Source of the DNA: Dehalococcoidia bacterium
Lineage (GTDB): Bacteria; Chloroflexota; Dehalococcoidia; Lucifugimonadales; UBA3495
DNA length: 64,000 nucleotides
Assembly: GCA_965261945.1 (NCBI GenBank)
Contig: CBDHEF010000002.1
Location: 591,327 to 655,326 of the forward strand
Direction: 5' to 3'
Positions 1-64,000 of the stretch are shown here, one piece after another (the first letter of the stretch is position 1; every line of letters begins with the position of its first letter). The notes under the pieces were generated by a model, which did no database searches, was not told where the DNA came from, and was given only the letters and a program-made list of their open reading frames with translations. The position numbers and the translations under genes were made by a program.

Positions 1-296
1 CCAAGGGCTGGGACTACGATCCCAAGTACTCCCACGAGTTGGGGATGCTGGCCATCGAGACGGGTCTGTGGGTGCAGTACGAGATTATCGACGGCGAACT
101 GACACTCAACGGGCCCAGCCGCTCCATCGCCAAGGGCATCCGGAAGCGGAAGCCAATCGAGGACTATCTGTCCCGCCAGGGCCGCTTCGCCCATTTCACG
201 GCCGAGGACATCGCCCACTTCCAGCAGCGGGTGAACGATAGCTGGGAAAAGTGGTGGATGCCTGGTGTAATTCCCTTCACCATGAGCGAAGACTAG
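1..296 (+). CDS. 2-oxoacid (pyruvate):ferredoxin oxidoreductase beta subunit, C-terminal fragment (5' end outside window)
   Basis: Frame of ORF 39..296 stays open to the window edge (KGWDYDPKYSHELGML...). The tail LAIETGLWVQYEI..GELTLN..PIEDYLSRQGRFAHF resembles the conserved C-terminus of PorB-type OFOR beta subunits. Confidence 0.6.
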   Translation, partial: KGWDYDPKYSHELGMLAIETGLWVQYEIIDGELTLNGPSRSIAKGIRKRKPIEDYLSRQGRFAHFTAEDIAHFQQRVNDSWEKWWMPGVIPFTMSED

Positions 297-340
297 CCAC
301 CACACTCAAGCCCGATTGGGCTTTCATGCGCCAACTTCGC

Positions 341-370
341 GGGGGCAGGCCGAAAACCTGCCCCCTTTTC
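341..370 (+). terminator. Intrinsic terminator after the OFOR beta gene
   Basis: GGGGGCAGG (341-349) / CCTGCCCCC (357-365), a 9-bp GC stem with a 7-nt loop, followed by TTTT (366-369). Confidence 0.6.
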
Positions 371-423
371 CTGATTCCGGGAAACGAGCAGTGAACTGCC
401 GGGCGGTATGATTCGCATTCAGT

Positions 424-483
424 GAAATTCAGAAGATATATGTATTATTGCAACCCAAATAGGTCAACATATATTCTGAAATC
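424..483. promoter_or_regulatory. AT-rich imperfect inverted repeat upstream of the TRAP binding-protein gene (possible operator/promoter region)
   Basis: GAAATTCAGAAGATATATGT (424-443) versus ACATATATTCTGAAATC (467-483). The arms TTCAGAA and TATATGT match as reverse complements, with a 2-nt insertion in the left arm. This is the most AT-rich stretch of the window. Confidence 0.3.
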
Positions 484-648
484 AACGTGACATAACTGAA
501 CCAGCCATGATTCCGATTATATTCTTACGTATTCGGTCAAATTGTGATACGATAAGTTGGCTGTTTTCCGCCGCGCATTGGGGGACTCGCCTACCCATGT
601 CCGGCGGTGCGCGAAGCAAATACCCAATTTCCAAAAGGAGAGGTGTTC

Positions 649-2115
649 ATGCGATCCACGGTAATCATGTCTTTCGCCATCGTGTTGATGATGGCACTAT
701 TGGTGGCTTGCGGGGAAGCGGCCACCCCCGTACCCACCGATACCCCCGTCCCACCAACTGCAATCCCTGCGCCTACTGAGGCCATGGAAGAAGATGGCGA
801 CGCCATGATGTGGGAAATCAGCGACGAGCTGAAAGCCTACGCCGCTGAGTACGCCGGCGGCCCCGGCGCCATCTACATAGGCGACGGAAACTTCGCAGCC
901 TTGGTGGGCCCGTCTGTATACGACGAGTTCGCGTCCACCTACGGCACCGACCTAGGCGACGACGACGGCAACGTGCCTTTGGACGCCATTATGGATGTAA
1001 GGTGGGTGTTTGAGTCTGACTACTACCGGCAGCTGCTGGAGACGGCCAAGCTGATTGACCCGACTCCATTGACCTCGTCGGGCGAAAACGTCGAGCTGCA
1101 GCACACCTGCATCAACAGCACCCTGCTCTGGTGCAAGCACCAGAAGACATACTTTGTGCCCAATGTCCAGGAACGCACCGAGGGGCAGGTCACCATCAAC
1201 ATCACGTCATTCCCCGAGTTGGGTCTGGCTGGCACCGACACTGCGACCCTCCTGGCCTCCGGTACCTTGGGCATGACCGAAATCTACGGCGGTTACGTGG
1301 GCGGTGAGTTCCCCGCCTTAGCCGTGCAGTACATCTGGGGACTGTGGCCCGACCATCAGACTCACTACGAAGTGCTGACCAACATCGCGCCCGATCTGAA
1401 CCGGGTTTACACGGAAGAGCTGGGGGCCCAGGTGCTGATGCGCAACTGGATTGCCGGCGACGATCAGTTCTTCTTCAGCAACAAAAAGCTGGAAAACCCG
1501 GAGGACTTCGTAGGCCTCAAGACCCGCAGCCACTCGGCCGAGCTGTCCGACTGGATTAACTACATGGGCGCGGCGGCCCAGTTCATGGCCTTCGCCGAGG
1601 TATACACCGCGCTGGAGCGCGGCATTCTGGACGCCGGCGTAACCGGCGCCAATCCGGGCCTCAGCCAGCGCTGGTACGAAGTGACCGACTACATGAACGG
1701 TCGCCTCTACAGCTTCAACTCCACCACTAACGTAATCAACGGTGACGTCTGGGCTGACATTTCGGCGGATATTCAGCAGATTCTTCTGGAAGAGGGCGCC
1801 AAACAGGAGCTGGAAGCCCTGCGTCTGACCGCCATCCACAACGTTACGGGCATCACCCGCAACATCGAGGAGGGTCTGGAGCTGGTGGAATTCGGTCCCG
1901 AGGCTCAGGCTCTCAGTAGGCGGGCCGGCGCAGAAGCCGTACTGCCCAACTGGCTACAGCGCCTGGGCTACCCCGAAAAGGGCCAGGACGTAGTAGACGT
2001 GTTTAATAACAAGATTGGCCCCTTTGTCGGTCTACAAGTCGAGTTGGATCCCGGCTCGGAACGGGGCTTCAAGGTAGTAGACGCCCCCATCACTCAGGGA
2101 CCCCACGCCCAATAG
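649..2115 (+). CDS. TRAP-type (DctP family) solute-binding lipoprotein with a long N-terminal extension
   Basis: AGGAGAGG RBS before ATG 649. Signal peptide plus lipobox (LLVAC-G) and a Pro/Thr linker. C-terminal half GLKTRSHS..MGAAAQFMAFAEVYTALERGILDAG..YEVTDYM..N..VW..IS.DIQ fits the DctP pattern (lkGlKiR..lGa.p..m...EvY.ALq.GvvDg). No dctQM gene is adjacent. Confidence 0.7.
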   Translation: MRSTVIMSFAIVLMMALLVACGEAATPVPTDTPVPPTAIPAPTEAMEEDGDAMMWEISDELKAYAAEYAGGPGAIYIGDGNFAALVGPSVYDEFASTYGTDLGDDDGNVPLDAIMDVRWVFESDYYRQLLETAKLIDPTPLTSSGENVELQHTCINSTLLWCKHQKTYFVPNVQERTEGQVTINITSFPELGLAGTDTATLLASGTLGMTEIYGGYVGGEFPALAVQYIWGLWPDHQTHYEVLTNIAPDLNRVYTEELGAQVLMRNWIAGDDQFFFSNKKLENPEDFVGLKTRSHSAELSDWINYMGAAAQFMAFAEVYTALERGILDAGVTGANPGLSQRWYEVTDYMNGRLYSFNSTTNVINGDVWADISADIQQILLEEGAKQELEALRLTAIHNVTGITRNIEEGLELVEFGPEAQALSRRAGAEAVLPNWLQRLGYPEKGQDVVDVFNNKIGPFVGLQVELDPGSERGFKVVDAPITQGPHAQ

Positions 2116-2157
2116 CGTCACACCTCGCTGCGGCGCACAACTACCAACTCAACCAGC

Positions 2158-2188
2158 GGGGCGGCCAGATGGCCGCCCCTTACTTTTT
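2158..2188 (+). terminator. Hairpin terminator between the convergent TRAP SBP and dioxygenase genes
   Basis: GGGGCGGCC (2158-2166) / GGCCGCCCC (2171-2179), then TTACTTTTT. Confidence 0.5.
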
Positions 2189-2217
2189 GCCCCGGCGTAG
2201 TGGGAGTTTATAGTTTC

Positions 2218-2751
2218 TCAGAAAAAGACGCTCAGGTTCTTGGCCAAGATCACATTGGAGTCCAAGACGATAGTGCGTCGGGCGATCTTCCAGTCCCCGT
2301 CCCACGGGCGCAGAATGTCGTTCCGGTAGCCGGCGAAGACATTCTCCTCCGTCTCGTGGTGGGAACGGTAGAGGATGAAAGCTGTCTTCGCCTTGACCTC
2401 GCCGTTGGGCTGCGGATCCGCCACCAGGTTGCCAACCAGGTGGCGGGTGCGGGACGGCGGATCTTCCCCCCAGGCCATCCCGGTCTCCAGGCGCTCCACG
2501 CGCATCCGCATATAGGTCTTGTCGTCCTCGAAAATCGCCAAGTCGCCCACGGGAGTCAGCTCCCGCTCTGTCTCGTGGCGATGAATGTTCAGGCGGCGGG
2601 GCATGAAATAGAACACGTCGTCGGTGAACAGGTCCAGCCATTCCTGGAAGCGGCGATCGTCCAGCAGCCACGCCTCCCTGATATAGAACTGCATCAGTTC
2701 ATGCCAGAGTTCCATGTTGGACGCTGTCTGGGTCTGACTCTGGGTAGCCAT
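2218..2751 (-). CDS. Aromatic ring-hydroxylating dioxygenase, beta (small) subunit
   Basis: 177 aa. The pattern ELMQFYIREAWLLDDRRFQEWLDLFTDDVFYFMP...RTRHLVGN is typical of the SnoaL-like RHD beta subunit fold. It lies directly downstream of the Rieske alpha subunit. Confidence 0.85.
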   Translation of the reverse strand: MATQSQTQTASNMELWHELMQFYIREAWLLDDRRFQEWLDLFTDDVFYFMPRRLNIHRHETERELTPVGDLAIFEDDKTYMRMRVERLETGMAWGEDPPSRTRHLVGNLVADPQPNGEVKAKTAFILYRSHHETEENVFAGYRNDILRPWDGDWKIARRTIVLDSNVILAKNLSVFF

Positions 2752-2774
2752 GTCTCTTGCGCTCCCGGCGTCAT

Positions 2775-2812
2775 CCCCTCTCCCTGAGGGGGAGAGGGTT
2801 TAGGTGAGGGCG
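2775..2812 (+). repeat. REP-like intergenic palindromic repeat (CCCTCTCC-loop-GGAGAGGG plus GGTGAGGGCG arm)
   Basis: CCCCTCTCCCTGAGGGGGAGAGGGTTTAGGTGAGGGCG lies between the dioxygenase alpha stop and beta start. Related copies are listed below. Confidence 0.7.
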
Positions 2813-2818
2813 TTTCCC

Positions 2819-4198
2819 CTAGCCTCGCAGGGTAGCCGTGCCCTCATATTCCATGACCTTCGGCTCCAGCGGGATGTCCTCCCAGTTCCCGGCGTTCATG
2901 AACTGCTCCCAGCGTTGGTAAAACAGTCGCTGGTTGCTCTCCGAAGTGTAGCGTTCCGCCACCACGCCGGGAAAGTCTGGATGTCGGCGGTCGTGGCCTA
3001 ATCCCATGGAGAGATCTTGCGCGTACCTGCGCCCTATTGGGCTGAGGGCGGAGTTGGTCACGCCGCGCCAGTTGTCCATGTCATCCTGCTCGAAGATGCC
3101 GTTGACGCCGTTATAGTTGGAGCTGCCCCGGCGCAGGGCGGTCTTCAGGTCTTCCGGCATATCCTTTTCCAGCACCACGAAGTGCCAGAATTCGGTTTGC
3201 AGAGGGCCACGTGGGTGGGCCAGGCGCAGGCCGAGGACGCCATTGGGAAACAGGCTGTGGTTGCCCAGTTGCAGCCGACGCGCCCGCAGGTTGCCCAGAC
3301 GGCGCTCCGACTCGGCCAGCGTCCGGCGATAATACTCCTCGAAAGCCTCACGGTTTTCGGCGGTGATGCCGTGTGTCTGCCGCGCCTGGTCGGCCCGCTC
3401 CAGAAACCGCATGGTCAGCGAATGGCCGTTGACGAACAGGTGTTTGCTCTCCGACTGGAACTGCGCCTCGTGGGTCAGCCGTGGAATGCCGCTGTGCCGC
3501 CCCTGCACGATGATGGCAGACAGGTGCGTTGTGGGGACGTGATAGTTGTCGGAGCAGTTGTCCACTGCCGTCTTCCAGTTCACCGGCTCCAGCCACTTGA
3601 TGGGGCCCAGTGCCTCGGTGCCGTTATCCAGGCGGTTGAACGATACGTCCAGCAACCAGCGGGCGTCGCCCAGGTAGTCGTCCAGGCTGGGCGCGCTCTG
3701 GTCCCAGGTGGCGAATACGATGCCGGCGTAGGTATCCAGGCGAGCCTCCACCAGCCGCAGGCGCTCTCGGTCAAGCGCGCCGTAATATGCCTCCTCCTCC
3801 CCTGGGAGATACTCCAGCTCGCCCTGATTGGAGTAGGTCCAGCCGTGATAGGCGCAGGCGAAGTTGCGGGCGTTGCCGGCGTCGGTGCGGACGATGCGGT
3901 TGCCCCGGTGGCGGCACATATTCAGGAAAGCCCGCAGGTGGCCCTGGCCGTCGCGGCAGAGTATGACCGGCTCTTCACCCATGTAGGTGTGGAAGAAGTC
4001 GTTGGGCTTCGGCGCCAACGACTCGTGGCCGATCATCAGCCAGGCCCGCCCGAACACCTTCTCCTGCTCCTCGGCATAGATGTCCGGGTCAACGAAAATA
4101 CGCCGGTCAAGCTGGCCTGTTTCGAGGTCAATAATCTGATGTTTCCGGCCAGTGGCAACCATTTCGGCACCCCTGCTAGGCATGGATAGCGGCTCCAT
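2819..4198 (-). CDS. Rieske [2Fe-2S] aromatic ring-hydroxylating dioxygenase, alpha subunit
   Basis: Rieske motif CRHRGNRIV..17..CAYHGW. A catalytic domain with His-containing DNYHVPTTH follows. An alternative start at ATG 4162 (MVATGRKHQ...) has a better RBS. Confidence 0.9.
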   Translation of the reverse strand: MEPLSMPSRGAEMVATGRKHQIIDLETGQLDRRIFVDPDIYAEEQEKVFGRAWLMIGHESLAPKPNDFFHTYMGEEPVILCRDGQGHLRAFLNMCRHRGNRIVRTDAGNARNFACAYHGWTYSNQGELEYLPGEEEAYYGALDRERLRLVEARLDTYAGIVFATWDQSAPSLDDYLGDARWLLDVSFNRLDNGTEALGPIKWLEPVNWKTAVDNCSDNYHVPTTHLSAIIVQGRHSGIPRLTHEAQFQSESKHLFVNGHSLTMRFLERADQARQTHGITAENREAFEEYYRRTLAESERRLGNLRARRLQLGNHSLFPNGVLGLRLAHPRGPLQTEFWHFVVLEKDMPEDLKTALRRGSSNYNGVNGIFEQDDMDNWRGVTNSALSPIGRRYAQDLSMGLGHDRRHPDFPGVVAERYTSESNQRLFYQRWEQFMNAGNWEDIPLEPKVMEYEGTATLRG

Positions 4199-4283
4199 TC
4201 AACAGTATCAATCATCCGGTGCATTCTGTCCATTGGTGTAGTAGAGTATGGAAAATTCAAACACGCCAGTAACGGGGGCCGGC

Positions 4284-5369
4284 ATGAAGTTCGGAATCTT
4301 TACCATAGTCCCTTACCACGAGGACTTCACCCAGCAGCAGGCGCTGAACGACGCGCTGGAGCAGATCGTATACGCCGACGAAATGGGCATCGAGGAGGCC
4401 TGGCTGGGTGAACACCGCTTTTCGCGGCATGGTCTTCTTTCGGGCATCTGGTCGTTCCTGGGGGCAGTCGCCGGGCGCACCAAGAACATCCGCATCGGAA
4501 CGGCGGTCATCGTTCTGCCGCTGCACAACCCGGTGCTGGTGGCCGAGGAGGTGGCTATGCTGGACGTCATCAGCAACGGCCGCTTCAACTTCGGCATCGG
4601 CGCCGGCTACCAGCAGCAGGAGTTCGACGGCGTGGGGGTTGACATAGACACCAGCCGCGAGCGGTTCCAGGAGGCGGTCGACGTCATCATCAAGGCATGG
4701 ACCGAGGAGCGGCTGACGTTCCACGGCAAGTACACCAATGTTGACGACCTCTGGGTGCTGCCCAAGCCGGTCCAGAAGCCATATCCGCCTCTGTTCCAGG
4801 CCGTCAGCACCAGCCCGGCCAGCATTGACTTCGCCGCGAGCCGCAAGATTCAGGTGATCGCGGGCGGCCCCACTGACATCCTCGGCCAGGCCCCCCAGGT
4901 AATCAAGCTGTGGCGCGACAAGATGGATGAGTACGGGCATCCCCACGCTCACCTCGACCCGCCGATGTCCAAGTCCATTTACGTGGCCCCGACCATGGAA
5001 GAAGCCGAGCGCGACCCCGTCGGCCTTGAGGACTTCTCGTCGCGCATTCTGCGTTCCGCAGGCAGCAACGGCGCGCCCATCGGGATGCCCGTGGACAAGA
5101 ACGGGAAAGTCGCCAAGGGCTACGAGCATTGGGCCAACCGCCAGAGCGACCGCGACCGCCGCGACGACGTGGGCCACGCTGGGCTGCCGCCCCTCCGCGG
5201 CACACCGGAGGTGGTGGTCGAGCGCCTGAAGGAGACGCAAGAGGCGGGCATCAACCATGTTTTCGGCAACTTCGGATTCGCCGGCCTGCCCCACTGGAAG
5301 GTGATGCGCTCCATAGAGCTGTTCGCCACCGAAGTCATGCCCCACTTCAAGGAAGCCCCCGTAGTTTAG
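4284..5369 (+). CDS. LLM-class (luciferase-like) flavin-dependent monooxygenase/oxidoreductase
   Basis: MKFGIFT...LEQIVYADEMGIEEAWLGEHRF...VLPLHNPVLVAEEVAMLDVISNGRFNFGIGAGY is the canonical LLM pattern. The upstream ATG 4248 is also possible. Confidence 0.85.
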   Translation: MKFGIFTIVPYHEDFTQQQALNDALEQIVYADEMGIEEAWLGEHRFSRHGLLSGIWSFLGAVAGRTKNIRIGTAVIVLPLHNPVLVAEEVAMLDVISNGRFNFGIGAGYQQQEFDGVGVDIDTSRERFQEAVDVIIKAWTEERLTFHGKYTNVDDLWVLPKPVQKPYPPLFQAVSTSPASIDFAASRKIQVIAGGPTDILGQAPQVIKLWRDKMDEYGHPHAHLDPPMSKSIYVAPTMEEAERDPVGLEDFSSRILRSAGSNGAPIGMPVDKNGKVAKGYEHWANRQSDRDRRDDVGHAGLPPLRGTPEVVVERLKETQEAGINHVFGNFGFAGLPHWKVMRSIELFATEVMPHFKEAPVV

Positions 5370-5487
5370 ACGTCAACAGATTCGGCGGCCGCATTTCACC
5401 GGCAATACAGGGGCGCACGGCTGTGCTACCCTACGCCAAATGATGGCTCGGTCCCATTCGCCCAAAAATACGCTGGAGCGAAGCAGC

Positions 5488-6333
5488 ATGACTACCTCGA
5501 TTTTCACTGAAGAATCCACCAGCAAGACCGTCATGGTGGGCGATATACCAGTGCATTTTCATGACGTTGGCGAGGGCGACCCGGTGTTCATGCTTCATTC
5601 CTATGGCCCAGGCACTACCGGCTGGATAACCTTTCACAAGATACTGCCCGCCTTCGCCCGGCGCTACCGCTGCATCGTGATGGACCTGCCCAACTTCGGG
5701 CGCACCGGGCCGGTGGTCTACAACGAGCCGCTGCACAACCTCCAGGCCCGCACAGCTCTTGGCCTGATGGACGCCTTGGGTATCGAAAAAGCGCACCTCG
5801 TCGGCAACTCGCAGGGTGGGCAGTCGGCGATGGTGCTGGCGATGAAGGAGCCGCAGCGGGTGGACAAGCTGGTGTTCGGCGCCTGCCACATCAAGACCGG
5901 CGGCGACCTGTACCTGATGGGCAACCGCCCGTCAGAGGGCAGCCTGGTTACCCGCGAGGTGCGGGACAACCCCACCCACGACAACGTGCGCCGCTACCTG
6001 CGGACGCACATCGACGACAACGCGCTGGTCACCGAGGAGTTGGTGGACTACATCCACAACAACTACACCGGCAACCCCGACCACATCAAGGCCGACGCCG
6101 AATCAGTCAGCGTGCCCTACGACCACGGGGTTGACCTGCCCAACATAACGGCCCCCAGCCTGATCATCTGGGGGCGCTACGACCGGATGTGCGTTTTCGA
6201 AATCGGCATCGCCGCCCTGAACAACCTAGAAGACTCCCGCCTGGTCCTGCTGAACAACTGCGGCCACTGGGTTCCCTTCGAGAAACCGCGGGAGTACGCC
6301 TCCCACGTGCTGACCTTCCTGCGCGGCGGGTAG
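5488..6333 (+). CDS. Alpha/beta hydrolase, meta-cleavage-product (BphD/TodF-like) C-C hydrolase family
   Basis: HG-type oxyanion region FMLHSYGPG, nucleophile elbow GNSQGG, and C-terminal NNCGHWVPFEKP with the catalytic His. It neighbours the Rieske dioxygenase. Confidence 0.8.
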   Translation: MTTSIFTEESTSKTVMVGDIPVHFHDVGEGDPVFMLHSYGPGTTGWITFHKILPAFARRYRCIVMDLPNFGRTGPVVYNEPLHNLQARTALGLMDALGIEKAHLVGNSQGGQSAMVLAMKEPQRVDKLVFGACHIKTGGDLYLMGNRPSEGSLVTREVRDNPTHDNVRRYLRTHIDDNALVTEELVDYIHNNYTGNPDHIKADAESVSVPYDHGVDLPNITAPSLIIWGRYDRMCVFEIGIAALNNLEDSRLVLLNNCGHWVPFEKPREYASHVLTFLRGG

Positions 6334-6355
6334 GGACGCTGTTACCTGGGATGAG

Positions 6356-6772
6356 TCATTCGCTGGATCCGTTGCGGCCGGACTCCTCGACCTCGTTGAT
6401 GTACTCTTCCAACTCGCTGAAATAGCGGGGCATATCGTCGAACTCGACGATGCCTTCGTAGTATCCAAAGATGTGGAAGGTTTGCCGGATGTAAATGTAG
6501 TTTTTCACCATTGCGCGATCCATATACTTGCCGGCAAAATAATATCTCCCCCGGTCGTTTTCAGGCAACTCCGATTCTGGTACGCCTTGTATCAGAAAGT
6601 AACAGTTGGTGGACTCCAAGGCTGCCAGCCAGCCCTTCCCGCAGGCATTCCGCAGTCCGATTACTGCCGCGCCGCCCTTGGCTTCCTCCGCACGGGCGAA
6701 TTCTTCGCGCCCTGCCTGCAACAGTTCGCGCGCCAGATTCAGCCGGTTGTCAATCAATTGAACCATATTCAC
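6356..6772 (-). CDS. Hypothetical helical protein, PaREP1/DUF5618/HEPN-fold-like (function unknown)
   Basis: 138-aa ORF in a low-GC patch (42-50% in two lines counted). KGWLAALEST...IRQTFHIFGYYEG resembles the two conserved helices of PaREP1-type HEPN-fold proteins. This assignment is from memory only. Confidence 0.45.
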   Translation of the reverse strand: MNMVQLIDNRLNLARELLQAGREEFARAEEAKGGAAVIGLRNACGKGWLAALESTNCYFLIQGVPESELPENDRGRYYFAGKYMDRAMVKNYIYIRQTFHIFGYYEGIVEFDDMPRYFSELEEYINEVEESGRNGSSE

Positions 6773-6802
6773 TCCATATCATTCTTCGGGGATGCCACCA
6801 TC

Positions 6803-7663
6803 CTAGCCCCGCAGGTAGCGCTCCTGGAGCGCGATGAACTCGTCGGTGCGGTTGACTTGGCGCAGCAGCTCCGGCGAGGCCTGTTGCTCCGCGAGGTCTT
6901 CCATCATACCGCCGTCCTTCAGGCGCTTGAGGCTGTCATAGATGGCTTTGACCGCCACGGCGAAGGTCGGGTTGCCCAGCATCAGAATTCGCACGCCGTT
7001 GGCGTCGAGGAAGGCCTGGTCGTTGCGGGCATCGGCGGGCGGGTTGAGGACGCATAGGGGCAGGGATGTTACGCCGTGCACTGCCTCGAGCTGCTCGCGG
7101 TTGCGGGAGCCGGTGAGCATCAGGGCTTCGGCGCCGGTCTGGGAGTAGGCCTGGATGCGCTCCAGCGCTTCGTCCAGCGGGCACAGCCCCAGCGCGGCGG
7201 AGCGGGCCACTATGACGGTGGTCGGGTCGGTTCGGGACGCTACCGCCGCCTCCAGCTTGCCCACCTGCTCTTCCGTGGAAACGAGGCCGGGGTCGGCCAC
7301 ATTGAACCGGCGCGGCACGAAATTGTCTTCGATTTCGATGCCGGCCACGCCCGCGGCCTCCATCTCCCGCACCGTGCGGACGACGTTCACGGCGTTGCCG
7401 AAACCGTCCTCGGCGTCCACCATTAGTGAGACGTCGGCGATGCGGGTGATGCGTCGGCAGTGGTCCACCACGTCGGACATATTGGAAAGCGCTATGTCGG
7501 GTACTCCCAGGTTGGCCATCTTGCCCACCGAGCCGGAAAGCACACAGACCTCGTAGTCAAGCATATGGGCGATGTGGGCCGACAGCGGGTCAAAGATGTT
7601 GGCCGCCAGCGTGCAGTGGGGGCGGGCCAGAACCTCTCGGAAAAGCTCACGGGCGCGCGACAT
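6803..7663 (-). CDS. Isocitrate lyase/PEP mutase superfamily enzyme (paralog 1)
   Basis: ANIFDPLSAHIA...VSLMVDAEDGFGN..NVVRTVREMEAAGVAGIEIEDN are hallmark motifs of the ICL/PEPM family. Confidence 0.85.
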   Translation of the reverse strand: MSRARELFREVLARPHCTLAANIFDPLSAHIAHMLDYEVCVLSGSVGKMANLGVPDIALSNMSDVVDHCRRITRIADVSLMVDAEDGFGNAVNVVRTVREMEAAGVAGIEIEDNFVPRRFNVADPGLVSTEEQVGKLEAAVASRTDPTTVIVARSAALGLCPLDEALERIQAYSQTGAEALMLTGSRNREQLEAVHGVTSLPLCVLNPPADARNDQAFLDANGVRILMLGNPTFAVAVKAIYDSLKRLKDGGMMEDLAEQQASPELLRQVNRTDEFIALQERYLRG

Positions 7664-7678
7664 TCGTCATCCTCCATA

Positions 7679-9598
7679 TCAGGCATTGGGCAGACGTTCT
7701 TCGTCGCCGGGCGATGGGGACTCCGCCCCGCAGGATGGGCAGAACCTCGCAGGCCGCCCGCTGGGGTCAGTGGCCGGGTACACGACGCCGCAGTTGGAAC
7801 AGAGCAGCGTTGGTTGTTCCTCTTCCCATACGTCAGTGGGTTGACCCTCCACAACCGGGGCGGGTCCAGCTGCTGCCTGGGGTTCAGGTGCGGGCGGCGG
7901 GGCAGCCCCGACAGGCCTGGCCGGAACTGTATCGTGGCGCCCGGGTTGCCAGGGAGCGGGCGGCACAGGAACCGGCAGGATGCTGCCCGGCCCCCACCCG
8001 AAGCGGCGCATGATGCGAGGAACGAAAATCACGGCGGCGATAACGGTCAGCCACACCGGACTGAATATGCCCACCCAAATCACGATGGTCAGCAGCGCCT
8101 TGCCGACTACGGACAGCGCCCGCACTGCCGACTTGAAGGTGCTGCCAACGTCCCATCCGGCGACAACGAAGCCCTCGACCTCCGCGACACTTACGTTGAA
8201 GGCGCCGAAGCCGCGTATTTCCCCAGCTTCGCTCTGGGCTATTACGGTAAGTACAACCGGGTATGGGTCGGGGCGGTAGTTGGGGAAGGTATGCTTCGCC
8301 ACTGCCCTGGTCTCGCCTTCCTCCGGCACTTCAAACACTGTGGCTGAGCCGTCGCCGAAGTCCCATCGATACCTGAAGTCCGTCAGGTTCTCCGGGCGGG
8401 TGAAGGATCCGGTGTATTCCACCTCGTCGCCTTCGTCCGCCACCCGGTCCTCACCAGCGAAGACCTCTATCCCCGGAATCTGGGTCACAGTGGCTATCAC
8501 CGTGTCCGTCCCTAGGAATATGCCGGCATCCCCGATGCCGCGAACGTCCAGTCGGACTATGTAGGGCGACTCCTGAACGTTGGTATAGGTGTGGGATACG
8601 GTGGCTGTCACCCTCTCGCCCGCGTTGGTGGTGGAAGCGGTGCGGGTCCCTTCCACCGGCTCCGACCCGTCGCCGAAATCCCAAGTAAAATTGAACGTAT
8701 CTACGCCAGCTGGCGGACGGAACGTGGCCCGGAATTTTGCGCTCTCGCCAGCGCGGAAGGTGGCGTCGGAGCCGAATTCTACTGGCATCTCGCCGGGCGC
8801 GGTGGTAAGAACAACATTTACCAGCGAGTAGGCGGAGGTCTCGGCCATGAATCTGAGCCTGCCCTGGATTCCCTCGATTTCCAACTGAACTCTCGACAGT
8901 TCGGCCTCGAGGTTCACGGTTTCTTCGACGTTTACTGCTCGTGAGTGGAACTCCAGCAGCCGGGCCACGGTGCGCCGCAATACGTTTAGCCGGGCCTCAT
9001 TATCCACGAAATCGGCGGTCACGTCCTGGCTCGTGGAATTTTCGAATTCCACCTCGGCAGCCGTGTCCCTGAGACGTTGGAGAAATTGCCCCAGCAACTC
9101 CGCCGGAACCCGCACTGAAATACTTGCCTCATGCCTCTGGCTGCGCTCGGAGGTGACCTCCCATCCCCCCATTCCTTCGGCCAGCAAAGCAATTTCCTCT
9201 CTGGCACTAGGCACGTTGCGAACGATAATGCCGATGTCTACCGTCCGCACGATGACGCGGTTCTGGGGAACGATGCTTCTCAAGGCCTCGTCGTTCAGGG
9301 GGGTGTTCTGGTAGAAGCGTGTTGACCCCTGCTCGAGGGCTACTTCTTCGGACGCCTGCCTTGGGGCCCGCGTAGCCGCAGGGGCGGCTGTGGCGCCACG
9401 GGACGCCGGAGCTGCGGCCGTGGGCGCCGCCGGCGCAGTAGTGGCCGCAGCCCCAGCAGGGCCAGCAGCCCCGGACTCCAGATTGTCCCCTCTCTCGGAG
9501 GAGACATCGGATGCGGACCCGCCACAAGCCGCTAGTCCAGTCAGCAGCGCCAGGAGCACCGCAACCACGGAAATGGTGGCCCAGACCCGCGTTCCCAT
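7679..9598 (-). CDS. Lipoprotein with DUF4349-like region, two PKD repeats, a TM helix and a C-terminal zinc ribbon
   Basis: Lipobox LTGLAAC-G. A DUF4349-like coiled region (SISVRVPAELLGQFLQRL..DVTADFVDNEARL) follows. Two PKD signatures are present (FTWDFGDGS..HTY, YRWDFGDGS..HTF). Then come the TM helix ALLTIVIWVGIFSPVWLTVIAAVIFV, a Pro-rich linker, and CSNCG..17..CPSCG. Confidence 0.75.
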   Translation of the reverse strand: MGTRVWATISVVAVLLALLTGLAACGGSASDVSSERGDNLESGAAGPAGAAATTAPAAPTAAAPASRGATAAPAATRAPRQASEEVALEQGSTRFYQNTPLNDEALRSIVPQNRVIVRTVDIGIIVRNVPSAREEIALLAEGMGGWEVTSERSQRHEASISVRVPAELLGQFLQRLRDTAAEVEFENSTSQDVTADFVDNEARLNVLRRTVARLLEFHSRAVNVEETVNLEAELSRVQLEIEGIQGRLRFMAETSAYSLVNVVLTTAPGEMPVEFGSDATFRAGESAKFRATFRPPAGVDTFNFTWDFGDGSEPVEGTRTASTTNAGERVTATVSHTYTNVQESPYIVRLDVRGIGDAGIFLGTDTVIATVTQIPGIEVFAGEDRVADEGDEVEYTGSFTRPENLTDFRYRWDFGDGSATVFEVPEEGETRAVAKHTFPNYRPDPYPVVLTVIAQSEAGEIRGFGAFNVSVAEVEGFVVAGWDVGSTFKSAVRALSVVGKALLTIVIWVGIFSPVWLTVIAAVIFVPRIMRRFGWGPGSILPVPVPPAPWQPGRHDTVPARPVGAAPPPAPEPQAAAGPAPVVEGQPTDVWEEEQPTLLCSNCGVVYPATDPSGRPARFCPSCGAESPSPGDEERLPNA

Positions 9599-9653
9599 AT
9601 TCCCTCCGGTCGAAGATCAAGATGGCATTGCGCCACATGGTGTACAGAAATAC

Positions 9654-10619
9654 CTATGGCGTCAGTATGACCTTGCCCCGGGTGCCGCGATTGGCCAGGT
9701 GCTGGTGAGCGGTGGCAACTTCGGACATGGGCAGAACCTGGTCAACCACCAGCCGCGCCTTGCCGTCTGCCAGCAGCGGGAAGATTTCGGCCATGGCGGC
9801 CTGATGGTCCAACGTGCCCTGAGGGGAGCGACCGATGCTGAACCCGATGACCGTGCGGTTGGCCGCGAATATCTCGACTGCCGGCAGGTTGGCCGGGGTG
9901 CCGGAGGCGTTGCCGTAGGTGATCATCCGGCCGTAGGAGGCGACGCAGCGCAGGCTCTTCTCCAGCACCGGGCCGCCGACACATTCCAGAATCAGCTCCA
10001 CGCCGTTTCCGCCGGTCTGCTCGCTGATGACTTCCTCGAAGTCCTGCTCGGTGTAGTTGATGGTCTCGTCGGCGCCCAGAGAGCGGCACAGGTCCAGCTT
10101 CTCCTGGGTGGATGCGGTGGCGATAACGCGGGCGCCCCAAGCCTTGGCGAACTGGATGGCCACGGTGCCCACGCCCGAGGCTCCGGCCTGGATCAGCACG
10201 GTATGCCCCGGCTCCAGTTGCCCGCGGGTCTTCAGCAGATGATAGGCCGTCAGGAATACGATGGGCATTCCGCCGGCCTGCACCGGGTCAACGGTTTCGG
10301 GGTAGGGGAAGACGAAGTTGCCGTTGACCGCGACCAGCTCGGCCTGCCCGCCCGGCCCCATCGCCATCACCCGCTGCCCCACGGACAGCCCGGTGACCTC
10401 GGAGCCGACCTCAACCACCGTTCCCGCCGCCTCCAGTCCCAGTGACGATGGCAGGTCGGGGCCGGGATAGTTGCCGCCCCGTCGCATCAGGTCGGCGTAG
10501 TTCACCCCGGCGGAGTCCACTTTGATAAGCACTTGGTGGGGGCGCGGCTCGGGGTCTGGGGCGTTCTCCCAGTTGAGCACGTCGAGGCCGCCGAATTCGT
10601 GGATGCGTACAGCTTTCAT
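9654..10619 (-). CDS. NADPH:quinone oxidoreductase / zeta-crystallin-type MDR dehydrogenase
   Basis: MKAVRIHEFGG.DVL..E..P.P..HQVLIKVDSAGVNYADLMRRGG.YP and the nucleotide-binding stretch LIQAGASGVGTVAIQ. Confidence 0.85.
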   Translation of the reverse strand: MKAVRIHEFGGLDVLNWENAPDPEPRPHQVLIKVDSAGVNYADLMRRGGNYPGPDLPSSLGLEAAGTVVEVGSEVTGLSVGQRVMAMGPGGQAELVAVNGNFVFPYPETVDPVQAGGMPIVFLTAYHLLKTRGQLEPGHTVLIQAGASGVGTVAIQFAKAWGARVIATASTQEKLDLCRSLGADETINYTEQDFEEVISEQTGGNGVELILECVGGPVLEKSLRCVASYGRMITYGNASGTPANLPAVEIFAANRTVIGFSIGRSPQGTLDHQAAMAEIFPLLADGKARLVVDQVLPMSEVATAHQHLANRGTRGKVILTP

Positions 10620-10654
10620 GTATGCGTTTCTCCTGATATTATGACGTCTCCTTG

Positions 10655-11308
10655 TTATTGAACCGGAGAGCGGCGGAATAGTCCCGTGACTGCGGCATTC
10701 TGTACATCTGTACTGAATCGGTCAACCAACTGAATTACTTCACTGTGCAGCACATCGTAGTCATCTGAGTCAATCTCCACTCGCTCGCCGTGGGCTACGC
10801 GGTTCCTGTTAGATAACAACTTTTCATCCAGCAAAGGGCCTTTGGATAAGTAGTCTCTCTCATCCAGCCCCAACAGCGTCAAGATTTCTCTCAACGTTTC
10901 GGCGTTCAGGTTAGAGCGAGTGTTAACCGAATTCCGCCAATCTATTTCGGCATTGTCAGACAAATCAGACACCAGTCTTGCCACAATACCTGTATGGCTG
11001 GTCGGGTGGTTAGATTGCCCGGCTTCCCGAATCTCCGTGCGTAACCCTAAAGCCACGAAGTTGGGAGTGAGGTCGCGGTACCTCAGCCCACGGGTTGCGA
11101 TGAAGGAGATATAGCTGGTTGCTGCTGTCTTTACAAACCCTTCCCAATGAGCGTAAAGGAGGCAGACTGCGGCTCGCAGCAATAGCCCCCGCTGATGCCT
11201 GCGGGGATTCTTCTCCTGCATTAACTTCAGGGTTGTCAACTCTCTTTTACGCCATGCTAAATCATCGTCCAATACCTGTACCAGTTGGTCTAATGAGCGT
11301 ATCCTCAT
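10655..11308 (-). CDS. HEPN-domain protein (RiboL-PSP / MAE_28990-MAE_18760-like), predicted RNase
   Basis: 217 aa and all-helical. The N-terminus DLAWRKRELTTL..AHWEGF and the C-terminal Rx4H motif RNRVAH-G are present. Its ATG overlaps the stop of the upstream DUF262 gene (ATGA at 11305-11308). The region is low-GC. Confidence 0.7.
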   Translation of the reverse strand: MRIRSLDQLVQVLDDDLAWRKRELTTLKLMQEKNPRRHQRGLLLRAAVCLLYAHWEGFVKTAATSYISFIATRGLRYRDLTPNFVALGLRTEIREAGQSNHPTSHTGIVARLVSDLSDNAEIDWRNSVNTRSNLNAETLREILTLLGLDERDYLSKGPLLDEKLLSNRNRVAHGERVEIDSDDYDVLHSEVIQLVDRFSTDVQNAAVTGLFRRSPVQ

Positions 11309-12417
11309 AGGTCGAACAGTTGGCGCCCGAGCGGAATGTTAAAGCGCAATCTGGCCCGCGTGTCCACACCGCTACCGTTGTGGGATAAGAATTCAGGGTT
11401 GTCCCATAACCCTCTGCCTGTGTCTTCGACTTCCTGGAGCGGCATATTGCTGTCGTAGGATGCCACGTTATGACCGATCCCGAGAGCTATAGATTCAAAC
11501 GCCGAGATTAGAAATCCGCCAAGGTGCTTGCCTTTAACGAGGTCATATTTCCGAAAACTACGCTCTTCCAGCGAATTTGCCAGCCAGTCAAACGTAGATT
11601 TGAACACCGATCCCTCTCTTTCTCGCAATGCTTGAAAATCATCAGCTTGGGCCATTTCAGAAATTCGGTCGGTGAGAAAATCACCTATATTTCCCACAGA
11701 ACGTAGTTCGTTTTCTTCGATGTTTCGGAACACTAGAAATCGTGTAACCAGTTCAAGGTCGTATCGCTCACTCAGCATCTTGTCTGACAAGACGATGCAA
11801 GCCTGAAAGTTCTCGTCTTGAGCCAACTCCGATATCCATCGGTAAGCGTCGGGATTGACCGTGATTAGGATTACGTTTCTGACTTCTTGGTCGGACAATT
11901 GAGATCCACCAGTGTTGAGCCGCTGGAACAGCTCGTACTTGCTCGACTCACTGCTCTCCCGTAGGATTATCTTAACGTCGATTTTCGAGCGCCTAATGAG
12001 TAGCCGGTTTGTGTTTCCTATGGATATAGCAGGGTTGTCGTCTTCCCATTTTTTCCCGTCCATCGAGGGTAAGTACCTAGTTTTTCTTAGTGTTAAGGGT
12101 GGAAATATCTCGCTGTTGTCTTTCTTGAGAATGCCAACCAACTCGAATATGGTGGAGAGTCTTTGCAACCCGTCAATCACGTCCCACACTCCGTCCTCTC
12201 TCTGGGACACGAAAATTGACGGCAGAGGAATGCCCAGCAGAATGGACTCGATGAGCCGGGATTTTTGCTCATCACTCCACCGAAAAAACCGCTGAAATTC
12301 AGGATGTATGTCCATCTCATCGGCTTGGTAGACACTGATGAGTTCTCCGATGGACATCGGGTAGCCGTCGCTGCGTATTTCCGCGCGCCTGTCTTTTATT
12401 TCTTGATCCAGGCTCAT
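11305..12417 (-). CDS. DUF262 (ParB-like / GmrSD N-terminal-type) domain protein lacking a DUF1524/HNH nuclease domain
   Basis: IHPEFQRFFRWSDEQKSRLIESILLGIPLPSIFV...WDVIDGLQRLSTI (FQR and DGxQR motifs) and FQRLNTGGSQLSDQE are present. At 370 aa there is no room for a C-terminal His-Me finger domain. I counted about 47-50% GC over three 60-nt lines, versus about 62% in the flank. Confidence 0.85.
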   Translation of the reverse strand: MSLDQEIKDRRAEIRSDGYPMSIGELISVYQADEMDIHPEFQRFFRWSDEQKSRLIESILLGIPLPSIFVSQREDGVWDVIDGLQRLSTIFELVGILKKDNSEIFPPLTLRKTRYLPSMDGKKWEDDNPAISIGNTNRLLIRRSKIDVKIILRESSESSKYELFQRLNTGGSQLSDQEVRNVILITVNPDAYRWISELAQDENFQACIVLSDKMLSERYDLELVTRFLVFRNIEENELRSVGNIGDFLTDRISEMAQADDFQALREREGSVFKSTFDWLANSLEERSFRKYDLVKGKHLGGFLISAFESIALGIGHNVASYDSNMPLQEVEDTGRGLWDNPEFLSHNGSGVDTRARLRFNIPLGRQLFDL

Positions 12418-12462
12418 CTCTGAAACTCCTTCTTCAACTTACCCAGCGATTGAGATTGCATC

Positions 12463-13449
12463 CTACTGATACCCCCGGAACTGCGGGGCGGTCAGCACAT
12501 CCCCGTTGATCATCCGCACCGGCTCGCCGCTGGCGAAGGCGCGAATGTCCTCGACTACCCCCGCGTACATGGCGGTGTATGAATCGTCGGTTACGTAGCC
12601 CAAGTGGGGGCAGATCAGCGTGTTGTCCAGTTGCAGCAGTGGATGGCCTTCCGGCAGCGGCTCCACGTCGAAGGTGTCCAGCGCGGCGCCGGCGATGGCC
12701 CTGCGTTGCAGCGCGTCCACCAGCGCGGCCTCGTCCACGATGGGGCCGCGCGAGATGTTGACCAGATAGGCCGTCGATTTCATCAGGGCCAATTCGTGGG
12801 TCCCCACCAGTCCCCGGGTACGCTGTCCAAGCACCAAATGGACCGACAGGATGTCCGAATCACGGAACAGCGCATCCTTGTCCACCAGTGTGGCGCCACA
12901 CTCGCGGGCGCGTTCTGCGGTCAGGTTCTGGCTCCACGCGATGATGTTCATATCAAAGGCAGTGGCGACCCGCGCCACCAGCGAGCCGATATGACCCAGC
13001 CCCAGCAGTCCGATGGTCTTGCCCTTCAGGCCCATGCCGACAGTGGCGCCCCACTTGCCTTCCCGCGAAAGCCGGTCTTCCAAGGGAATCTGCCTCACGA
13101 TGCCAAGAATTAGGCCCCAGGTCAGCTCCGTCGGCCCCTCGCCCGCGCCGTCGGTGCCGCAGACGGCGAGGCCAAGGTCGGTTGCCGCCTGGATGTCGAA
13201 CGAGGCGTTTCGCCGCCCGGTGGTGACCAGCAAACGCAGGTTGGGCAGGCGCTCCAGCAGCGAGCGTTGGAAGGGAGTGCGCTCCCGCATACCCATAACA
13301 ACGTCGAAACCGGACAGACGCTCAACCAGGGCATCCTCGCTGGCCAGGTGGTCGCTGAAAAAAGTGACTTCGGCGCCGGGCGGCAACTGCGACCAGTCTG
13401 CCAGGCTTTCGGCGACGCTTTGGTAGTCGTCAAGAACCGCGACTTTCAT
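12463..13449 (-). CDS. D-isomer-specific 2-hydroxyacid dehydrogenase family protein
   Basis: NAD-binding GKTIGLLGLGHIGSLVA plus the catalytic R..E..H region (ISRGPIVDE...CPHLGY). GAGGA RBS precedes ATG 13449 (the ORF-track start 13464 is TTG). Confidence 0.85.
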   Translation of the reverse strand: MKVAVLDDYQSVAESLADWSQLPPGAEVTFFSDHLASEDALVERLSGFDVVMGMRERTPFQRSLLERLPNLRLLVTTGRRNASFDIQAATDLGLAVCGTDGAGEGPTELTWGLILGIVRQIPLEDRLSREGKWGATVGMGLKGKTIGLLGLGHIGSLVARVATAFDMNIIAWSQNLTAERARECGATLVDKDALFRDSDILSVHLVLGQRTRGLVGTHELALMKSTAYLVNISRGPIVDEAALVDALQRRAIAGAALDTFDVEPLPEGHPLLQLDNTLICPHLGYVTDDSYTAMYAGVVEDIRAFASGEPVRMINGDVLTAPQFRGYQ

Positions 13450-13485
13450 TTTGACAGTCCTCAATATGGGCTTCGGATTGGGGAT

Positions 13486-13526
13486 GCCCTCCCCGTAACC
13501 ATCTCCAGTGGGTCAGGGGGGAGGGC
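13486..13526. repeat. REP-like palindromic repeat (variant)
   Basis: GCCCTCCCC-N23-GGGGGGAGGGC lies between two minus-strand genes. Confidence 0.5.
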
Positions 13527-13534
13527 AGATTCCA

Positions 13535-14584
13535 TTATTTGAAGGCGGGCATGACCTGCTGCGTAATGATTTTGAGGCTGCGGGTCACCGCTTCCTCCGG
13601 AATCAGGCCGCCAGCGTTAAGCTCGGCAACCACGCCGTCGAGGCCAAGTTCCTCTCTAAGCCCTGAGAAACGGCCAATGAGGTTCTCGCCGGTGCCGAAG
13701 GCGACCTTCGTTTGCAGCATCTCCTCGTAGGACATGGAGGCCAGGCGGTCGGCGCGGCCCTGCCGGAGGTCACCGTCGCCTCCCGCGCGGACGGTGGCGG
13801 AATTCCGCAGCAGGGAACCCATGCGGTTGAAGTAGGCGTTGATGCTATCCTGCGGCTCTTCCAGCGCGGCCTCTTCGGTATCGGCCGCGTAGACTGGAAT
13901 GCGCAGCGAAACGTCGCCGTCTCCCTTATGGCCCGCTTCGTGCCAGGCCTTGCGATATTCCTCCAGGTTGCCTTTCAATTCCGGGATGTCCATTCCCCGC
14001 AGGCCGACGAAGATCGGGTGACCTTCCCGGCCCAGGCGAGGGAAGGTTTCGGCGGTCGTGGCGGCTATACGGAGCGGCGGATGAGGCTGCTGGTAAGGCT
14101 TGGGGGATACCGTGGCTCCCTCGAAGCTGTAGAATTCGCCGTCGTAGGAGAACGTATCACCCTTCCACGCCTCAAGGATTATGTTCAGCGCCTCGCGGAA
14201 TCGCTCCCGGCTCTCCACGTATGGAACGCCATACAGGTCGTAGGAGCGGGCAAATCCGCTGCGGCCCACGCCGAACTCGAAACGTCCCTCGCTGATCTGG
14301 TCAACAGTGGCCACCTCTTCGGCGATGCGCAGTGGGTTGTTCAGGGGCAGTACGTGCACCGCCATGCCGATGCGCAATCGCTCCGTGCGCGTGGCAATGG
14401 AGCTGGCAACGACAATGGGGGACGACAGCACCGAACGCACGGGGTTGAAGTGAAGTTCGGCCAGCCACACGCCGTCCAGCCCCATATTTTCGGCGGCGTC
14501 CACCAACCGGAATCCCTCTCGGAAAGACTCGGCCTCCGACACTGTGGGGCGGCTTCCGAACTCCATAAATATGCCGAAGTGCAT
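13535..14584 (-). CDS. LLM-class flavin-dependent oxidoreductase (paralog 2)
   Basis: MHFGIFMEFG...AENMGLDGVWLAELHF...HVLPLNNPLRIAEEVATVDQISEGRFEFGVGRS. GGAGGAG RBS precedes ATG 14584. Confidence 0.85.
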   Translation of the reverse strand: MHFGIFMEFGSRPTVSEAESFREGFRLVDAAENMGLDGVWLAELHFNPVRSVLSSPIVVASSIATRTERLRIGMAVHVLPLNNPLRIAEEVATVDQISEGRFEFGVGRSGFARSYDLYGVPYVESRERFREALNIILEAWKGDTFSYDGEFYSFEGATVSPKPYQQPHPPLRIAATTAETFPRLGREGHPIFVGLRGMDIPELKGNLEEYRKAWHEAGHKGDGDVSLRIPVYAADTEEAALEEPQDSINAYFNRMGSLLRNSATVRAGGDGDLRQGRADRLASMSYEEMLQTKVAFGTGENLIGRFSGLREELGLDGVVAELNAGGLIPEEAVTRSLKIITQQVMPAFK

Positions 14585-14755
14585 GGTCTCCTCCCATAGC
14601 CTGATAGGTGCGTCGCGGCGGATTCCGGCGCCACCGGAAAAGTATAGCACGGCGCGTAATTGACCGTTCCTTGACCCATCGCCCGCAGCCGACTAACCTT
14701 GACTGGCGCGCCGGAATACACTGGTAATTCGCTGCCGGCGGCGGGGAGCGCTGTT

Positions 14756-15982
14756 ATGGAACGGCAACAATACGATGTCGCCATCATCGGCGGGGGCATC
14801 ATCGGCCTGTCCACCGCCATGCACCTGACCCAGCGGAACCCTGATTTGCGTGTGGCGGTGCTGGAGAAGGAGGCGGAACTGGCGACGCACCAGACCGGCC
14901 ACAACAGCGGCGTCATTCACTCAGGCATTTACTACCGCCCCGGCTCTCACAAGGCCAACTTCTGCGTCGCCGGGGTGCAGAAGCTCTTACAATTCTGCGA
15001 CGAGAATGAAATTGAGTATGAGCGCTGCGGCAAGGTTATCGTCGCCACCGACGAGTCGGAATTGGGCCGCCTGGAAAACCTGCGCGAGCGGGGCGTGGCC
15101 AACGGAGTGGAGGGCCTGGAAATCATCGGGCCTGAGCGCCTGCGGGAAATCGAGCCTCACGCCGCCGGCATCAGGGCCCTGTGGGCGCCTGGCACCGGCA
15201 TCGCCAACTACCCCAAGGTCGCCCAGGTGTACGCCACGAAGTTCGCCCACGACGGGGGCGACATATTCACCGAGGCGCCGCTCCAGCGCATCTCGCGTAG
15301 AGGAGAAACCCTGGCTCTGGAAACCCCCAAAGGCACCGTGCAGGCCAACCACATCATCAACTGCGCCGGACTCTACGCCGACCGTGTGGCGCGCATGATC
15401 GAAGAGCGAGTGGACGTGCGCATTGTTCCCTTCAGGGGCGAGTATTTCACGTTGCGGCCAGAGAGCCATCACCTCGTTTCGGGCCTGATTTACCCGGTGC
15501 CGGACCCCCGCTTTCCCTTTCTTGGCGTTCACTACACCCGCAACATCTGGGGTAGCGTGGAGGCTGGCCCCAACGCAGTACTGGCCCTGAGCCGCGAGGG
15601 CTACCGCAAGCGCGATTTCCGCCTGGACGAAACGCTGGGCACGTTTACCTATCCGGGATTCTGGAAGATGACGTCGAAACACTGGCGAACCGGACTCAGC
15701 GAGATGCGCCGCTCTTATAGCAAGGGAGTCTTCCTGCGGGACCTGAAACGCCTGCTGCCCGAAATCCGGGAGGAAGACCTGGCCCCCGGCGGCTCCGGCG
15801 TGCGCGCGCAGGCCGTGGACCGCAACGGAGCCCTGCTGGACGACTTCAGCATCATCCGGGGAAGAGAGGCGGTTCACGTCCTCAACGCCCCTTCGCCCGG
15901 CGCCACTTCGTCCCTGTCCATCGGGGAGCACATCGTCGGGCTGGCCGCCGAAGCCTTTGGTCTGCCGGAACGGGCCGCATGA
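14756..15982 (+). CDS. lhgO: L-2-hydroxyglutarate oxidase (FAD-dependent, LhgO/YgaF family)
   Basis: YDVAIIGGGIIGLSTA (FAD fold) followed by HQTGHNSGVIHSGIYY.PGS.KA, which is characteristic of LhgO. Confidence 0.8.
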   Translation: MERQQYDVAIIGGGIIGLSTAMHLTQRNPDLRVAVLEKEAELATHQTGHNSGVIHSGIYYRPGSHKANFCVAGVQKLLQFCDENEIEYERCGKVIVATDESELGRLENLRERGVANGVEGLEIIGPERLREIEPHAAGIRALWAPGTGIANYPKVAQVYATKFAHDGGDIFTEAPLQRISRRGETLALETPKGTVQANHIINCAGLYADRVARMIEERVDVRIVPFRGEYFTLRPESHHLVSGLIYPVPDPRFPFLGVHYTRNIWGSVEAGPNAVLALSREGYRKRDFRLDETLGTFTYPGFWKMTSKHWRTGLSEMRRSYSKGVFLRDLKRLLPEIREEDLAPGGSGVRAQAVDRNGALLDDFSIIRGREAVHVLNAPSPGATSSLSIGEHIVGLAAEAFGLPERAA

Positions 15983-16190
15983 TTTTCTGCCGGTAACTGT
16001 TCGGTAACCGTCCTGGTAGTGGGCGACCGTACGGAATTTTCGTCACGCCCAGCGCAACGCTTTGTTGCCCGCCCTACCCGCAGCTATGTATAATCCTGTT
16101 CCTGTCGGGCTGGGAATAGAACCGTATCGCGCAAGGCCATTGCTTACGCGCTTGTGCTGAACCCCTGCCCCTGCTTTAAACGGGGAGAAA

Positions 16191-17057
16191 TTGGGAAAAG
16201 GAAACACGCTGCCGGACACTGATTCCTTCGGCACACCGGCCAATCCATTGGACATGGGATGGGTCAGTGTCTCCGAAGGGCCGGTACTGGCTTACCTCCG
16301 CGCCGTTGGCGACGAGTTGCCCGTCTACTCCGATGCGGCCCTGGTTCCGCCTCTGCTCGGTGTGGCTCTCGCTCTCGGTCGGATTTTGCAGAGCAAGGGG
16401 CTGCCTCCCGGCGCAATTCACAGCCTCCAGGAGTTCGACACACTCCGGCCCATACCCATCGGTAGCAGCCTGCGGGCGCGGGCCTGCCTGGAGCGGCAGA
16501 GGGAGCGCGCCGGACTGCGATTTCTCACCTTTGGCATCAGCATGGACACGCCGGACGGGGAGACGGCCCTGGCCATCAGGACAACGCTCCTGGTACCCGG
16601 CGATACGGCTGCGAACGGAAGTACCCAGGCTGGCGAAGCCGCAAGCCGCAGCCCTAAGACCCCGGACCGCCAGGAGGGCGGCGATATGACCCCGGTGCGG
16701 CGCGCCATCACCCAGCAGCAATTGACCGAATATGCGGCGGTGTCGGGAGACGACAACCCGTTGCACCTTGACGCCGAGTTTGCCGCCGGGACGCAGTTCG
16801 GCGGCATTATCGCCCACGGTATGCTCACCCTGGCTTTCGTGTCCGAGATGCTGACGGCTTCGTTGGGGGAACCCTGGCTTACGGGCGGCTCTCTGCGAGC
16901 GCGTTTCAAGGGCGCGGCCCATCCCGGCGACTGCGTCGAGACCTGGGGGCGGGCCACCAGGAGCGACGGCAATTCACCGGGCTACTCCATCGGTCTCCGA
17001 AACCGGAACACCGGCGAGTACCTGATAACAGGAACCGCAGCAGTAAAAATCAACTAA
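16191..17057 (+). CDS. Double hot-dog MaoC-like (R)-hydratase/dehydratase
   Basis: The C-terminal half YAAVSGDDNPLHLDAEFAAGTQFGGIIAHGMLTLAF is the MaoC dehydratase motif. The N-terminal half is a second degenerate hot-dog domain. TTG start. It lies upstream of plsX-fabG. Confidence 0.75.
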   Translation: MGKGNTLPDTDSFGTPANPLDMGWVSVSEGPVLAYLRAVGDELPVYSDAALVPPLLGVALALGRILQSKGLPPGAIHSLQEFDTLRPIPIGSSLRARACLERQRERAGLRFLTFGISMDTPDGETALAIRTTLLVPGDTAANGSTQAGEAASRSPKTPDRQEGGDMTPVRRAITQQQLTEYAAVSGDDNPLHLDAEFAAGTQFGGIIAHGMLTLAFVSEMLTASLGEPWLTGGSLRARFKGAAHPGDCVETWGRATRSDGNSPGYSIGLRNRNTGEYLITGTAAVKIN

Positions 17058-17102
17058 TGACCGGCCCTGCCCAACCGGGCCGTCCGGCCGAAGAGGCGCA
17101 CA

Positions 17103-18179
17103 ATGTCACTCAATGGAACAGGAACCGGGCGCCCAGTGCGAGTCGCCGTGGACACGATGGGCGGAGACTTCGCCCCCGTGGAAACGGTCAAGGGCGCTAT
17201 CCAAGCTCTGAGGTCGGTCAACGCTGAGTTGCTGCTGGTGGGAGACCCCGGCGCGGTTCAGGCCGAACTGGCGAAGTACGACGTGCCCGGGCTGCCTATT
17301 ACCGTCGTTCCATCTGAGGGCAAAATCGGCGACGACGAACATCCCCTACAGGCGATGCGCCAGAAGCCTCACGCATCTGTGGTAGTGGCGACGCATCTGG
17401 TAAAGGGAGGCCAGGCCGACGTAATGGTATCCATGGGATCCACCGGGGCGTCGATGGCCAGCGCCGTGCTTACGCTGGGGCTGATGGAAGGGTTGGAACG
17501 CCCCTGCCTGGGTGGGCCGTTCCTCGGGCTGGCGCCCAGCACCGTGCTGGTGGACATAGGGAGCAACCTCGACTGCCGGCCGGCGCTCCTGCTCAGCTTT
17601 GCCGTGCTGGGGGCCGCTTTCGCCCACACCTATATGGGCATCGAGAACCCCCGCATCGGCCTGCTCAGCGTCGGCGCAGAGGAGACCAAGGGCAACCGGC
17701 AGGTACAGGAGAGCTATCAACTGTTTCAGGACAGCCATCTGAACTTCGTTGGCAACGTCGAAGGGATGGACTTCTTCTCAGGCAAGGCTGACGTTATCAT
17801 CTGCGACGGTTTTGTGGGAAACATACTGGTTAAATTCACCGAGGGAATGGGCACCGCGCTGGCGAACTTTGTCCGGGAGCAGCTGTCTGAATCGGTGGAC
17901 GCAACGGTGGTGGAGCAACTGGCCGAGGACCTGTGGGAAACCACCAACCGACCGCGCACCGTGGGCGGCGGCCCGCTTTTCGGCGTCAATGCCCCGGTGA
18001 TTCTGGGCCACGGTTCCTGTCGGGCTAACGGAATCGAAGGCGCGGTGCGCACCGCCGTCCGCTATGTCAACGTCGGGTTGCTGGACATAATGCGCCAGGA
18101 ATTGGCCATCATGAATAATTCGGGCGCTGGCTACTCGGCAGGCGCCGAGGTGGGGAAGGCCGCCGATGCCGCAATTTAG
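17103..18179 (+). CDS. plsX: Phosphate acyltransferase PlsX
   Basis: VRVAVDTMGGDFAP...GFVGNILVKFTEG...GVNAPVILGHGSCRA are canonical PlsX motifs. Confidence 0.9.
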   Translation: MSLNGTGTGRPVRVAVDTMGGDFAPVETVKGAIQALRSVNAELLLVGDPGAVQAELAKYDVPGLPITVVPSEGKIGDDEHPLQAMRQKPHASVVVATHLVKGGQADVMVSMGSTGASMASAVLTLGLMEGLERPCLGGPFLGLAPSTVLVDIGSNLDCRPALLLSFAVLGAAFAHTYMGIENPRIGLLSVGAEETKGNRQVQESYQLFQDSHLNFVGNVEGMDFFSGKADVIICDGFVGNILVKFTEGMGTALANFVREQLSESVDATVVEQLAEDLWETTNRPRTVGGGPLFGVNAPVILGHGSCRANGIEGAVRTAVRYVNVGLLDIMRQELAIMNNSGAGYSAGAEVGKAADAAI

Positions 18180-18930
18180 CTCCGGTATCAGCCTTGAGGG
18201 TCAGGTGGCCCTGGTCACCGGTTCGTCCCGCGGCATCGGAGCCGCCATCGCCCGCCGGTTGGCCTTGGCCGGAGCCAAAATTGCGCTGAACTACAACGCC
18301 AGCCTTGCCGCCGCGACGGAAGTCATGGACTCCATCAATGCCGACGGCGGCGACGCCATGATTATTGCGGGCGACGTTGCCGACGAGTTTCAGGCCGGGC
18401 AGATCATAAAGGCGGTCATCACACGGTTCGGGCGCATAGACATCCTGATAAACAACGCCGGGATTCACCGCGACCGTCTGCTGCTGCGCATGACGCCCGC
18501 CGATTTCGACGAAGTTTTGCAGGTGAACCTGCGGGGCGCCTTCCTATGCACCAAGTATGTCATGCCCCACTTTATCCGCCAGCACTACGGGCGGGTGGTT
18601 AATATGTCCTCCGTGGTCGGGCTGACCGGCAATCCGGGACAGTCCAACTACGCAGCGGCCAAGGCGGGGTTGATTGGATTCACCAAAGCCGTCGCCCGCG
18701 AAGTCGCCTCCCGCAATGTTACCGTAAACGCCGTCGCCCCTGGATACATCGCCACCGGCATGGTGGGGGACTTGACCGAAGACCAGCGCAGCCAGATACT
18801 GGAGCGCATCCCGATGGGGCGGTTCGGCACCTCTGAGGACGTGGCGGAGACCATCCTGTTCCTCAGCAGCAAGGGCGCTGGCTACCTCACCGGGCAAGTG
18901 CTGACCGTGGACGGCGGCCTGATCGCATAA
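18166..18930 (+). CDS. fabG: 3-oxoacyl-[ACP] reductase FabG (SDR)
   Basis: VALVTGSSRGIG...NNAGI...S..G..GN.GQSNYAAAKAG...P.GRFG..EDVA. It overlaps plsX by 14 nt. Confidence 0.9.
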   Translation: MPQFSSGISLEGQVALVTGSSRGIGAAIARRLALAGAKIALNYNASLAAATEVMDSINADGGDAMIIAGDVADEFQAGQIIKAVITRFGRIDILINNAGIHRDRLLLRMTPADFDEVLQVNLRGAFLCTKYVMPHFIRQHYGRVVNMSSVVGLTGNPGQSNYAAAKAGLIGFTKAVAREVASRNVTVNAVAPGYIATGMVGDLTEDQRSQILERIPMGRFGTSEDVAETILFLSSKGAGYLTGQVLTVDGGLIA

Positions 18931-18976
18931 CACCGCTGGTCTTGATCCCGCAAATGGGCCAGTGTTGGAGGACGAA

Positions 18977-19861
18977 ATGCGCGCCACCACGAAATTCCGC
19001 CAACTCCTTGAGCAGCCGGGAATCATCATGGCCCCCGGGGCCTACGACTGCCTCACCGCCAAGCTGATTGAAGCCGCCGGGTTTCCTGCGGTCTACATGA
19101 CCGGCGCCGGTACCTCTGTCGCACGGCTGGGCTATCCCGACCTGGCCCTGGCCACCATGACGGAGATGCTGGACAACGCCTCGCAGATAGCATCCGTAGT
19201 CGACGTCCCGGTCATTGCCGACGCCGACACCGGCTATGGAGGCGTACTGAACGTGCGGCGCACGGTCCGCCAGTACGAGCGCAGCGGCGTCGCGGCTCTT
19301 CATCTTGAGGACCAGGACTTTCCCAAGCGCTGCGGCCACCTGGACGACAAACGGGTCATCCCGGTAGCAGATATGACCCAGAAGATTCACGCGGCGGTGG
19401 ACGCCCGCATCGACGACGATTTCACCATCATCGTTCGCACCGACGCCCTGGCGGTCACCGGCTGGGATGATTCCATGCGCCGCTGCGAGGAATACATCAA
19501 GGCCGGCGCCGACGTGCTGTTCGTCGAGGCGCTGCGGACGCCCGAAGAGGCGGAGCGCGCGGGCCGCGAGCTATCGGTTCCCTTGCTCTACAACTACGTC
19601 GAGACCGGCAAATCGCCCCTGCTCCCGGCCCAGGAGCTGGAACGAATGGGCTTCAAGATAGTCATATACCCGGCCAGCGGGCTGCTGTCGGCAATGTACG
19701 CCGTCCGGGAGACCCTTACAACCCTGAAGCGCCAAGGAACCACGGCCCACCTGCTGGAGAAAATGACCAGCCTGCAGGACTGCTTCGAGGCCGTCGGCCT
19801 GTCGGAGATGCTCGCCGACGATGCCCGCTTCGCCGCCGCCGAGCCGGTAGCAGCCGATTAG
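18977..19861 (+). CDS. Isocitrate lyase/PEP mutase superfamily enzyme (paralog 2; methylisocitrate lyase / carboxyvinyl-carboxyphosphonate phosphorylmutase-like)
   Basis: GGAGGA RBS precedes ATG 18977. APGAYDCLTAKL...VPVIADADTGYGG..NVRRTV..YERSGVAALHLEDQ.FPKRCGH. Confidence 0.85.
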   Translation: MRATTKFRQLLEQPGIIMAPGAYDCLTAKLIEAAGFPAVYMTGAGTSVARLGYPDLALATMTEMLDNASQIASVVDVPVIADADTGYGGVLNVRRTVRQYERSGVAALHLEDQDFPKRCGHLDDKRVIPVADMTQKIHAAVDARIDDDFTIIVRTDALAVTGWDDSMRRCEEYIKAGADVLFVEALRTPEEAERAGRELSVPLLYNYVETGKSPLLPAQELERMGFKIVIYPASGLLSAMYAVRETLTTLKRQGTTAHLLEKMTSLQDCFEAVGLSEMLADDARFAAAEPVAAD

Positions 19862-19891
19862 CCCGCCCTTGCCAAGCCCTACCGTTCGCTG

Positions 19892-21133
19892 ATGATGAAT
19901 CCATTTGGAAATCCCGACCGGCGTTTCCTGGCGCAGTTGCGGCAGGAGGTGGAGGCGTGGTTGCGGGACGGGACGATCACCGCCGAACAGGGGCAGACTA
20001 TTCTGGCCCGCTACCCGGCTGACTCGCCAGACAGCGCCACCGCCCGCAACCGTCAGGCCCTCGTTGTGGGGCTGTCCATCTTGGGGGCGGCGCTGGTCGG
20101 GATCGGAATCATCACGTTTTTCGCTGCCAACTGGGACGACCTGTCGCGCGGCGTGAAACTAGGGGCGCTGGTGGCCGGCGTGGCGCTGGCCTATGGCGCG
20201 GGCTACTTCCTATGGCAACGGGCGGGTTACTCCGGCGTCGGCGTAGCATTGGTTCTGCTGGGCTGCATCATCTTCGGAACCGGGGTTCATCTCATCGGCC
20301 AGGTCTACAACATCTCGGTGGACCATCCCAACCTGACCGCCTTCTGGTTCCTGGGCGTGCTGCCCCTGGCCTACGCCACCCGCTCGCGTCCGGTGACCTT
20401 TCTGGCCATCGTGCTGTTCCTGGTAGCCGCCGGATTCCGGCTGGCGCACTGGCTGGGACAGACTTCGGCAGAGGAAGAGATTCTTTTGGCCACCACCTAC
20501 CTGCCCCTGGGGCTGCTGCTCTACGCCATCGGGCGGGTCAAGGGCCGGTTCGAGGAGTGGCAGCCGATGGGCGGCCCGTTCCGCGCTATCGGGCTGGTTG
20601 TGGCCTTCGGTGCGCTCTACCTGCTAACTTTTCACGAGATCCACGACATCGGGAGCGGCATCAATGGCTTGGATTATCGCTACTGGAGCCTGACCTCCGG
20701 GGCGTCGGTCATCGCTGTGGCCCTGCTGTCCGGGGTGGAGTGGCTGCGCTTCCACCGGGACGGCCGGCCGGGGGTGGAATCCGCCGAGCTTGCGGCCATC
20801 GTGGCGCTGCTGGTGGCGTCTCACGTCGTGGCGCGGGTTCCCGTCGGCTGGGAACCGCTCTACCCCATCGTGTTCAATGCCCTGTTCGCGTTGTCGGCGC
20901 TGGGGCTGATGGTCTCCGGCTACCTGCAAGAGCGCGAGGGCCGGGTCAACCTGTCGCTGGGGCTGATTGCCCTGTTCATAATCACCCGCTACTTTGAGTA
21001 CTCGACAACCCTGTTCGACCGCTCGCTGGTGTTCGTCGGCGCCGGAGTGATACTGCTGGCCGGCGGGTTCCTGCTGGAGCGGGGCCGCCGCAGAATGCTG
21101 ACGGCCATGCGGGACAGGGATGGCGAACTATGA
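19892..21133 (+). CDS. DUF2157-like polytopic membrane protein
   Basis: A soluble N-terminal helix region (EVEAWLRDGTITAEQGQTILARY) is followed by about 10 predicted TM helices. It is translationally coupled (ATGA) to a GDYXXLXY protein, the usual partner as I recall. Confidence 0.65.
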   Translation: MMNPFGNPDRRFLAQLRQEVEAWLRDGTITAEQGQTILARYPADSPDSATARNRQALVVGLSILGAALVGIGIITFFAANWDDLSRGVKLGALVAGVALAYGAGYFLWQRAGYSGVGVALVLLGCIIFGTGVHLIGQVYNISVDHPNLTAFWFLGVLPLAYATRSRPVTFLAIVLFLVAAGFRLAHWLGQTSAEEEILLATTYLPLGLLLYAIGRVKGRFEEWQPMGGPFRAIGLVVAFGALYLLTFHEIHDIGSGINGLDYRYWSLTSGASVIAVALLSGVEWLRFHRDGRPGVESAELAAIVALLVASHVVARVPVGWEPLYPIVFNALFALSALGLMVSGYLQEREGRVNLSLGLIALFIITRYFEYSTTLFDRSLVFVGAGVILLAGGFLLERGRRRMLTAMRDRDGEL

Positions 21134-21651
21134 AACCGTGGGCCCGCATCGCCTTCTGGATAGTGGTCGCCGGACAGTTGGTCTTTCTGATAGGCTTCAT
21201 CGGAGTGAAAGAAACCGCCCTGCGCACCGGCGTCGAGGTAGTGCTGCAAACCGTCCCGGTGGACCCGCGCTCCCTGCTGCAAGGCGACTACGCCATTCTG
21301 GACTACGAAATCGCCAGTTTGCCCTCCTACTCGCGCGACGCGGAAATAGGAGAAACGGTCTATGTCGAGCTTTACAGATTGGCGACGCAAGACCCGGAAG
21401 TATGGTGGGCCAGAAACTATGAGCATGACCGACCTTCGGGCACGCGAGTGTTCATCAAGGGCCGCGTGGACCGCAGGGGCCATCTCGACTTTGGAATCGG
21501 CACTTACTTCATCCCGGAAGGAACCGGCCACATAATAGAAGGCGCAAGAGATGTGAAGGTGGTGGTCAACCTCGACTCCGATGGCAACGCCATCATCAAG
21601 CAAGCGCTGGTGGACGGTCAGCCCTTCGACCCGAACGCCGGGGCGGAGTGA
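21130..21651 (+). CDS. GDYXXLXY domain protein
   Basis: N-terminal TM helix and the literal motif QGDYAILDY (GDYxxLxY). Overlaps the upstream gene by 4 nt. Confidence 0.75.
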   Translation: MKPWARIAFWIVVAGQLVFLIGFIGVKETALRTGVEVVLQTVPVDPRSLLQGDYAILDYEIASLPSYSRDAEIGETVYVELYRLATQDPEVWWARNYEHDRPSGTRVFIKGRVDRRGHLDFGIGTYFIPEGTGHIIEGARDVKVVVNLDSDGNAIIKQALVDGQPFDPNAGAE

Positions 21652-21724
21652 GCTCCGACCTTGTCCCGTTTCTGCGGCTGCGGCATACTTGGCCCACAAT
21701 CCCACACCAACGCGGGAGGGCGTT

Positions 21725-22243
21725 ATGAGCAATGTCGTTCTGGTGGTGGATATGCTCAAGGGGTTCCTGGAGCCGGGACACAACCTTTACCACGCCGATT
21801 CGCGCCGCATAATTCCCCACGCCCAGCAATTGATTGCGCAGGAAAAGGCTGCGGGATCGGAGATTCTGTTCTTGTCCGACAACCACTACCCCGACGACCT
21901 GGAGTTTCAGGTGTTCCCGGTCCACTGCGTCATCGGAACCGAGGAAACCGAGGTAATCCCGGAGCTGTCCGAGTATGTCACCGGCGGGAACCTCATCCCC
22001 AAGAAGCGCTACAGCGGCTTCTTCAATACCGATTTGGCGGAACGTTTGACGCGGCTCGCACCGGAGAAGCTGCTGGTATGCGGCGTCGCCACCAACGTCT
22101 GCGTGATGCACACTGTCTCAGACGCCCGCAACCGGGACTACGCGGTCGAAGTTTACTCCGACTGCGTTTCCGGCCCCGACCCGGAGGCCCACCGCTGGGC
22201 GCTGTCCCACTGCCAACGGGTGCTGGGCGCGAAGGTAATCTAA
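21725..22243 (+). CDS. Isochorismatase-family cysteine hydrolase (nicotinamidase-like)
   Basis: GGGAGGG RBS. VVDMLKGF (Asp), IPKKRYSGF (Lys) and LLVCGVATNVCV (Cys) form the D-K-C triad pattern. Confidence 0.8.
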   Translation: MSNVVLVVDMLKGFLEPGHNLYHADSRRIIPHAQQLIAQEKAAGSEILFLSDNHYPDDLEFQVFPVHCVIGTEETEVIPELSEYVTGGNLIPKKRYSGFFNTDLAERLTRLAPEKLLVCGVATNVCVMHTVSDARNRDYAVEVYSDCVSGPDPEAHRWALSHCQRVLGAKVI

Positions 22244-22247
22244 TGTT

Positions 22248-22283
22248 CCCTCTCCCCCTGGGAGTAGGGTTAGTTCGAGGGCG
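22248..22283 (+). repeat. REP-like intergenic repeat
   Basis: CCCTCTCCCCCTGGGAGTAGGGTTAGTTCGAGGGCG. Confidence 0.6.
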
Positions 22284-22357
22284 CCCCGGTTGCCATTGCC
22301 AGCAGGGGCGGGTATTATCGCCTTGCCGCCAGGCTTCGGCCGCTGCGATGGGGAGAC

Positions 22358-24391
22358 GTGATGCTGTTTCGCACTTACCGATACTCCCGGTGGGACGGAT
22401 CCCAGAATATCTTCGACCTCGACGCCGACCAGTTGATGGATATGCTGTCGGACGATGTCCTCAACAACGGGGACATCATGCAGGCTCTGCGCGACCTGCT
22501 GCGCCAGGGGATGCAGAACGGCGACGGCCAGCAGATGCCCGGCCTGCGCCAGCTTATGGAGCAACTCAAGGACCGGCGCCGCCAGCAGATGCAGCAGCAC
22601 AACATGGACTCGGTGCTGGACGATCTCAAGGAGCGATTAGAGGACATAATCAACACTGAGCGGCAGGGCATTCAGAGCCGCCTCGACGAAGCCCAACAGC
22701 AGGTGGAGGACGCCCCCGAGGACGAGCGGGCCCAGCAGGAGGCCCTCTACAATCTCCTGGAGCAGCGGGCCAACCGCAACCTGGACCGTCTTGATAACCT
22801 CCCGGAAGGCGTGGGCAGCCAACTCAAAGACTTGATGGAGTACGACTTCATCGACCCGGAGGCTCAGCGGAAGTTCCAGGAACTGCTGGATATGCTCAAG
22901 AGCCAGATGGCGCAGAACATCTCCCAGCAGATGCAGCAGCAGATACAGAATATGTCCCCCGAGGACATGGCCGCCACCCGCGAGATGATGCGCGACCTCA
23001 ACCAGATGATGCGCGACAAGCTCCAGGGCCGCGAGCCGGACTTCGATGGCTTCATGGACAAGTGGGGGCAGATGTTCGGCCCCAACCCTCCGCAGAGCTT
23101 GGAAGATCTGATGGAGATGCTACAACAGCAGTTGGCGCAGATGCAGTCAATGTTGGAAAGTATGTCCCCGGAAGCCCGCCAGGAGATGGAGGACGCCCTC
23201 GCCCAGGCCCTTGACCCGGAAACCCAGCGCGAAATGGCGCAATTCGCCAACCTCATGGAACAGCTCATGCCCATGGAGGATATGCGCCGTCAGTATCCCT
23301 TCTTGGGTGACGACAGCCTGACCATGGAGCAGGCGATGCAGATGATGCGCGACCTCCAGCAGCTCGACCAGTTGGAGGCCGCGCTCCAGGAAGCCATCCG
23401 TACCGGCGACCTCAGCGACATCGACCCGGAGAAGCTGGCCGAACTGCTGGGCGAGGACGCCCGCCGCGTCTGGGACGAGCTGGATAACCTGCGCAAGCTG
23501 CTGGAGGATGCTGGCTACATCACCGGCGGGGACAAGACCGAATTGACCGCCCGCGGCATCCGGCGCATCGGACAGAAGGCCCTGAAGGAGGTCTTCGCTC
23601 ATCTGAAAAAGGACCGCATCGGCGGCCACCTTATGGACACCCGGGGTGTCAACGGCGACCTGCTGGGCGAGACCAAGACCTACGAATTCGGAGATCCCTT
23701 CCTGGTGGACTTGCAGGCTACGGTCAAGAACGCCGTGCTGCGGGGCGGGCCGCAGGTGCCAGTCCGTCTCAGCCCGCAGGACTTCGAGATTCACCGCACC
23801 GAGCACATGACCAAGTCCGCCACCATTGTCTTGCTGGACCAGAGCCGCTCCATGGGCCTGTTCAACAACTGGCAGGCCGCCAAGAAGGTGACCGTGGCTC
23901 TGATGGCCCTGATTCGCTCCCAGTTCCCGCGCGATACGCTCCATATCGTCGGCTTCTCCGACTACGCGCGGGAAATCAAGGAGGAAGATCTGGCGTCGTG
24001 CAGTTGGAACGCCTGGGTGTCCGGCACCAACCTGCATCATGCCCTGATGCTCTCCCGCAAACTGCTGTCCAGGGAAAAGGGCGGCACCCGGCAGATTCTG
24101 GTCATCACCGACGGCGAGCCGACGGCCCATCTGGAGGGCGACCGCTCGTACTTCAGCTATCCGCCCAGTTATCGCACGGAGATGGAAACCCTGCGGGAAG
24201 TGCGCCGTTGCACCCAGGAAGACATCCTGATAAACACATTCATGCTGGAGAACAACTACCAACTGGTCAACTTCGTAGACCGAATGACCCGCATCAACCG
24301 GGGCCGCGCCTTTTACACCAGCGCCTCCAACTTGAGCGAATTTGTGCTGGTGGACTACCTCAACAACCGGCGCAAGCGCGTGGCTGCCTGA
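22358..24391 (+). CDS. VWA-domain protein with a long Gln/Met/Glu-rich helical N-terminal region
   Basis: C-terminal VWA domain with MIDAS DQSRS (IVLLDQSRSM...ILVITDGEPTAH). The N-terminal 450 aa or so are low-complexity helices (QQMQQQIQNM, MMRDLNQMMRD). No MoxR-type ATPase is adjacent. Confidence 0.8.
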   Translation: MMLFRTYRYSRWDGSQNIFDLDADQLMDMLSDDVLNNGDIMQALRDLLRQGMQNGDGQQMPGLRQLMEQLKDRRRQQMQQHNMDSVLDDLKERLEDIINTERQGIQSRLDEAQQQVEDAPEDERAQQEALYNLLEQRANRNLDRLDNLPEGVGSQLKDLMEYDFIDPEAQRKFQELLDMLKSQMAQNISQQMQQQIQNMSPEDMAATREMMRDLNQMMRDKLQGREPDFDGFMDKWGQMFGPNPPQSLEDLMEMLQQQLAQMQSMLESMSPEARQEMEDALAQALDPETQREMAQFANLMEQLMPMEDMRRQYPFLGDDSLTMEQAMQMMRDLQQLDQLEAALQEAIRTGDLSDIDPEKLAELLGEDARRVWDELDNLRKLLEDAGYITGGDKTELTARGIRRIGQKALKEVFAHLKKDRIGGHLMDTRGVNGDLLGETKTYEFGDPFLVDLQATVKNAVLRGGPQVPVRLSPQDFEIHRTEHMTKSATIVLLDQSRSMGLFNNWQAAKKVTVALMALIRSQFPRDTLHIVGFSDYAREIKEEDLASCSWNAWVSGTNLHHALMLSRKLLSREKGGTRQILVITDGEPTAHLEGDRSYFSYPPSYRTEMETLREVRRCTQEDILINTFMLENNYQLVNFVDRMTRINRGRAFYTSASNLSEFVLVDYLNNRRKRVAA

Positions 24392-24519
24392 CATACAGGG
24401 AGTTTACGAAAACCAGGCAAGGCATAGTCTTTCAGTTGCTCCCTCTCCCCACGGAGGCCGCGATGAAGGTGATTTGCCGGCGCACCCCACGGACAAGGCT
24501 GCTTGAATGCCAGCTCCAT

Positions 24520-24550
24520 CCTCACCCTCCCCTCTGCGGGGGAGGGGAGC
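24520..24550 (-). repeat. REP-like intergenic repeat (reverse orientation)
   Basis: CCTCACCCTCCCCTCTGCGGGGGAGGGGAGC. A weaker partial copy CCCTCTCCCCACGGAGG lies at 24441-24457. Confidence 0.55.
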
Positions 24551-24670
24551 TTCTCTGGAAACTAAGAGAAGCCAAACAGTTGGAGTCCACATCTTCAAAT
24601 GACAAGGATTTTCTGATACACTGGTAAGACAATCAGATATTTCTAAACAGGCTGCGGTAACCCGCGGCCG

Positions 24671-24734
24671 GGCAGTCAGACTTTTAAGACAGTCCTGTGA
24701 GGCTGGCAAAGTAGGGCGTCCCGGATGCTTCCCC
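24671..24734 (+). promoter_or_regulatory. pyr leader with PyrR binding-loop box
   Basis: AGUCCUGUGAGGCU (24691-24704) matches the Bacillus PyrR-box consensus ARUCCAGAGAGGYU (from memory) at 12 of 14 positions. It lies 60 nt upstream of a strong terminator and 150 nt upstream of pyrR. Confidence 0.6.
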
Positions 24735-24764
24735 GGCGCATATATCGAGCCGGGGCCGTCCGTA

Positions 24765-24797
24765 CCCCCTTGCCCCTCGGGAGGCAAGGGGTTTTTT
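24765..24797 (+). terminator. Attenuator terminator of the pyr leader
   Basis: CCCCTTGCC (24766-24774) ... GGCAAGGGG (24783-24791) followed by TTTTTT (24792-24797). Confidence 0.75.
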
Positions 24798-24852
24798 GTT
24801 ATGTTGCTGAACCTTGTCTGGGGATCAAAATAAATCAAGCCGGGAGACGGTC

Positions 24853-25491
24853 ATGCCGGAAGGCATACCTGGGATGGTCGAAAGGCAAATAATGAACCAG
24901 GATGCTATGGGCCGTGCGCTGTCCCGCATCGCCCATGAAATCCTGGAACGCAACCGGGGCGTAAGCGATCTGCTGCTGGTGGGTATCCAGCGTCGCGGCG
25001 TTCCATTGGCCCGGCGGCTCTCCGCCCTTCTGTCCGACTTCGAGGGCTCAGCCGTCCCGGTGGGGTCTCTGGACATAAACCTGTACCGCGACGACCTTCG
25101 GGAACGCAAGAGGCCCAGGGTTCGGGTGCATCGAACCGACCTGCCGGTAAGCATCCAGGGGCAGCGCGTCGTGCTGGTGGACGATGTGCTGTACACAGGG
25201 CGCACCATCCGCGCCGCGCTCGACGCCCTGAATGACTACGGTAGACCGATCCAGGTGCAACTTGCGGTGATCATTGATCGCGGACACCGGGAGTTGCCCA
25301 TTCGCGCCGACTACGTGGGCCGCAACATACCCACCGCCCGGAACGAGATAGTCGCTGTGCGGCTGAATGAAATCGACGGTACGGATGAGGTCGTCTTGTT
25401 GCGTCCCGAAGGCTCCACCGGAGAAGATTCCGGCGCAGAATCCGAAACCGGCGGACAGTCCGCTGAGGCAGTTGTCGCCAGAGGCGATTAG
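24853..25491 (+). CDS. pyrR: Bifunctional pyrimidine operon regulator / uracil phosphoribosyltransferase PyrR
   Basis: [14 protein letters not shown]......[13 protein letters not shown] and the PRPP motif [18 protein letters not shown]. Confidence 0.9.
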
Positions 25492-25527
25492 TCCCTTAAG
25501 GCCCGTCAGTCCAAGTTAGGAATCAGC

Positions 25528-26550
25528 TTGATGACGATACCGGAAGCTATAACCGAGCAGGCAGAAGAGCAGGCCGTCCTTACGGACAGCCTGCCGCCGC
25601 GTCGCCATGTTCTCGACCTGGACGACTACTCCGGGCAGGAACTGGCGGCTACGCTGGATTCGGCTCATGGCATGGCGGAAGTGCTGAGGCGGGACATAAA
25701 GAAGGTGCCTGCTCTCCGGGGTAAGGTCATCGTGACGCTGTTCTATGAAGCCAGCACCCGAACCCGCGTCTCCTTCGAAGAGGCGGGAAAGGTGCTGAGC
25801 GCCGACGTCATCAACATGAGCTCCTCCGGCAGCAGCTCCGACAAGGGCGAGTCCCTACTCAACACTGGGCTGACACTGCAAGCGATGGGCGTGGATACTC
25901 TGGTGGTGCGCCATCCCCACTCCGGCGCTCCCAACTTCCTGGCCCGCAACTTGGAGCGGGTCAGCGTGATCAATGCCGGAGATGGCCTGCACGCCCACCC
26001 GACCCAGGCGCTCCTGGACCTGTACACTGTCCAGTCCCGGCTGGGCGGCGTCGCCGGGCGCAAGGTCGTAATCGTTGGCGACGTGCTGCACAGCCGGGTG
26101 GCCCGTTCCGACATCTGGGGCTTTGCTCGCGCGGGCGCCCGCGTGGTGTTGTCCGGCCCTCCGACTCTGATGCCATTGGACTTTCTGAACCGGAACGAAC
26201 GGAGCGAGGACGGCGGGCTGGCCTCGCTGGTGGAAGTGGATACCAACCTCGACCGGGCCGTGGAGGATGCCGACGTTGTGATGGCCCTGCGCCTGCAATC
26301 GGAGCGGCAGCGCAGCGGCTTCCTTCCCGGCATCCGCGAGTACATCCGCCGCTGGCAGGTGAACGACGCCCGCCTCGCCCGCTCAAAACCAGAGGTGCTG
26401 GTGATGCACCCCGGCCCCATGAATGAGGGTATCGAAATCAGTTCCGGGCTGGCCCACGGCAGCCGCTCGGCCATCGAAGAGCAGGTAACAGCCGGCGTCG
26501 CCGTCCGCATGGCGGTGCTGTACCAATTGAACGCAGGGGCGCAGGAATGA
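25528..26550 (+). CDS. pyrB: Aspartate carbamoyltransferase catalytic subunit
   Basis: LFYEASTRTRVSFE, RHPHSGA, HPTQALLD, HPGPMNEG. Confidence 0.95.
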   Translation: MMTIPEAITEQAEEQAVLTDSLPPRRHVLDLDDYSGQELAATLDSAHGMAEVLRRDIKKVPALRGKVIVTLFYEASTRTRVSFEEAGKVLSADVINMSSSGSSSDKGESLLNTGLTLQAMGVDTLVVRHPHSGAPNFLARNLERVSVINAGDGLHAHPTQALLDLYTVQSRLGGVAGRKVVIVGDVLHSRVARSDIWGFARAGARVVLSGPPTLMPLDFLNRNERSEDGGLASLVEVDTNLDRAVEDADVVMALRLQSERQRSGFLPGIREYIRRWQVNDARLARSKPEVLVMHPGPMNEGIEISSGLAHGSRSAIEEQVTAGVAVRMAVLYQLNAGAQE

Positions 26551-27926
26551 CGGCAAGCAACGAACTGCGTCCGGTCCTGATTCGACAGGCCCGGCTGATT
26601 GACCCAGCCCGGCAATTGGACCTTGTGGGCGACTTACTGGTTGACGGCGGGCGGATCGCCGCCGCCGGACCAGTAATCGAAGGTCCTCCCGACGGTTGCA
26701 TAGTAGTAGCCGCCTCTGGCTTGGTGGTTTGTCCGGGCTTCATCGACCTCCATGCTCACCTGCGGGAGCCGGGATACGAATATAAAGAGACCATCGCCAC
26801 CGGCTCGCAGGCGGCGGCGAGGGGCGGATTCACCACGGTCTGTTGCATGCCCAACACCGACCCGCCCATTGACTCTGAATCGGTTGTCGAATTTGTCCTG
26901 CGCCGCGCCCGAGACGCCGGGCAGGTGCGCATATTGCCCATCGGCTGCGTCACCCGCGGCCGTCAAGGCCGGGAACTGGCCGACATGGAAGAGATGGCGG
27001 CGGCCGGAGCGGTGGCCTTTAGCGACGACGGCGACCCGGTGGAGGACGCCAACCTGATGCGAATGGCGCTCACCTACAGCGCCGACCTGGGCCGGCCCGT
27101 CAGCAACCACTGTCAAGACCTCCATCTCAGCGGTGAGGGCGTGATGGCCGAGGGCGCGGTGGCGACACGACTGGGGCTGCCCGGCATACCCCCAGCCGCC
27201 GAAGACGCCATGATCGCCCGCGACATCGCCCTGGCCCAGGCCACCGGCGGACGGCTCCACATCGCCCACCTCAGCACCGCAGGCAGCGTTCCCCTGGTGC
27301 GCCGCGCCAAAGATATTGGGCTGAACGTAACCGCAGAGGTCTGTCCGCATCACCTAACCATCACCGACCAGTGGGCTTTGGGGGCAAAGGGCAGCGGGGC
27401 AGGGCGCAGCGAGTGGGCCTACGACACCGCCACCAAAGTATACCCGCCCCTGCGCAGCCGGGCCGACGCCGACGCGCTGGTGGAGGCGCTGGCCGACGGG
27501 ACAATCGACTGCATCGCCACCGACCACGCTCCCCACGACGTGGCCAGCAAGCAGGTGACCTATCAGGACGCCGCCTTTGGCATCAGCGTTCTGGAAACCG
27601 CCCTGGGTTCGGCATTGCAGCCGGTGCACGATGGGCGGATATCACTGTCGACGCTGGTGGAGCGCCTGACCGTCGGGCCCGCCCGAGTGCTGGGGCCGGA
27701 ATACGCGCCCCTGGCCTCGCTGGCCCCTGGTACGCCTGCCGACCTCGTTCTGTTTGACCCCGAACTGGAATGGACCGTTGACGTTGGGGAATTTGCTTCA
27801 AAGGGTAAGAATACTCCCCTCGACGGAACTAGGCTGCGGGGCTGCGTCCTGGCTGCCATCTCCGGCGGCAAAGTTATCTACCATACAAAAAACTTGCGTT
27901 TTCAGGAAGCCGATGTATCAGCATGA
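26547..27926 (+). CDS. pyrC: Dihydroorotase (long, multifunctional-complex type)
   Basis: PGFIDLHAHLREPG...ATDHAPH. ATGA overlap with pyrB. Confidence 0.9.
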   Translation: MTASNELRPVLIRQARLIDPARQLDLVGDLLVDGGRIAAAGPVIEGPPDGCIVVAASGLVVCPGFIDLHAHLREPGYEYKETIATGSQAAARGGFTTVCCMPNTDPPIDSESVVEFVLRRARDAGQVRILPIGCVTRGRQGRELADMEEMAAAGAVAFSDDGDPVEDANLMRMALTYSADLGRPVSNHCQDLHLSGEGVMAEGAVATRLGLPGIPPAAEDAMIARDIALAQATGGRLHIAHLSTAGSVPLVRRAKDIGLNVTAEVCPHHLTITDQWALGAKGSGAGRSEWAYDTATKVYPPLRSRADADALVEALADGTIDCIATDHAPHDVASKQVTYQDAAFGISVLETALGSALQPVHDGRISLSTLVERLTVGPARVLGPEYAPLASLAPGTPADLVLFDPELEWTVDVGEFASKGKNTPLDGTRLRGCVLAAISGGKVIYHTKNLRFQEADVSA

Positions 27927-27979
27927 TTCAGGCTCACGCCCGGATATCTGGCGGGATGACGCACCGGAGGTGAAGTAAA

Positions 27980-29071
27980 TTGCCCTCCGCTTATCTCGTA
28001 CTGGAAGACGGATCGGTTCACCGCGGTCAGGGCTTCGGAGCGATAGGCGAGGCCGTGGGCGAAGTGGTGTTCAACACCACCATGACCGGCTATCAGGAAG
28101 TGTTAACCGACCCATCCTACGCCGGGCAGTTGGTCACGCTCACCTATCCGCTGGTGGGCAACTACGGCATCAACGAGCAGGACTCCGAGTCCCGGCGCAT
28201 CCGGGTGAGTGGCCTGATTGTGCGTGAGCATTGCGACTCGCCCAGCCACGGCGCCAGCGACCGCACCATCCACGAATTCCTGCACAGCCAGGGCATTCCC
28301 GGCATCAGTGGCGTGGATACCCGCGCCATCACCAGGCGGCTGCGCTCCAACGGGGTGATGATGGGCGCCATAGCCGCAGATCCGGGTGAGGCCCAGGCCA
28401 GCCTGAAGGCGGCCACCGGCTACGGCGAGATCGACCACGTCCGCAGCGTCAGCACCGCCACAGCCTACGACTGGGGCGAGAGACGCCAAAACGGTTCGGA
28501 AAGGCCCTACCGGGTGCTGGTAATGGACTGCGGGCTTAAATACAATATCCTTCGTGAACTAACCCGGCGCGGCTGCCAGGTGCAGGTGGCGCCAGCCGGC
28601 ATACCGGCGGAAGACCTGCTTTCTCTGCATCCATCAGGGGTGCTCCTCTCGCCAGGTCCCGGCGACCCGCAGTTGCTCGACTACGTGGTGGACAACGTCC
28701 GGCAGATTCTGGGCAGGGTTCCGGTCATGGGTATCTGCCTGGGCCACCAGATCGTTGCGCGGGCGCTCGATGCGGATACTTTTAAGCTGAAATTCGGACA
28801 CCGCGGCGGCAACCACCCGGTGCGGGACCTGTCCGACGGCAGGGTCTACATCACGGCACAGAACCACGGCTATGCAGTGCGCGCTGATTCCTTGCCGCCC
28901 GGACTGGAGGTCTCCCACATCAATCTCAACGACGACACAGTGGAAGGACTGACTCACCGCGAATTGCCTCTGTTCACGATTCAGTACCATTCGGAGGCCT
29001 CGCCGGGGCCGAGAGACAACGAGTATCTTTTTGACCGGTTCCTGAAATTGATGGATGACTTCAACGGATAA
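27980..29071 (+). CDS. carA: Carbamoyl-phosphate synthase small (glutaminase) subunit
   Basis: LVLEDG....G.GFGA......GEVVFNT.MTGYQE.LTDPSY.GQ and the GATase triad region GICLGHQ...HRG.NHPV. TTG start. Confidence 0.95.
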   Translation: MPSAYLVLEDGSVHRGQGFGAIGEAVGEVVFNTTMTGYQEVLTDPSYAGQLVTLTYPLVGNYGINEQDSESRRIRVSGLIVREHCDSPSHGASDRTIHEFLHSQGIPGISGVDTRAITRRLRSNGVMMGAIAADPGEAQASLKAATGYGEIDHVRSVSTATAYDWGERRQNGSERPYRVLVMDCGLKYNILRELTRRGCQVQVAPAGIPAEDLLSLHPSGVLLSPGPGDPQLLDYVVDNVRQILGRVPVMGICLGHQIVARALDADTFKLKFGHRGGNHPVRDLSDGRVYITAQNHGYAVRADSLPPGLEVSHINLNDDTVEGLTHRELPLFTIQYHSEASPGPRDNEYLFDRFLKLMDDFNG

Positions 29072-29206
29072 CCCAGGAAAACACGCAACGACCACAAAGG
29101 AGGTGCAGATAACGCGCATCCGGCAGTCAGAGCCTCTGAGTCCGGGCCGGGCTCGGATGCTTCCCCCTAATCAACGCAGACAGCAACTTTCCGGAGGAAT
29201 TATTCT

Positions 29207-29626
29207 ATGTCTTCTTTTTCCATGGTTTTGCTGGAAGGGGGGGTGGATGTGGTGGTGGACGTGGACTTTGCGGAGATGACCTCGCTACTGGATCAAGAGG
29301 TTCCCCGCTACAGTTGCGGCGAATTCGGTTTCACAGTAACGCCCGGCAGGGGGGAAATCGGGCGGCAATGGATTTTCGGGGTCAGCGCTTTTCCCCTGGG
29401 CCAACCGAGGCAGCAGCCTTTGATTTCCCTGGGCCGCATGGAAGTCGAGGTAACCCCTGACGGCGACGTAGGCATCAGCATTCCGCCAAGAATCGAGCAG
29501 GCGGTGCCCGGCGAGGATGCTGCCGACTGGGACGGAAAGCTGTTCGGGGCCTTTGTGTTTCAACTGCTGAACTCACTCTACGACCGAAATCTCATAGCCC
29601 TGCCCGGCATTCTGCCCAAGTTCTAG
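29207..29626 (+). CDS. Hypothetical protein inserted between carA and carB
   Basis: 139-aa ORF with a GGAGGA RBS 8 nt before ATG 29207. GC and codon usage look native. I recognise no family. Confidence 0.5.
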   Translation: MSSFSMVLLEGGVDVVVDVDFAEMTSLLDQEVPRYSCGEFGFTVTPGRGEIGRQWIFGVSAFPLGQPRQQPLISLGRMEVEVTPDGDVGISIPPRIEQAVPGEDAADWDGKLFGAFVFQLLNSLYDRNLIALPGILPKF

Positions 29627-29655
29627 CGGCCAGGGCTGTAATCCGGAGATCAGAC

Positions 29656-29682
29656 AAGCCCGGTTTCTTGCGAACCGGGCTT
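29656..29682 (+). other. 10-bp perfect hairpin between orf139 and carB
   Basis: AAGCCCGGTT (29656-29665) / AACCGGGCTT (29673-29682) with a 7-nt loop and no U-tract. Its 3' arm sequesters the only canonical in-frame start candidate (TTG 29681) of carB. Confidence 0.6.
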
Positions 29683-32600
29683 GAAATGTGGATGCAATTT
29701 TAAGCGCAATCGTTTCCGCCGGCCAGCGGAGCAGCGCCGACATTGGGGAGGCGACACCACGGAAAAGCCGAAGAAAGTTCTGGTCATTGGCTCCGGCCCC
29801 ATCGTAATCGGACAGGCGGCGGAATTTGACTACGCGGGCACCCAGGCCTGCAAGGCCCTCCGCGAGGAGGGTGTCGAGACTGTCCTGGTGAACTCCAACC
29901 CGGCCACCATCATGACAGATCAGGGCATCGCGGACCATGTGTACATAGAGCCGCTCACCGTGGAGGTCCTTGAGAGGATAATTGAACGGGAGCAGCCCGA
30001 TGGACTCCTGCCCACGCTGGGCGGTCAGACGGGGCTGAATCTGGCAGTCGACCTGGCCGATGCCGGTGTGCTGGAGCGTTATAACGTTCACCTGCTGGGT
30101 ACGCCACTGGAAACCATCCGCCGCTCCGAGGACCGGGAATTCTTCCGCAACTTCCTTCACGAAATAGGCGAGCCGGAACCGGAGAACGTCACTGCCAGTT
30201 CCATGGATCAAGCCCGCGAGGTCGCCGCCCACATGGGGCTGCCTCTAGTCATCCGGCCTGCCTACACCCTGGGCGGCAGCGGCGGCGGCATCGCCAACAC
30301 CGAGGAAGAATTCGAGGCCATCGCCCACTCGGGCCTGTCGGCCAGCCCTATCTCTCAGATTCTGCTGGAGCGGTCCTTGGTGGGCTGGAAAGAGATAGAG
30401 TACGAGGTGGTGCGCGACGGGGCCGACAATTGCATCACCGTCTGCAACATGGAAAACCTGGACCCCATGGGAGTCCACACCGGCGACAGCATCGTTGTGG
30501 CTCCCAGCCAGACGTTGACCGACAAAGAGTACCAGATGCTCCGCACCGCCTCCCTGAAAATTATCCGCGGGCTGGGAATCGAGGGAGGCTGCAATGTACA
30601 GTTCGCCCTTCAGCCCCATCCCAGCGTGGCGAAAGTAATCGGCCTGGAATGGCGGCAGGACTCCCCCTACTATGTTATCGAGGTCAATCCCAGGGTGAGC
30701 CGCAGTTCAGCCCTGGCCAGCAAGGCCACCGGATACCCCATTGCCCGTGTAGCCGCCAAGATCGCCGTTGGGCGCCGTCTCGACGAAATCGACAACGCGG
30801 TCACCGGACGCACCAAGGCTGCCTTCGAGCCGGCCCTGGACTACTGCGTGGTGAAAATTCCCAGGTGGCCCTTCGACAAATTCCCGCATGGCGACCGCCG
30901 CACCACCACTCAGATGAAGGCCACCGGCGAAGTAATGGTGATAGACCGCTCCTTTGAGGCCGCCATGCAGAAGGGCGTTCGCTCGCTGGAACTGAGCGGC
31001 CGGTCCCTGCTTTGGGAGGATCCTGCCTGGCGCGCCAGCGACGGCGCAACTGACGACGAGCTGCCCCTGGGTCCCAACGACCAGCGTTTGTGGGCCATCA
31101 TGGCTGCCCTGCGCCGGGGTTTTACCATAGACCAGTTGGTGGAGCGCACACTGTTCGAGCCATGGTTCCTCGTCGCTATGGAGCGCCTCGTCAAAATGGA
31201 GCGGCGCCTGCTGTCCGAGGAACTGACCCCCAGCCTGCTCTACGACTCCAAGCGACTTGGTTTCTCTGACGCCCAGATCGGGACGCTGGCCGATATGCTT
31301 CCCGAGCAGGTACGCAACCTGCGCCGCCAGTGGGGCTTGCGCCCGGTGTACAAGACAGTGGACACCTGCGCTGCCGAATTCGACGCAGTAACCCCCTATT
31401 ACTACAGCACCTACGACGAGGAAAATGAGGCCCCGCCGCTGGAAGGCAAAAAGGCGCTGGTCATTGGAAGCGGCCCCATCCGCATTGGGCAGGGCATTGA
31501 GTTCGACTATTGCAGCGTCCATGCGGCCATTGCCCTGTCGGAGGCCGGCGTCCGCAGCATCATGGTCAACTCCAACCCGGAAACGGTTTCAACCGACTTT
31601 GATTCCAGCGACCGACTTTACTTCGAGCCGCTGGACGAAGAATCGGTGCGCGACATCATAGAAAACGAGACGGGAGATGGCGAAAACGGCGACATTCCGC
31701 CTCCGGCTTCCCTGGTGCAGTTCGGCGGGCAGACTGCTATTGACCTTTCCCAGGCCCTCTCCCTCGCCGGATTGCCCATTCTCGGATCCAGCGCCGAGGC
31801 CATTGACATAGCATCCGACCGGCAGAAGTTCGAGGACTTTCTTTCGCGTCTGGGCATACCGCAGCCGCCCGGCGGGGCGGTTACGACGGTAAGCGAGGCC
31901 CTGCAGGTGGCCCAGACCATCGGCTACCCCGCGGTGGTGCGCCCCAGCTACGTCTTGGGCGGGCGTGCCATGGAAATCGTCCAGAACGCCAGCGAGCTCA
32001 TCCGCTACCTCACCGCCGCAACCGATTTGTCGCCCGACAAGCCAGTGCTCATCGACCGCTACATGGAGGGGAAGGAGTGCGAGGTTGACGCCATCTGCGA
32101 CGGAGAGGGAGTGCTGATTCCGGGGGTAATGGAGCACGTTGAGCGGGCCGGTGTTCACAGCGGAGACTCCATGGCCATATACCCCGGCCTGAATCTAACC
32201 GAGTCGGAAGTGGATACCATCGTCGACTATACCATTCGCATCGGGCTGGCTTTGGGCGTGCGTGGACTGATGAACGTCCAGTTCGTGATTCACGGGGGCG
32301 GGGCGTACCGCAGCCCGAATACCCCCCATGCCGATACCGAGGCCACGACGGTATACGTTCTGGAGGTCAACCCCCGGGGCAGCCGCACCATCCCGTTCAT
32401 TTCCAAGGTGACAGGAGTGCCTGTAGCCAGGCTGGCGACGCGGGTGATGCTGGGTTATACCCTCGCAGAGGAGGGATACCCCACCGGGCTCTGGCCCCGT
32501 CAGGGACTGGTGGGGGTGAAAGCCCCGGTCTTTTCCATGGCCAAGCTGGTGGGCGTAGATTGGCATCTGGGGCCGGAAATGAAGTCCACCGGCGAGGTGA

Positions 32601-33088
32601 TGGGCATAGACAGGAACTTCTCGGCGGCCCTGACCAAGGCGCTGCTGGCGGCACGGCTCAACCTCCGCGAGGGCATTGGTGTACTGCTAAGCATCGCCGA
32701 CCAGCACAAGGCCGAAGCGGTGTCGCTGATCCAAGGGCTGGACCGGGCCCACTGCCGACTCTACGCCACCGAAGGCACAGCCGCCATGATTGCCGCCATG
32801 GGACTGCCGGTGACCATGACGACCAAGAAGCTCAGCGAGGGCCATCCCAACGTAGTTGACGTAATCAATGACGGCAGTGTCGGGGCGGTCATCAACACCA
32901 TATCCGGAGTCAGCGAAGTGCTGCGCGACGGCTTCCACATTCGCCGCGCCGCCGTGGAGCGGCAAATCCCGTGCTTCACCTCCCTGGACACCGCGCGCGC
33001 GGCGGTGGAGAGCCTGCTGGCCGGCCACTCCGCCTACGCCATCGGCACCACCCGCGAGTATTTGGGCTGGGACTTGCCTCGCGTTTGA
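29681..33088 (+). CDS. carB: Carbamoyl-phosphate synthase large subunit (start codon uncertain)
   Basis: KKVLVIGSGPIVIGQAAEFDYAG... and a second ATP-grasp half KKALVIGSGPIRIGQGIEFDY. Full-length two-lobed CarB plus an MGS-like tail. The conserved N-terminus begins near 29759, where only ACG (preceded by GGGGAGG) is available. Confidence 0.95.
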   Translation: MKCGCNFKRNRFRRPAEQRRHWGGDTTEKPKKVLVIGSGPIVIGQAAEFDYAGTQACKALREEGVETVLVNSNPATIMTDQGIADHVYIEPLTVEVLERIIEREQPDGLLPTLGGQTGLNLAVDLADAGVLERYNVHLLGTPLETIRRSEDREFFRNFLHEIGEPEPENVTASSMDQAREVAAHMGLPLVIRPAYTLGGSGGGIANTEEEFEAIAHSGLSASPISQILLERSLVGWKEIEYEVVRDGADNCITVCNMENLDPMGVHTGDSIVVAPSQTLTDKEYQMLRTASLKIIRGLGIEGGCNVQFALQPHPSVAKVIGLEWRQDSPYYVIEVNPRVSRSSALASKATGYPIARVAAKIAVGRRLDEIDNAVTGRTKAAFEPALDYCVVKIPRWPFDKFPHGDRRTTTQMKATGEVMVIDRSFEAAMQKGVRSLELSGRSLLWEDPAWRASDGATDDELPLGPNDQRLWAIMAALRRGFTIDQLVERTLFEPWFLVAMERLVKMERRLLSEELTPSLLYDSKRLGFSDAQIGTLADMLPEQVRNLRRQWGLRPVYKTVDTCAAEFDAVTPYYYSTYDEENEAPPLEGKKALVIGSGPIRIGQGIEFDYCSVHAAIALSEAGVRSIMVNSNPETVSTDFDSSDRLYFEPLDEESVRDIIENETGDGENGDIPPPASLVQFGGQTAIDLSQALSLAGLPILGSSAEAIDIASDRQKFEDFLSRLGIPQPPGGAVTTVSEALQVAQTIGYPAVVRPSYVLGGRAMEIVQNASELIRYLTAATDLSPDKPVLIDRYMEGKECEVDAICDGEGVLIPGVMEHVERAGVHSGDSMAIYPGLNLTESEVDTIVDYTIRIGLALGVRGLMNVQFVIHGGGAYRSPNTPHADTEATTVYVLEVNPRGSRTIPFISKVTGVPVARLATRVMLGYTLAEEGYPTGLWPRQGLVGVKAPVFSMAKLVGVDWHLGPEMKSTGEVMGIDRNFSAALTKALLAARLNLREGIGVLLSIADQHKAEAVSLIQGLDRAHCRLYATEGTAAMIAAMGLPVTMTTKKLSEGHPNVVDVINDGSVGAVINTISGVSEVLRDGFHIRRAAVERQIPCFTSLDTARAAVESLLAGHSAYAIGTTREYLGWDLPRV

Positions 33089-33131
33089 CCGTAACGCAGC
33101 CACGGGTTAGTCTGGAGTACGACCTTGGCAA

Positions 33132-33269
33132 ATGAGAGGCGCTACGAAATTCAAGGTCGTACTGTACGAACTTGAAGAGGGTTTCACTGTATTTTGCCCG
33201 GAACTTCAAGGTTGCGTCACGGAAGGGGTTGAAGAGCCAAAGGCCGAAGAAGCCGCAGCAGTAAACTAA
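33132..33269 (+). CDS. HicB-like antitoxin, short/truncated (45 aa)
   Basis: MRGATKFKVVLYELEEGFTVFCPELQGCVTEGVEEPKAEEA resembles the HicB N-terminal fold motif (..GGY.A.CPELPGC.SQGET.EEA). It is below the ORF-track length cutoff. Confidence 0.45.
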   Translation: MRGATKFKVVLYELEEGFTVFCPELQGCVTEGVEEPKAEEAAAVN

Positions 33270-33272
33270 TCC

Positions 33273-33498
33273 GTGCCTCTCATTCCCGGAGTCAACCACT
33301 TGTGTGCCGTGCAAGCTCTCGAGAAAGCAGGGTTCCATATCAGGCGACAGGGAAAGCGCATAATAATGGGCGACGGTTACCGAACTGCTGTTATTACTCG
33401 CCTGTTATTCCTCCCCAAAACCCAATCAAGCCCGCCGCAATGGGCGGCATTGTGGCTAGAGCAGGCTGACGGTGGAGCGGTTCCGCGAGTTGCTGAAA
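33273..33498 (+). pseudogene. HicA-like toxin gene disrupted by two frameshifts
   Basis: Frame 0 reads MPLIPGVNHLCAVQALEKAGFHIRRQGKRIIMGDGYRTAVI. Frame 2 reads PQNPIKPAAMGGIVARAG then a stop. Frame 1 reads LTVERFRELLKL. Together they reconstruct a typical HicA/YcfA sequence. Confidence 0.55.
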
Positions 33499-33546
33499 CT
33501 TGTTGCCCTCTCAGATTCGACAGCCAGGAATCCTAGACACTTCCCC

Positions 33547-34500
33547 CTACCAGTCCATCTCCGTCCCCAGACCCTGCTCGCGGGCGCTGTCGTAGGCCAG
33601 CTTGGCCGCGGCCACGTCGGCTACACCCGTTCCCATCAGCTTGGCGTACACTATCTGCGAGTCGTTGTCCCGGCCGGAAATAGCTCCGCAGACGGCGTGG
33701 CGCAGTTCCGATAACCGGCTCCAATTCAGCAGCCCCTTGTCAACCGCGGCGGCTATGTCGCCCGCCTCAATCGGGGCTTGGTCCAGCGAATCGACGAACA
33801 GCTTGTCGGCGCGGGCCAGGGTATTCTCATCCACCTCGCTGGCGCGCCAGGTTGTCGGCCCTGCGCCGATGATGGTGACTCCCGGCTTCAGCCAGTCGCC
33901 CTGAATCACCGGCTCCATGGTGGCCGCGATACCGATCACGATGTCGCAGTCTCTCACTGCCTCTTCGTTGGTGTCGGTCGGCTTGACCGGCACTCTCATG
34001 GTGTCGGCCATGCGGGCGGCAAACTCGGTTCGGCACTCGGGGTTGCGGCTGAAGGCTTTGACCTCGGACAGCTCGCGGACGCTGGCAACCGCCTGGAGCT
34101 GGGTGGGGGCCTGCCCGCCGGTGCCGATGATGCCTACCTTGAGAGCTCCGCCAATGGAGAGATGCTTCACGGCGACGCCGGTGGTTGCGCCGGTTCTCAG
34201 TTGGCCCAGCCGGTTGGCCTGCAGGTAGCAGAGCAGCTTGCCGGTGGCAGCGTCATACAGGCTTACCTGGAAGGAATAGGAGCCGCGCACCACCGTGTAG
34301 GTCTTGACGCCCAGCACACCCTCGTAGAAGAGGCCGCCGCCCATGACCGAGAGCATCTCACTGTCGGCGATAATTTTGCGCCGGCCTAAGTTGTAGGCCT
34401 CCCCAAGACCGTAACGCATCTGCATATTTTCTATGCTGACCAGCATCGCGTCCATGGTCACGCTCTGGGTCACGTCTTCATCACGCAGAAATAGGGTCAT
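33547..34500 (-). CDS. Ornithine cyclodeaminase / mu-crystallin family protein
   Basis: LRTGATTGVAVKHL...VGIIGTGGQAPTQLQAV are typical OCD/mu-crystallin Rossmann motifs. Confidence 0.85.
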   Translation of the reverse strand: MTLFLRDEDVTQSVTMDAMLVSIENMQMRYGLGEAYNLGRRKIIADSEMLSVMGGGLFYEGVLGVKTYTVVRGSYSFQVSLYDAATGKLLCYLQANRLGQLRTGATTGVAVKHLSIGGALKVGIIGTGGQAPTQLQAVASVRELSEVKAFSRNPECRTEFAARMADTMRVPVKPTDTNEEAVRDCDIVIGIAATMEPVIQGDWLKPGVTIIGAGPTTWRASEVDENTLARADKLFVDSLDQAPIEAGDIAAAVDKGLLNWSRLSELRHAVCGAISGRDNDSQIVYAKLMGTGVADVAAAKLAYDSAREQGLGTEMDW

Positions 34501-34744
34501 GGCTGGGCACCTCCAAGTCTGTACAGGGGGTCTTTACACGGGCGGAATGCAGTCCGGGAGATTCTGGGGAGTATCCTGACAAGGCAGGGGCCTGGACGCA
34601 GCCCGGAGAAGGGCATCATACAATTGGCAATGACCGATACTCCGAATCCCGGCGTATTCGCGGTTTGAGGGCCCGAGCTTGCCCGGATGGCGGCAAGGTT
34701 AGGGAAACCACGGGTGCCTGAACGGAAAAGATGCGCAGACGCCG

Positions 34745-34987
34745 TTACTTCTTGTAGAAGTCCCGGTTTTTGGCGATGAACTGACGCTGGTTGGAAGGAA
34801 CCCTGAACTCATCGAAAATGGCGTTCACCGGGCAGACGGACTCGCAGTAGGCGCAGTCGATGCAGGTGACGGGGTCGATGAAGTACTGCTCCTCATCGTC
34901 GGTGGTGTTGATGCAATCAACGGGGCAAACCTCGATGCAGGTCGCGTCTTTCACGCCAATGCAGGGCTCAGTTATTACAAAAGGCAT
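34745..34987 (-). CDS. 7Fe-type ferredoxin (3Fe-4S + 4Fe-4S)
   Basis: MPFVITEPCIGVKDATCIEVCPVDCI...CIDCAYCESVCPVNAI. The true start is the internal Met (ORF-track start 35050 is upstream). Confidence 0.85.
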   Translation of the reverse strand: MPFVITEPCIGVKDATCIEVCPVDCINTTDDEEQYFIDPVTCIDCAYCESVCPVNAIFDEFRVPSNQRQFIAKNRDFYKK

Positions 34988-35117
34988 ACACTCAACCTGG
35001 AGGCGCTGCCCGCCCTGGCAAGGAGATTGGTCTTGTCGCCGCCGCGTCAACGGGAAATGACACCCGCTACCGGGGAGCTTGCACCATTCTTGATTTGAGC
35101 GTCATATTTTGTCAAGG

Positions 35118-35149
35118 GATACTATGTGATATATTGTATCGAGAGATAC
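35118..35149. promoter_or_regulatory. Candidate LysR-type operator in the ferredoxin/lysR divergent region
   Basis: GATAC-N13-GTATC (35118-35140) plus a third GATAC at 35145-35149. A direct repeat TACCGGGGAGC flanks the region. Confidence 0.3.
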
Positions 35150-35174
35150 ACGGGCGTTACCGGGGAGCAAATAC

Positions 35175-36128
35175 ATGGAATTGCGAGAACTCATCAGCTT
35201 TTATCATGTGGCGCGCTTGCGCAGCGTTTCCAAGGCGGCCCGGACGCTGGAATTGGGCCAGCCTACCGTAACCACTCACCTGCGCAAGCTGGAGAGCGAA
35301 TTCGACATCACCCTATTTGACCGAATCAAGCGCCCCATCCAACTGACTTCCGAAGGCATCACCCTGCTGGAACTGGTCACCCCCGTGGTGACCTCTATCG
35401 AAATATTGAAGCAGCAGATGGACTATGCCGACAGACGCGGTTCGTTCATCGTCGGGGCCTATCCTGACCTGATTGCCCATCACTTGCCCAAGGGTATCCA
35501 AGCCTTTCGGAAGGAGTATCCCGACATCCGTATCCGCCTGTTGGCCCGGGCCTATGACCCCCTGATCCAGTTGGTACGCTCCGGCGAAATAGACATGGCC
35601 TTTTGCTCGCCTCCGCCGGGTGATGACCCTTCGCTGGAATTCCAGGAGCTGTTTGAATACAACGCCGTTTTGATGACCCCGCTGGGCCACCCGTTGATTG
35701 GCCGCAACAACATCACGTTGGAAGACGTGGTTGCCTCGCCCCTGATTCTGCCGGGGCAGGAGAGTATGTTGCGGCAGAAGGTGGACCAGGCGTTAAAGGC
35801 GCGGGGTCTGTCCGGGGACGTGGTGCTGTCGCTGGACAACATCGAGTCCATCAAGCGATACGTGGAGATAGGGATGGGCTTGGCTGTGGCCGTAGACTTT
35901 GCCATGCGTCCCGAAGACCACGACCATGTGGGGGTGGTGCCCCTGGATCACCTGTTCCCCGGTTCCGTGGTAGGCATCTGCACCCTCAAGGGAAAATTCG
36001 TGGGACAGGGAGTGCGCAACTTCACTCAGATGATGACCAAGTACATGAGCGGTTACCATGCGGAGTTGTGGGAGCCGCCGCCAACCATTGTCAGCCGTGC
36101 CACTCTGCCCATCATAGACGATGCCTAA
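35175..36128 (+). CDS. LysR-family transcriptional regulator
   Basis: N-terminal wHTH LISFYHVARLRSVSKAARTLELGQPTVTTHLRKLE and a LysR substrate-binding domain. Confidence 0.9.
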   Translation: MELRELISFYHVARLRSVSKAARTLELGQPTVTTHLRKLESEFDITLFDRIKRPIQLTSEGITLLELVTPVVTSIEILKQQMDYADRRGSFIVGAYPDLIAHHLPKGIQAFRKEYPDIRIRLLARAYDPLIQLVRSGEIDMAFCSPPPGDDPSLEFQELFEYNAVLMTPLGHPLIGRNNITLEDVVASPLILPGQESMLRQKVDQALKARGLSGDVVLSLDNIESIKRYVEIGMGLAVAVDFAMRPEDHDHVGVVPLDHLFPGSVVGICTLKGKFVGQGVRNFTQMMTKYMSGYHAELWEPPPTIVSRATLPIIDDA

Positions 36129-36319
36129 GCATCGGCTTCCGGGACGACCTCGCGTATGCGCCGCGCCAGTTGGGAACGGGGAATCATGACGTAGCGCCCG
36201 CACTTCCGGCAGACCAGGCCGATGTCGGCGCCAAGCCGCGTAACAGTCCAGAGGAACTCGCCGCATGGGTGAGCCTTCTTCAGCCTTACCGCGTCTCCGA
36301 TTCTCAGTTCTAAGGCCAA
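36125..36319 (-). CDS. DUF951 family protein
   Basis: IGDAVRLKKAHPCGEFLWTVTRLGADIGLVCRKCGRYVMIPR matches the DUF951 pattern (HPCG..W...R.GaDi...C..CgR.vm). Confidence 0.7.
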   Translation of the reverse strand: MALELRIGDAVRLKKAHPCGEFLWTVTRLGADIGLVCRKCGRYVMIPRSQLARRIREVVPEADA

Positions 36320-37146
36320 CCCTGTCCGTCCTTCTCGATCACTGCGTTGATGGCGTCGCGCAGGGTCCGGCAGGCTTGTCCCGCCGCTGCCGCAAAACCG
36401 GTTCCTCTTGAGGCGTAGATTATGCCTCGAGAGGAGTTGATAAGCGCCAGCCGCCCGTCGGCGTCAACCCCGGCGCGCACCGCAGCCTCCAAATCGCCGC
36501 CCTGCGCGCCCACGCCCGGTACCAGCAGCGGCATCCCCGGGCACAGCCTGCGGACCGTCGCCAACTGCTCCGGCACTGTGGCGCCCACAACCAGGCCGAC
36601 GTTGCCTCGCCTGTTCCAGTCCCGGCAGGCCAGCGCCATTCGCTCGTACACCGGAGTTGCTGTCCTGCCGTCTGTGGCGCGCAAATCCTGGAAGTCAGCC
36701 GAACCGGGGTTCGAGCCACGACACCATACGAATACGCCCCGCGATTCGTCCTCAAGGAACGGCTCCGCCGAATCGCTCCCTCCCCAGGCGTTGACCGTAA
36801 CGGCGTCAAAGCCCCAGACCTCGAACATCGCTCTGGCGTATGCTCTGGCTGAGGGGCCGATATCGCCCCGCTTGGCGTCCCCGATTATCAGCGCATCGGG
36901 CGCCGCCCTTCGGATATGGGTGACAGTCCGCTCCAACGCGGCCATGCCCTTCATGCCCAGCGCTTCGTAGAAGGCGAGATTCGGTTTGTAGGCGCAAGTG
37001 ACGCCGGCGGTAGCGTCAACGATGGCCCGGTTGAATTCGTACACGTCGGAGACCGGCATCAACGCCGGATCGGGGTCCAGCCCGACGCAGACCAGGCTCC
37101 GGGAGCTATCGCAGGCCCGCCGGACTTTTTCCACAAAAATGCTCAT
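36310..37146 (-). CDS. pyrF: Orotidine 5'-phosphate decarboxylase (type 2)
   Basis: LVCVGLDPD...DAKRGDIGPSARAYA...VPGVGAQGGD. Confidence 0.9.
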   Translation of the reverse strand: MSIFVEKVRRACDSSRSLVCVGLDPDPALMPVSDVYEFNRAIVDATAGVTCAYKPNLAFYEALGMKGMAALERTVTHIRRAAPDALIIGDAKRGDIGPSARAYARAMFEVWGFDAVTVNAWGGSDSAEPFLEDESRGVFVWCRGSNPGSADFQDLRATDGRTATPVYERMALACRDWNRRGNVGLVVGATVPEQLATVRRLCPGMPLLVPGVGAQGGDLEAAVRAGVDADGRLALINSSRGIIYASRGTGFAAAAGQACRTLRDAINAVIEKDGQGWP

Positions 37147-37225
37147 TGCTTCGCCAAATCCATTTGCCCTGCTATGGCTCCATTGTTACCATTACCGCTG
37201 GCGGAAGCAAGCGGGCCAGGATGGA

Positions 37226-37957
37226 GTGTCGGTGTATTTGGGCAACGACCTGGTCGAGGCCAGGTTCCTGCGAAGGGTCAATCGCTTCCTGGCCGTAGTG
37301 GAAATTGACGGTCTCGAGACGGAAGTTCACGTCGCCAACTCCGGGCGGCTGCGCGAGCTCTTCCTGTCCGGTGCGCCGGTGTGGCTCAAACCCGCCCAGC
37401 GAGAGGGACGCAAGACGGCCTACGACCTGGCGCTGGTCGAGGCCGACGGTGTTCTGGTTTCCGCTGACGCCCGACTCCCCAACGCGCTGGTTGCCGAGGC
37501 TGTTGCGGAGGGGCTAATGGAAGGAATTGAGAAGCCGTCGGCCATCATCCGCGAATCCACCTTCGGCGAGAGCCGGTTCGACCTGATGCTGGAGGATGGG
37601 CGCGGAAGGAGATACGTGGAAGTGAAGTCCGTAACGCTGGTGGAACAGGGCGTGGGGCTGTTTCCAGACTCTCCCACCCTTCGCGGGGCCAAGCACCTGA
37701 ATACTCTGGCCGAAGCCGTCGAAGCCGGGCACAGAGCCGCTGTGGCATTCGTGGTTCAGCGCCCCGACGCCGACGCCTTCGCCGCCAACGAGCCGGCGGA
37801 TCCGGCGCTGGCGGAGTCTCTCCGCCGCGCCGTCGCCTGCGGGGTGGAGGCTTTCGCCTATAACTGCCGCGTGTCCCGGGAGGAGGTTCGGCTTAACCGG
37901 CGACTGCCAATCATCTCGTTTGGCTCCATAGGCGGTATACAGGAGCCGGCGCCTTGA
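37226..37957 (+). CDS. sfsA: Sugar fermentation stimulation protein SfsA (nuclease-fold DNA-binding protein)
   Basis: ARFLRRVNRFLAVVEIDG.E...HV.NSGRL.EL...SRFD....D...RYVEVKSVTL. The start is taken at GTG 37226 (GTG 37232 and TTG 37238 are also possible). The ORF-track 5' extension overlaps pyrF. Confidence 0.85.
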   Translation: MSVYLGNDLVEARFLRRVNRFLAVVEIDGLETEVHVANSGRLRELFLSGAPVWLKPAQREGRKTAYDLALVEADGVLVSADARLPNALVAEAVAEGLMEGIEKPSAIIRESTFGESRFDLMLEDGRGRRYVEVKSVTLVEQGVGLFPDSPTLRGAKHLNTLAEAVEAGHRAAVAFVVQRPDADAFAANEPADPALAESLRRAVACGVEAFAYNCRVSREEVRLNRRLPIISFGSIGGIQEPAP

Positions 37958-38661
37958 CCCACCCGCTCGTTGCCCCTCTGTCGGGCCTCCTGATGGAGGT
38001 GTACCGGCGCCTCTACGCCGTATACGGGCCGCAGGGCTGGTGGCCGGGTAACAGCCCGTTCGAGGTCATCGTGGGGGCCATCCTCACCCAGTCAACCGCC
38101 TGGAGCAACGTAGAGAAGGCGCTGGACTCCATGCGAGGGGCCGGATGCTGGTCATTCGAGGCGGTTGCTGCGCTGCCTGAGCCGGAACTGGCCGCCATCA
38201 TACGCTCATCGGGCTACTACAACGCCAAGGCCTGCAAGCTGCAAGCCTTCGCTTACCACGTAATCGAGGGATATGGCGGCGAGTTGGATGGAATGTTCGA
38301 GCAGGGCGTACAGGCGCTGCGAACCGAGCTGCTGTCCATCCACGGCATCGGCGAGGAAACGGCAGACGACGTAATCGTCTACGCCGCCGGGAAGCCGTCC
38401 TTCGTTATCGACAGCTACACCCGCCGCATCGTGGACCGCATGGGGCTGGCGCCGCCGGGACGGAATCCGGGGTACGGCAGTTACCAGGCCCTGTTCCAAG
38501 AAAACCTGCCCGCAGAGACTCCCCTGTTCAACGAGTTTCACGCCCTGCTGGACCACCATGCTAAAGTCACCTGCGTCAAGCGTGAGCCGAAGTGTGTTGG
38601 CTGTTGCCTTGCCGACATTTGTCCGACGGGCGTAGAAACTTCGCAGTCCGGGCAAAATTGA
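37954..38661 (+). CDS. Endonuclease III-related HhH-GPD protein with Fe-S cluster loop
   Basis: HhH LLSIHGIGEETADDVIVYA and the cluster motif C-x6-C-x2-C-x5-C (CVKREPKCVGCCLADIC). Confidence 0.8.
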   Translation: MTHPLVAPLSGLLMEVYRRLYAVYGPQGWWPGNSPFEVIVGAILTQSTAWSNVEKALDSMRGAGCWSFEAVAALPEPELAAIIRSSGYYNAKACKLQAFAYHVIEGYGGELDGMFEQGVQALRTELLSIHGIGEETADDVIVYAAGKPSFVIDSYTRRIVDRMGLAPPGRNPGYGSYQALFQENLPAETPLFNEFHALLDHHAKVTCVKREPKCVGCCLADICPTGVETSQSGQN

Positions 38662-38735
38662 CGCTGGCCCGGCGTGGACTTATGATTCCCGCGTCCGGAC
38701 AGACGCAGACACACTACAACGCGGACGGAGGAGCT

Positions 38736-39086
38736 ATGCAGGTAGTCAGGATCTACACGGGCGACGATGGAGAATCCCATTTTGAGGAGCTGGACCTGCC
38801 CTTCGAGGCGGTGGCCAACGCCGAGCGGACGGCAGCGCAGAATGCGAGCGGCATCAGCTTCAGCCGCACCCAGCCGGGCAACTTCGTCGACTGGCACCCG
38901 GCCCCGCGAAGGCAGTACGTAATCACGCTGGAGGGGCAGGCGGAGATCGGGCTGGGCGACGGCGCCAAGCGCATCTTCAACCCTGGGGACGTGCTTCTGG
39001 CCGATGACCTGACCGGGCGCGGACACACCACCGCCGTCCACGGCGACAAGCAGCGCGTCTCGGTAGCCATTCCGATCATAGACTAG
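38736..39086 (+). CDS. Cupin-domain protein
   Basis: GGAGGAG RBS before ATG 38736. The beta-barrel pattern WHPAPRRQYVITLEGQAEIGLGDG..RIFNPGDVLLADD..GRGH is present. Confidence 0.7.
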   Translation: MQVVRIYTGDDGESHFEELDLPFEAVANAERTAAQNASGISFSRTQPGNFVDWHPAPRRQYVITLEGQAEIGLGDGAKRIFNPGDVLLADDLTGRGHTTAVHGDKQRVSVAIPIID

Positions 39087-39134
39087 CGGACTGCCATAAG
39101 CGCCTCGGGAACCATTGATTACAGGAGACCGGCC

Positions 39135-39935
39135 ATGCCCTTCGCCCGCATAGACGACACGCTGGAAATGTACTACGAGGACGACGATTTCACCGATCCG
39201 TGGCGCCGTGCGGAAACGGTGGTGCTGCACCACGGCAACGCCAAGAACGCGCGACTGTGGTACGCCTGGGTGCCGCTGCTGGCCCGGCAGTATCGCGTGG
39301 TGCGCCTGGAAGCGCGGGGCTTCGGGCGTTCCACCGTGCCTCCCGAAGGTTACGACTGGTCGCTTGGCAACTTCGCCGCCGACCTGCGGGGGCTGCTGGA
39401 CCACCTGGACCTGGAACGGGTGCACCTCATCGGTGAGACCGTCGGAGGCACCATATCGCTGCAATTCGCCTCGGAGTACCCGGAGCGGCTGCTGTCGGTA
39501 ACCACCTGCACCTCGCCCTACAAGTTCGTGGGCAACCCCACCTATCTCGACTCCTACAACCTGGTGCGGGACGAAGGGGTGGAGGCTTGGGTGAGGCACA
39601 CTTCGGAGCGGAGGCTGGAACCGGGAGATTCCCACGCGGCGCACCAGGAATGGTACATCAACCAGATGGCTCATACCGAAGGGCGGGTGGTGATGGAAAC
39701 CCTGGCCTACCTGGCCCATCGGGACCTGACCGACGTGCTGCCCAGGATTCAGACGCCCGCGCTGGTGCTGGCCTCGGAGCAGAACTCCCGCGACAACCCC
39801 GACCGCACCACTGGAATGGCGGCCCTGTTGCCCAATGGCCGCCTGCGGGTGATTCCGGGCGCCAGCGGGTACGTGCAACACTCGGCGCCGGAACGCTGCG
39901 TGCAGGCGTGGCGGGAGTTCGTGGGGTCTTTGTAG
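39135..39935 (+). CDS. Alpha/beta hydrolase fold protein with Thr at the nucleophile elbow
   Basis: VVLHHGNAKN (oxyanion region), elbow G-E-T-V-G-G in place of G-x-S-x-G, and a C-terminal GYVQHSAPE His. Confidence 0.8.
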   Translation: MPFARIDDTLEMYYEDDDFTDPWRRAETVVLHHGNAKNARLWYAWVPLLARQYRVVRLEARGFGRSTVPPEGYDWSLGNFAADLRGLLDHLDLERVHLIGETVGGTISLQFASEYPERLLSVTTCTSPYKFVGNPTYLDSYNLVRDEGVEAWVRHTSERRLEPGDSHAAHQEWYINQMAHTEGRVVMETLAYLAHRDLTDVLPRIQTPALVLASEQNSRDNPDRTTGMAALLPNGRLRVIPGASGYVQHSAPERCVQAWREFVGSL

Positions 39936-40014
39936 CTGTGCTTCTCCTGCCCAATGGGCGAAGTTCAGTGGGTGAAGGGCGTTTCTCCTCTTGAACGCAT
40001 CGCTGCTGGAAGGG

Positions 40015-40050
40015 GCGCCCTCACCCTGAGCCTCCCCCGGAAGGAGAGGG
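40015..40050 (-). repeat. REP-like intergenic repeat (reverse orientation)
   Basis: GCGCCCTCACCCTGAGCCTCCCCCGGAAGGAGAGGG is the reverse complement of the CCCTCTCC..GGGGGAGG..CAGGGTGAGGGCGC form. Confidence 0.6.
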
Positions 40051-40066
40051 AACGCGGGGTTTCCAG

Positions 40067-40846
40067 CTAAAACAGCGAGCGGGACTGGCCGCCGTCTATG
40101 TTGAGGCAGGCGCCGGTTATCAGGTCGGCGCGGTCCGAGGCGAGGAAGGCCACCGTCTCGCCGATGGGTTCGGGCCAGCCGAATTTGCCGGCGGGCAGGT
40201 TGCGGACGATAAATTCGTCCACCACCTCCGGCGTGTTGTTCTGCTGGAAGCGGTCCCAAGTGCTGCCGGGAAAGTCGATGGAGCCGGGCGCGATGCAGTT
40301 GACAAGCACGTTTTCCTTGACCAAGTTCAGTGCAAGGTGCTTGGAGAAGGCGATGAGGCCCGCCTTGCCGGTCATGTAGTCCACCGAACCGCCGTACTCC
40401 CGTCCGTAGATGGACGAGATGCTGATGATGCGGCCCCACTTCTGCCCCCTCATGTGAGGTAGAACCAATGCCACCAACTCCACCGCGCTGAACAGGTTAA
40501 CCTCCAGCCCCTCGCGGAACAGTTCCATGCCGGTTTCTTGGAAGTCGACGGTGCCGCGTCGCCCACCCACGTTGTTGACCAGAATGTCCACCTCGCCCAG
40601 AGCAGACACCGTTTCGTTGTGGAATCTCGCTAGGTCGTCCTGCTTGGTAACGTCGGCCTGCACCGCTATGACGTTAATCCCCGCCTCTGCAAGTTCGGCC
40701 CTGGTCTCCTCCAGTTGTTCCGCGCCCCGGGCGCAGATGCCGACCCTGCATCCCTCGCGCCCCAGCGCCGCGGCCGCCTGCTTGCCCAGGCCGTGGCTGC
40801 CTCCGGTAATCATCGCTACTCTGCCTTGCAGCCCAAGATCCATCAC
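40067..40846 (-). CDS. SDR-family oxidoreductase
   Basis: VAMITGGSHGLG...NNVG...SS..G.......Y...KAG are the classical SDR motifs. Confidence 0.9.
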   Translation of the reverse strand: MMDLGLQGRVAMITGGSHGLGKQAAAALGREGCRVGICARGAEQLEETRAELAEAGINVIAVQADVTKQDDLARFHNETVSALGEVDILVNNVGGRRGTVDFQETGMELFREGLEVNLFSAVELVALVLPHMRGQKWGRIISISSIYGREYGGSVDYMTGKAGLIAFSKHLALNLVKENVLVNCIAPGSIDFPGSTWDRFQQNNTPEVVDEFIVRNLPAGKFGWPEPIGETVAFLASDRADLITGACLNIDGGQSRSLF

Positions 40847-41012
40847 TATCTCCTTTGCCGGTGAATTCGTCTGCCGGGATTATAGTGCGGCCTTACCTGT
40901 CTTGCACGAAGTTGCCCCAAGATTCGACTTCCCAAAGAAATCAGGGTCAGGCTCCAATGGAATTGCGTCTATAATCATCCACGTCGCACACCCGAATGTA
41001 GGAGGAAACCCA

Positions 41013-42221
41013 ATGCTGGCCCTGGAAGGCATAAAGGCGCTGGACTTCTGTCGCAACGCCCCTGGAATGTTTGCCACGATGATTCTGGCCGACCTCGGGG
41101 CCGACGTGCTGATGGTGGAGCGGCCCATGGACGAGACCCGCGCGGCCTACGAGCGCATCGTGGCGGGCATTGAAACCCCGGAGGACGAGCGACGCCACGC
41201 CTCCTTCAACGCCCTCCAACGCAACAAGCGCAGCATCGCCCTGAACCTCAAGGAGCCGGAGGCCCTCGACGTCTTCCGCCAGCTTGCCGCCGACACCGAC
41301 GTGGTGGTGGAGGGTTTCCGGCCCGGCGTGGTTGACCGCCTGGGAGTCGGCTACGAGCAGGTGAAAGACATCAACCCCCGCGCCGTCTACTGCTCGGTTT
41401 CCGGCTATGGGCAGACCGGCCCATACTCTCAGATGGCCGGACACGACATAAACTATATTTCATTCGCTGGAGCGCTGGGGCTTATCGGCGATACGCCCGA
41501 CGGCAAGCCCGCAATCCCCCTGAACCTCATCGCCGACTACGCCGGCGGCGGGCTCTGCGGCGCGGTGGGCATCCTCGCCGCCCTGATGGCCCGCGAGAGC
41601 ACCGGCCGGGGCCAATATGTGGACATAGCCATGACTGAGGGCGTCCTGTATATGCTCTGCGGCATGATAGCCGACGCCTTCTCCCAAGGCTTCAAGGCGA
41701 CCCGCGGCGCCAACCGTCTCAACGGTGGCTCGCCTTTCTATAACGTCTACCGGACTGCCGACGGCAAGTACTTCTCCATCGCCGCCATAGAGCCGTGGTT
41801 CTGGGAAAATCTGTGCTGCGCCATCGGACGCGAAGACCTCATACCCCACCAAAGCGCCGGGGGCGAAAAGCGGGCGGAAATCGCCCGCACCCTCGAAGCA
41901 ACCTTCCTCACCAAGACCCGCGACGAGTGGTTCGAGACTCTGAAGGACGCTAATATATCCGTCGGAAAGGTCAACGACCTCGACGAGGCCCTCGCAGACC
42001 CCCAGGCCCTCGCCCGCGGTATGGTCGCCGAACTGGAGGCCCCAGGCGTGGACGGCGGAAGGGTGAAGCAGCCCGGTATCCCATTCCACCTGTCGGAGAC
42101 GCCCGGCGAGGTTCGGCGCCCCGGTTGTGTTACGGGCCAGCACACCGCAGAGGTCCTCGCCTCCCTCGGCTACGCCCCCGCCCAGGTCTCGGAGCTGCGC
42201 GCGCGGGGCGTGGCGGTGTAG
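41013..42221 (+). CDS. CaiB/BaiF family III CoA-transferase (alpha-methylacyl-CoA racemase-like)
   Basis: GGAGGA RBS. LEGIKALDFCRNAPGMFATMILADLGADVLMVERP...GHDINY...F. The ORF-track 5' extension (40527-41012) is antisense to the SDR gene. Confidence 0.9.
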   Translation: MLALEGIKALDFCRNAPGMFATMILADLGADVLMVERPMDETRAAYERIVAGIETPEDERRHASFNALQRNKRSIALNLKEPEALDVFRQLAADTDVVVEGFRPGVVDRLGVGYEQVKDINPRAVYCSVSGYGQTGPYSQMAGHDINYISFAGALGLIGDTPDGKPAIPLNLIADYAGGGLCGAVGILAALMARESTGRGQYVDIAMTEGVLYMLCGMIADAFSQGFKATRGANRLNGGSPFYNVYRTADGKYFSIAAIEPWFWENLCCAIGREDLIPHQSAGGEKRAEIARTLEATFLTKTRDEWFETLKDANISVGKVNDLDEALADPQALARGMVAELEAPGVDGGRVKQPGIPFHLSETPGEVRRPGCVTGQHTAEVLASLGYAPAQVSELRARGVAV

Positions 42222-42351
42222 GACGCAGGCGCCAAAGACTACAGCTCCGGCCCGGGAAATTGCATCCGGTAGTCCGTGCTATACTTTGTGGGGGTCGGCG
42301 GGAATTTGAGCGCCGGGACCCCTTATATCCCAAATTATTCGAGACAGGCAG

Positions 42352-43497
42352 ATGATCAAACGTTTCTCGGTTTTGTATGTCGGTCAGATTGACCTTGACG
42401 ATGTGGGGGCCAACGGGCGCAACCCGGACGGACGCCGGTATTCCAACGAACAGTTGGTGCAGCCCCTCGACCACGCCATGGCTCTGGCCAAACAGATGGA
42501 TGAATCAGGCTACTATTGCCTCTGGGCCGCCGAGCACCACTTCCAGCGGGAAGGATACGAGTGCATCCCCAACCTGACCCTGCTGGGAGTCCACCTTGCC
42601 GCCCACACCAAGAACCTGAAGTTCGGCGCGGCGTTCAACATCGTTCCGATGTGGCACCCGCTGCGGCTGGCCGAGGACTTCGCCATGGGCGACGTGCTGA
42701 CCGGCGGGCGGCTGGTCTTCGGCATCGGGCGCGGCTACCAGACCCGCGAAGTGGAGACCTTCGGCGCCCCTCTGTTGGACCAAGCGGCCAACCGCGAGTT
42801 GTTCGAGGAGCAGGTGGACATCATCCTCAAGGCGTTCAACGAGGAATCCTTCAGCCACCACGGAAAGCACTACCAGATTCCTCCAGACGTGCCCTATCGC
42901 GGCTACCAGTTGAAGGACATCACCCTGGTGCCCCGGCCACTGAACCTCCCGGTGGAGGTCTGGCAGCCGGTTACCAGTGGCCGTACCATAGACTTCATAG
43001 CCAGGAAGGGCATCAAAGGTATGACCGCCCTGACCGGCGAAAAAATAGTGGAGCAGTTCTTCGGCGCCTACCAGCAGGCAGCCGGAGAGGCTGGACGCGA
43101 GCTGAAGCTGGGGCAGGATATGGCTCTGGGCTTCGGCTTCTACATCGCCGACACCGTTGAGGAAGCCGTTGAGCGTGTCCGACCCTTCCACGATGAGCGC
43201 TATAAGTGGTTCGCTCCCTTCGGCCTGGTGCGTTACGTGGACGAGGAGGGACGTATGTGGGGTTCCCCCGGAGCCCCGGCCCGGACGCCGACGGTGGAGG
43301 ACGGGGTGCAACAGAAGGCCTGGATCTGCGGCCCGCCCGAAGTGTTTATCGAAACACTTCGGAATTTGGAGGAGAAGTACCCCGGCCTCGAGGACATCGT
43401 TTTGCAGTGGCCGGAAGGGATGCCGTGGAGCGAATTGAGCAATCAGTTGGATATCTTCTCCCGTGAAGTTCTGCCCGCCTTCGCCGGGCGAGGGTGA
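42352..43497 (+). CDS. LLM-class flavin-dependent oxidoreductase (paralog 3)
   Basis: YYCLWAAEHHF...FNIVPMWHPLRLAEDFAMGDVLTGGRLVFGIGRGY. Confidence 0.85.
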   Translation: MIKRFSVLYVGQIDLDDVGANGRNPDGRRYSNEQLVQPLDHAMALAKQMDESGYYCLWAAEHHFQREGYECIPNLTLLGVHLAAHTKNLKFGAAFNIVPMWHPLRLAEDFAMGDVLTGGRLVFGIGRGYQTREVETFGAPLLDQAANRELFEEQVDIILKAFNEESFSHHGKHYQIPPDVPYRGYQLKDITLVPRPLNLPVEVWQPVTSGRTIDFIARKGIKGMTALTGEKIVEQFFGAYQQAAGEAGRELKLGQDMALGFGFYIADTVEEAVERVRPFHDERYKWFAPFGLVRYVDEEGRMWGSPGAPARTPTVEDGVQQKAWICGPPEVFIETLRNLEEKYPGLEDIVLQWPEGMPWSELSNQLDIFSREVLPAFAGRG

Positions 43498-43528
43498 GGG
43501 TGATGCAAGGTTACCTATCCCCTGCCAG

Positions 43529-43557
43529 AGTCCTCTCTCCCGGTGAGAGAGAGGACT
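43529..43557 (+). terminator. 11-bp perfect hairpin downstream of the LLM gene (REP-family variant / terminator-like)
   Basis: AGTCCTCTCTC (43529-43539) / GAGAGAGGACT (43547-43557). It is preceded by GAGGGTGAGGGTG (43491-43503). There is no U-tract. Confidence 0.45.
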
Positions 43558-43584
43558 GTTCATCCGGCATCTGAGGTGTAGCAG

Positions 43585-44868
43585 TTGGCCGACCCAGACC
43601 ATGTGGGACTGGCCCGCGCCGGTTCCAGCGCCATCGCCCGGTGGCGTGAACTTACTTTCCGCAGCCCCAACGACCGCCTGCCCCGGTTCGACCTCGGCTA
43701 TCGCTTGGAAGACCGGGCCGCCAGCGAGACCTTTACCCCCGAGTTCATATATGGCCGGCCGACTCTCGACCTTGGGGGGGGCTTCCTCAGCGGCATCAAG
43801 CTGCCCGGGGCCGACCTGCGCCACGACAACCTGAGCGGGGCCGACCTGACCGGGGCGGACTTGCGCATGGCCGACCTGTCGGGGGCCAATCTCACCGGGG
43901 CGCACTTGTTCCGGGCCAGCCTTCCCCGCGCAAACCTGACCGGGGCACAGTTGGTTGGATGCACACTGACGCGCTCAAACCTCGCCAACGGTACATTGCG
44001 CCATGCGTTTCTCAAGGGCGCTGACCTGTCCTACGCCAGCCTGCCTTACGCCGACATCGAAAGGGCAGACCTGAGCGGGGCCGATCTGACCGGCACTGAC
44101 TTCTCGTGGGCGAATTTGAGCTACGCCGACTTGCGCGGGGCAACCCTGACCGGCACGTCGCTGGTGATGACCAACCTGACCGGCGCAGACTTGCGGGGCG
44201 CCAAGATCGTCAAGTCGGATTTTGAAAGCTCCATCCTGCACCGGGCCATGGCGGGTGGAACGTTGTTCGCCAACTGCGACCTCCGGTCAGTTATAGGGCT
44301 GGACTCCATGCTCCACGGAGCGCCCAGCACCATCGCGCTGGACACACTAGCCCGATCCGGGGGCAGGATTCCTCGCTTGTTCCTTCAGGGCGCGGGTGTG
44401 GCCGAGCCGTTAATCGCGGCGCAGGACGTTCTCACGGCCGAAGGAAGAACTTACCCGACGGTTTTGCTGATAAGCTCGATGGCGGATTCCGAGATGGCGG
44501 AGCGGCTTTGCCAAAAATTGTCAGAGGCCCACATCCCTGCCTGGGCCCTCTACCCAGACGACGAAGACGCGCTCAACTCCGGGGAGGCGTCGCTGGACCA
44601 TACCGTCTACTATGACCGGCTGGCCCTGCTCTGCACCGACGCCGCCTTGGAAAATCCGCTCGCCAGCCGCTATTTCGCTGAACTGGTACGCGCTGGAAGC
44701 CAGCCATCGGCCGCCCCGCTCATGGCCTTGGGCTTCGGCGAATTGTTCTACCAGAGGCAGGACCGCCTCTGCACCCGCCTGCGAAATGGCGATACCCTGG
44801 ATTTCCGCGGCGGAGAAGACCCGGCCTTGGAATCGCTGGTAAGAGAGTTGACCGCGCCGGTGCTTTAG
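43585..44868 (+). CDS. Pentapeptide-repeat protein with C-terminal TIR-like domain
   Basis: GAGGTG RBS and TTG start. About 30 A(D/N)LxG-type pentapeptide units span roughly residues 75-240. The C-terminal part of about 130 aa (TVLLISSMADSEMAERLCQKLSEAHIPAWAL...DRLALLCTDAALENPLASRYFAELV) follows the bacterial TIR strand/helix pattern. Confidence 0.7.
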   Translation: MADPDHVGLARAGSSAIARWRELTFRSPNDRLPRFDLGYRLEDRAASETFTPEFIYGRPTLDLGGGFLSGIKLPGADLRHDNLSGADLTGADLRMADLSGANLTGAHLFRASLPRANLTGAQLVGCTLTRSNLANGTLRHAFLKGADLSYASLPYADIERADLSGADLTGTDFSWANLSYADLRGATLTGTSLVMTNLTGADLRGAKIVKSDFESSILHRAMAGGTLFANCDLRSVIGLDSMLHGAPSTIALDTLARSGGRIPRLFLQGAGVAEPLIAAQDVLTAEGRTYPTVLLISSMADSEMAERLCQKLSEAHIPAWALYPDDEDALNSGEASLDHTVYYDRLALLCTDAALENPLASRYFAELVRAGSQPSAAPLMALGFGELFYQRQDRLCTRLRNGDTLDFRGGEDPALESLVRELTAPVL

Positions 44869-44884
44869 CCTTCGCCGGCGCCGC

Positions 44885-45229
44885 TTATTCCTTAAGAGTA
44901 TCCTTGCCCAGCATCAGGCAAGCCTCGCCCCACTGCCCGGCATCGGCGAGATCCCACTTGCCCGGCGAGCCAACGGGACGCAGCCGCAATCCTTCGCCGC
45001 CGCCGTAGACCAGCAGCACGACCCCCTCGCCGGAGTCTTCCGAGAGGGCGGCCATGGCTGGGCAGGCGCCGTCAGCCCCCCAGCCAGTAACATCGCACCA
45101 CGCATCTTCGCCCAGAGGGTTGGGGGCCATCACCCGCGAAATCAGGCTGGGGTCGTCCAGCAGGTCGAACATACGGTGCAAGTCCAGAGGGCTGTTGTCC
45201 CCGGCGGTCACTTCGACTTCGATTAGCAT
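44885..45229 (-). CDS. Hypothetical protein (114 aa)
   Basis: ORF with a GGGAG RBS, convergent with the pentapeptide/TIR-like gene. I recognise no family. Confidence 0.45.
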   Translation of the reverse strand: MLIEVEVTAGDNSPLDLHRMFDLLDDPSLISRVMAPNPLGEDAWCDVTGWGADGACPAMAALSEDSGEGVVLLVYGGGEGLRLRPVGSPGKWDLADAGQWGEACLMLGKDTLKE

Positions 45230-45277
45230 TGGGCTGGGCTCCCTGCGGCTAGGCGTTCAGTACATCCGAGGGGGCCT

Positions 45278-47149
45278 TTGTTGACACCCCTCTACCCCAC
45301 TTCTATCATACCCTTCAACCCATTCGGCGCAAGCGGCAATGGCCCTCACGCCGATTCAGATTTTGCAAAATCAAGCCTTCGGGGGTGCATTGTGGCCCTT
45401 GGAATCAGAACTCTCCGCCCATTGGTGTCCGGCGCACAGCACATGATAGCAAGCGGCCACTACCTCGCCACCGCCGCAGGTTTCCGCATCCTGGAGCAGG
45501 GAGGCAACGCCACCGATGCCGGTGTGGCAGCGGGGATCGCCATCAATGTTACGCTGCCCCAGTGGACCGGGTTCGGCGGTGTGGCCCCGATAATCATCCA
45601 CGACGCTGCTAGGGGCGAGACCGTATCCATCAGCGGCTTGGGTCGGTGGCCCCAAGAGGCCAGCATTGAATACTTCAAGCAGCACCAGGGAGGCGACCTG
45701 CCGTCCGGTGTGCTGCGCACCGTAACGCCCGCCGCCGCCGATGCCTGGCTCACCGCGCTGCGGCTCTACGGCACCATGTCCTTCGAGCAGGTGGTCACCC
45801 CGGCCCTGGAGCTGGCGGAAGGCGGCTTCCCCATCCCTGCGACTCTGCATTCGGCTTTGGCGCGCACCGGCGACTCGCTCATCGGCGACTCCGACGGTGA
45901 TGGCCGCTGGCCGTCCACCGCTGCTGTGTTCTTCCCCGGCGGGCGGCGTCCCGACGTGGGTGACATCCTGGTGCAGAAGGACCTGGCCCGCACCTTCCGC
46001 CGTCTCATCGACGTCGAGAGGGACCACGCCGGAAAAGGGCGGGAAGCGGCATTGCAGGCGGCCCGCGATTTCTTTTACAAGGGTGAAATAGCAGAGGAGG
46101 TTGTCAGCTTTGTTCGAGAGCAGGGCGGTCTCCTGAGCATGGCGGACATGGCAGAGTTCAGCGTTGGAGTGGATACTCCCCCGTCCATTGATTACAAAGG
46201 CATCGAGGTTTACGCCTGCGGCCCGTGGTGCCAGGGGCCGGTGAACCTCCAGGCGTTGCAAATCCTGGAGGGGATCGACCTGCGCGGCATGGGCCACAAC
46301 ACTGCCGCATACGCTCACACTGTTCTGGAAGCCCTGAAACTGTCCTTCAGTGACCGCGAGGCATACATCGGAGACCCCGACTTCGTGGATGTTCCGATGG
46401 AGGGCCTGCTGTCCAAGTCCTACGCCGTCGAGCGGCGGGCCGCCATAGACCCGCGCCACGCTGCCCCGGAGATGCCGCAGGCCGGCGACCCGTGGCCGCA
46501 CCAGGGAATGCCCGCCCGCAACGGCCACCCGGCCCGGCCCGAGGCGGTGGCAGGGGGCCTGCCCGCCGACACCAGCTACGCCTGCGTGGTTGACCGCTGG
46601 GGCAACGCATTTTCGGCCACGCCGAGCGACAGCTTCGGCACTTCCCCGATTATTCCCGGGCTGGGATTCATCGCGTCATCACGTGGCTCTCAAATCTGGC
46701 TGGACCCGGAACATCCCAGCGCCCTGGTCCCCGGCAAGCGGCCCCGGCTGACCCCCAACCCGGCGCTGGCGATGCGCAACGGCAAGCCGCTGATGCCCTT
46801 CGGCACCCCCGGTGGCGACGTGCAGCCGCAGTCCATGGTCCAGTTGTTCCTTAACGTGGTGGAGTTCGGAATGGACGTGCAGCAGGCGGTGGAGGCGCCC
46901 CGGTTCTCGACCTGGAGCTTCCCCAACTCCTTCTGGCCCCACGCCTATCATCCCGGTCTGGTCGGCGTGGAAGGCCGCCTCGATTCACAGGTGGCAAGCG
47001 AGCTTTCCCGCCTCGGCCACAAGGTGGAGGTGTGGGACGACTTCACGCCCCGCATGGGCTGCCTCTGTGCCGTGCAGGTTGACCAGGAGCGCGGTGGACG
47101 CAGCGGCGGCGCCGACCCCCGCCGCGACGGCTACGCGATGGGACGTTAG
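45278..47149 (+). CDS. Gamma-glutamyltransferase family protein
   Basis: GGNATDAGVAAG near the N-terminus. The autoprocessing site region is PADTSYACVVDRWGNAFSATPS. GDVQPQ lies near the C-terminus. TTG start with a GAGGGGG RBS; GTG 45392 is also possible. Confidence 0.85.
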   Translation: MLTPLYPTSIIPFNPFGASGNGPHADSDFAKSSLRGCIVALGIRTLRPLVSGAQHMIASGHYLATAAGFRILEQGGNATDAGVAAGIAINVTLPQWTGFGGVAPIIIHDAARGETVSISGLGRWPQEASIEYFKQHQGGDLPSGVLRTVTPAAADAWLTALRLYGTMSFEQVVTPALELAEGGFPIPATLHSALARTGDSLIGDSDGDGRWPSTAAVFFPGGRRPDVGDILVQKDLARTFRRLIDVERDHAGKGREAALQAARDFFYKGEIAEEVVSFVREQGGLLSMADMAEFSVGVDTPPSIDYKGIEVYACGPWCQGPVNLQALQILEGIDLRGMGHNTAAYAHTVLEALKLSFSDREAYIGDPDFVDVPMEGLLSKSYAVERRAAIDPRHAAPEMPQAGDPWPHQGMPARNGHPARPEAVAGGLPADTSYACVVDRWGNAFSATPSDSFGTSPIIPGLGFIASSRGSQIWLDPEHPSALVPGKRPRLTPNPALAMRNGKPLMPFGTPGGDVQPQSMVQLFLNVVEFGMDVQQAVEAPRFSTWSFPNSFWPHAYHPGLVGVEGRLDSQVASELSRLGHKVEVWDDFTPRMGCLCAVQVDQERGGRSGGADPRRDGYAMGR

Positions 47150-47214
47150 CCAACAAGATTAATAAGATGTAACGCACGGCTTCGCGCCCCATAGGGACGA
47201 ACCCGCAATTTCAA

Positions 47215-47238
47215 GTAGGGGCGCACAGTTGTGCGCCC
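47215..47238. repeat. GTAGGGGCGCAC...GTGCGCCC hairpin repeat between convergent genes (bidirectional terminator-like)
   Basis: GGGCGCACA / TGTGCGCCC arms. It lies between the ggt-like stop (47149) and the SDR stop (47252). Confidence 0.5.
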
Positions 47239-47251
47239 TTCCCCGTATCGC

Positions 47252-48007
47252 CTACTCAGCCGTGCGCCCGCCGTCGATTACCAGTTCGGACCCGGTCATG
47301 AAGGACGCTTCGTCCGACGCCAGGAACAATACTCCGTAAGCCACGTCCTCCGGCGTTCCCAGCCGACCGAGGGGAGTGCGGTTGATGCGGTCCTGACGGT
47401 AGTCGTCGTCGGACAGTATGGGAGCGGTCATCAGCGTCTCTATGGTGCCGGGGTGTACCGAGTTGCAGCGTATGCCGTCACGGGCGTGCTGGATGGCCGT
47501 GGACTTGGTGAAGAGCCGCACCGCGCCCTTGGATGCAGTGTAAGCGGACGACATAAAGTTGCCGACCAGCCCTGCAACCGACGATATGTTGACGATTGAC
47601 CCGCCTCCGTTCTCCCGCATAGCCGGGATCGCGGCCTTGGTGCCGAGAAACACTCCCTTGGCGTTGATGTCCATCACTTGGTTCCACTCTTCCGACGAAG
47701 TGTCCACCACATTGTGAGTGCGGTAAATGCCCGCGTTGTTGACCAGAATGTCCAGCTTGCCAAAGCGGTCAACCGCCTCGCCTACCGCCGCCTGCCATGA
47801 CTCTTCGCTGGTAACGTCCAGCCGGACGAAGACGCACTCGCCGCCAGACTCGTTGATCTCGGCCTCGGTGCGCCGCCCCTCATCCTCCAGCACGTCGCCG
47901 ATTACGACCCTGGCTCCTTCCTGAGCAAACATTCTGGCCTCCACCGCCCCCATGCCGCGAGCGCCGCCGCTGATTAGGGCAACCTTATTTTCCAAACGCA
48001 TCGCCAT
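47252..48007 (-). CDS. SDR-family oxidoreductase (3-hydroxysteroid / glucose dehydrogenase-like)
   Basis: VALISGGARGMG...NNAGI...SS.AG......SAYTASKGA...PLGRLG.PEDVA. Confidence 0.9.
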   Translation of the reverse strand: MAMRLENKVALISGGARGMGAVEARMFAQEGARVVIGDVLEDEGRRTEAEINESGGECVFVRLDVTSEESWQAAVGEAVDRFGKLDILVNNAGIYRTHNVVDTSSEEWNQVMDINAKGVFLGTKAAIPAMRENGGGSIVNISSVAGLVGNFMSSAYTASKGAVRLFTKSTAIQHARDGIRCNSVHPGTIETLMTAPILSDDDYRQDRINRTPLGRLGTPEDVAYGVLFLASDEASFMTGSELVIDGGRTAE

Positions 48008-48205
48008 TCCTCCGCAGGTATCTGAGATTCCAACGCTGCTACGATTGTAGTTGCTTGGCCCGTCCAGTCAAGAACGGGCCAGGATGATGGCGCTGGCGCA
48101 GAGTATTTTGCTTGCCGCCTCTCCTCCTGGAGGAAAGCTGGGGTGGGGATTCCCGGTTGTGAGCTAACATTGATTGAAAGGTAGGAACCGCGCATATAAA
48201 ATGCG

Positions 48206-48736
48206 GTGGCGCTTTCGGCCCCTTTGCAGAAAACAATGCAGCTTCAACTCAATGGCGTTTGCCTGCGATTCCTAATTCTCGCACTGCTGGCTCTAGCATC
48301 TGCCTGCGGTGGAGAGACCGCGCGGGATTTCGAGGTGGAGTTGTTCGACGGCGGGCGGTTCCGGCTGTCCGAGCAGTATGATGGGAACGTGGTGGTGGTC
48401 AACTTCTGGTATCCCAGTTGCGCTCCCTGCCGCGATGAAATGCCGGAGTTTCAAAAAGCCTGGGAAGAATTGGACGGGGACTCGGTGCGCTTCCTGGGGC
48501 TGTTCGTGCCGCGAGGCTTTGACACCGAGCAGGCGGCGCGGGAATTCGTGGCGGACTTGGGGCTTACCTTCGACTTCGCCACCGACCGGCGGGAGACCAT
48601 CGCCACGGCCTACGGCATCGAATTCTACCCGACAACCTGGTTCATAGACCGGGGAGGACGGGTGGCGGCCACCCACGTCAGCGCCCTCGACGCGGGCCGA
48701 ATCACCGGTATCGTGCGTGAGCTGAATGGCCAATAG
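48206..48736 (+). CDS. TlpA/ResA-like thiol-disulfide oxidoreductase lipoprotein
   Basis: Lipobox LASAC-G and thioredoxin-fold active site WYPSCAPCRDEMP. The start is uncertain (GTG 48206 or ATG 48236). Confidence 0.8.
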   Translation: MALSAPLQKTMQLQLNGVCLRFLILALLALASACGGETARDFEVELFDGGRFRLSEQYDGNVVVVNFWYPSCAPCRDEMPEFQKAWEELDGDSVRFLGLFVPRGFDTEQAAREFVADLGLTFDFATDRRETIATAYGIEFYPTTWFIDRGGRVAATHVSALDAGRITGIVRELNGQ

Positions 48737-48778
48737 CGTTACGGAGGGACCCGAAAGGGAGCAAAGGCTTCGAGCCGG

Positions 48779-49270
48779 ATGTCAATGGGCGTATTAGACT
48801 GGATCCTAGTTGTAATACGATGGGGGCACGCGCTGTCGGCGGTGGCCTGGGTCGGTGGCGGCGCCTTCTACCTGCTGGTGCTGCGTCCGGCCATCCGGCG
48901 CTCGCAGGGGCTGCCGCCTGAAACCGGCGCGGCTATTCGAGACGAGTTCCGGGGGTTGGTTACAACCGCCATCGCCGTGCTGCTGCTGACCGGCGCAATC
49001 CTGTCGGTGGCGAGGCTGACCGGGGATGCGGCGACAGTTCCCTACGCAATTGTTCTCGGGGTGAAAATCACGCTGGCGCTGTATATGTTCTATGTGGTGC
49101 GCTTCGTGCGCCGGGGCGACTATGGAGACCGTGAAGATACGGGAGGCAGCTGGCTGAGGCGCGCCGTCCAGCGCCTGACCACCCCGATGGCCCTGCTGGT
49201 CATAGGAATAGTGGTCATCGGCCTGTCCGACGTGTTGGACGCGCTGATTGAGGACGCGCTGGTTTCCTGA
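48779..49270 (+). CDS. Four-TM membrane protein, CopD-like (putative)
   Basis: RWGHALSAVAWVGGGAFYLLVLRP resembles the CopD H..a..W.GG motif. Four hydrophobic helices are present. Confidence 0.5.
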   Translation: MSMGVLDWILVVIRWGHALSAVAWVGGGAFYLLVLRPAIRRSQGLPPETGAAIRDEFRGLVTTAIAVLLLTGAILSVARLTGDAATVPYAIVLGVKITLALYMFYVVRFVRRGDYGDREDTGGSWLRRAVQRLTTPMALLVIGIVVIGLSDVLDALIEDALVS

Positions 49271-49301
49271 CGGCGCCAGGAATCGAAAGGAGTTGTGTAG
49301 C

Positions 49302-49493
49302 TTGAAGAAAGACCTGATGGAGATACTGGCCTGCCCGGTGTGCAAGGGCGAGCTGGAACTGAGGGTGGAAGAGGAAGAGGGCGACGAAGTGGTGGCGGGT
49401 GCATTGTTCTGTGCCGCCTGCGATGAGTCCTATCCCATTGAGGACACCATTCCCAACCTGTTGCCGCCGGAGCTTCGCCGTCAACTGGCGTAG
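49302..49493 (+). CDS. Trm112/UPF0434 family zinc-ribbon protein
   Basis: AGGAG RBS before TTG 49302. LACPVCKGEL......L.C..C...YPI.D.IPNLL. Confidence 0.75.
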   Translation: MKKDLMEILACPVCKGELELRVEEEEGDEVVAGALFCAACDESYPIEDTIPNLLPPELRRQLA

Positions 49494-49583
49494 GCTCCCA
49501 ACCGTTCTCCTCAGTTTCCTGAGGAAGAACGGCTGGAAAGCAGGTGGCTGACCCCTGGTTGGAGCCGGAGGGTCGTTGAAGCT

Positions 49584-49634
49584 CCCTCTCCCTTGGAATG
49601 CGGTAGGGGAGAGGGCGTTTCCCTAACCCTCGCC
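49584..49634. repeat. REP-like repeat (composite copy) overlapping the 3' end of the selenoprotein candidate
   Basis: CCCTCTCCC-N14-GGGAGAGGGCG-TTTCCCTAACCCTCGCC. The last codons (..GEG) and stop of the minus-strand gene lie inside it. Confidence 0.6.
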
Positions 49635-50165
49635 CGTGAGTACCTGTACGACCAGCGGGGCCAATTGCTCGGCGCGGGAGCGCAGGGCCTCGCGGCTGAG
49701 GTTCTCGATGGGGTGTTCGGTGTAGATTGTCGGGTAGTCCGGTGCGCCCCACATCCGGGCCATGCCGGTGGCCGTCGGCACGAAGCGGTCGGTGCAGATG
49801 GTGGCCGAGGGGATGCCGGCGTTCTCAACGTGGATTCCGTCGTGCACACTGCACGCGCTGCAAGACCCTCAATCGCCGATAGCGATGATCACGGAATCGC
49901 ACTCCTGCGCCAGTTCCGCGATGGCCGCGGGGTCGGCAGGCCGCGAGGCGCTTGGCTTGCGGTGCCACTTGACGCTGGTAATTTCGTATCTTGTCCGCAG
50001 CAGGTCTGCCAGTTCCTCCAGCAGCACATCGGCGTTGCGCTTGCTGTCGTCGATGAGGCCCAGCCGGGTACCGGCCAGACTTGCCAGGCGCGGGGCGCCG
50101 TTGAATGGAGCGATCACCGGCTGCGTTACCGGATTGACCAGAACGTGCTCATTGGTCTGGACCAT
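49623..50165 (-). CDS. Candidate selenoprotein (UGSC-motif protein) with in-frame UGA at 49869..49871
   Basis: ORFs 49869..50165 and 49623..49847 share one frame. They are separated only by TGA plus 7 sense codons. Read-through gives 180 codons: ...CDSVIIAIGD-U-GSCSACSVHDGIHVENAGIPS... A hairpin follows the UGA. Confidence 0.6.
49841..49855 (-). other. Candidate bacterial SECIS hairpin
   Basis: On the minus strand, CGUGCA-GUG-UGCACG (6-bp stem with a GUG apical loop) starts 13 nt 3' of the UGA. Confidence 0.4.
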
Positions 50166-50187
50166 AGCTCTCTCCTGACAATTGGTT

Positions 50188-50215
50188 CCCTCTCCCCTTG
50201 GGAAAGGGTTAGGGC
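50188..50215 (+). repeat. REP-like intergenic repeat
   Basis: CCCTCTCCCCTTGGGAAAGGGTTAGGGC lies between the 352-aa gene and the selenoprotein candidate. Confidence 0.6.
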
Positions 50216-50222
50216 TTTCTCC

Positions 50223-51281
50223 TCAGCGTATCACCTTGGTCACAGCTGTGCTGCCCACTTTGGGCCCCCAACTGGGGATCACTGACGACATATTGGATTC
50301 CTCGCCGCCAGCGAAGACCAGGAGTATGTCGGAAGGGCCGGGAATCAGCGGTACCGTGGTGGATTCATCGCCCAACTGCAGGTCGCCCGCCAGTACCTGC
50401 GCCAGTTTCAGCTCCGCAGTCGTGCGCTTGGCCCGCTGGAAGATGAAATCGCGTATCTGCTCCTTGCTCCAATCCTTCCACAACCCCGAATTGCCAGCGA
50501 TTGTAACCACAATCTGACCTTGCCGTACACCAGTCCCGGTCTCACCTACTGAGCCTGACGTGGACATGTTGGTGCCCAGAGTCGAGGCAACATCGGAGAT
50601 GGCGAGGAGTATCGCCTCCGGGCGGCCCACGGCGCGCACCTGCCGGGGCGACTCCCCGGCGAACACGGTCACCGCGCTCTGCTCCAGCTGCAAGCCGCGC
50701 TCTACGTGCAACGGCGTCCAGTGAGTCTCGGTCTCCGCCTCGGCGATGCAGTAGGTGTACTTGCCGGGATGCCCGATGACGCTGCGGTCGAACACGCCGG
50801 GAATGGCGGCGCAGGCGTTCATCAGGACGAGGCGGATGGCCCGGCCGATGGTGGCGTTGGCCCGGTTGCCCGGCCCGAACAGGTTGTTGCGGGCGTTGAT
50901 GTTCAGCTCCCGCACCACCGGGCCGTTGACGATGGTCAGGATGGCCGAGCCGCCCATACTGGACGACGGCCCGACGAGGTTGAACACCGGGTCAAGCATT
51001 GCCTCGGTGGCGGTCAGCACCACCGGCATATACTCCGGCAGGCACCCGGCCATCACCGCGTTGGCCGCCACCTTGCCCACCGTAATCTCGCGCCTCCGCT
51101 CCGGCAACTCGCCGACCACTTCGCCCGCCGGACGCCCCGTCTGCTCAATGAACTCCGCGACGCGGGCCTCCGTTGGAGGCACAACGGGAAGGCCGTCGGT
51201 CCAGCCAAGCTCGTAGCACCGCTCGATGGCTTCCAGCGCGCTGTCCCACTGGACGGTTGTGGTTTCGCCGATTTCACTCAA
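50223..51281 (-). CDS. Conserved-looking hypothetical protein (352 aa)
   Basis: Long ORF with native GC, TTG start and a GAGGAG RBS. Motifs include ELGWTDGLPVVPPT and AANAVMAGCLPEYMPVV. I cannot name a family. Confidence 0.65.
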   Translation of the reverse strand: MSEIGETTTVQWDSALEAIERCYELGWTDGLPVVPPTEARVAEFIEQTGRPAGEVVGELPERRREITVGKVAANAVMAGCLPEYMPVVLTATEAMLDPVFNLVGPSSSMGGSAILTIVNGPVVRELNINARNNLFGPGNRANATIGRAIRLVLMNACAAIPGVFDRSVIGHPGKYTYCIAEAETETHWTPLHVERGLQLEQSAVTVFAGESPRQVRAVGRPEAILLAISDVASTLGTNMSTSGSVGETGTGVRQGQIVVTIAGNSGLWKDWSKEQIRDFIFQRAKRTTAELKLAQVLAGDLQLGDESTTVPLIPGPSDILLVFAGGEESNMSSVIPSWGPKVGSTAVTKVIR

Positions 51282-51297
51282 TGGTAAGTTGCTCCTC

Positions 51298-52278
51298 TTA
51301 AATTAGCTCTTGCAGGCGGGGTGTAAACACTTTACGAAACAGAAACAATTTTTGGACCATCCAATCTTGGAACTCGTCCCAAGATTCCGTGTCTTGGAAC
51401 ACATTGCCGTCGCGGTAAATGGCTACCCGGGTGTGCCGTTTCTTCCCTGCGGCAGGTTCCCAAGCATCCCATTCGTCCAGCTTAGAATCCACTAGGGCCA
51501 CCCCAATGCTTTCTCTGTCTTGCTCCAATGCCTGAAAGATCATTTGGTTCCACTGAGGCCCTTCGTCTCCCCTTTTGTCTACATACAACTCAAGTCCCGG
51601 CTTGCCGTCGTGCCAAATAGCCGCGTACCAGGCGCGACTTAACGGATGCTCAATGACGATATACCGGGCAGGGCTCAGACGTCTATATGCACGGACGAGA
51701 ATCCCGTTTCCCCGCATCTTTTCGACTAGACTCAGACGAAAGGTGCGGCTCAGCTCGTGGCGAGGCGACAAAGGATCTTGCCGGGACGACGACTGCACTC
51801 TACTCTTGCGCCATTCGTTCGGAGTGGCAACTACCTTGAAATAAGGGGCGTAGGGAGAGTTACCGATCTTGAATAACTCGACCACCACTCCAAAGAACTC
51901 GGTATCCTCGCCAGTGCGCTGGTTGAGCCAATCCAGCGCCTGACGGTGTTCGTCGCGGAACTCGCGTGTCAGCCAGACTATCACGTTGGCGTCATACCCG
52001 GCGGCGTAGGTCAGTAGCTTGCCCAAGTGGTCGTGATTGGTTTGTTCGAGCTGATTCTCGATGATTACTGGGCGGTTCTGATTAAGGTCTGTCGCCAGCA
52101 CGTCCAGCGAATAGCCGCCTACTGCCGCCTCTGTTTGCTGTAGCTCCAGGTCCATCCCGAGCGCTTCGCCCAACTCGGCTATGTTTTCGGCCAACCACGG
52201 AGTGAAATCCTGCGCCTCGTTGGGCCAGGCTTCGCGCAGGTCAACCCGCTCGATTTTCGCCAGGTTCGGTGTGGTCAT
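51298..52278 (-). CDS. PD-(D/E)XK nuclease-fold / DUF4268-like protein
   Basis: The N-terminus reads W.NEAQDFTPWLAENI..LG..LGMDLEL.QTE..VGGYSLDVLATD......VIIENQLEQTNHDHLGKLLTYA (restriction-endonuclease-like D...E.Q/K core). The C-terminal half (FFGVVVELFKIGNSPYAPYF) resembles DUF4268. The region is low-GC. Confidence 0.65.
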   Translation of the reverse strand: MTTPNLAKIERVDLREAWPNEAQDFTPWLAENIAELGEALGMDLELQQTEAAVGGYSLDVLATDLNQNRPVIIENQLEQTNHDHLGKLLTYAAGYDANVIVWLTREFRDEHRQALDWLNQRTGEDTEFFGVVVELFKIGNSPYAPYFKVVATPNEWRKSRVQSSSRQDPLSPRHELSRTFRLSLVEKMRGNGILVRAYRRLSPARYIVIEHPLSRAWYAAIWHDGKPGLELYVDKRGDEGPQWNQMIFQALEQDRESIGVALVDSKLDEWDAWEPAAGKKRHTRVAIYRDGNVFQDTESWDEFQDWMVQKLFLFRKVFTPRLQELI

Positions 52279-52285
52279 TCTTCCC

Positions 52286-52513
52286 CTACCTTCGATAGCG
52301 GGAAGATACGGTCTCTAACGCTCGCTTTATATGTAACCGTCTCTCTTGGGCTTCTGCACAGTCTTCTTCCCGTCGTTCTGTTCGTTCGTCCATAATTAGT
52401 CCTCTCAGTTCCTGTCGAGTCGCCCGAAGCTCCGACAACAGTATAAAAAAGGCAATGGTGCCCAAAATCACCAGGACAAGTAATGTCCAGAAGAAAAACT
52501 CGTAAGTTACCAC
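52286..52513 (-). CDS. Small single-pass membrane protein (75 aa)
   Basis: GAGGTG RBS 6 nt before GTG 52513. An N-terminal TM helix (FFFWTLLVLVILGTIAFFILL) is followed by a charged helix. It lies 7 nt upstream of the nuclease-fold gene. Confidence 0.5.
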   Translation of the reverse strand: MVTYEFFFWTLLVLVILGTIAFFILLSELRATRQELRGLIMDERTERREEDCAEAQERRLHIKRALETVSSRYRR

Positions 52514-52539
52514 AAGTTCACCTCGCTACGGCCTGAGAA

Positions 52540-52577
52540 CTACCGGCGCGACGCTGTAAGCGGTGTCGCGCCGGTAG
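52540..52577 (-). terminator. 13-bp perfect hairpin downstream of the NHL-repeat gene
   Basis: CTACCGGCGCGAC (52540-52552) / GTCGCGCCGGTAG (52565-52577) with a 12-nt loop. No clear U-tract. It also marks the right edge of the low-GC cassette. Confidence 0.5.
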
Positions 52578-52592
52578 CGTTACGGATGGTGG

Positions 52593-53546
52593 CTACACCC
52601 GCCGATACTTGGAGAGGGAGCGGAGTTCCTGCGGCGGGTTGCGGTGCTGGCCGCGGATGGTGTAGGAGACCTCGGCGACGTAGATGTCGCCGTGGGAGTC
52701 TACGGCGATGCCGTGGGGGGCGATGAACTGGCCGCCGCCTTCGCCCTCGTCTGCGGAGCCGAACATAGAGACCCGGTTGCCGCTGAGGTCGTAAATCGAG
52801 ACGCGGTGGCCGAGGCCGGGGGCGTCGTCAACGCCGCCCATGCCGTTCAGCTCGCCCACGTAGATATGCTCGCCCCACAGCACCATTGCGTCGGGGCGGT
52901 GGATGTTGCTCCACATGGTGATGAAGCTGCCTTCGGCGTCGAAAATCTGAATCCGGTGGGCTTCGCGGTCCACCACGTAGACCCGGTTCTCGCTGTCAAT
53001 GGCGATGTTGTGGGGGCGGATGAACTGGCCGGCGTCAATGCCGGGGCTGCCCCATGAGAACTTGTACTCCCTTTCGGTGGAGTAGACGTGAATACGGGAG
53101 TTGCCGTAGCCGTCGGAGACATAGATGTCGCCGTTGCTGGGCATGATGGCGGCGGAGGTTGGGCGGTTGAACGGCTCGCCGCTCCAGCGGCCCGCCGGGT
53201 TGTTGCGCTCGCCCAACTCCCAGACCTTCTCGCCGCTGGCGCTGAACTTCTGGATGGTGTGAATCCCGTCGTCGGCGGCCAGCACGGAATCGTCGTGGCC
53301 GATGTAGAGGCCGTGGGTGCGGTTGTCGCTGAACAGCCCCTCGCCGAAGGAACGCACATAGTTGCCGTCGCGGTCGAAAACCATGATTGGATTCTTGCCG
53401 CGGGTCAGCACGAAGACGTTGTCGCTGGAGTCACAGGCCACGCCGGGGCATTCCTGGAAATTAACGCCGTCGGGCAGTTTGGCCCAGTCCTCGACGAATT
53501 CGTATCGAAAATCACCTACGCCGTAAACTTCTGGCATTCTTATCAT
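52593..53546 (-). CDS. NHL-repeat beta-propeller protein (peptidyl-alpha-hydroxyglycine alpha-amidating lyase-like)
   Basis: Repeated ..G.F..P.GIA.D..G.IYV.D....RI..F blades (e.g. GQFIRPHNIAIDSENRVYVVDREAHRIQIF, GQFIAPHGIAVDSHGDIYVAE). No signal peptide. Confidence 0.8.
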   Translation of the reverse strand: MIRMPEVYGVGDFRYEFVEDWAKLPDGVNFQECPGVACDSSDNVFVLTRGKNPIMVFDRDGNYVRSFGEGLFSDNRTHGLYIGHDDSVLAADDGIHTIQKFSASGEKVWELGERNNPAGRWSGEPFNRPTSAAIMPSNGDIYVSDGYGNSRIHVYSTEREYKFSWGSPGIDAGQFIRPHNIAIDSENRVYVVDREAHRIQIFDAEGSFITMWSNIHRPDAMVLWGEHIYVGELNGMGGVDDAPGLGHRVSIYDLSGNRVSMFGSADEGEGGGQFIAPHGIAVDSHGDIYVAEVSYTIRGQHRNPPQELRSLSKYRRV

Positions 53547-53609
53547 CCTTTCGTAGCGGATTTGCCGGGCCGCACAGACAGACTTCCGGCGGCGGGCAGG
53601 GGTAATCGT

Positions 53610-53644
53610 AAGCCCGCCCTATTGGAGTGTCAACGGGCGGGCTT
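53610..53644 (-). terminator. 10-bp hairpin downstream of the VOC gene
   Basis: AAGCCCGCCC (53610-53619) / GGGCGGGCTT (53635-53644). Confidence 0.45.
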
Positions 53645-53658
53645 CTGGGGCTTTGCGG

Positions 53659-54032
53659 TCAGTAGGACGCGCTTGGGTCAGACTGGTGGAAACCGATTGG
53701 GTTGCCTTCGGTATCCTGGCAGATGGCGTTGTAGCCAACTCCGGGAATGGGTATCTTTGGCTGGACTACCGTGCCGCCCCCTCCTGGATTCGGGGCAGGT
53801 ACTGATCGATGGCCTCAACGTCAACGTAATTCATGCCCTTCATGCCGTGGGGTGGGCGTCGGGTGATTGCGCGATTGATGCCGGGACCGTCGGTGCCTGT
53901 CGACACCAGCTGGAAGTCCATTTGCGGAGGACCGTCCCGCCGGGTGATCTCCCGGCCGAACAAGTCGGCGTAGAACTTGTGAGCGCGGTCCACATCGTCG
54001 CCGTAGATATCGAAATGTACGATCCTCGGCAT
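53659..54032 (-). pseudogene. Glyoxalase/VOC-family gene with a 1-nt frameshift (or assembly error) in a C/G homopolymer
   Basis: The N-terminal frame reads MPRIVHFDIYGDDVDRAHKFYADLFG...QYLPRIQEGAAR and then stops. The next frame continues GGTVVQPKIPIPGVGYNAICQDTEGNPIGFHQSD, a typical VOC C-terminus. The shift is at the CCCCC run near 53766-53772. Confidence 0.6.
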
Positions 54033-54097
54033 GGTTACTCCAATTTGTCGCAACGTTTTCCTTGATCAGCAAGGCCAGGAAAATGACCCAATCGCAC

Positions 54098-54128
54098 TGT
54101 AGGGGCGGGTTTCAAACCCGCCCCTACA
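54098..54128. repeat. 31-nt near-perfect palindrome TGTAGGGGCGGGTTT-C-AAACCCGCCCCTACA
   Basis: 15-bp arms. It lies downstream of the GMC oxidoreductase stop and is related in its GTAGGGGCG core to the hairpin at 47215. Confidence 0.6.
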
Positions 54129-54172
54129 CTTTGGCCAGATGAATCAGGAGACGGTCCCTATTCGCGGCGCCA

Positions 54173-55771
54173 CTATCTTATGGAGTCGCGGCCCTCGCCC
54201 TTGAGAAAGTCGGCGGTGCGGAGAGCGAGCGCTTGAATGGTGGACGTGGGATTGATGCAGGCGCTGGTGGTAAAGATGCTGCCGTCGACGATGAACAGGT
54301 TTGGCACGTCGTGGCAGCGGCCCCAGCGGTCTACCACCGAGTTGCCGGGGTCTGTCCCCATCCTCGCCGTTCCCAGCAGGTGCCAGCCGGCGTTGCGGCG
54401 CAGGCGGGATGTCATAATCTGCTTGGCGCCGGCGGCTTCCATCACTTCCCTGGCCCGCTCGACGCCGTGATCCAGCATCCGGTTGGTGTTTTCGCTGACG
54501 GTATACTCCACCTTGACTGCCGGGATTCCGTTGCTGTCCGTGTCGTTGGGGTCGAGGGTGACCTGGTTATGCGCTTCGGGCAGGTCTTCGGTCATTATGG
54601 TGATGCCGACGGTGTGGCCGAAGCGTTCATCGAATGCCCGGTGGTGTCCCTCGCCCCACGGAATCCGCTCACCCAGCAGCCCGCCGAGGGCCGTGGGCAG
54701 CGGGGAGCCGCCGAGGGCGAGGATCTGAAGGTCGTAGCCGCGCACGAAGCCCCGGCTGGTATCGGTCTCGTAGAATTCCTGGCTGAGCATTGTGCTGCCG
54801 CGAGGGAAACCGTCCTCGGTGCCCAGCCATTCGTCGAATACGCCGACCACCACGCCCGCGGGATGGTGCATCAGGCACTTGCCCACCAAGCCGCTGCTGT
54901 TCGCCAGCCCGTCCGGGAACAGCGGCGACGTCGAGTTCAGCAGCAGTCGCGGCGTGCCGATGCCGTTGCAGGCCATGACCACCGCCTTGGCCTTCTGCTC
55001 GATCAGGTTGCCGTCGGCGTCGTAGTACAGTACGCCGGTGGCTTTCCCGGAACTGTCAACCAGTATCTCACGGACGCGGGCGTTGGTTTTGAGCCGCGCG
55101 CCCAGTTCCAGGGCCTTTGGCCAATAGGTCAGGTCGGTGCTGGCCAGGGAGCGCAGGTATCCGCCGGAGTCCGGCTCGCGACCGTCGTACTCCACCGACG
55201 GAATGGCGGTGTCGGCGGCCCACCAGTGCCAGCCCAGCTTGTCGAAGCCCTTGGCCAGGGCCTGGCCGCCTGGCCTGATGGACAGCGGAGGGCAGGGCCG
55301 CTCGGGCTTGGGCGGATAGGCCGGATCGCCACGGAGACCCGAAACGCCCATGATTCGGTCGTTCAGGTCGAAGTATGGCTCCAGCTCATCGTAGGTCAGC
55401 GGCCAGTCGTCGGCCACGCCGTCCAATGTCCGCACCCGGAAATCGGAAGGATGGAAGCGCGGGTAGTGCGAACCGTAGTGCACCGTGCTGCCGCCTACCG
55501 CGTTATACATATACGGCGCGATGGGGGAGGCGTCGCTGTTGACCGGGTAGTCCTCCGGTAGCCGGCGCACACTGGGATCCGGGTGGAAATCCGTCTGCCA
55601 GTGGAGCTGGCTGTCGGCATTGGTGGCCGGGAAGGCATCGCGGGCCACCCAGTCGCCCTGCTCGAGGCAGAGGACGTCGATGCCGGCCTCGGCCAGGCTC
55701 CAGACCAAGGCCGCGCCGGAAGCTCCTGCCCCGATTACCAGCACGTCGGGGATGTCTTGGTTGCTTGCCAT
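54173..55771 (-). CDS. GMC-family FAD-dependent oxidoreductase
   Basis: N-terminal DVLVIGAGASGAALVWSLAEAGIDVLCLEQG and a C-terminal GMC signature region (HLLGTARMG...NLFIVDGSIF). Confidence 0.9.
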   Translation of the reverse strand: MASNQDIPDVLVIGAGASGAALVWSLAEAGIDVLCLEQGDWVARDAFPATNADSQLHWQTDFHPDPSVRRLPEDYPVNSDASPIAPYMYNAVGGSTVHYGSHYPRFHPSDFRVRTLDGVADDWPLTYDELEPYFDLNDRIMGVSGLRGDPAYPPKPERPCPPLSIRPGGQALAKGFDKLGWHWWAADTAIPSVEYDGREPDSGGYLRSLASTDLTYWPKALELGARLKTNARVREILVDSSGKATGVLYYDADGNLIEQKAKAVVMACNGIGTPRLLLNSTSPLFPDGLANSSGLVGKCLMHHPAGVVVGVFDEWLGTEDGFPRGSTMLSQEFYETDTSRGFVRGYDLQILALGGSPLPTALGGLLGERIPWGEGHHRAFDERFGHTVGITIMTEDLPEAHNQVTLDPNDTDSNGIPAVKVEYTVSENTNRMLDHGVERAREVMEAAGAKQIMTSRLRRNAGWHLLGTARMGTDPGNSVVDRWGRCHDVPNLFIVDGSIFTTSACINPTSTIQALALRTADFLKGEGRDSIR

Positions 55772-55837
55772 CTCATTTCTCCGCTGTTGTAGTCAATCCT
55801 ACCTAACGGAACGGATTGCCGTGGCCGGCCTGTCTAT

Positions 55838-55873
55838 CCCCTCTCCGTCTGGGACGGGGTCAGGGTGAGGGCG
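55838..55873 (+). repeat. REP-like intergenic repeat
   Basis: CCCCTCTCCGTCTGGGACGGGGTCAGGGTGAGGGCG. Confidence 0.6.
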
Positions 55874-55878
55874 ATCCT

Positions 55879-57078
55879 CTAACCGCGCTCGAACACTGCG
55901 GCCACGCCCTGACCTCCGCCCACGCACATGGTTTCGAGGCCGAACTGGGAGTTGCGGCGCTCCATCTCGTGCAGCAGGGTGGTGAGGATGCGGGCGCCGG
56001 TGGCGGCTATGGGGTGGCCCAGCGAGATGCCTGAGCCGTTGACGTTCAGGTTGTCTTCGTGAGGCAGCTTCCACTCGCGCAGAACCGCCAGCACCTGGGC
56101 GGCGAAGGCTTCATTCAGCTCGATCAGGTCCATATCCTCGAGCGACAGGCCGATCTTTGCCATTACCTTGTTGACCGCCGGCACCGGGCCGATGCCCATG
56201 GTCGCCGGGTGACAGCCGGTCACGGCCCAGCCGCGCAGGAAGGCCATCGGGGTCAGCCCCAACTCCTCCAGCTTATCCTCGGCGACCACCAGACACACCG
56301 ATGCTGCGTCGTTCTGGCTGCTGGCGTTGCCTGCCGAAACCGAACCGTCGCGCATCACCGGGCGGAGGCGGGCAAGGGCTTCCATAGTCGTGTCGGCGCG
56401 GGGTCCCTCATCGCGCTCGAAGGGCGCCGGGTCACCGCGTCGCTGCGGGACTGGGATAGCCACGATCTCGCCGTCAAACCTGCCCTCGGTCTGGGCGGCG
56501 ACGGCTCGCTGGTGGCTTCGGAGGGCGTATTCGTCCTGCTCCTGGCGGGAGATTTCGTACTCGCGGGCCAGGTTCTCGGCGGTCTCCACCATGCCGCCTG
56601 GTATGGGGCCGAAACGCTCGTCGGGCGAGATGGTCACGCGGGCGCGGGCCAGCCGGTCGTGAAAGGTTACGGAGCCGTAACGAGCGCCCCAACGGGACTC
56701 GTTGCTGTAGAACTCGGCGCCGCTCATGCTCTCGACGCCGCCCGCAATGACCACATCGGCGTTGTCGGTCTGCACCAGCATACTGGCGTTCAGGATGGCC
56801 TGAAGGCCCGAGGAGCAGCGGCGGTCCAGTTGGTAGCCCGGCACCTCGATGGGCAGGCCGGCTTTGAGCGCGGCCAGCCGCCCGATGGCCGGGTTCTCGC
56901 CACTGGGATAGCCGTGGCCGAGAATAACGTCGTCGACCTTGGCCGGGTCGAGTTGCGAACGGTACAGGGCTTCCTTGATGACCGTGCTGGCCAACTCGGC
57001 GGCCGAGACATCCCGCAGGGCGCCGCCGAAGTTTCCAACGGCAGTGCGGACAGGTGAGACTATGGCAACGCGACGCAT
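55879..57078 (-). CDS. Acetyl-CoA C-acetyltransferase (thiolase II)
   Basis: Active-site Cys region [12 protein letters not shown] plus the C-terminal [17 protein letters not shown] and CVGGGQG. Confidence 0.95.
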
Positions 57079-57108
57079 GACACGCTCCTAATTCAATGAT
57101 AAAGCGAG

Positions 57109-57149
57109 CCGGAAATCCTAACCCGGAAATCCTAACCCGAAATTTCCGG
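57109..57149. repeat. Perfect 14-bp tandem duplication CCGGAAATCCTAAC x2, plus a partial third copy forming an inverted repeat
   Basis: Copies at 57109-57122 and 57123-57136. CCGGAAAT (57123-57130) pairs with ATTTCCGG (57142-57149). Confidence 0.8.
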
Positions 57150-57200
57150 CTATGATAACCCGCTTCCGGCGGCCCTGTCGAATGACGAGAAGAGACGTCT

Positions 57201-58382
57201 TCAGCTTGCCACGCCCTCTATCAATTGCAGGTATTTGTAGCCGGAGCCGGTGTTGAACAACACCGTGGTCTCGTCGCGGCGAAGGAAGCCCTCATTGATG
57301 AGGCGCTTGTAGGCGACCAGCGTGGCCGCGCCCTCGGGGCAGGCGAAAATGCCCTCGGCGGTGGCAAGCTCGTACATTGCCGCTATCATCTCGGCGTCGG
57401 ATACGGCCAGCGCCGTTCCGCCGGTGTCGCGGATGGCGCGGAGCATCAGATAGTCGGCGAAGGGACCGGGAACGCGCAGGCCATCGGCGACGGTGGAGGC
57501 GTTTGGCCACGGCTCGGCGGTGTCCTTTCCTTCATGGAACGCCTTGACGATGGGTTGGCAGCCCTCGGCCTGTACTGCGATGAACTTGGGAAGGTCGCCT
57601 TCGATCCAGCCCAACTCCAGGAGTTCCAGGAATCCCTTGTGCATCCCGATGATGCCAGTACCGCCGCCGGCAGGGTATATGATCGCCTCGGGCATCCGCC
57701 AGCCGAACTGCATCGCCAGTTCCAGCCCCATGGACTTTTTGCCCTCGGCCCGGTAGGGCTCCTTGAGCGTCGAGAGATCGAACAGGCCTTGCTCCTGAGC
57801 CACCGCCACAGCCTGCCGGCCAGCGTCGCCAATCAACCCATCAACCAGGTTCAGCTCGGAACCGGCGACAAGGCATTCCTTTTTGTTGGAGTCAGGGGCG
57901 TCCTGGGGCATGAACACCTTGGCCGACAACCCGGCGCGGGCGCAGTAGGCGGCGGCGGCTCCGGCAGCGTTGCCCGCCGACGGCATGGTGAACCCGGCTG
58001 CGCCCAACTCCATTCCCTTTGATATGGCGGCGGCGATGCCCCGGGCCTTGAAGGTTCCGGTGGGGTTCAACCCCTCTTCCTTTACATAAAGGTTGGACAC
58101 GCCCAGGGTTTGTTCCAGATTTTTCACTCCCAAGAGTGGAGTGCCGCCCTCGCCCAAAGTTACGATGTTGGCGGGGTCTTCTACAGGCAGCAACTCGGCG
58201 AACCGCCACATATTCGCGGGCCGCTCCACCATCCGGTCGCGGTCAACCTCGGCGCGGATGCGGGCAAGGTCGTAACGGGCGTACAAGACCTTGCCGCAGC
58301 AGGGGCTGACGCCGGAGAGCCTCCCCGACGGGTACGTCGCGCCGCAAACGGTGCACTCAAGGTGAGAGAGATAGCTGGTCAT
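57201..58382 (-). CDS. thrC: Threonine synthase (with N-terminal zinc-ribbon)
   Basis: N-terminal CTVCG...CCG and the PLP-lysine motif NPTGTFKARG. Confidence 0.9.
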   Translation of the reverse strand: MTSYLSHLECTVCGATYPSGRLSGVSPCCGKVLYARYDLARIRAEVDRDRMVERPANMWRFAELLPVEDPANIVTLGEGGTPLLGVKNLEQTLGVSNLYVKEEGLNPTGTFKARGIAAAISKGMELGAAGFTMPSAGNAAGAAAAYCARAGLSAKVFMPQDAPDSNKKECLVAGSELNLVDGLIGDAGRQAVAVAQEQGLFDLSTLKEPYRAEGKKSMGLELAMQFGWRMPEAIIYPAGGGTGIIGMHKGFLELLELGWIEGDLPKFIAVQAEGCQPIVKAFHEGKDTAEPWPNASTVADGLRVPGPFADYLMLRAIRDTGGTALAVSDAEMIAAMYELATAEGIFACPEGAATLVAYKRLINEGFLRRDETTVLFNTGSGYKYLQLIEGVAS

Positions 58383-58399
58383 AGTGGGGCGCCTCCGTA

Positions 58400-58427
58400 T
58401 ATTTCAGGCTGGGTATTTCAGGCTGGG
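58400..58427. repeat. Perfect 14-bp tandem duplication TATTTCAGGCTGGG x2 in the thrC 5' leader
   Basis: Copies at 58400-58413 and 58414-58427, 17 nt upstream of the thrC start on the minus strand (just 5' of its GGAGG RBS). Confidence 0.8.
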
Positions 58428-58635
58428 TAGGTAGTATGTGGCCAAGTCAATTTAACCACAGAGCGCGGCGGCAGCACAAAGCGGAAGCGCGGTTTCGATA
58501 CCATAGCCAGGGTGTGATTGCCCTGATTGAGCCATCATCGTATTGTGCCGCCTGCCGGGGCGCGGCTATAATTCGGCTTTGAGCTTGGCAGTTGAGGGTG
58601 CGCACGGCGCGGGCTGCGCTACTCCGAGGAAGGGA

Positions 58636-60021
58636 ATGGAATCTAGCTTTGATCTGGTGGTAATCGGATCCGGTCCCGGCGGTTATGTGGCCGCCATCCG
58701 GGCCGGCCAGCTCGGGATGAAAACGGCCATCGTCGAAAGAGAAGCCTTGGGAGGCACCTGTCTGAACTGGGGCTGCATCCCCACCAAGGCCCTGCTTAGG
58801 AACGCCGAGATAGTCTCCTATGTGCGGCGCGCCGACGAGTTCGGGCTGAAATTCGACGGGTTCCACGCCGACTATTCGGTGGCTATGTCCCGTAGCCGCA
58901 GGGTGGTGGACCGCAACACGCGGGGAGTGCGGTTCCTGCTCAGGAAGAACAACGTCCAGCACATAGAGGGGACGGGCCGTCTCGCCGGCCCCAACCGGGT
59001 TGCGGTCGAACCGGACGGCGCGGTTGTCGAGGCCAAGAATATAATCATCGCCACCGGCGCAAGGCCGCGCAGCATTCCCTCTCTGCCCATCGACGGACAG
59101 CGCATCATTTCCAGCCGCGAATCCGTGGTTCTGACCGACCTGCCGTCGTCCATGGTCATCGTCGGCGGTGGGGCCATCGGCGTTGAGTTCGCCTATATCT
59201 ACGCCATGTACGGCGTAGAGGTCACCATAGTAGAACTCCTGCCCCGCCTGGTTCCCAATGAGGATGAAGAAATCAGCGCCCAACTGGAGCGCTCGTTCCG
59301 CTCGCAGGGAATGAATATCCTGACCGGAGCTGGCGTAACCGGCGTACAGCAACGGTCCGACGGCGTCACCGTTTCGGTGGACACCAGCGGAGAAACACAG
59401 TCCATTGACGCCGGCATGGTGCTGGTGGCCATCGGCGTCCAGCCCAACGTGGAAGAGTTGGGCTTGGAGGCGGCCGGTGTCGCTGTGGAGCGCTCAGGCA
59501 TCACAACCGACGAGTTCATGGCGACCAACGTGCCGGGCGTATATGCCATCGGGGACGTTACCGGCAAGATGCCGTTGGCCCATGTGGCATCGGCCCAGGC
59601 GGTCACCGCCGTGGAGCACATCATGGGGATGGAACCCCAGCCGTTGGACTACGTGAATATGCCCCGGACCACCTACTGCAACCCGCAGATAGCCAGCTTC
59701 GGACTGACCGAGGCGCAGGCCAGGGAGCAGGGGTACGACGTAAGCGTGGGCGTTTTCAACGCTCTGGCCAACGGCAAGGCCCTGGCCATGGGCGAGACCG
59801 AGGGAATGGTCAAACTGGTGGTCGATTCCCGCTACGGTGAGTTGCTGGGCGGCCACATGATCGGCCCGGAGGTCACCGAGTTGCTGGGCGAGCTTTCGAT
59901 GACACGGATGCTGGAAGGCACCACATTGGAGTTGGGCTGGACGGTCCACCCCCATCCGTCCCTTTCCGAGATGTTGAAGGAGGCGGCTCTGTCGGCTCAG
60001 GGAAGGGCGGTACATATGTAG
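58636..60021 (+). CDS. lpd: Dihydrolipoyl dehydrogenase (E3)
   Basis: FDLVVIGSGPGGYVAAIRA, redox-active GGTCLNWGCIPTK, and C-terminal HPHPSLSE. Confidence 0.95.
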   Translation: MESSFDLVVIGSGPGGYVAAIRAGQLGMKTAIVEREALGGTCLNWGCIPTKALLRNAEIVSYVRRADEFGLKFDGFHADYSVAMSRSRRVVDRNTRGVRFLLRKNNVQHIEGTGRLAGPNRVAVEPDGAVVEAKNIIIATGARPRSIPSLPIDGQRIISSRESVVLTDLPSSMVIVGGGAIGVEFAYIYAMYGVEVTIVELLPRLVPNEDEEISAQLERSFRSQGMNILTGAGVTGVQQRSDGVTVSVDTSGETQSIDAGMVLVAIGVQPNVEELGLEAAGVAVERSGITTDEFMATNVPGVYAIGDVTGKMPLAHVASAQAVTAVEHIMGMEPQPLDYVNMPRTTYCNPQIASFGLTEAQAREQGYDVSVGVFNALANGKALAMGETEGMVKLVVDSRYGELLGGHMIGPEVTELLGELSMTRMLEGTTLELGWTVHPHPSLSEMLKEAALSAQGRAVHM

Positions 60022-60224
60022 CCGAGCTGTCGGGGACGGGATCTCTGAGGAGACATAACTGTATTCGTAAAACGCAAGGGCTGTTTTGACGCAATCCGGC
60101 AAATAGTTTGTGCAGTGGCAGAGAGCGGCATTATACTGTGGCCGCGAGCAAACCCGATTTGGATGTTACCCGGTCCCGCCGCCGCCCGCAGGCGTTGGCG
60201 GGACCTGATTGCAGGAGCGTATTG

Positions 60225-62000
60225 ATGGCATTGGGCACGTTTGACTTCGCAATGGGTATCGGTGGTGAAGCGGGGCAGGGCATCGCCACACCCGGCGACA
60301 TTTTTGCCCGCATCGTCGTCCGGCGCGGGTTGCATCTCAGCACCTACAACGCCTACCAATCCATCATCCGCGGCGGGCATATCTTCCTCACATTGCGTAT
60401 TTGCGATGAGGAGATATTCACCCACGGGGATAAGCTGGACCTCCTGCTCTGCCTCAATCAGGACACCATGGACCGCCACCAGCGGCTGATCGGGCCGGGC
60501 GGGCGAGTCCTATTCAACAGCGACACGATAACCCCCGGCGAGTCCAACGGCGCCGATCTTTGCGCCATTCCTGTCGGCGAACTGACTCAGAGCCGCAACC
60601 GGCTCATACAGAACACCGTGGCCATGGGCGCTGTAACGTCCCTGGTGCAGCTGGACTTCGAGGTTCTGGAAGAAAGCCTCAAGTTGCGTTTCGCGCGGCA
60701 GGGCCAGCAGGTGGTGGACCAGAACGTGGAGGTGGCCCGGGCCGGATTCGAATATGCCCAGGCCAATTTCCAGCCCTTCGCCGACTCGCTGCCCCAGGGC
60801 GGCAAGCCGTTGGCGGTGTGGGCCGGCAACGAAGCCATCGCCATGGGCGGCGCGGCAGCCGGCGTGAAATTCTATGCCGCCTACCCCATGAGTCCCGCCT
60901 CCGGCGTCCTGCACTGGATGGCGTCCAACGCCCGCAACCTGGGCATTATGGTGCGGCAGGTTGAGGACGAGATTAGCGTGTCCAACATGGTGATTGGGGC
61001 GGCCCACACCGGTGCCCGGGCTATGTGCGCCACGTCCGGCGGCGGATTCGCCCTGATGACCGAGGCCGTGGGCAGCGCGGGGATGATGGAAATTCCGGTG
61101 GTGTTCGTCGACGTGCAGCGGGCCGGGCCGTCCACCGGCGTCCCGACCAAGACTGAGCAGGGCGACTTGTGGCAGGTGCTGGGGGCCAGTCAAGGGGACT
61201 ACGAGCGGCTGATAGTGGCTCCCCGGGACGCGCTGGACGCCTTCAACGCCACGCCGGAGCTGTTCAACCTCACCGACAAGTACCAATGTCCGGGTATCCT
61301 GATTTCCGACCTCCTCATTTCCGAGGGCCGGTACAGCGTTGACCCTGACCTGATAGATATGCACCCGGTCATTGACCGCGGGCAGCTCATTTCCGAGCCA
61401 GTGTCGCCCAACGGCTACAAACGCTACGAGAACACCGAAACCGGCATATCCCCTCGCGCCGTCCCGGGCCTTGAGGGGTACGTTCACGTCGTAGCCACCG
61501 ACGAGCATGACGAGGACTCGACGCTCATCAGCGATGAGTTCACGAATCCCCACAAGCGCCGCATGATGGTGGAGAAGCGGGGCCGCAAGATGCAGGGTAT
61601 TTTGGAGTTGATTGCTCCACCGGAACTGGAAGGCCCCGAAAACGCGGAGGTCACCCTGGTGGGTTGGGGATCGACGCATGGAGCCATCGAAGAAGCCAGG
61701 CAACAACTGGCCGAGCGTGGAGTGACCGTCAACCAGTTGGGGATCAAGTGGATTATGCCCTTCCACGCCGACCATGTGAGTCGGATTCTGAACAATGCAA
61801 AGAAAGTCATCATAGTCGAGAATACCTACTCCGGGCAGTTCGCCCGCTTCCTGCGCAGCGAAACCGGCTTCGCCGCCCACGGCCACATTCGCAAGTACGA
61901 CGGCGAGCCCTTCATGCCCCACCACATAGCCGACGGTGTCATGGAGCAGGTGGCAGAGAAAGTCAGCTCCTACGTCCCGTACCAGGAAGTGATGGTCTAG
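60225..62000 (+). CDS. korA: 2-oxoacid:ferredoxin (acceptor) oxidoreductase, fused gamma/alpha subunit
   Basis: The N-terminal gamma-like domain reads GGEAGQGIATPGDIFA. The alpha domain reads GNEAIAMGGAAAGVKFYAAYPMSPAS...VQRAGPSTG.PTK.EQGD. Confidence 0.9.
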   Translation: MALGTFDFAMGIGGEAGQGIATPGDIFARIVVRRGLHLSTYNAYQSIIRGGHIFLTLRICDEEIFTHGDKLDLLLCLNQDTMDRHQRLIGPGGRVLFNSDTITPGESNGADLCAIPVGELTQSRNRLIQNTVAMGAVTSLVQLDFEVLEESLKLRFARQGQQVVDQNVEVARAGFEYAQANFQPFADSLPQGGKPLAVWAGNEAIAMGGAAAGVKFYAAYPMSPASGVLHWMASNARNLGIMVRQVEDEISVSNMVIGAAHTGARAMCATSGGGFALMTEAVGSAGMMEIPVVFVDVQRAGPSTGVPTKTEQGDLWQVLGASQGDYERLIVAPRDALDAFNATPELFNLTDKYQCPGILISDLLISEGRYSVDPDLIDMHPVIDRGQLISEPVSPNGYKRYENTETGISPRAVPGLEGYVHVVATDEHDEDSTLISDEFTNPHKRRMMVEKRGRKMQGILELIAPPELEGPENAEVTLVGWGSTHGAIEEARQQLAERGVTVNQLGIKWIMPFHADHVSRILNNAKKVIIVENTYSGQFARFLRSETGFAAHGHIRKYDGEPFMPHHIADGVMEQVAEKVSSYVPYQEVMV

Positions 62001-62081
62001 GCCGGAAACAGCCTGACCGTCAGATCCTTGTCCTTTACAGGAACCGGCGGAAGCCGCAAGTCTTGGCAAAGAGGTGATTCG

Positions 62082-62987
62082 ATGGCAACCGTAGGCGTAG
62101 CCAATGGCAAGACCGATATTCAGCTAACCCCCAGGGATTTCAAGGGGTTGGTCGACCCCGACTGGTGTCCCGGCTGCGGCGACTTCGGGGTGCTGAATGC
62201 CCTGCAACGCGCCTGCGCCGAGCTTGGGTTGCAACCCCACGAAATCCTGACCGTCAGCGGCATCGGCTGCTCCTCTAACCTGCCGGGCTACTTCAATTCC
62301 TACGGGATGCACACCCTTCACGGGCGATCCCTGCCGGTGGCCACCGGCGCCAAGCTGGCCAACCACGACCTGACCGTGTTCGTAACCGGCGGCGACGGCG
62401 ACGGTTACGGTATCGGCGGCAACCATTTCGCCCACTCCGCCCGCCGCAACATAGACCTGACCTACATCGTGATGAACAACCAGATCTACGGCCTCACGAC
62501 CGGCCAGATTTCTCCCACCAGCAGTTATGGCATGAGCACCAAAAGCACTCCATTCGGGAGCGTTGAGGCTCCGGTTAATCCCATCACTTCGGCCATAATG
62601 AATGGCGCAACCTTCGTGGCGCGCGGGTACAGCGGCGATGTTCGCCACCTGACCGAGCTGATAAAGATGGCTGTGAAGCACAAGGGCTTTTCCCTGATCG
62701 ATGTGTTCAGCCCCTGCGTCACCTTCAATTTGGACAACACCCACAATTTCTTCAAGGACCGGGTCAAGAAACTCGAGGACCAGGGCCACGACCCCACCGA
62801 CTGGAAGGCTGCCTGTGAGAAGGCCATGCAGTGGGGCGACGATATTTATACCGGCCTGTTCTTACAGAAAGAGTCGATTTCGCTGATTGAAGCCGAGCCA
62901 GTGCTGTCCAAGGAAGGCCCGTTGGCCAAGCGCCCACTGGGCCTGTCCGATGAGCAGGCCCAGCGCATCATTCAACGCATGATGTAG
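62082..62987 (+). CDS. korB: 2-oxoacid:ferredoxin oxidoreductase, beta (TPP-binding) subunit
   Basis: DWCPGCGDFGVL...GGDGDGYGIGGNH...MNNQIYGLTTGQ. Confidence 0.9.
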   Translation: MATVGVANGKTDIQLTPRDFKGLVDPDWCPGCGDFGVLNALQRACAELGLQPHEILTVSGIGCSSNLPGYFNSYGMHTLHGRSLPVATGAKLANHDLTVFVTGGDGDGYGIGGNHFAHSARRNIDLTYIVMNNQIYGLTTGQISPTSSYGMSTKSTPFGSVEAPVNPITSAIMNGATFVARGYSGDVRHLTELIKMAVKHKGFSLIDVFSPCVTFNLDNTHNFFKDRVKKLEDQGHDPTDWKAACEKAMQWGDDIYTGLFLQKESISLIEAEPVLSKEGPLAKRPLGLSDEQAQRIIQRMM

Positions 62988-63013
62988 TTTCCAGAAAACG
63001 AAGACTCGGTTGC

Positions 63014-63040
63014 GGGAGCGTCGTTAGGGCGCTCCCTTTT
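63014..63040 (+). terminator. Intrinsic terminator after korB
   Basis: GGGAGCG (63014-63020) / CGCTCCC (63030-63036) followed by TTTT. Confidence 0.6.
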
Positions 63041-63176
63041 CGTTGCCTCCCCTTTCGTGGCGCGGCGCCTGTTGCCGGTTGCCCACGCCTGCCGCTTGCT
63101 TTAATATCTAGCCCAGTATCCCGGCTCCAGAGTCCGGGCATTGGCGCCCGGCCAGTCAGCGGGACAGGAGGCAGTG

Positions 63177-64000
63177 TTGGCTACGTCCATTGTGATGCCG
63201 CAGTTGGGCTACGATATGCGGGAAGGCACCGTCGTGCGCTGGATCAAACAAGAAGGCGACGAAGTGGTCGCCAACGAAGTCATAGCCGAAATCGAGACCG
63301 ACAAGGCGGTTGTTGAGTTCAAGCCCACCACTGGCGGCGTACTTCGCCGCATCGTCGCCGGCGAGGGCGAGGCCGTGCCGGTGGGCCAACTCATCGCCAT
63401 TATCGGGAGCGCGGACGAAGCCCTGCCGGACGATCTGACCGGCCCTGCCGCAGCCGAGGCCCCTACTCCTGCGCCCGAACCCGCTGCCGCTGTCGCCGCC
63501 ATGCCCACTGACCCCCACGTAGCCCCCACCGGGGAAGTGCGCGCTTCCCCCATCGCCCGGCGTCTGGCCCGCGAGCGCGGGGTTGACCTGGATTCGATAA
63601 CCGGTAGCGGCCCAGGCGGCCGTATCGTCGAGGCCGACGTGTTGGCTGCCGCAGAGGCTGCTACCGTTGCCGCCATCGCCGGTCGGATTCTAGCCTCTCC
63701 GCTGGCCCGTCGCCTGGCCCGCGAGCAAGGACTGGACCTGGCAACCATTGTCGGTACTGGCCCCGGCGGCCGCATCGTGGAAGCAGACGTTACCGCCGCC
63801 GCTGCCGCCCTGGCCGCCGCGCCGTCTGCGCCCGAACCTGCGGCAGAGGCCGCCCCCGCGGAAGGCGCCGAGCGCGCTGACCTTTCACGGATGCGGCAGG
63901 CCATCGCCAGCGTCACCTCCGGCAGCAAGCGCGAGGCCCCGCACTTCTACGTGGCCGCCGACGTTGACATGACGGCCGCCATGTCCCTGCGGCGCGACAT
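63177..64000 (+). CDS. Dihydrolipoamide acyltransferase (E2), N-terminal part with one lipoyl domain and two E3-binding domains; 3' end outside window
   Basis: AGGAGG RBS, then TTG 63177 (or GTG 63174). The lipoyl domain reads IVMPQLGYDMREGTVVRWIK.EGD.V....VIAEIETDKAVVEF. Two PSBD copies are present (ASPIARRLARERGVDLDSITGSGPGGRIVEADV and ASPLARRLAREQGLDLATIVGTGPGGRIVEADV). The catalytic domain starts at MRQAIA... The frame is open to the window end, which is why it is missing from the ORF track. Confidence 0.85.
   Translation, partial: MATSIVMPQLGYDMREGTVVRWIKQEGDEVVANEVIAEIETDKAVVEFKPTTGGVLRRIVAGEGEAVPVGQLIAIIGSADEALPDDLTGPAAAEAPTPAPEPAAAVAAMPTDPHVAPTGEVRASPIARRLARERGVDLDSITGSGPGGRIVEADVLAAAEAATVAAIAGRILASPLARRLAREQGLDLATIVGTGPGGRIVEADVTAAAAALAAAPSAPEPAAEAAPAEGAERADLSRMRQAIASVTSGSKREAPHFYVAADVDMTAAMSLRRD

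Follow-up and report, generated by a model that had tools for sequence, protein, structure and literature searches.

A DUF262–HEPN gene cassette in a probable Dehalococcoidia genome, apparently a divergent relative of the PD-T4-2 phage-defence pair

Introduction

A cassette of two overlapping genes, encoding a DUF262 protein (A) and a small HEPN protein (B), lies between two dehydrogenase genes in the 64-kb stretch of DNA analysed here (the window). To judge from profile matches and alignments, it is a divergent and widespread relative of the known PD-T4-2 kind and not a new type of system. The most probable reading, to which we give a probability of about 0.6, is that the cassette is a PD-T4-2-type anti-phage/anti-MGE module in which A acts as a sensor or switch and B as an abortive HEPN RNase.

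PD-T4-2 originates from E. coli ECOR65, and Vassallo et al. 2022 describe it as 'DUF262, HEPN'. Its defence against T4 was validated both in K-12 and, through a deletion, in the strain of origin; in the authors' HHpred analysis, the top matches were PF03235 for its A protein and PF18735/PF18737 for its B protein. Later papers treat PD-T4-2 as a named DUF262 system, and nothing published on its mechanism, trigger or RNA target was found in the searchable literature.

Organization of the cassette

The cassette, its junctions and its flanking genes are as follows.

12463..13464, minus strand: upstream flank, D-2-hydroxyacid dehydrogenase gene (Pfam 2-Hacid_dh_C, 1.7e-55), outside the system
12418..12462, minus strand: upstream junction of 45 bp, between the 2-hydroxyacid dehydrogenase stop and the start of A, with an AAGGAG Shine-Dalgarno sequence
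11305..12417, minus strand: gene A, an ORF for a 370-aa DUF262 (ParB/Srx-fold NTPase) protein with a helical C-terminal half and without a nuclease domain
11305..11308, minus strand: ATGA stop/start overlap of A and B, read from the sequence
10655..11308, minus strand: gene B, an ORF for a 217-aa all-helical HEPN protein of the RiboL-PSP / MAE_28990 group, predicted RNase effector
10620..10654, minus strand: downstream junction of 35 bp, between the stop of B and the start of the Zn-ADH gene, with an AGGAG Shine-Dalgarno sequence
9654..10619, minus strand: downstream flank, Zn-dependent ADH gene of the quinone-oxidoreductase type (ADH_zinc_N 5.3e-33, ADH_N 1.7e-18), outside the system

Direct reading places the TGA stop of A at 11307-11305 and the ATG start of B at 11308-11306, an overlap that implies translational coupling of A and B. 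A 4-nt A/B overlap is also called in the relatives L001 and L004-L009. The two minus-strand genes of 370 and 217 aa with their ATGA overlap, as described in an earlier note on this DNA, are thus borne out by both the ORFs and direct reading, and the 35-bp and 45-bp spacers that it had placed between two dehydrogenase genes are exact.

A scan of both spacers for promoters and terminators returned no site, and the region as a whole contained 3 promoter-like and 7 terminator-like sites, compared with 1.5 +/- 1.1 and 3.3 +/- 1.7, respectively, in shuffles. The cassette is probably read along with the surrounding co-directional gene array. In the relatives L001 and L014, the stop of B overlaps the start of the ADH gene.

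Protein A

The features of A discussed below are the following, the three motifs having been checked by translation.

11866..12336, minus strand: DUF262 / GmrSD_N domain, residues 28-184 (Pfam envelope)
12277-12294, minus strand: motif I, QRFFRW
12160-12174, minus strand: motif II, DGLQR
11914-11928, minus strand: motif III, FQRLN
11317..11892, minus strand: all-helical C-terminal half, residues 176-367 (DSSP of the model)
11368..11520, minus strand: hypervariable patch, approximately residues 300-350 (sliding-window identity)

Protein A matches the Pfam family GmrSD_N/PF03235 (DUF262) at 3.2e-26 over residues 28-184, and no Pfam match to DUF1524 (PF07510) was found in it at E<=0.1, as the earlier note had expected for the whole DUF1524/His-Me domain. 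The definitions of the DUF262 motifs I-III, like the concept of the ParBDB domain, are those of PMC12065111. In an alignment of 42 homologues, residues W47, D82, G83, L84, Q85, R86, F164, R166 and N168 are invariant, Q42 and R43 being nearly so. These motifs suggest that A has NTPase activity.

The AF2 model of A (pLDDT 82.6) has a C-terminal half that DSSP describes as all helix except for two short strands. Foldseek of this model retrieves BrxU (7p9k, 6e-5) as best match, followed by CTP-ParB/Noc/KorB structures; by sequence, the match of A to BrxU is marginal (E 0.37 in a PDB sequence search), and PDB sequence searches with A and B gave no informative match. Among the PADLOC models, A is matched by NsnA (1.1e-56), by PD-T4-2_A (3.9e-28) and, weakly, by SspE and HEC-05/06. 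The alignments to the NsnA and PD-T4-2_A profiles reach into the helical half, which probably corresponds to the ParBDB-type, putatively DNA-binding domain of NsnA, GmrSD-M and SspE-M.

The hypervariable patch lies within the helical half. In most close relatives its identity falls to 40-60% in the sliding window, and the A3 consensus contains stretches without a majority residue there. One relative has a patch that is 88-100% identical, yet its B is only 80% identical, and another with a 93% identical B has a patch that is only 50% identical. In these alignments, the patch varies independently of B.

Protein B

Two features of B were checked by translation.

11135..11152, minus strand: AHWEGF helix, which contains E56
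10790..10807, minus strand: HEPN Rx4H catalytic motif RNRVAH (R168...H173)

Protein B matches the Pfam families HEPN_RiboL-PSP (PF18735) at 2.3e-36 and HEPN_MAE_28990 (PF18737) at 1.6e-33. These scores and the Pfam score of A, together with the translated motifs, confirm the DUF262 and HEPN identities proposed in the earlier note. Conversely, the NCBIfam search that it had suggested matched neither A nor B. The RefSeq name 'MAE_28990/MAE_18760 family HEPN-like nuclease' is carried by plasmid homologues of B, beside a 'DUF262 domain-containing protein'.

R168 and H173 are invariant across the window-type (i.e. like the pair in the window) and the E. coli PD-T4-2-like B proteins; in an alignment of 32 homologues, H173 is invariant and R168 nearly so. 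E56 is invariant in every type of B aligned, and H54, W55, E56, G57 and F58 are invariant within the window-type family. The AF2 model of B (pLDDT 90, pTM 0.87) is all-alpha, RNRVAH (168-173) standing at the end of a helix that spans residues 157-172. In BFVD, this model is closest to a phage 'MAE-28990/MAE-18760-like HEPN' protein (TM 0.69-0.72); searches of the PDB by sequence and by fold (Foldseek) gave no significant match, nor did the PADLOC models at E<=0.1. B is thus a protein of the HEPN superfamily with an Rx4H motif in an all-alpha core, and its motifs predict RNase activity.

Pairing and spread

Among 80 species-level loci, 79 have A as the gene immediately upstream of B. In the only exception, the two genes are separated by an IS1595 element (transposase); all 80 loci carry or once carried the adjacent pair. 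Furthermore, only seven plasmids match B; these are the top seven matches of A, and the two genes are adjacent in each of them. A and B are therefore an obligate module, and the conservation of both families as neighbours, a check put forward in the earlier note, was found at the loci as well as on the plasmids.

Window-type HEPN relatives occur in at least 546 species, and loci with the pair come from Chloroflexota, Cyanobacteria, Planctomycetota, Acidobacteriota and other groups. Related pairs are carried by plasmids of Pseudomonadota, Actinomycetota, Bacillota and Spirochaetota, by one temperate phage, of Terrisporobacter, and by a P2-like prophage, in which the pair lies between CI and integrase. 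Two plasmid pairs adjoin R-M genes of the BsuBI/PstI family. In an IncX1 plasmid of E. coli and in a Psychrobacter plasmid the pair directly follows the replication-initiator gene, and in Corynebacterium it lies near ParA/RepA. DUF262 relatives are present on hundreds of Escherichia plasmids; in 5,426 E. coli genomes, blastn detected no match to the B gene.

The immediate neighbours of the window-type pair are mixed (Uma2 in 14, pheS in 8 and RecQ in 4 of 136) and belong for the most part to housekeeping or various other categories, and not to defence; PADLOC matches among them are largely cross-matches to helicases. Siting in defence islands, for which the earlier note had proposed an enrichment check, was rejected for the window-type pair, the first neighbours being heterogeneous and showing no enrichment in defence genes.

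Acquisition and maintenance of the cassette

The low GC content reported in the earlier note is real: the cassette has a GC content of 0.496, whereas the remaining segments of its size (1763 bp) in the 64-kb stretch have 0.625 +/- 0.019 (z = -6.8) and nowhere fall below 0.568. GC3 is 0.57 in both A and B vs 0.76-0.85 in four neighbouring genes. In seven related contigs, located through the downstream Zn-ADH gene, the 2-hydroxyacid dehydrogenase and ADH genes are directly adjacent. Because relatives have this empty site, the two genes were neighbours ancestrally and the cassette came in between them. Its horizontal acquisition, which the earlier note had proposed from its position and composition, is thus shown by the empty sites. 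No convincing target-site duplications, terminal inverted repeats, tRNA or integrase were found at the insertion, and the short repeats present there are all chance-like.

The pair is kept at the same 2-hydroxyacid dehydrogenase/ADH site in six species. In the clade that shares the insertion, dN/dS is about 0.11 for A and B, a rough value as dS is about 1.1-1.7 and many A/B pairs are saturated, and dN is about three times that of the flanks. This points to purifying selection on both genes. The trees are NJ trees without support values. The relatives with 85-93% identical flanking proteins are all Dehalococcoidia/Chloroflexota MAGs, and the host genome is a probable member of the Dehalococcoidia (Chloroflexota). 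The cassette may have been captured recurrently at one intergenic site without mobility genes, and may have kept its foreign GC content over a long residence.

Proposed function and alternative explanations

In the preferred explanation, that of a PD-T4-2-type defence module, A would be a sensor or switch whose ParB/Srx-fold DUF262 head would bind and hydrolyse NTP and whose helical ParBDB-like half would bind DNA, as in BrxU, GmrSD and SspE. A might respond to a phage factor or to foreign DNA, which may be modified; by changing its conformation in an NTP-dependent manner, it would then release or activate B. As a dimeric HEPN RNase, B would cleave RNA (tRNA, rRNA or mRNA), so that translation would stop and the infection be aborted. 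An RNase acting in trans would thus take the place of the cis DUF1524 DNase of GmrSD-type enzymes, the hypervariable patch near the C-terminus of A being a candidate specificity surface. A further step, to which we give limited credence, is that the window-type pair is functionally distinct from PD-T4-2, an NTP switch gating the trans RNase and the patch of A reading a phage-specific cue.

An alternative that we regard as unlikely is a toxin–antitoxin (TA) or addiction module, in which B would be a constitutively toxic HEPN RNase neutralised by A; the pair would stabilise the replicon or region that carries it, and phage defence would be secondary. Both the gene order, with the putative antitoxin first, and the ATGA overlap are as is usual in type II TA operons, and this explanation would suit the pairs beside replication-initiator genes on the IncX1 and Psychrobacter plasmids and near ParA/RepA in Corynebacterium, the DUF262 relatives on so many Escherichia plasmids, and the persistence of the pair in six species at a single chromosomal site whose context reveals no benefit. 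Anantharaman et al. proposed an analogous logic of NTPase antitoxin and HEPN toxin for the ParA-MAE_18760 dyads. However, A, with 370 aa, two domains and invariant NTPase motifs, is unlike small labile antitoxins. Moreover, the relative that has been tested, PD-T4-2, is validated as phage defence, and its authors leave it out of their list of TA-like systems. As roles in TA and abortive infection are not mutually exclusive, the disagreement is partly a difference of emphasis.

A type IV-restriction-like system, which we hold to be improbable, would make A itself a 'ParB nuclease' whose substrate is foreign or modified DNA and would reduce B to an accessory or back-up RNase or a regulator. The 2013 HEPN survey uses the term 'ParB nuclease' and reports a link with DNA methylase genes, two plasmid pairs adjoin R-M genes of the BsuBI/PstI family, the closest solved structural relative of A is the type IV enzyme BrxU, and PD-T4-2 was selected on T4, a glucosyl-hmC phage. 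In the GmrSD family, however, DUF262 is the NTPase/sensor and cleavage resides in DUF1524, whereas A has neither DUF1524 nor another nuclease domain; the invariant Rx4H motif argues that B is an active enzyme and not a scaffold, and methylase genes are not frequent among the 136 immediate-neighbour genes sampled. Very improbable, finally, is a domesticated host function outside any conflict, such as RNA processing or regulation by a pair that is expressed together with the dehydrogenases on either side. The embedding of the pair in a co-directional array, where the short spacers hold Shine-Dalgarno sites but no promoter or terminator, would fit such a function, as would the purifying selection, the site shared by six species and the overlap of the B stop with the ADH start in L001 and L014. 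Nevertheless, close relatives have the site empty, the pair is spread patchily over many phyla in unrelated contexts and is carried by plasmids, a phage and a prophage, its GC content is persistently foreign, and it evolves three times faster than its flanks and includes a hypervariable patch.

Implications

The DUF262 + HEPN pairs form a phage-defence class that is validated but mechanistically blank, and their architecture is far commoner than the E. coli prototype suggests. As the PADLOC PD-T4-2 models miss most pairs and the NsnA model cross-matches them, defence censuses under-count such pairs and may mis-seed searches for Menshen. The cassette also illustrates that such a module is able to sit stably in a housekeeping gene array, outside defence islands, in slow-growing environmental lineages. 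The discrete hypervariable patch of A is a concrete target for experiments on specificity. If the window-type pair were a distinct system that works in the way outlined above, it would provide a first worked case of RNA cleavage under the control of a ParB-type nucleotide switch, and this would explain why DUF262 is combined with DNases (GmrSD), with ATPase-RNase pairs (Menshen) and with HEPN proteins.

Comparison with known systems

In GmrSD, BrxU and SspE, as in A, a DUF262 NTPase head with a DGxQR motif is followed by a helical middle domain. DUF262 is described in these three systems as an NTPase sensor that drives the effector, and DNA cleavage by the characterised GmrSD-family enzymes resides in DUF1524 (PMC10952713, PMC12065111). 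In contrast with these proteins, which possess a DUF1524 His-Me/HNH nuclease, A has none, and no GmrD gene is adjacent to it. Here a HEPN RNase encoded by its own gene would serve as the effector, and its target is therefore predicted to be RNA instead of DNA.

The ParB-HEPN operon was catalogued in 2013 by Anantharaman et al., in a comparative-genomic study without experiments. The linkage of DUF262/ParB with HEPN that the earlier note attributed to HEPN surveys is indeed present there: the operons of MAE_28990 / RiboL-PSP HEPN genes with ParB genes associate the same families as the cassette. The methylase link of these authors is not general here; it corresponds to two plasmid contexts, and the frequent neighbours do not include methylases.

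Menshen (NsnA-NsnB-NsnC; Millman 2022; Li et al. 2025) encodes, with NsnA, the best PADLOC match of A. NsnA and A share the architecture of a ParB-DUF262 domain with a helical ParBDB-type domain and have three motifs in common, and in both systems a DUF262 sensor is proposed to work with an RNase effector. However, the NsnB gene (ABC-ATPase/DUF3696) is absent here and in relatives, A being followed by the HEPN gene and then by the Zn-ADH gene. NsnC, made of an inPIN N-domain and a nuclease C-domain, is also absent, B being a single-domain HEPN protein without a PADLOC NsnC match, and the main text of the Menshen survey contains no occurrence of HEPN. Membership in Menshen, suggested by the strong NsnA match, is ruled out by the absence of NsnB and NsnC. 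Furthermore, the NsnA model outscores PD-T4-2_A on bona fide DUF262+HEPN pairs of E. coli too; therefore, an NsnA match reflects a broad model of the A family and not membership in Menshen.

The comparison with PD-T4-2 was made with the PADLOC profiles and three E. coli relatives, not the ECOR65 sequences themselves. The E. coli pairs with which A aligns over its full length match PD-T4-2_A at 1.8e-55 and PD-T4-2_B at 1.4e-8. For A, BLASTP detects about 35% identity to the PD-T4-2-like A proteins in the DUF262 head only, but the PADLOC PD-T4-2_A profile aligns residues 23-343 with positions 40-335 of 363, and hhalign aligns residues 14-363, i.e. the full length, with the E. coli proteins at 99.7%. 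For B, there is no pairwise (BLASTP) similarity to the PD-T4-2-like B proteins, and hhalign gives a probability of 51% over 39 columns around the Rx4H helix. The two B proteins are thus related at the family level only, and the window B differs by an insertion of about 40 residues before Rx4H. The PADLOC PD-T4-2_B model does not match it, so PADLOC would not call the locus, and transfer of function from PD-T4-2 rests on A and on the shared Pfam membership of B. Pairs from E. coli plasmids themselves have a weak match (4.4e-4) or no match to PD-T4-2_B, which indicates that this model is narrow. The hosts also differ, a Chloroflexota-like chromosome here vs an enterobacterial mobile element for PD-T4-2.

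Like the cassette, PD-T4-2 is a two-gene operon in which a DUF262 protein of about 340-385 aa without DUF1524 precedes a small HEPN protein; the Rx4H motif and the Glu of helix 1 are conserved in both types of B, and each type of pair is found on mobile elements. The earlier note knew of no characterised system of such composition, an opinion that PD-T4-2, a validated 'DUF262, HEPN' pair, contradicts. Its question whether the pair maps to a named system receives a divided answer, since the composition is that of PD-T4-2 but the PADLOC models do not call the locus. Likewise, its label 'uncharacterised' holds for the mechanism and fails for the existence and the defence function of such pairs, both of which PD-T4-2 had already established.

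Organization of the cassette

The window carries two overlapping genes, hereafter A and B:

11305–12417, minus strand: A, ORF encoding a 370-aa DUF262 protein
10655–11308, minus strand: B, ORF encoding a 217-aa HEPN protein

Direct reading confirmed the ATGA overlap reported in the earlier note, the TGA stop codon of A (11307–11305) being interlocked with the ATG of B (11308–11306), and translation recovered the motifs listed there (QRFFRW, DGLQR and FQRLN in A; AHWEGF and RNRVAH in B). The family assignments also held, as A matches Pfam GmrSD_N/DUF262 (3.2e-26, residues 28–184) and gives no Pfam match to DUF1524, while B matches both HEPN_RiboL-PSP (2.3e-36) and HEPN_MAE_28990 (1.6e-33). The low GC content attributed to the cassette was found over its whole length (0.496 vs 0.625 ± 0.019 in all other same-size windows, z = −6.8). 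No other part of the 64-kb window deviates as strongly in composition, 11001–12000 (GC 0.503) being its sole kilobase below 0.56, and the GC3 of the cassette is 0.57 versus 0.76–0.85 in the neighbouring genes.

The flanking genes do encode dehydrogenases, as proposed, namely a D-2-hydroxyacid dehydrogenase and a Zn-ADH/quinone-oxidoreductase-type protein, and the spacers on either side of the cassette are exactly 45 and 35 bp. Both spacers contain a Shine-Dalgarno-like AGGAG; a promoter/terminator scan of the two gave no match. In a syntenic relative (L001/L014; L001:6001-7649), the 228-aa HEPN gene stops 4 nt within the Zn-ADH start (6684–6687), and the cassette is translationally contiguous with the downstream host gene. 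Elsewhere in the window, the only Rfam match is a PyrR binding-site RNA (RF00515; 24677–24799, plus strand; 57.6 bits vs a gathering score of 54), and ARAGORN detected neither tRNA nor tmRNA genes across the 64 kb.

Features of the two proteins

In the AF2 model of A (pLDDT 82.6), an alpha/beta head precedes an all-helical half. The best match of this model in a fold search of the PDB is BrxU (6e-5), a GmrSD-family type IV enzyme, followed by the CTP-binding N-domains of ParB, Noc and KorB. The three DUF262 motifs described in the literature, QRxxxW, DGxQR and FxxxN (PMC12065111), are invariant or nearly so across 42 A homologues. The ParBDB-type domain of NsnA, GmrSD-M and SspE-M has its counterpart in the helical half, which may bind DNA. 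This half includes a hypervariable patch (residues ~300–350, window 11368–11520) that is 40–60% identical in most close relatives. One relative with B at 80% identity retains 88–100% identity in the patch, and the one with B at 93% identity has only 50% there; the similarity of the patch is thus uncoupled from that of B, which indicates mosaic evolution independent of B and makes the patch a handle for experiments.

The model of B is confidently all-helical (pLDDT 90, pTM 0.87). Neither sequence nor fold searches of the PDB gave informative matches; the best match among viral predicted structures is a phage MAE_28990-like HEPN protein (TM about 0.7). R168 and H173 of the Rx4H motif, together with E56, are conserved throughout the aligned B proteins, the most distant ones included.

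Pairing and distribution

Homologues of B exceed 1000, are about 215 aa long and all carry both HEPN Pfam domains; those of A number thousands, the closest ones being uniformly 370 aa. When one genome per species was scanned, at least 546 proved to encode a B relative; of the best 80 loci among these, 79 have an A homologue immediately 5' of B. At the remaining locus (L031), an IS1595-family transposase gene (4158–5183; DDE_Tnp_IS1595, 1.5e-39) separates A (2893–4005) from B (6043–6642), which begins there at a downstream ATG and encodes 199 aa. Chromosomal copies are found, among others, in many Dehalococcoidia/Chloroflexota MAGs, many cyanobacteria, Planctomycetota, Acidobacteriota, Bacteroidota and Thiomargarita. 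B relatives occur on only seven of 72,556 plasmids, from Psychrobacter (two records), Corynebacterium (two), Bacillus cereus, Enterobacter cloacae and Leptospira. The seven best-scoring A matches fall on precisely these plasmids, where A and B are always adjacent. A temperate phage of Terrisporobacter also has the pair. A and B therefore constitute an obligate and widespread module. On the Leptospira noguchii plasmid (L152:4989-6101), A is annotated as a 'DUF262 domain-containing protein' plus a 'hypothetical protein' and is probably disrupted, the downstream HEPN gene being intact.

Genomic context

The immediate neighbours of window-type pairs are heterogeneous: among 136 genes sampled, 14 encode Uma2-type nucleases, eight are pheS and four encode RecQ, the others being single metabolic genes. 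As a rule the pair is isolated rather than part of a defence island, and its context on mobile elements is more telling than on chromosomes. Indeed, it adjoins BsuBI/PstI-family restriction-modification genes on two unrelated plasmids, from Psychrobacter (L012:6774-9190) and B. cereus (L151:2459-4966). It lies directly 3' of a replication-initiator gene on an E. coli IncX1 plasmid (L011:2001-4515) and on the Psychrobacter plasmid (L012:3885-6759), and an E. coli P2-like prophage (L013) harbours a pair in an accessory slot. DUF262 relatives were detected by tblastn on 520 Escherichia plasmid records. The Psychrobacter plasmid also carries an Eco57I-type methylase gene; the B. cereus element encodes an AimR arbitrium receptor, which suggests that it is a phage-plasmid.

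Acquisition and evolution

The same two dehydrogenase genes bracket the pair in six Dehalococcoidia species (L014–L017, L021 and L030), whose flanking proteins are 72–93% identical to those of the window. In seven related metagenome contigs the site is empty, the 2-hydroxyacid-DH gene being followed by the ADH gene after a 21–104 nt spacer. This establishes the horizontal insertion suspected from the sequence alone; the cassette is a real pair of functional genes that was inserted horizontally. Its boundaries are marked neither by an integrase or tRNA nor by target-site duplications or terminal inverted repeats.

In a tree of the flanks, the window groups with L014–L017 and L030 in a single filled clade, and the lineages sister to it have empty sites. 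L021 is filled too but belongs to a different clade, next to an empty contig (comparison with L104, L105 and L110), and its cassette clusters with cassettes of other genomic sites. As this neighbour-joining tree carries no support values, these data only suggest two acquisitions at the same 2-hydroxyacid-DH/Zn-ADH site, without mobility genes; flank-mediated recombination is perhaps the route of repeated capture.

Within the filled clade, dN/dS is about 0.11 for A and B, a ratio that is rough because dS is near saturation and that denotes purifying selection; dN reaches 0.18 and 0.23 for the cassette genes versus 0.06–0.075 for the flanks (about threefold faster). In each of the 80 loci (L014–L093), the cassette has a lower GC content than its flanks, by about 0.02 to 0.21. 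This deficit persists across the six species sharing the insertion, diverged to dS > 1, and therefore the cassette has not ameliorated towards host composition.

Putative function

By analogy with the DUF262 domains of GmrSD, BrxU and SspE, A could act as an NTP-dependent sensor or switch on DNA that would license B, a predicted HEPN RNase, to cut RNA and arrest translation; an RNase provided in trans would thus replace the DUF1524 DNase found in cis. We assign this defence model, the most likely one, a probability of about 0.6. A toxin–antitoxin or addiction role, which is compatible with defence, is a less probable explanation. DNA targeting, with A itself as the nuclease, appears unlikely, and a domesticated role outside genetic conflicts very improbable. 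The literature searched, up to mid-2026, contains no report of a trigger, target or structure for any DUF262-HEPN pair.

Relationships with known systems

The linkage of DUF262 and HEPN genes mentioned in the earlier note is catalogued in the 2013 HEPN survey, which lists RiboL-PSP and MAE_28990 HEPN genes 'in operon with ParB' (Anantharaman et al.). PADLOC matches A to NsnA of Menshen (1.1e-56) and to PD-T4-2_A (3.9e-28), and gives no match for B. Menshen requires the ABC-ATPase NsnB and the inPIN-nuclease NsnC; it was excluded, despite the NsnA match, because both are absent from the locus.

The view that no system of this composition had been characterised must be abandoned. Indeed, PD-T4-2 from E. 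coli ECOR65, labelled 'DUF262, HEPN' by its authors, was validated in K-12, and T4 plaqued again on the native strain once the system was deleted; in the authors' HHpred analysis, A fell in PF03235 and B in PF18735/PF18737 (Vassallo 2022). Later papers (including PMC10952713) group it with GmrSD, SspE, Dazbog and Menshen, as an uncharacterised DUF262 system without DUF1524.

The window pair agrees with PD-T4-2 in composition. The comparison was made through PADLOC profiles and three E. coli DUF262 + RiboL-PSP-HEPN pairs, used in place of the ECOR65 sequences. These pairs are located on a 3.9-kb plasmid, on the IncX1 plasmid and in the CI/integrase interval of the P2-like prophage (L013:3916-5686; 384 and 211 aa, 20-nt overlap); a related DUF262 gene is present on about ten complete E. 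coli chromosomes. The prophage pair matches PD-T4-2_A (1.8e-55) and PD-T4-2_B (1.4e-8). The E. coli pairs score higher for NsnA than for PD-T4-2_A and two of the three barely match or miss PD-T4-2_B; the PADLOC PD-T4-2 models are narrow.

The E. coli A proteins align with window A over its full length (hhalign 99.7%, residues 14–363). In contrast, BLASTP found no similarity between window B and prophage B, the profile match of window B is limited to 39 columns around the Rx4H helix (51% probability), and window B carries an insertion of about 40 residues. Given full-length homology of A, distant B proteins and narrow models, the window pair represents a divergent subfamily within the same architecture: by composition and A homology it belongs to the PD-T4-2 kind, but it would not be called under the operational definition of PADLOC. 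This kind is already known, named and experimentally validated; what is new here is the divergent subfamily, whose main value lies in its breadth, in the gap that it reveals in detection models and in its hypervariable patch.

Follow-up and report, generated by a model that had tools for sequence, protein, structure and literature searches.

The window considered here is a stretch of 64,000 nucleotides of genomic DNA from a Dehalococcoidia bacterium, and the feature of interest is a gene of the UGSC family on its minus strand (49623-50165). The reading frame opens with an ATG at 50163-50165, 6 nt downstream of a Shine-Dalgarno-like AGGAG (50172-50176, minus strand) whose role is suggested by a reading of the sequence, and passes through 98 sense codons before it meets an in-frame TGA at 49869-49871. 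Seven further sense codons (G-S-C-S-A-C-S) lead from this TGA to the GTG at 49845-49847 at which the ORF caller restarts, and the frame, the same as that of the upstream ORF, continues past the GTG to a TAG at 49623-49625. The sequence agrees with the original prediction, which described one ORF (49869-50165) stopping at the TGA and another (49623-49847) resuming in the same frame seven sense codons on, and which took the two as a single read-through protein; the frame is continuous in translation from 50165 to 49623 and comprises 180 codons, the UGA included. Around this codon the product reads ...VIIAIGD-U-GSCSACSVHDG..., with the UGA, residue 99, placed as had been described after VIIAIGD and within a UGSCSAC cluster, where it opens a U-G-S-C motif and occupies a column that holds TGA or Cys across homologues. 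The presumed resolving cysteine of the motif, Cys102 (49860-49862), lies three residues past this column, and Cys105 (49851-49853) is encoded within the stem of a predicted bacterial SECIS hairpin (49838-49857). On the same strand, 57 nt upstream of the UGSC gene, is a gene for a protein of 352 aa that belongs to an unannotated domain family (50223-51281) and is referred to below as the partner.

Family membership was scored with the read-through protein as query, the UGA being read as Cys. This protein reached 161.3 bits against NCBIfam NF041046, 'UGSC family (seleno)protein' (cut-off 125), and 196.3 bits against Pfam PF24696, 'UGSC' (cut-off 25), with residues 21-177 aligned to positions 15-171/172 of the Pfam model. 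Since the PF24696 match extends over residues 21-177, both ORFs are spanned by one family match; public annotation and ORF callers divide the region into two ORFs, and each of these has its own partial match to the UGSC Pfam model. Both scores lie above the curated cut-offs with both halves of the protein covered, and NF041046 is the NCBI family of this name and similar length that the original prediction had named. In the GOS (Global Ocean Sampling) selenoproteome survey (PMC2398784), the 'UGSC-containing protein', for which a UxxC motif was noted, is a major selenoprotein family with 255 Sec and 21 Cys forms, and a 2026 review (PMC13188914) places NF041046 among the selenoproteins whose functions 'remain largely uncharacterized'. 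The gene in the window is an ordinary member of this family, which has been catalogued since 2005-2008 and for which the NCBI model itself would supply the name. It shares with the family as described (NF041046/PF24696; the Sargasso Sea and GOS surveys of Zhang & Gladyshev) the motif, the size of ~180 aa, the alternation of Sec and Cys at one column and the setting in aquatic, uncultured bacteria, and no defining difference sets it apart.

Conservation of the UGA and of the downstream frame

A homologue search returned 93 proteins, ~85 of them 99-100 aa long and ending exactly at ...IGD; the one full-length match among the 93 (P0051) has Cys at the Sec column. Loci were sampled at one genome per species, giving 80 loci, all from Dehalococcoidia, SAR202 or Chloroflexota MAGs, and in tblastn all 80 matched over residues 1-180, the closest being on the 4.03-Mb chromosome OZ245439.1 (L001, 98% identity). 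TGA stands at the Sec column in each of these 80 species loci and also in six more distant ones (L081-L086, 53-58% N-terminal identity), making 86 of 86 Dehalococcoidia/SAR202 loci, and it recurs in the further Sec-type loci L093/94, L096, L100 and L101. The true terminator of the gene is TAG in 49, TAA in 30 and TGA in 2 of 81 sequences. Within the window, TGA is the stop of 14 of the 43 long ORFs, so that TGA has not been reassigned genome-wide and recoding is local to 49869-49871; a window-wide scan for other TGA-interrupted genes (62% GC) brought up nothing recognisable besides the UGSC gene.

Beyond the UGA, codons 100-103 change only synonymously in a codon alignment of 81 sequences (GGG/GGC/GGA, all four UCN, UGC/UGU and AGU/AGC). 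Over the whole of the 81 codons 3' of the UGA, in-frame conservation is 78-98% and change is mostly synonymous, and neither frameshifts nor extra stops occur in this part. A second branch of the family consists of ~55 full-length homologues that carry GIGD-C-GSCS, that is, Cys at the Sec column. The original prediction had made its case depend on a conserved Cys/Sec column and on conservation in the fused frame, and both are found: homologues have TGA or Cys at exactly the residue-99 column, and the downstream codons, including the seven before the GTG, are conserved in frame. The cysteine three residues past the Sec/Cys column (C98 of P0051) is invariant throughout the Cys-type branch; Cys105 is shared by the Sec-type members and some of the Cys-type ones.

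One further codon is constrained outside the hairpin discussed below. The GAU of Asp98, directly 5' of the UGA (49872-49874, minus strand), is GAT in 81 of 81 sequences and is the sole invariant degenerate codon outside the hairpin block. The deep Sec-type locus L101 and the Cys-type locus L087 have GAC at this position, so the codon is fixed within the lineage but not in the family as a whole; it may reflect a sequence-context requirement.

The hairpin in the coding sequence

The extended hairpin takes up 20 nt (49838-49857, minus strand). Its core is a 6-bp stem, CGUGCA/UGCACG (49855-49841), that begins 13 nt 3' of the UGA and closes a GUG loop (49849-49847) whose start lies 19 nt 3' of the UGA; a G-C and a Y.G pair over a bulged A extend the stem to 8 bp. 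The core is as the original prediction had it, a 6-bp stem with a GUG loop at 49841-49855, 13 nt past the UGA. The published model of bacterial SECIS elements (PMC13188914) has a loop of 3-9 nt with a G at one of its first two nucleotides (as a rule G, then G or U), a stem of 4-16 bp, a UGA-to-loop spacing of 16-37 nt and a minimum free energy of <= -7.5 kcal/mol. With its GUG loop, 6-8 bp, 19 nt and an energy of -7.6 kcal/mol for the core or -9.7 kcal/mol for the extended form, the hairpin falls within all four published SECIS criteria. RNAalifold, run on 26 diverse members, picks the CGUGCA/UGCACG stem.

The codons over the hairpin are conserved beyond what the protein requires of them. Only 7 of 141 degenerate, well-conserved codon columns use one codon in all 81 sequences, and six of these are consecutive (GCG UGC AGU GUG CAC GAC, residues 104-109), the seventh being GAU98; all remaining degenerate codons 3' of the UGA vary. 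Pairs of sequences share the codon at other synonymous columns at a rate of 51%, and 0 of 1e6 permutations produced six invariant columns in a row. This six-codon block coincides with the 20-nt element at 49857-49838, which, together with the published criteria and the RNAalifold result, upholds the hairpin as the SECIS candidate that had been proposed. The stem and a loop starting with GU are also kept in four further Sec-type lineages (L093/94, L096, L100 and the deep-branching L101), where residue changes preserve the pairing: Ala is replaced by Ser or Thr through NCG codons, and a change of Val to Met gives the loop GUA with the pairing kept, the Val codon being AUG in L101. Among Cys-type loci, the stem plus GU loop is found in 0 of 15; one of them, L102, retains the stem with a CCA loop, and this stem may be a relic. 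Selection acts on the hairpin at the level of its nucleotides, and the hairpin is tied to the Sec-type state.

The evidence for the pairing itself is of a particular kind. Covariation is absent: no stem pair has changed on both sides, all core pairs are invariant, and the only changes are one-sided (C/U.G) and confined to the extension. Compensatory substitutions are lacking because the stem never varies, and the pairing accordingly rests on conservation, energy and the association with Sec or Cys, not on covariation. The 66 nt that follow the UGA fold no better than shuffled sequences (z = +0.98), so that thermodynamics alone cannot support the hairpin, and Rfam gave no SECIS family, either at the gathering threshold or, for 49600-50000, at E <= 10. 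The sequence of the stem is, in addition, partly dictated by the encoded residues C-S-V-H-D.

The experimental prototype of the bacterial SECIS is that of E. coli fdhF, which has a bulged U. Like this element and the bSECISearch consensus, the hairpin in the window is found within the gene's coding region, a short way 3' of the UGA, and its GU-started 3-nt loop, 6-8 bp and 19-nt spacing are likewise in range, the loop being of the minimum size. It has no sequence similarity to the fdhF element, and its bulged nucleotide, an A, is in the 3' arm.

Decoding of the UGA

These observations are best explained by a single functional selenoprotein gene of the UGSC family, in a Dehalococcoidia/SAR202 (Chloroflexota) bacterium, in which the UGA at 49869-49871 stands for selenocysteine; the probability of this reading is put at about 0.92. 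The comparison of sequences shows the conservation of the UGA, the translation of the codons downstream, the selection on the hairpin and its link to the Sec-type state. By analogy with E. coli fdhF, SelB loaded with Sec-tRNA(Sec) would bind the hairpin and bring Sec to the ribosome, and both SelB binding and the actual insertion of selenium are proposed on this analogy. Gene callers take the UGA as a stop and for this reason report two ORFs. The central claim of the original prediction, a candidate selenoprotein cut in two by the ORF caller, is thereby sustained by the family score, the Sec/Cys column, the conservation of the frame and the hairpin.

The Sec machinery was sought in the window and in ~2 Mb of related loci. 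No tRNA of any kind is present in the 64,000-nt window and no tRNA-Sec in the related loci, and selA, selB and selD were found neither among the ORFs of the window that were annotated nor in the ~2 Mb, where the selD search used an approximate probe sequence and gave no match. The window and the ~2 Mb make up too small a share of any one genome for this absence to be counted against Sec decoding, and a conserved UGA, frame and SECIS in 86 genomes would be hard to explain without Sec machinery. The literature on selenium in SAR202 offers an indirect hint, in that SelA/SelB are common in sponge-symbiont bins.

Several other readings of the UGA have to be weighed against selenocysteine. That the gene is a nonsense-mutated pseudogene, in which a Cys codon (TGC or TGT) became TGA and what lies beyond it is in decay, was the alternative that the original prediction had named. 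The Cys-type homologues are a single base change away from TGA, and one contig of 532 nt (L095), in which the TGA is present and the hairpin absent, could be a true pseudogene or result from a sequencing error, and it illustrates what this alternative would look like. However, the TGA is kept in 86 of 86 loci of different species, the 81 codons downstream have the conservation given above without a frameshift or an added stop, and the hairpin is under selection at the nucleotide level; the pseudogene is effectively refuted and retains practically no probability. The variation between the UGA and the GTG, being synonymous only, means that these codons are translated, and this excludes the pseudogene and also the reading as two genes, by which a protein of 98 aa would end at the UGA, a protein of 74 aa would start from the GUG at 49845-49847, and the conserved nucleotides would serve as a re-initiation signal. 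Two ORFs are what gene callers and public annotations provide, each with its partial Pfam match, and the GUG does fall within the invariant block. Yet the seven codons that would then be untranslated encode an invariant G-S-C-S-A-C-S with free third positions (GGN, UCN, AGY) and align to the GSCST(N/C)S of the uninterrupted Cys-type proteins, the GUG has no Shine-Dalgarno-like sequence ahead of it, and L101 has AUG at the Val codon in an otherwise unchanged arrangement, all of which makes two separate genes extremely improbable.

If the UGA is translated, it could also be read through as a residue other than Sec, by a near-cognate tRNA for Cys or Trp or by a tRNA(Sec) loaded with Cys, with the hairpin merely stimulating read-through. 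The inserted residue is not decidable from sequence alone, the Sec machinery was not seen in the loci searched, and a lineage with CGA (Arg) at the Sec column retains the hairpin. Against this, the content of the loop and its spacing fit the SelB-type SECIS model, the Cys of homologues that lack the UGA forms with it the classic Sec/Cys pair, several surveys catalogue UGSC as a selenoprotein family, and other ORFs of the window use TGA as an ordinary stop; insertion of another residue is accordingly judged quite improbable. A different question is whether the invariant block forms the hairpin described above or an alternative fold, in which, counting the U of the UGA as 0, a GUGCA loop is closed by pairing of positions 9-12 and 14-16 with 22-28. 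The alternative appears in the single-sequence minimum-energy structure with pairing probabilities of 0.4-0.6, as against 0.24-0.37 for the CGUGCA/UGCACG stem, and its pairs survive C/U changes at positions 11 and 14. Taken alone, however, it reaches -6.7 kcal/mol as against the -7.6 of the core hairpin and the -9.7 of the extended one, it gives no reason for the invariance of the synonymous sites C29 and C32, and the start of its loop, at 14 nt, is too near the UGA for the 16-37 nt range. The alignment-based structure favours the CGUGCA/UGCACG stem instead, and in L096 the 5' arm of the alternative is altered (UGCUCAACG) with the CGUGCA/UGCACG hairpin intact, so that the alternative fold is considered unlikely. 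Decoding as selenocysteine, directed by the CGUGCA/UGCACG hairpin, is the reading followed below.

Fold, partner gene and possible function

The fold of the family was modelled with AF2 on a natural Cys-type homologue, P0051, rather than on the protein of the window. The model (pLDDT 91.5) is a parallel beta-alpha-beta sandwich of flavodoxin-like type. It places the Sec/Cys position in the loop that connects strand 3 to helix 3, and the motif's second Cys within that helix, one turn from its start. In Foldseek, the best PDB matches of the model were WrbA, flavodoxin, SpaF and lumazine synthase, all with TM < 0.5, and no thioredoxin-fold protein was among the 50 matches listed; the read-through protein gave no match to thioredoxin Pfam models, and comparison of UGSC with PDB sequences, by sequence and by profile, gave nothing. 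A Trx-like fold had been suggested for UGSC in the GOS paper (PMC2398784), and the flavodoxin-like model and its structural matches do not support it; a thioredoxin-fold oxidoreductase was rejected on these grounds. The thioredoxin-fold UxxC/CxxU selenoproteins (SelW-like, Prx-like, Trx-like and DsbA-like) resemble UGSC in having Sec-x-x-Cys at the N-terminus of a helix and in the exchange of Sec and Cys among homologues, and UGSC differs from them in its predicted parallel beta-alpha-beta, flavodoxin-like sandwich.

A distant kinship with selenoprotein B of glycine reductase is hinted at by a local match of UGSC residues 85-159, the Sec included, to positions 333-401 of a GrdB model (E = 9e-5). 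Membership of these families was tried and rejected, with scores of 21.6, 17.8 and 15.1 bits against cut-offs of 602.2, 65.45 and 800 for TIGR01917, TIGR01918 and NF040794. GrdB, GrdF and PrdB, the selenoprotein B components of the glycine, sarcosine, betaine and D-proline reductases, likewise have a UxxC-type motif and likewise stand beside a gene for a separate substrate-handling subunit, which for UGSC is a proposal. In contrast to them, UGSC is less than half their size, its partner has no detectable similarity to Pfam, NCBIfam or PDB families, which should include GrdE/PrdA, and the organisms that carry it are not amino-acid-fermenting anaerobes.

The partner gene accompanies UGSC closely. 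In 85 of 86 loci it stands upstream of UGSC and has the same orientation; the lone exception begins at the contig edge. The family has no match in Pfam (E <= 10), NCBIfam or PDB sequences, also when searched with a diverse profile of 15 sequences, and at least 7997 of 8000 candidates scored were significant homologues, with no named protein among the 120 matches listed. Across 85 species, 121 of the 352 residues are invariant, including C80 (in a NAVMAGC motif), C157 and C178, and further motifs are DGLPVVPPT, FGPGxRANATIGR and PGKYxxCIAE; an AF2 model from a shallow alignment had a pLDDT of 45. In the wider neighbourhood, the order thiolase, GMC oxidoreductase, NHL propeller, partner, UGSC is conserved. 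This wider order was not counted as functional evidence because both flanks are syntenic among these relatives.

The association extends to the Cys-type branch. Homologues of the partner with 37-40% identity stand ahead of Cys-type UGSC genes, and the genes that follow the latter encode a CxxC protein of ~90 aa and a protein of ~710 aa that consists of two partner domains; the same contigs carry TctC, TonB-dependent receptors and GntR, and one cluster member is named Betaproteobacteria. A profile search for the UGSC family as a whole gave 4093 clusters at 50% identity. Its fusions join UGSC to the partner (P0298, P0336, P0407, P0388), to the partner and a CxxC domain (P0329, P0343), to a CxxC domain (P0285, P0288, P0321) and to a thioredoxin-reductase-like flavoprotein (P0364); the partner exists on its own, as a tandem duplicate (~710 aa) and in fusion with UGSC. 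That the two genes are neighbours across phyla and are also found fused strongly indicates that their products act together. The partner may correspond to the 'Unknown_1' domain, which the GOS survey (PMC2398784) reports as fused to UGSC.

From this gene context it may be proposed, at roughly even odds, that UGSC is the flavodoxin-like redox subunit of a two-part enzyme formed with the 352-aa partner. UGSC would be a selenol/thiol subunit reduced by a disulfide relay, the partner would handle the substrate, and Sec99-x-x-Cys102 would probably cycle through a selenenylsulfide. The fusions of UGSC to the partner, the CxxC domain and the flavoprotein in other lineages suggest a path in which electrons would pass from NAD(P)H to the flavoprotein, the CxxC domain, UGSC and finally the substrate bound by the partner. 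The broader proposal, that UGSC is not a stand-alone redoxin but the redox subunit of a widespread and wholly uncharacterised enzyme system, is held tentatively, at slightly less than even odds.

The gene itself is not of a new kind, and it offers a textbook case of how ORF callers split a selenoprotein gene. Among its homologues, nearly all public entries are 'hypothetical proteins' of ~100 aa ending in ...IGD, and because they stop at that point, the use of selenium in SAR202/Dehalococcoidia is under-reported in annotation. What is added to the knowledge of the UGSC family is the SAR202/Dehalococcoidia lineage, a SECIS defined through synonymous-site constraint, a predicted fold that is flavodoxin-like rather than thioredoxin-like, and an obligate partner gene. 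The most useful by-products, which also give experimenters starting points, are a SECIS that is sharply bounded and extremely conserved, and an obligate partner from an unannotated domain family, which some lineages have fused to UGSC. In aquatic metagenomes UGSC ranks with the most abundant of all selenoprotein families, yet the 2026 review counts it among the uncharacterised ones. If the two-part reading is true, the locus would encode a selenium-dependent reductase in SAR202, a group abundant in the deep ocean.

Possible losses and relics at the Sec column

Some homologues of the UGSC gene (49623-50165, minus strand) have an unusual Sec column or hairpin. In the lineage comprising locus L114 (protein P0001) and protein P0002, the Sec column holds the Arg codon CGA, a single transition away from TGA, and the Gly after the Sec column is replaced by Ser (GD-R-S-SC). 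This CGA is probably not a sequencing error, since it was found in two separate assemblies. The sequence of the SECIS hairpin in L114 is wholly intact, and the lineage may represent a Sec-to-Arg loss with a relic SECIS retained. Another homologous locus, L102 (553-600), carries a Cys-type gene that retains the SECIS stem with a CCA loop and is possibly a recent Sec-to-Cys conversion. At L095 (478-532), a TGA lies amid Cys-type sequence context and the hairpin is absent; as this locus is known only from one 532-nt contig, its TGA is probably an error or the mark of a pseudogene.

The partner gene and upstream gene order

The partner gene (50223-51281, minus strand), which encodes a 352-aa protein and always adjoins the UGSC gene, belongs to a large family: a homologue search limited to 8000 scored candidates gave at least 7997 significant ones. 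Searches of Pfam, NCBIfam and the PDB found no relatives of this protein. Fusions of partner and UGSC proteins exist in some lineages, while a tandem-duplicated form of the partner of about 710 aa occurs in others. The motifs DGLPVVPPT, NAVMAGC, FGPGxRANATIGR and PGKYxxCIAE are kept, and the domain may correspond to 'Unknown_1' in the Global Ocean Sampling selenoproteome survey.

About a quarter of the SAR202-type loci (the 86 related Dehalococcoidia/SAR202 loci with TGA at the Sec column), namely L029 (9225-9899) and about 25 others, carry an insert of about 700 nt between partner and UGSC. It encodes a Cys-rich DUF1326 protein with a CNCDWGCPC motif (PF07040, 125 bits) and is absent from the window. 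Upstream of the partner, genes for a thiolase, a GMC oxidoreductase and an NHL/six-bladed propeller protein (52593-57078, minus strand) are co-directional with partner and UGSC, and this five-gene order is shared by 70-80 of the 86 loci, the most distant included. Because these relatives share synteny on both flanks, the shared order is not proof of functional linkage. Between the propeller and partner genes sits a gene for a 326-aa DUF4268 protein (51298-52278, minus strand), found there in just 27 of the 86 loci.

Plus-strand neighbours, leader RNA and palindromes

Convergent with UGSC is a gene for a Trm112-like zinc-ribbon protein (49248-49493, plus strand), whose score exceeds the threshold of NCBIfam model NF038101, Trm112_arch (102 bits vs 77); the model is named for archaea, yet the genome is bacterial. 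A ResA/TlpA-like thiol-disulfide oxidoreductase (48206-48736, plus strand) has the Cys form of its motif (WYPSCAPC) and gave weak matches to selenoprotein-related NCBIfam models (WAxxUGC_long, SelL-related); its gene is syntenic with UGSC at 68 of the 86 loci. The sole Rfam match across the window was a PyrR-binding leader (RF00515; 24677-24799, plus strand; 57.6 bits vs 54), directly upstream of an ORF whose start lies at 24814.

A G+C-rich palindrome, CCCTCTCCC...GGGAGAGGG, is present in three copies in the window (2776-2798, 49584-49615 and 50188-50208). Two of these flank the UGSC gene on either side, one 8 nt past its stop codon and the other within the partner-UGSC spacer. No T-run lies 3' of any of the three copies, so they are not canonical terminators; they may be a REP-like intergenic element.

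Codon context and stop usage

The true terminator of UGSC in the window is TAG (49623-49625). Of 81 orthologues only 2 terminate with TGA, whereas TGA ends 14 of the 43 long ORFs of the window. A terminal TGA could be rare because a selenoprotein mRNA avoids carrying a second UGA, or through shared ancestry alone. All 86 SAR202-type sequences use GAU for the Asp directly 5' of the recoded UGA (49872-49874, minus strand), although GAC is commoner than GAU at most of the gene's remaining Asp columns. The deep Sec-type homologue L101 and the Cys-type L087 have GAC just before the Sec column. The invariant GAU may reflect an influence of local context on UGA recoding.
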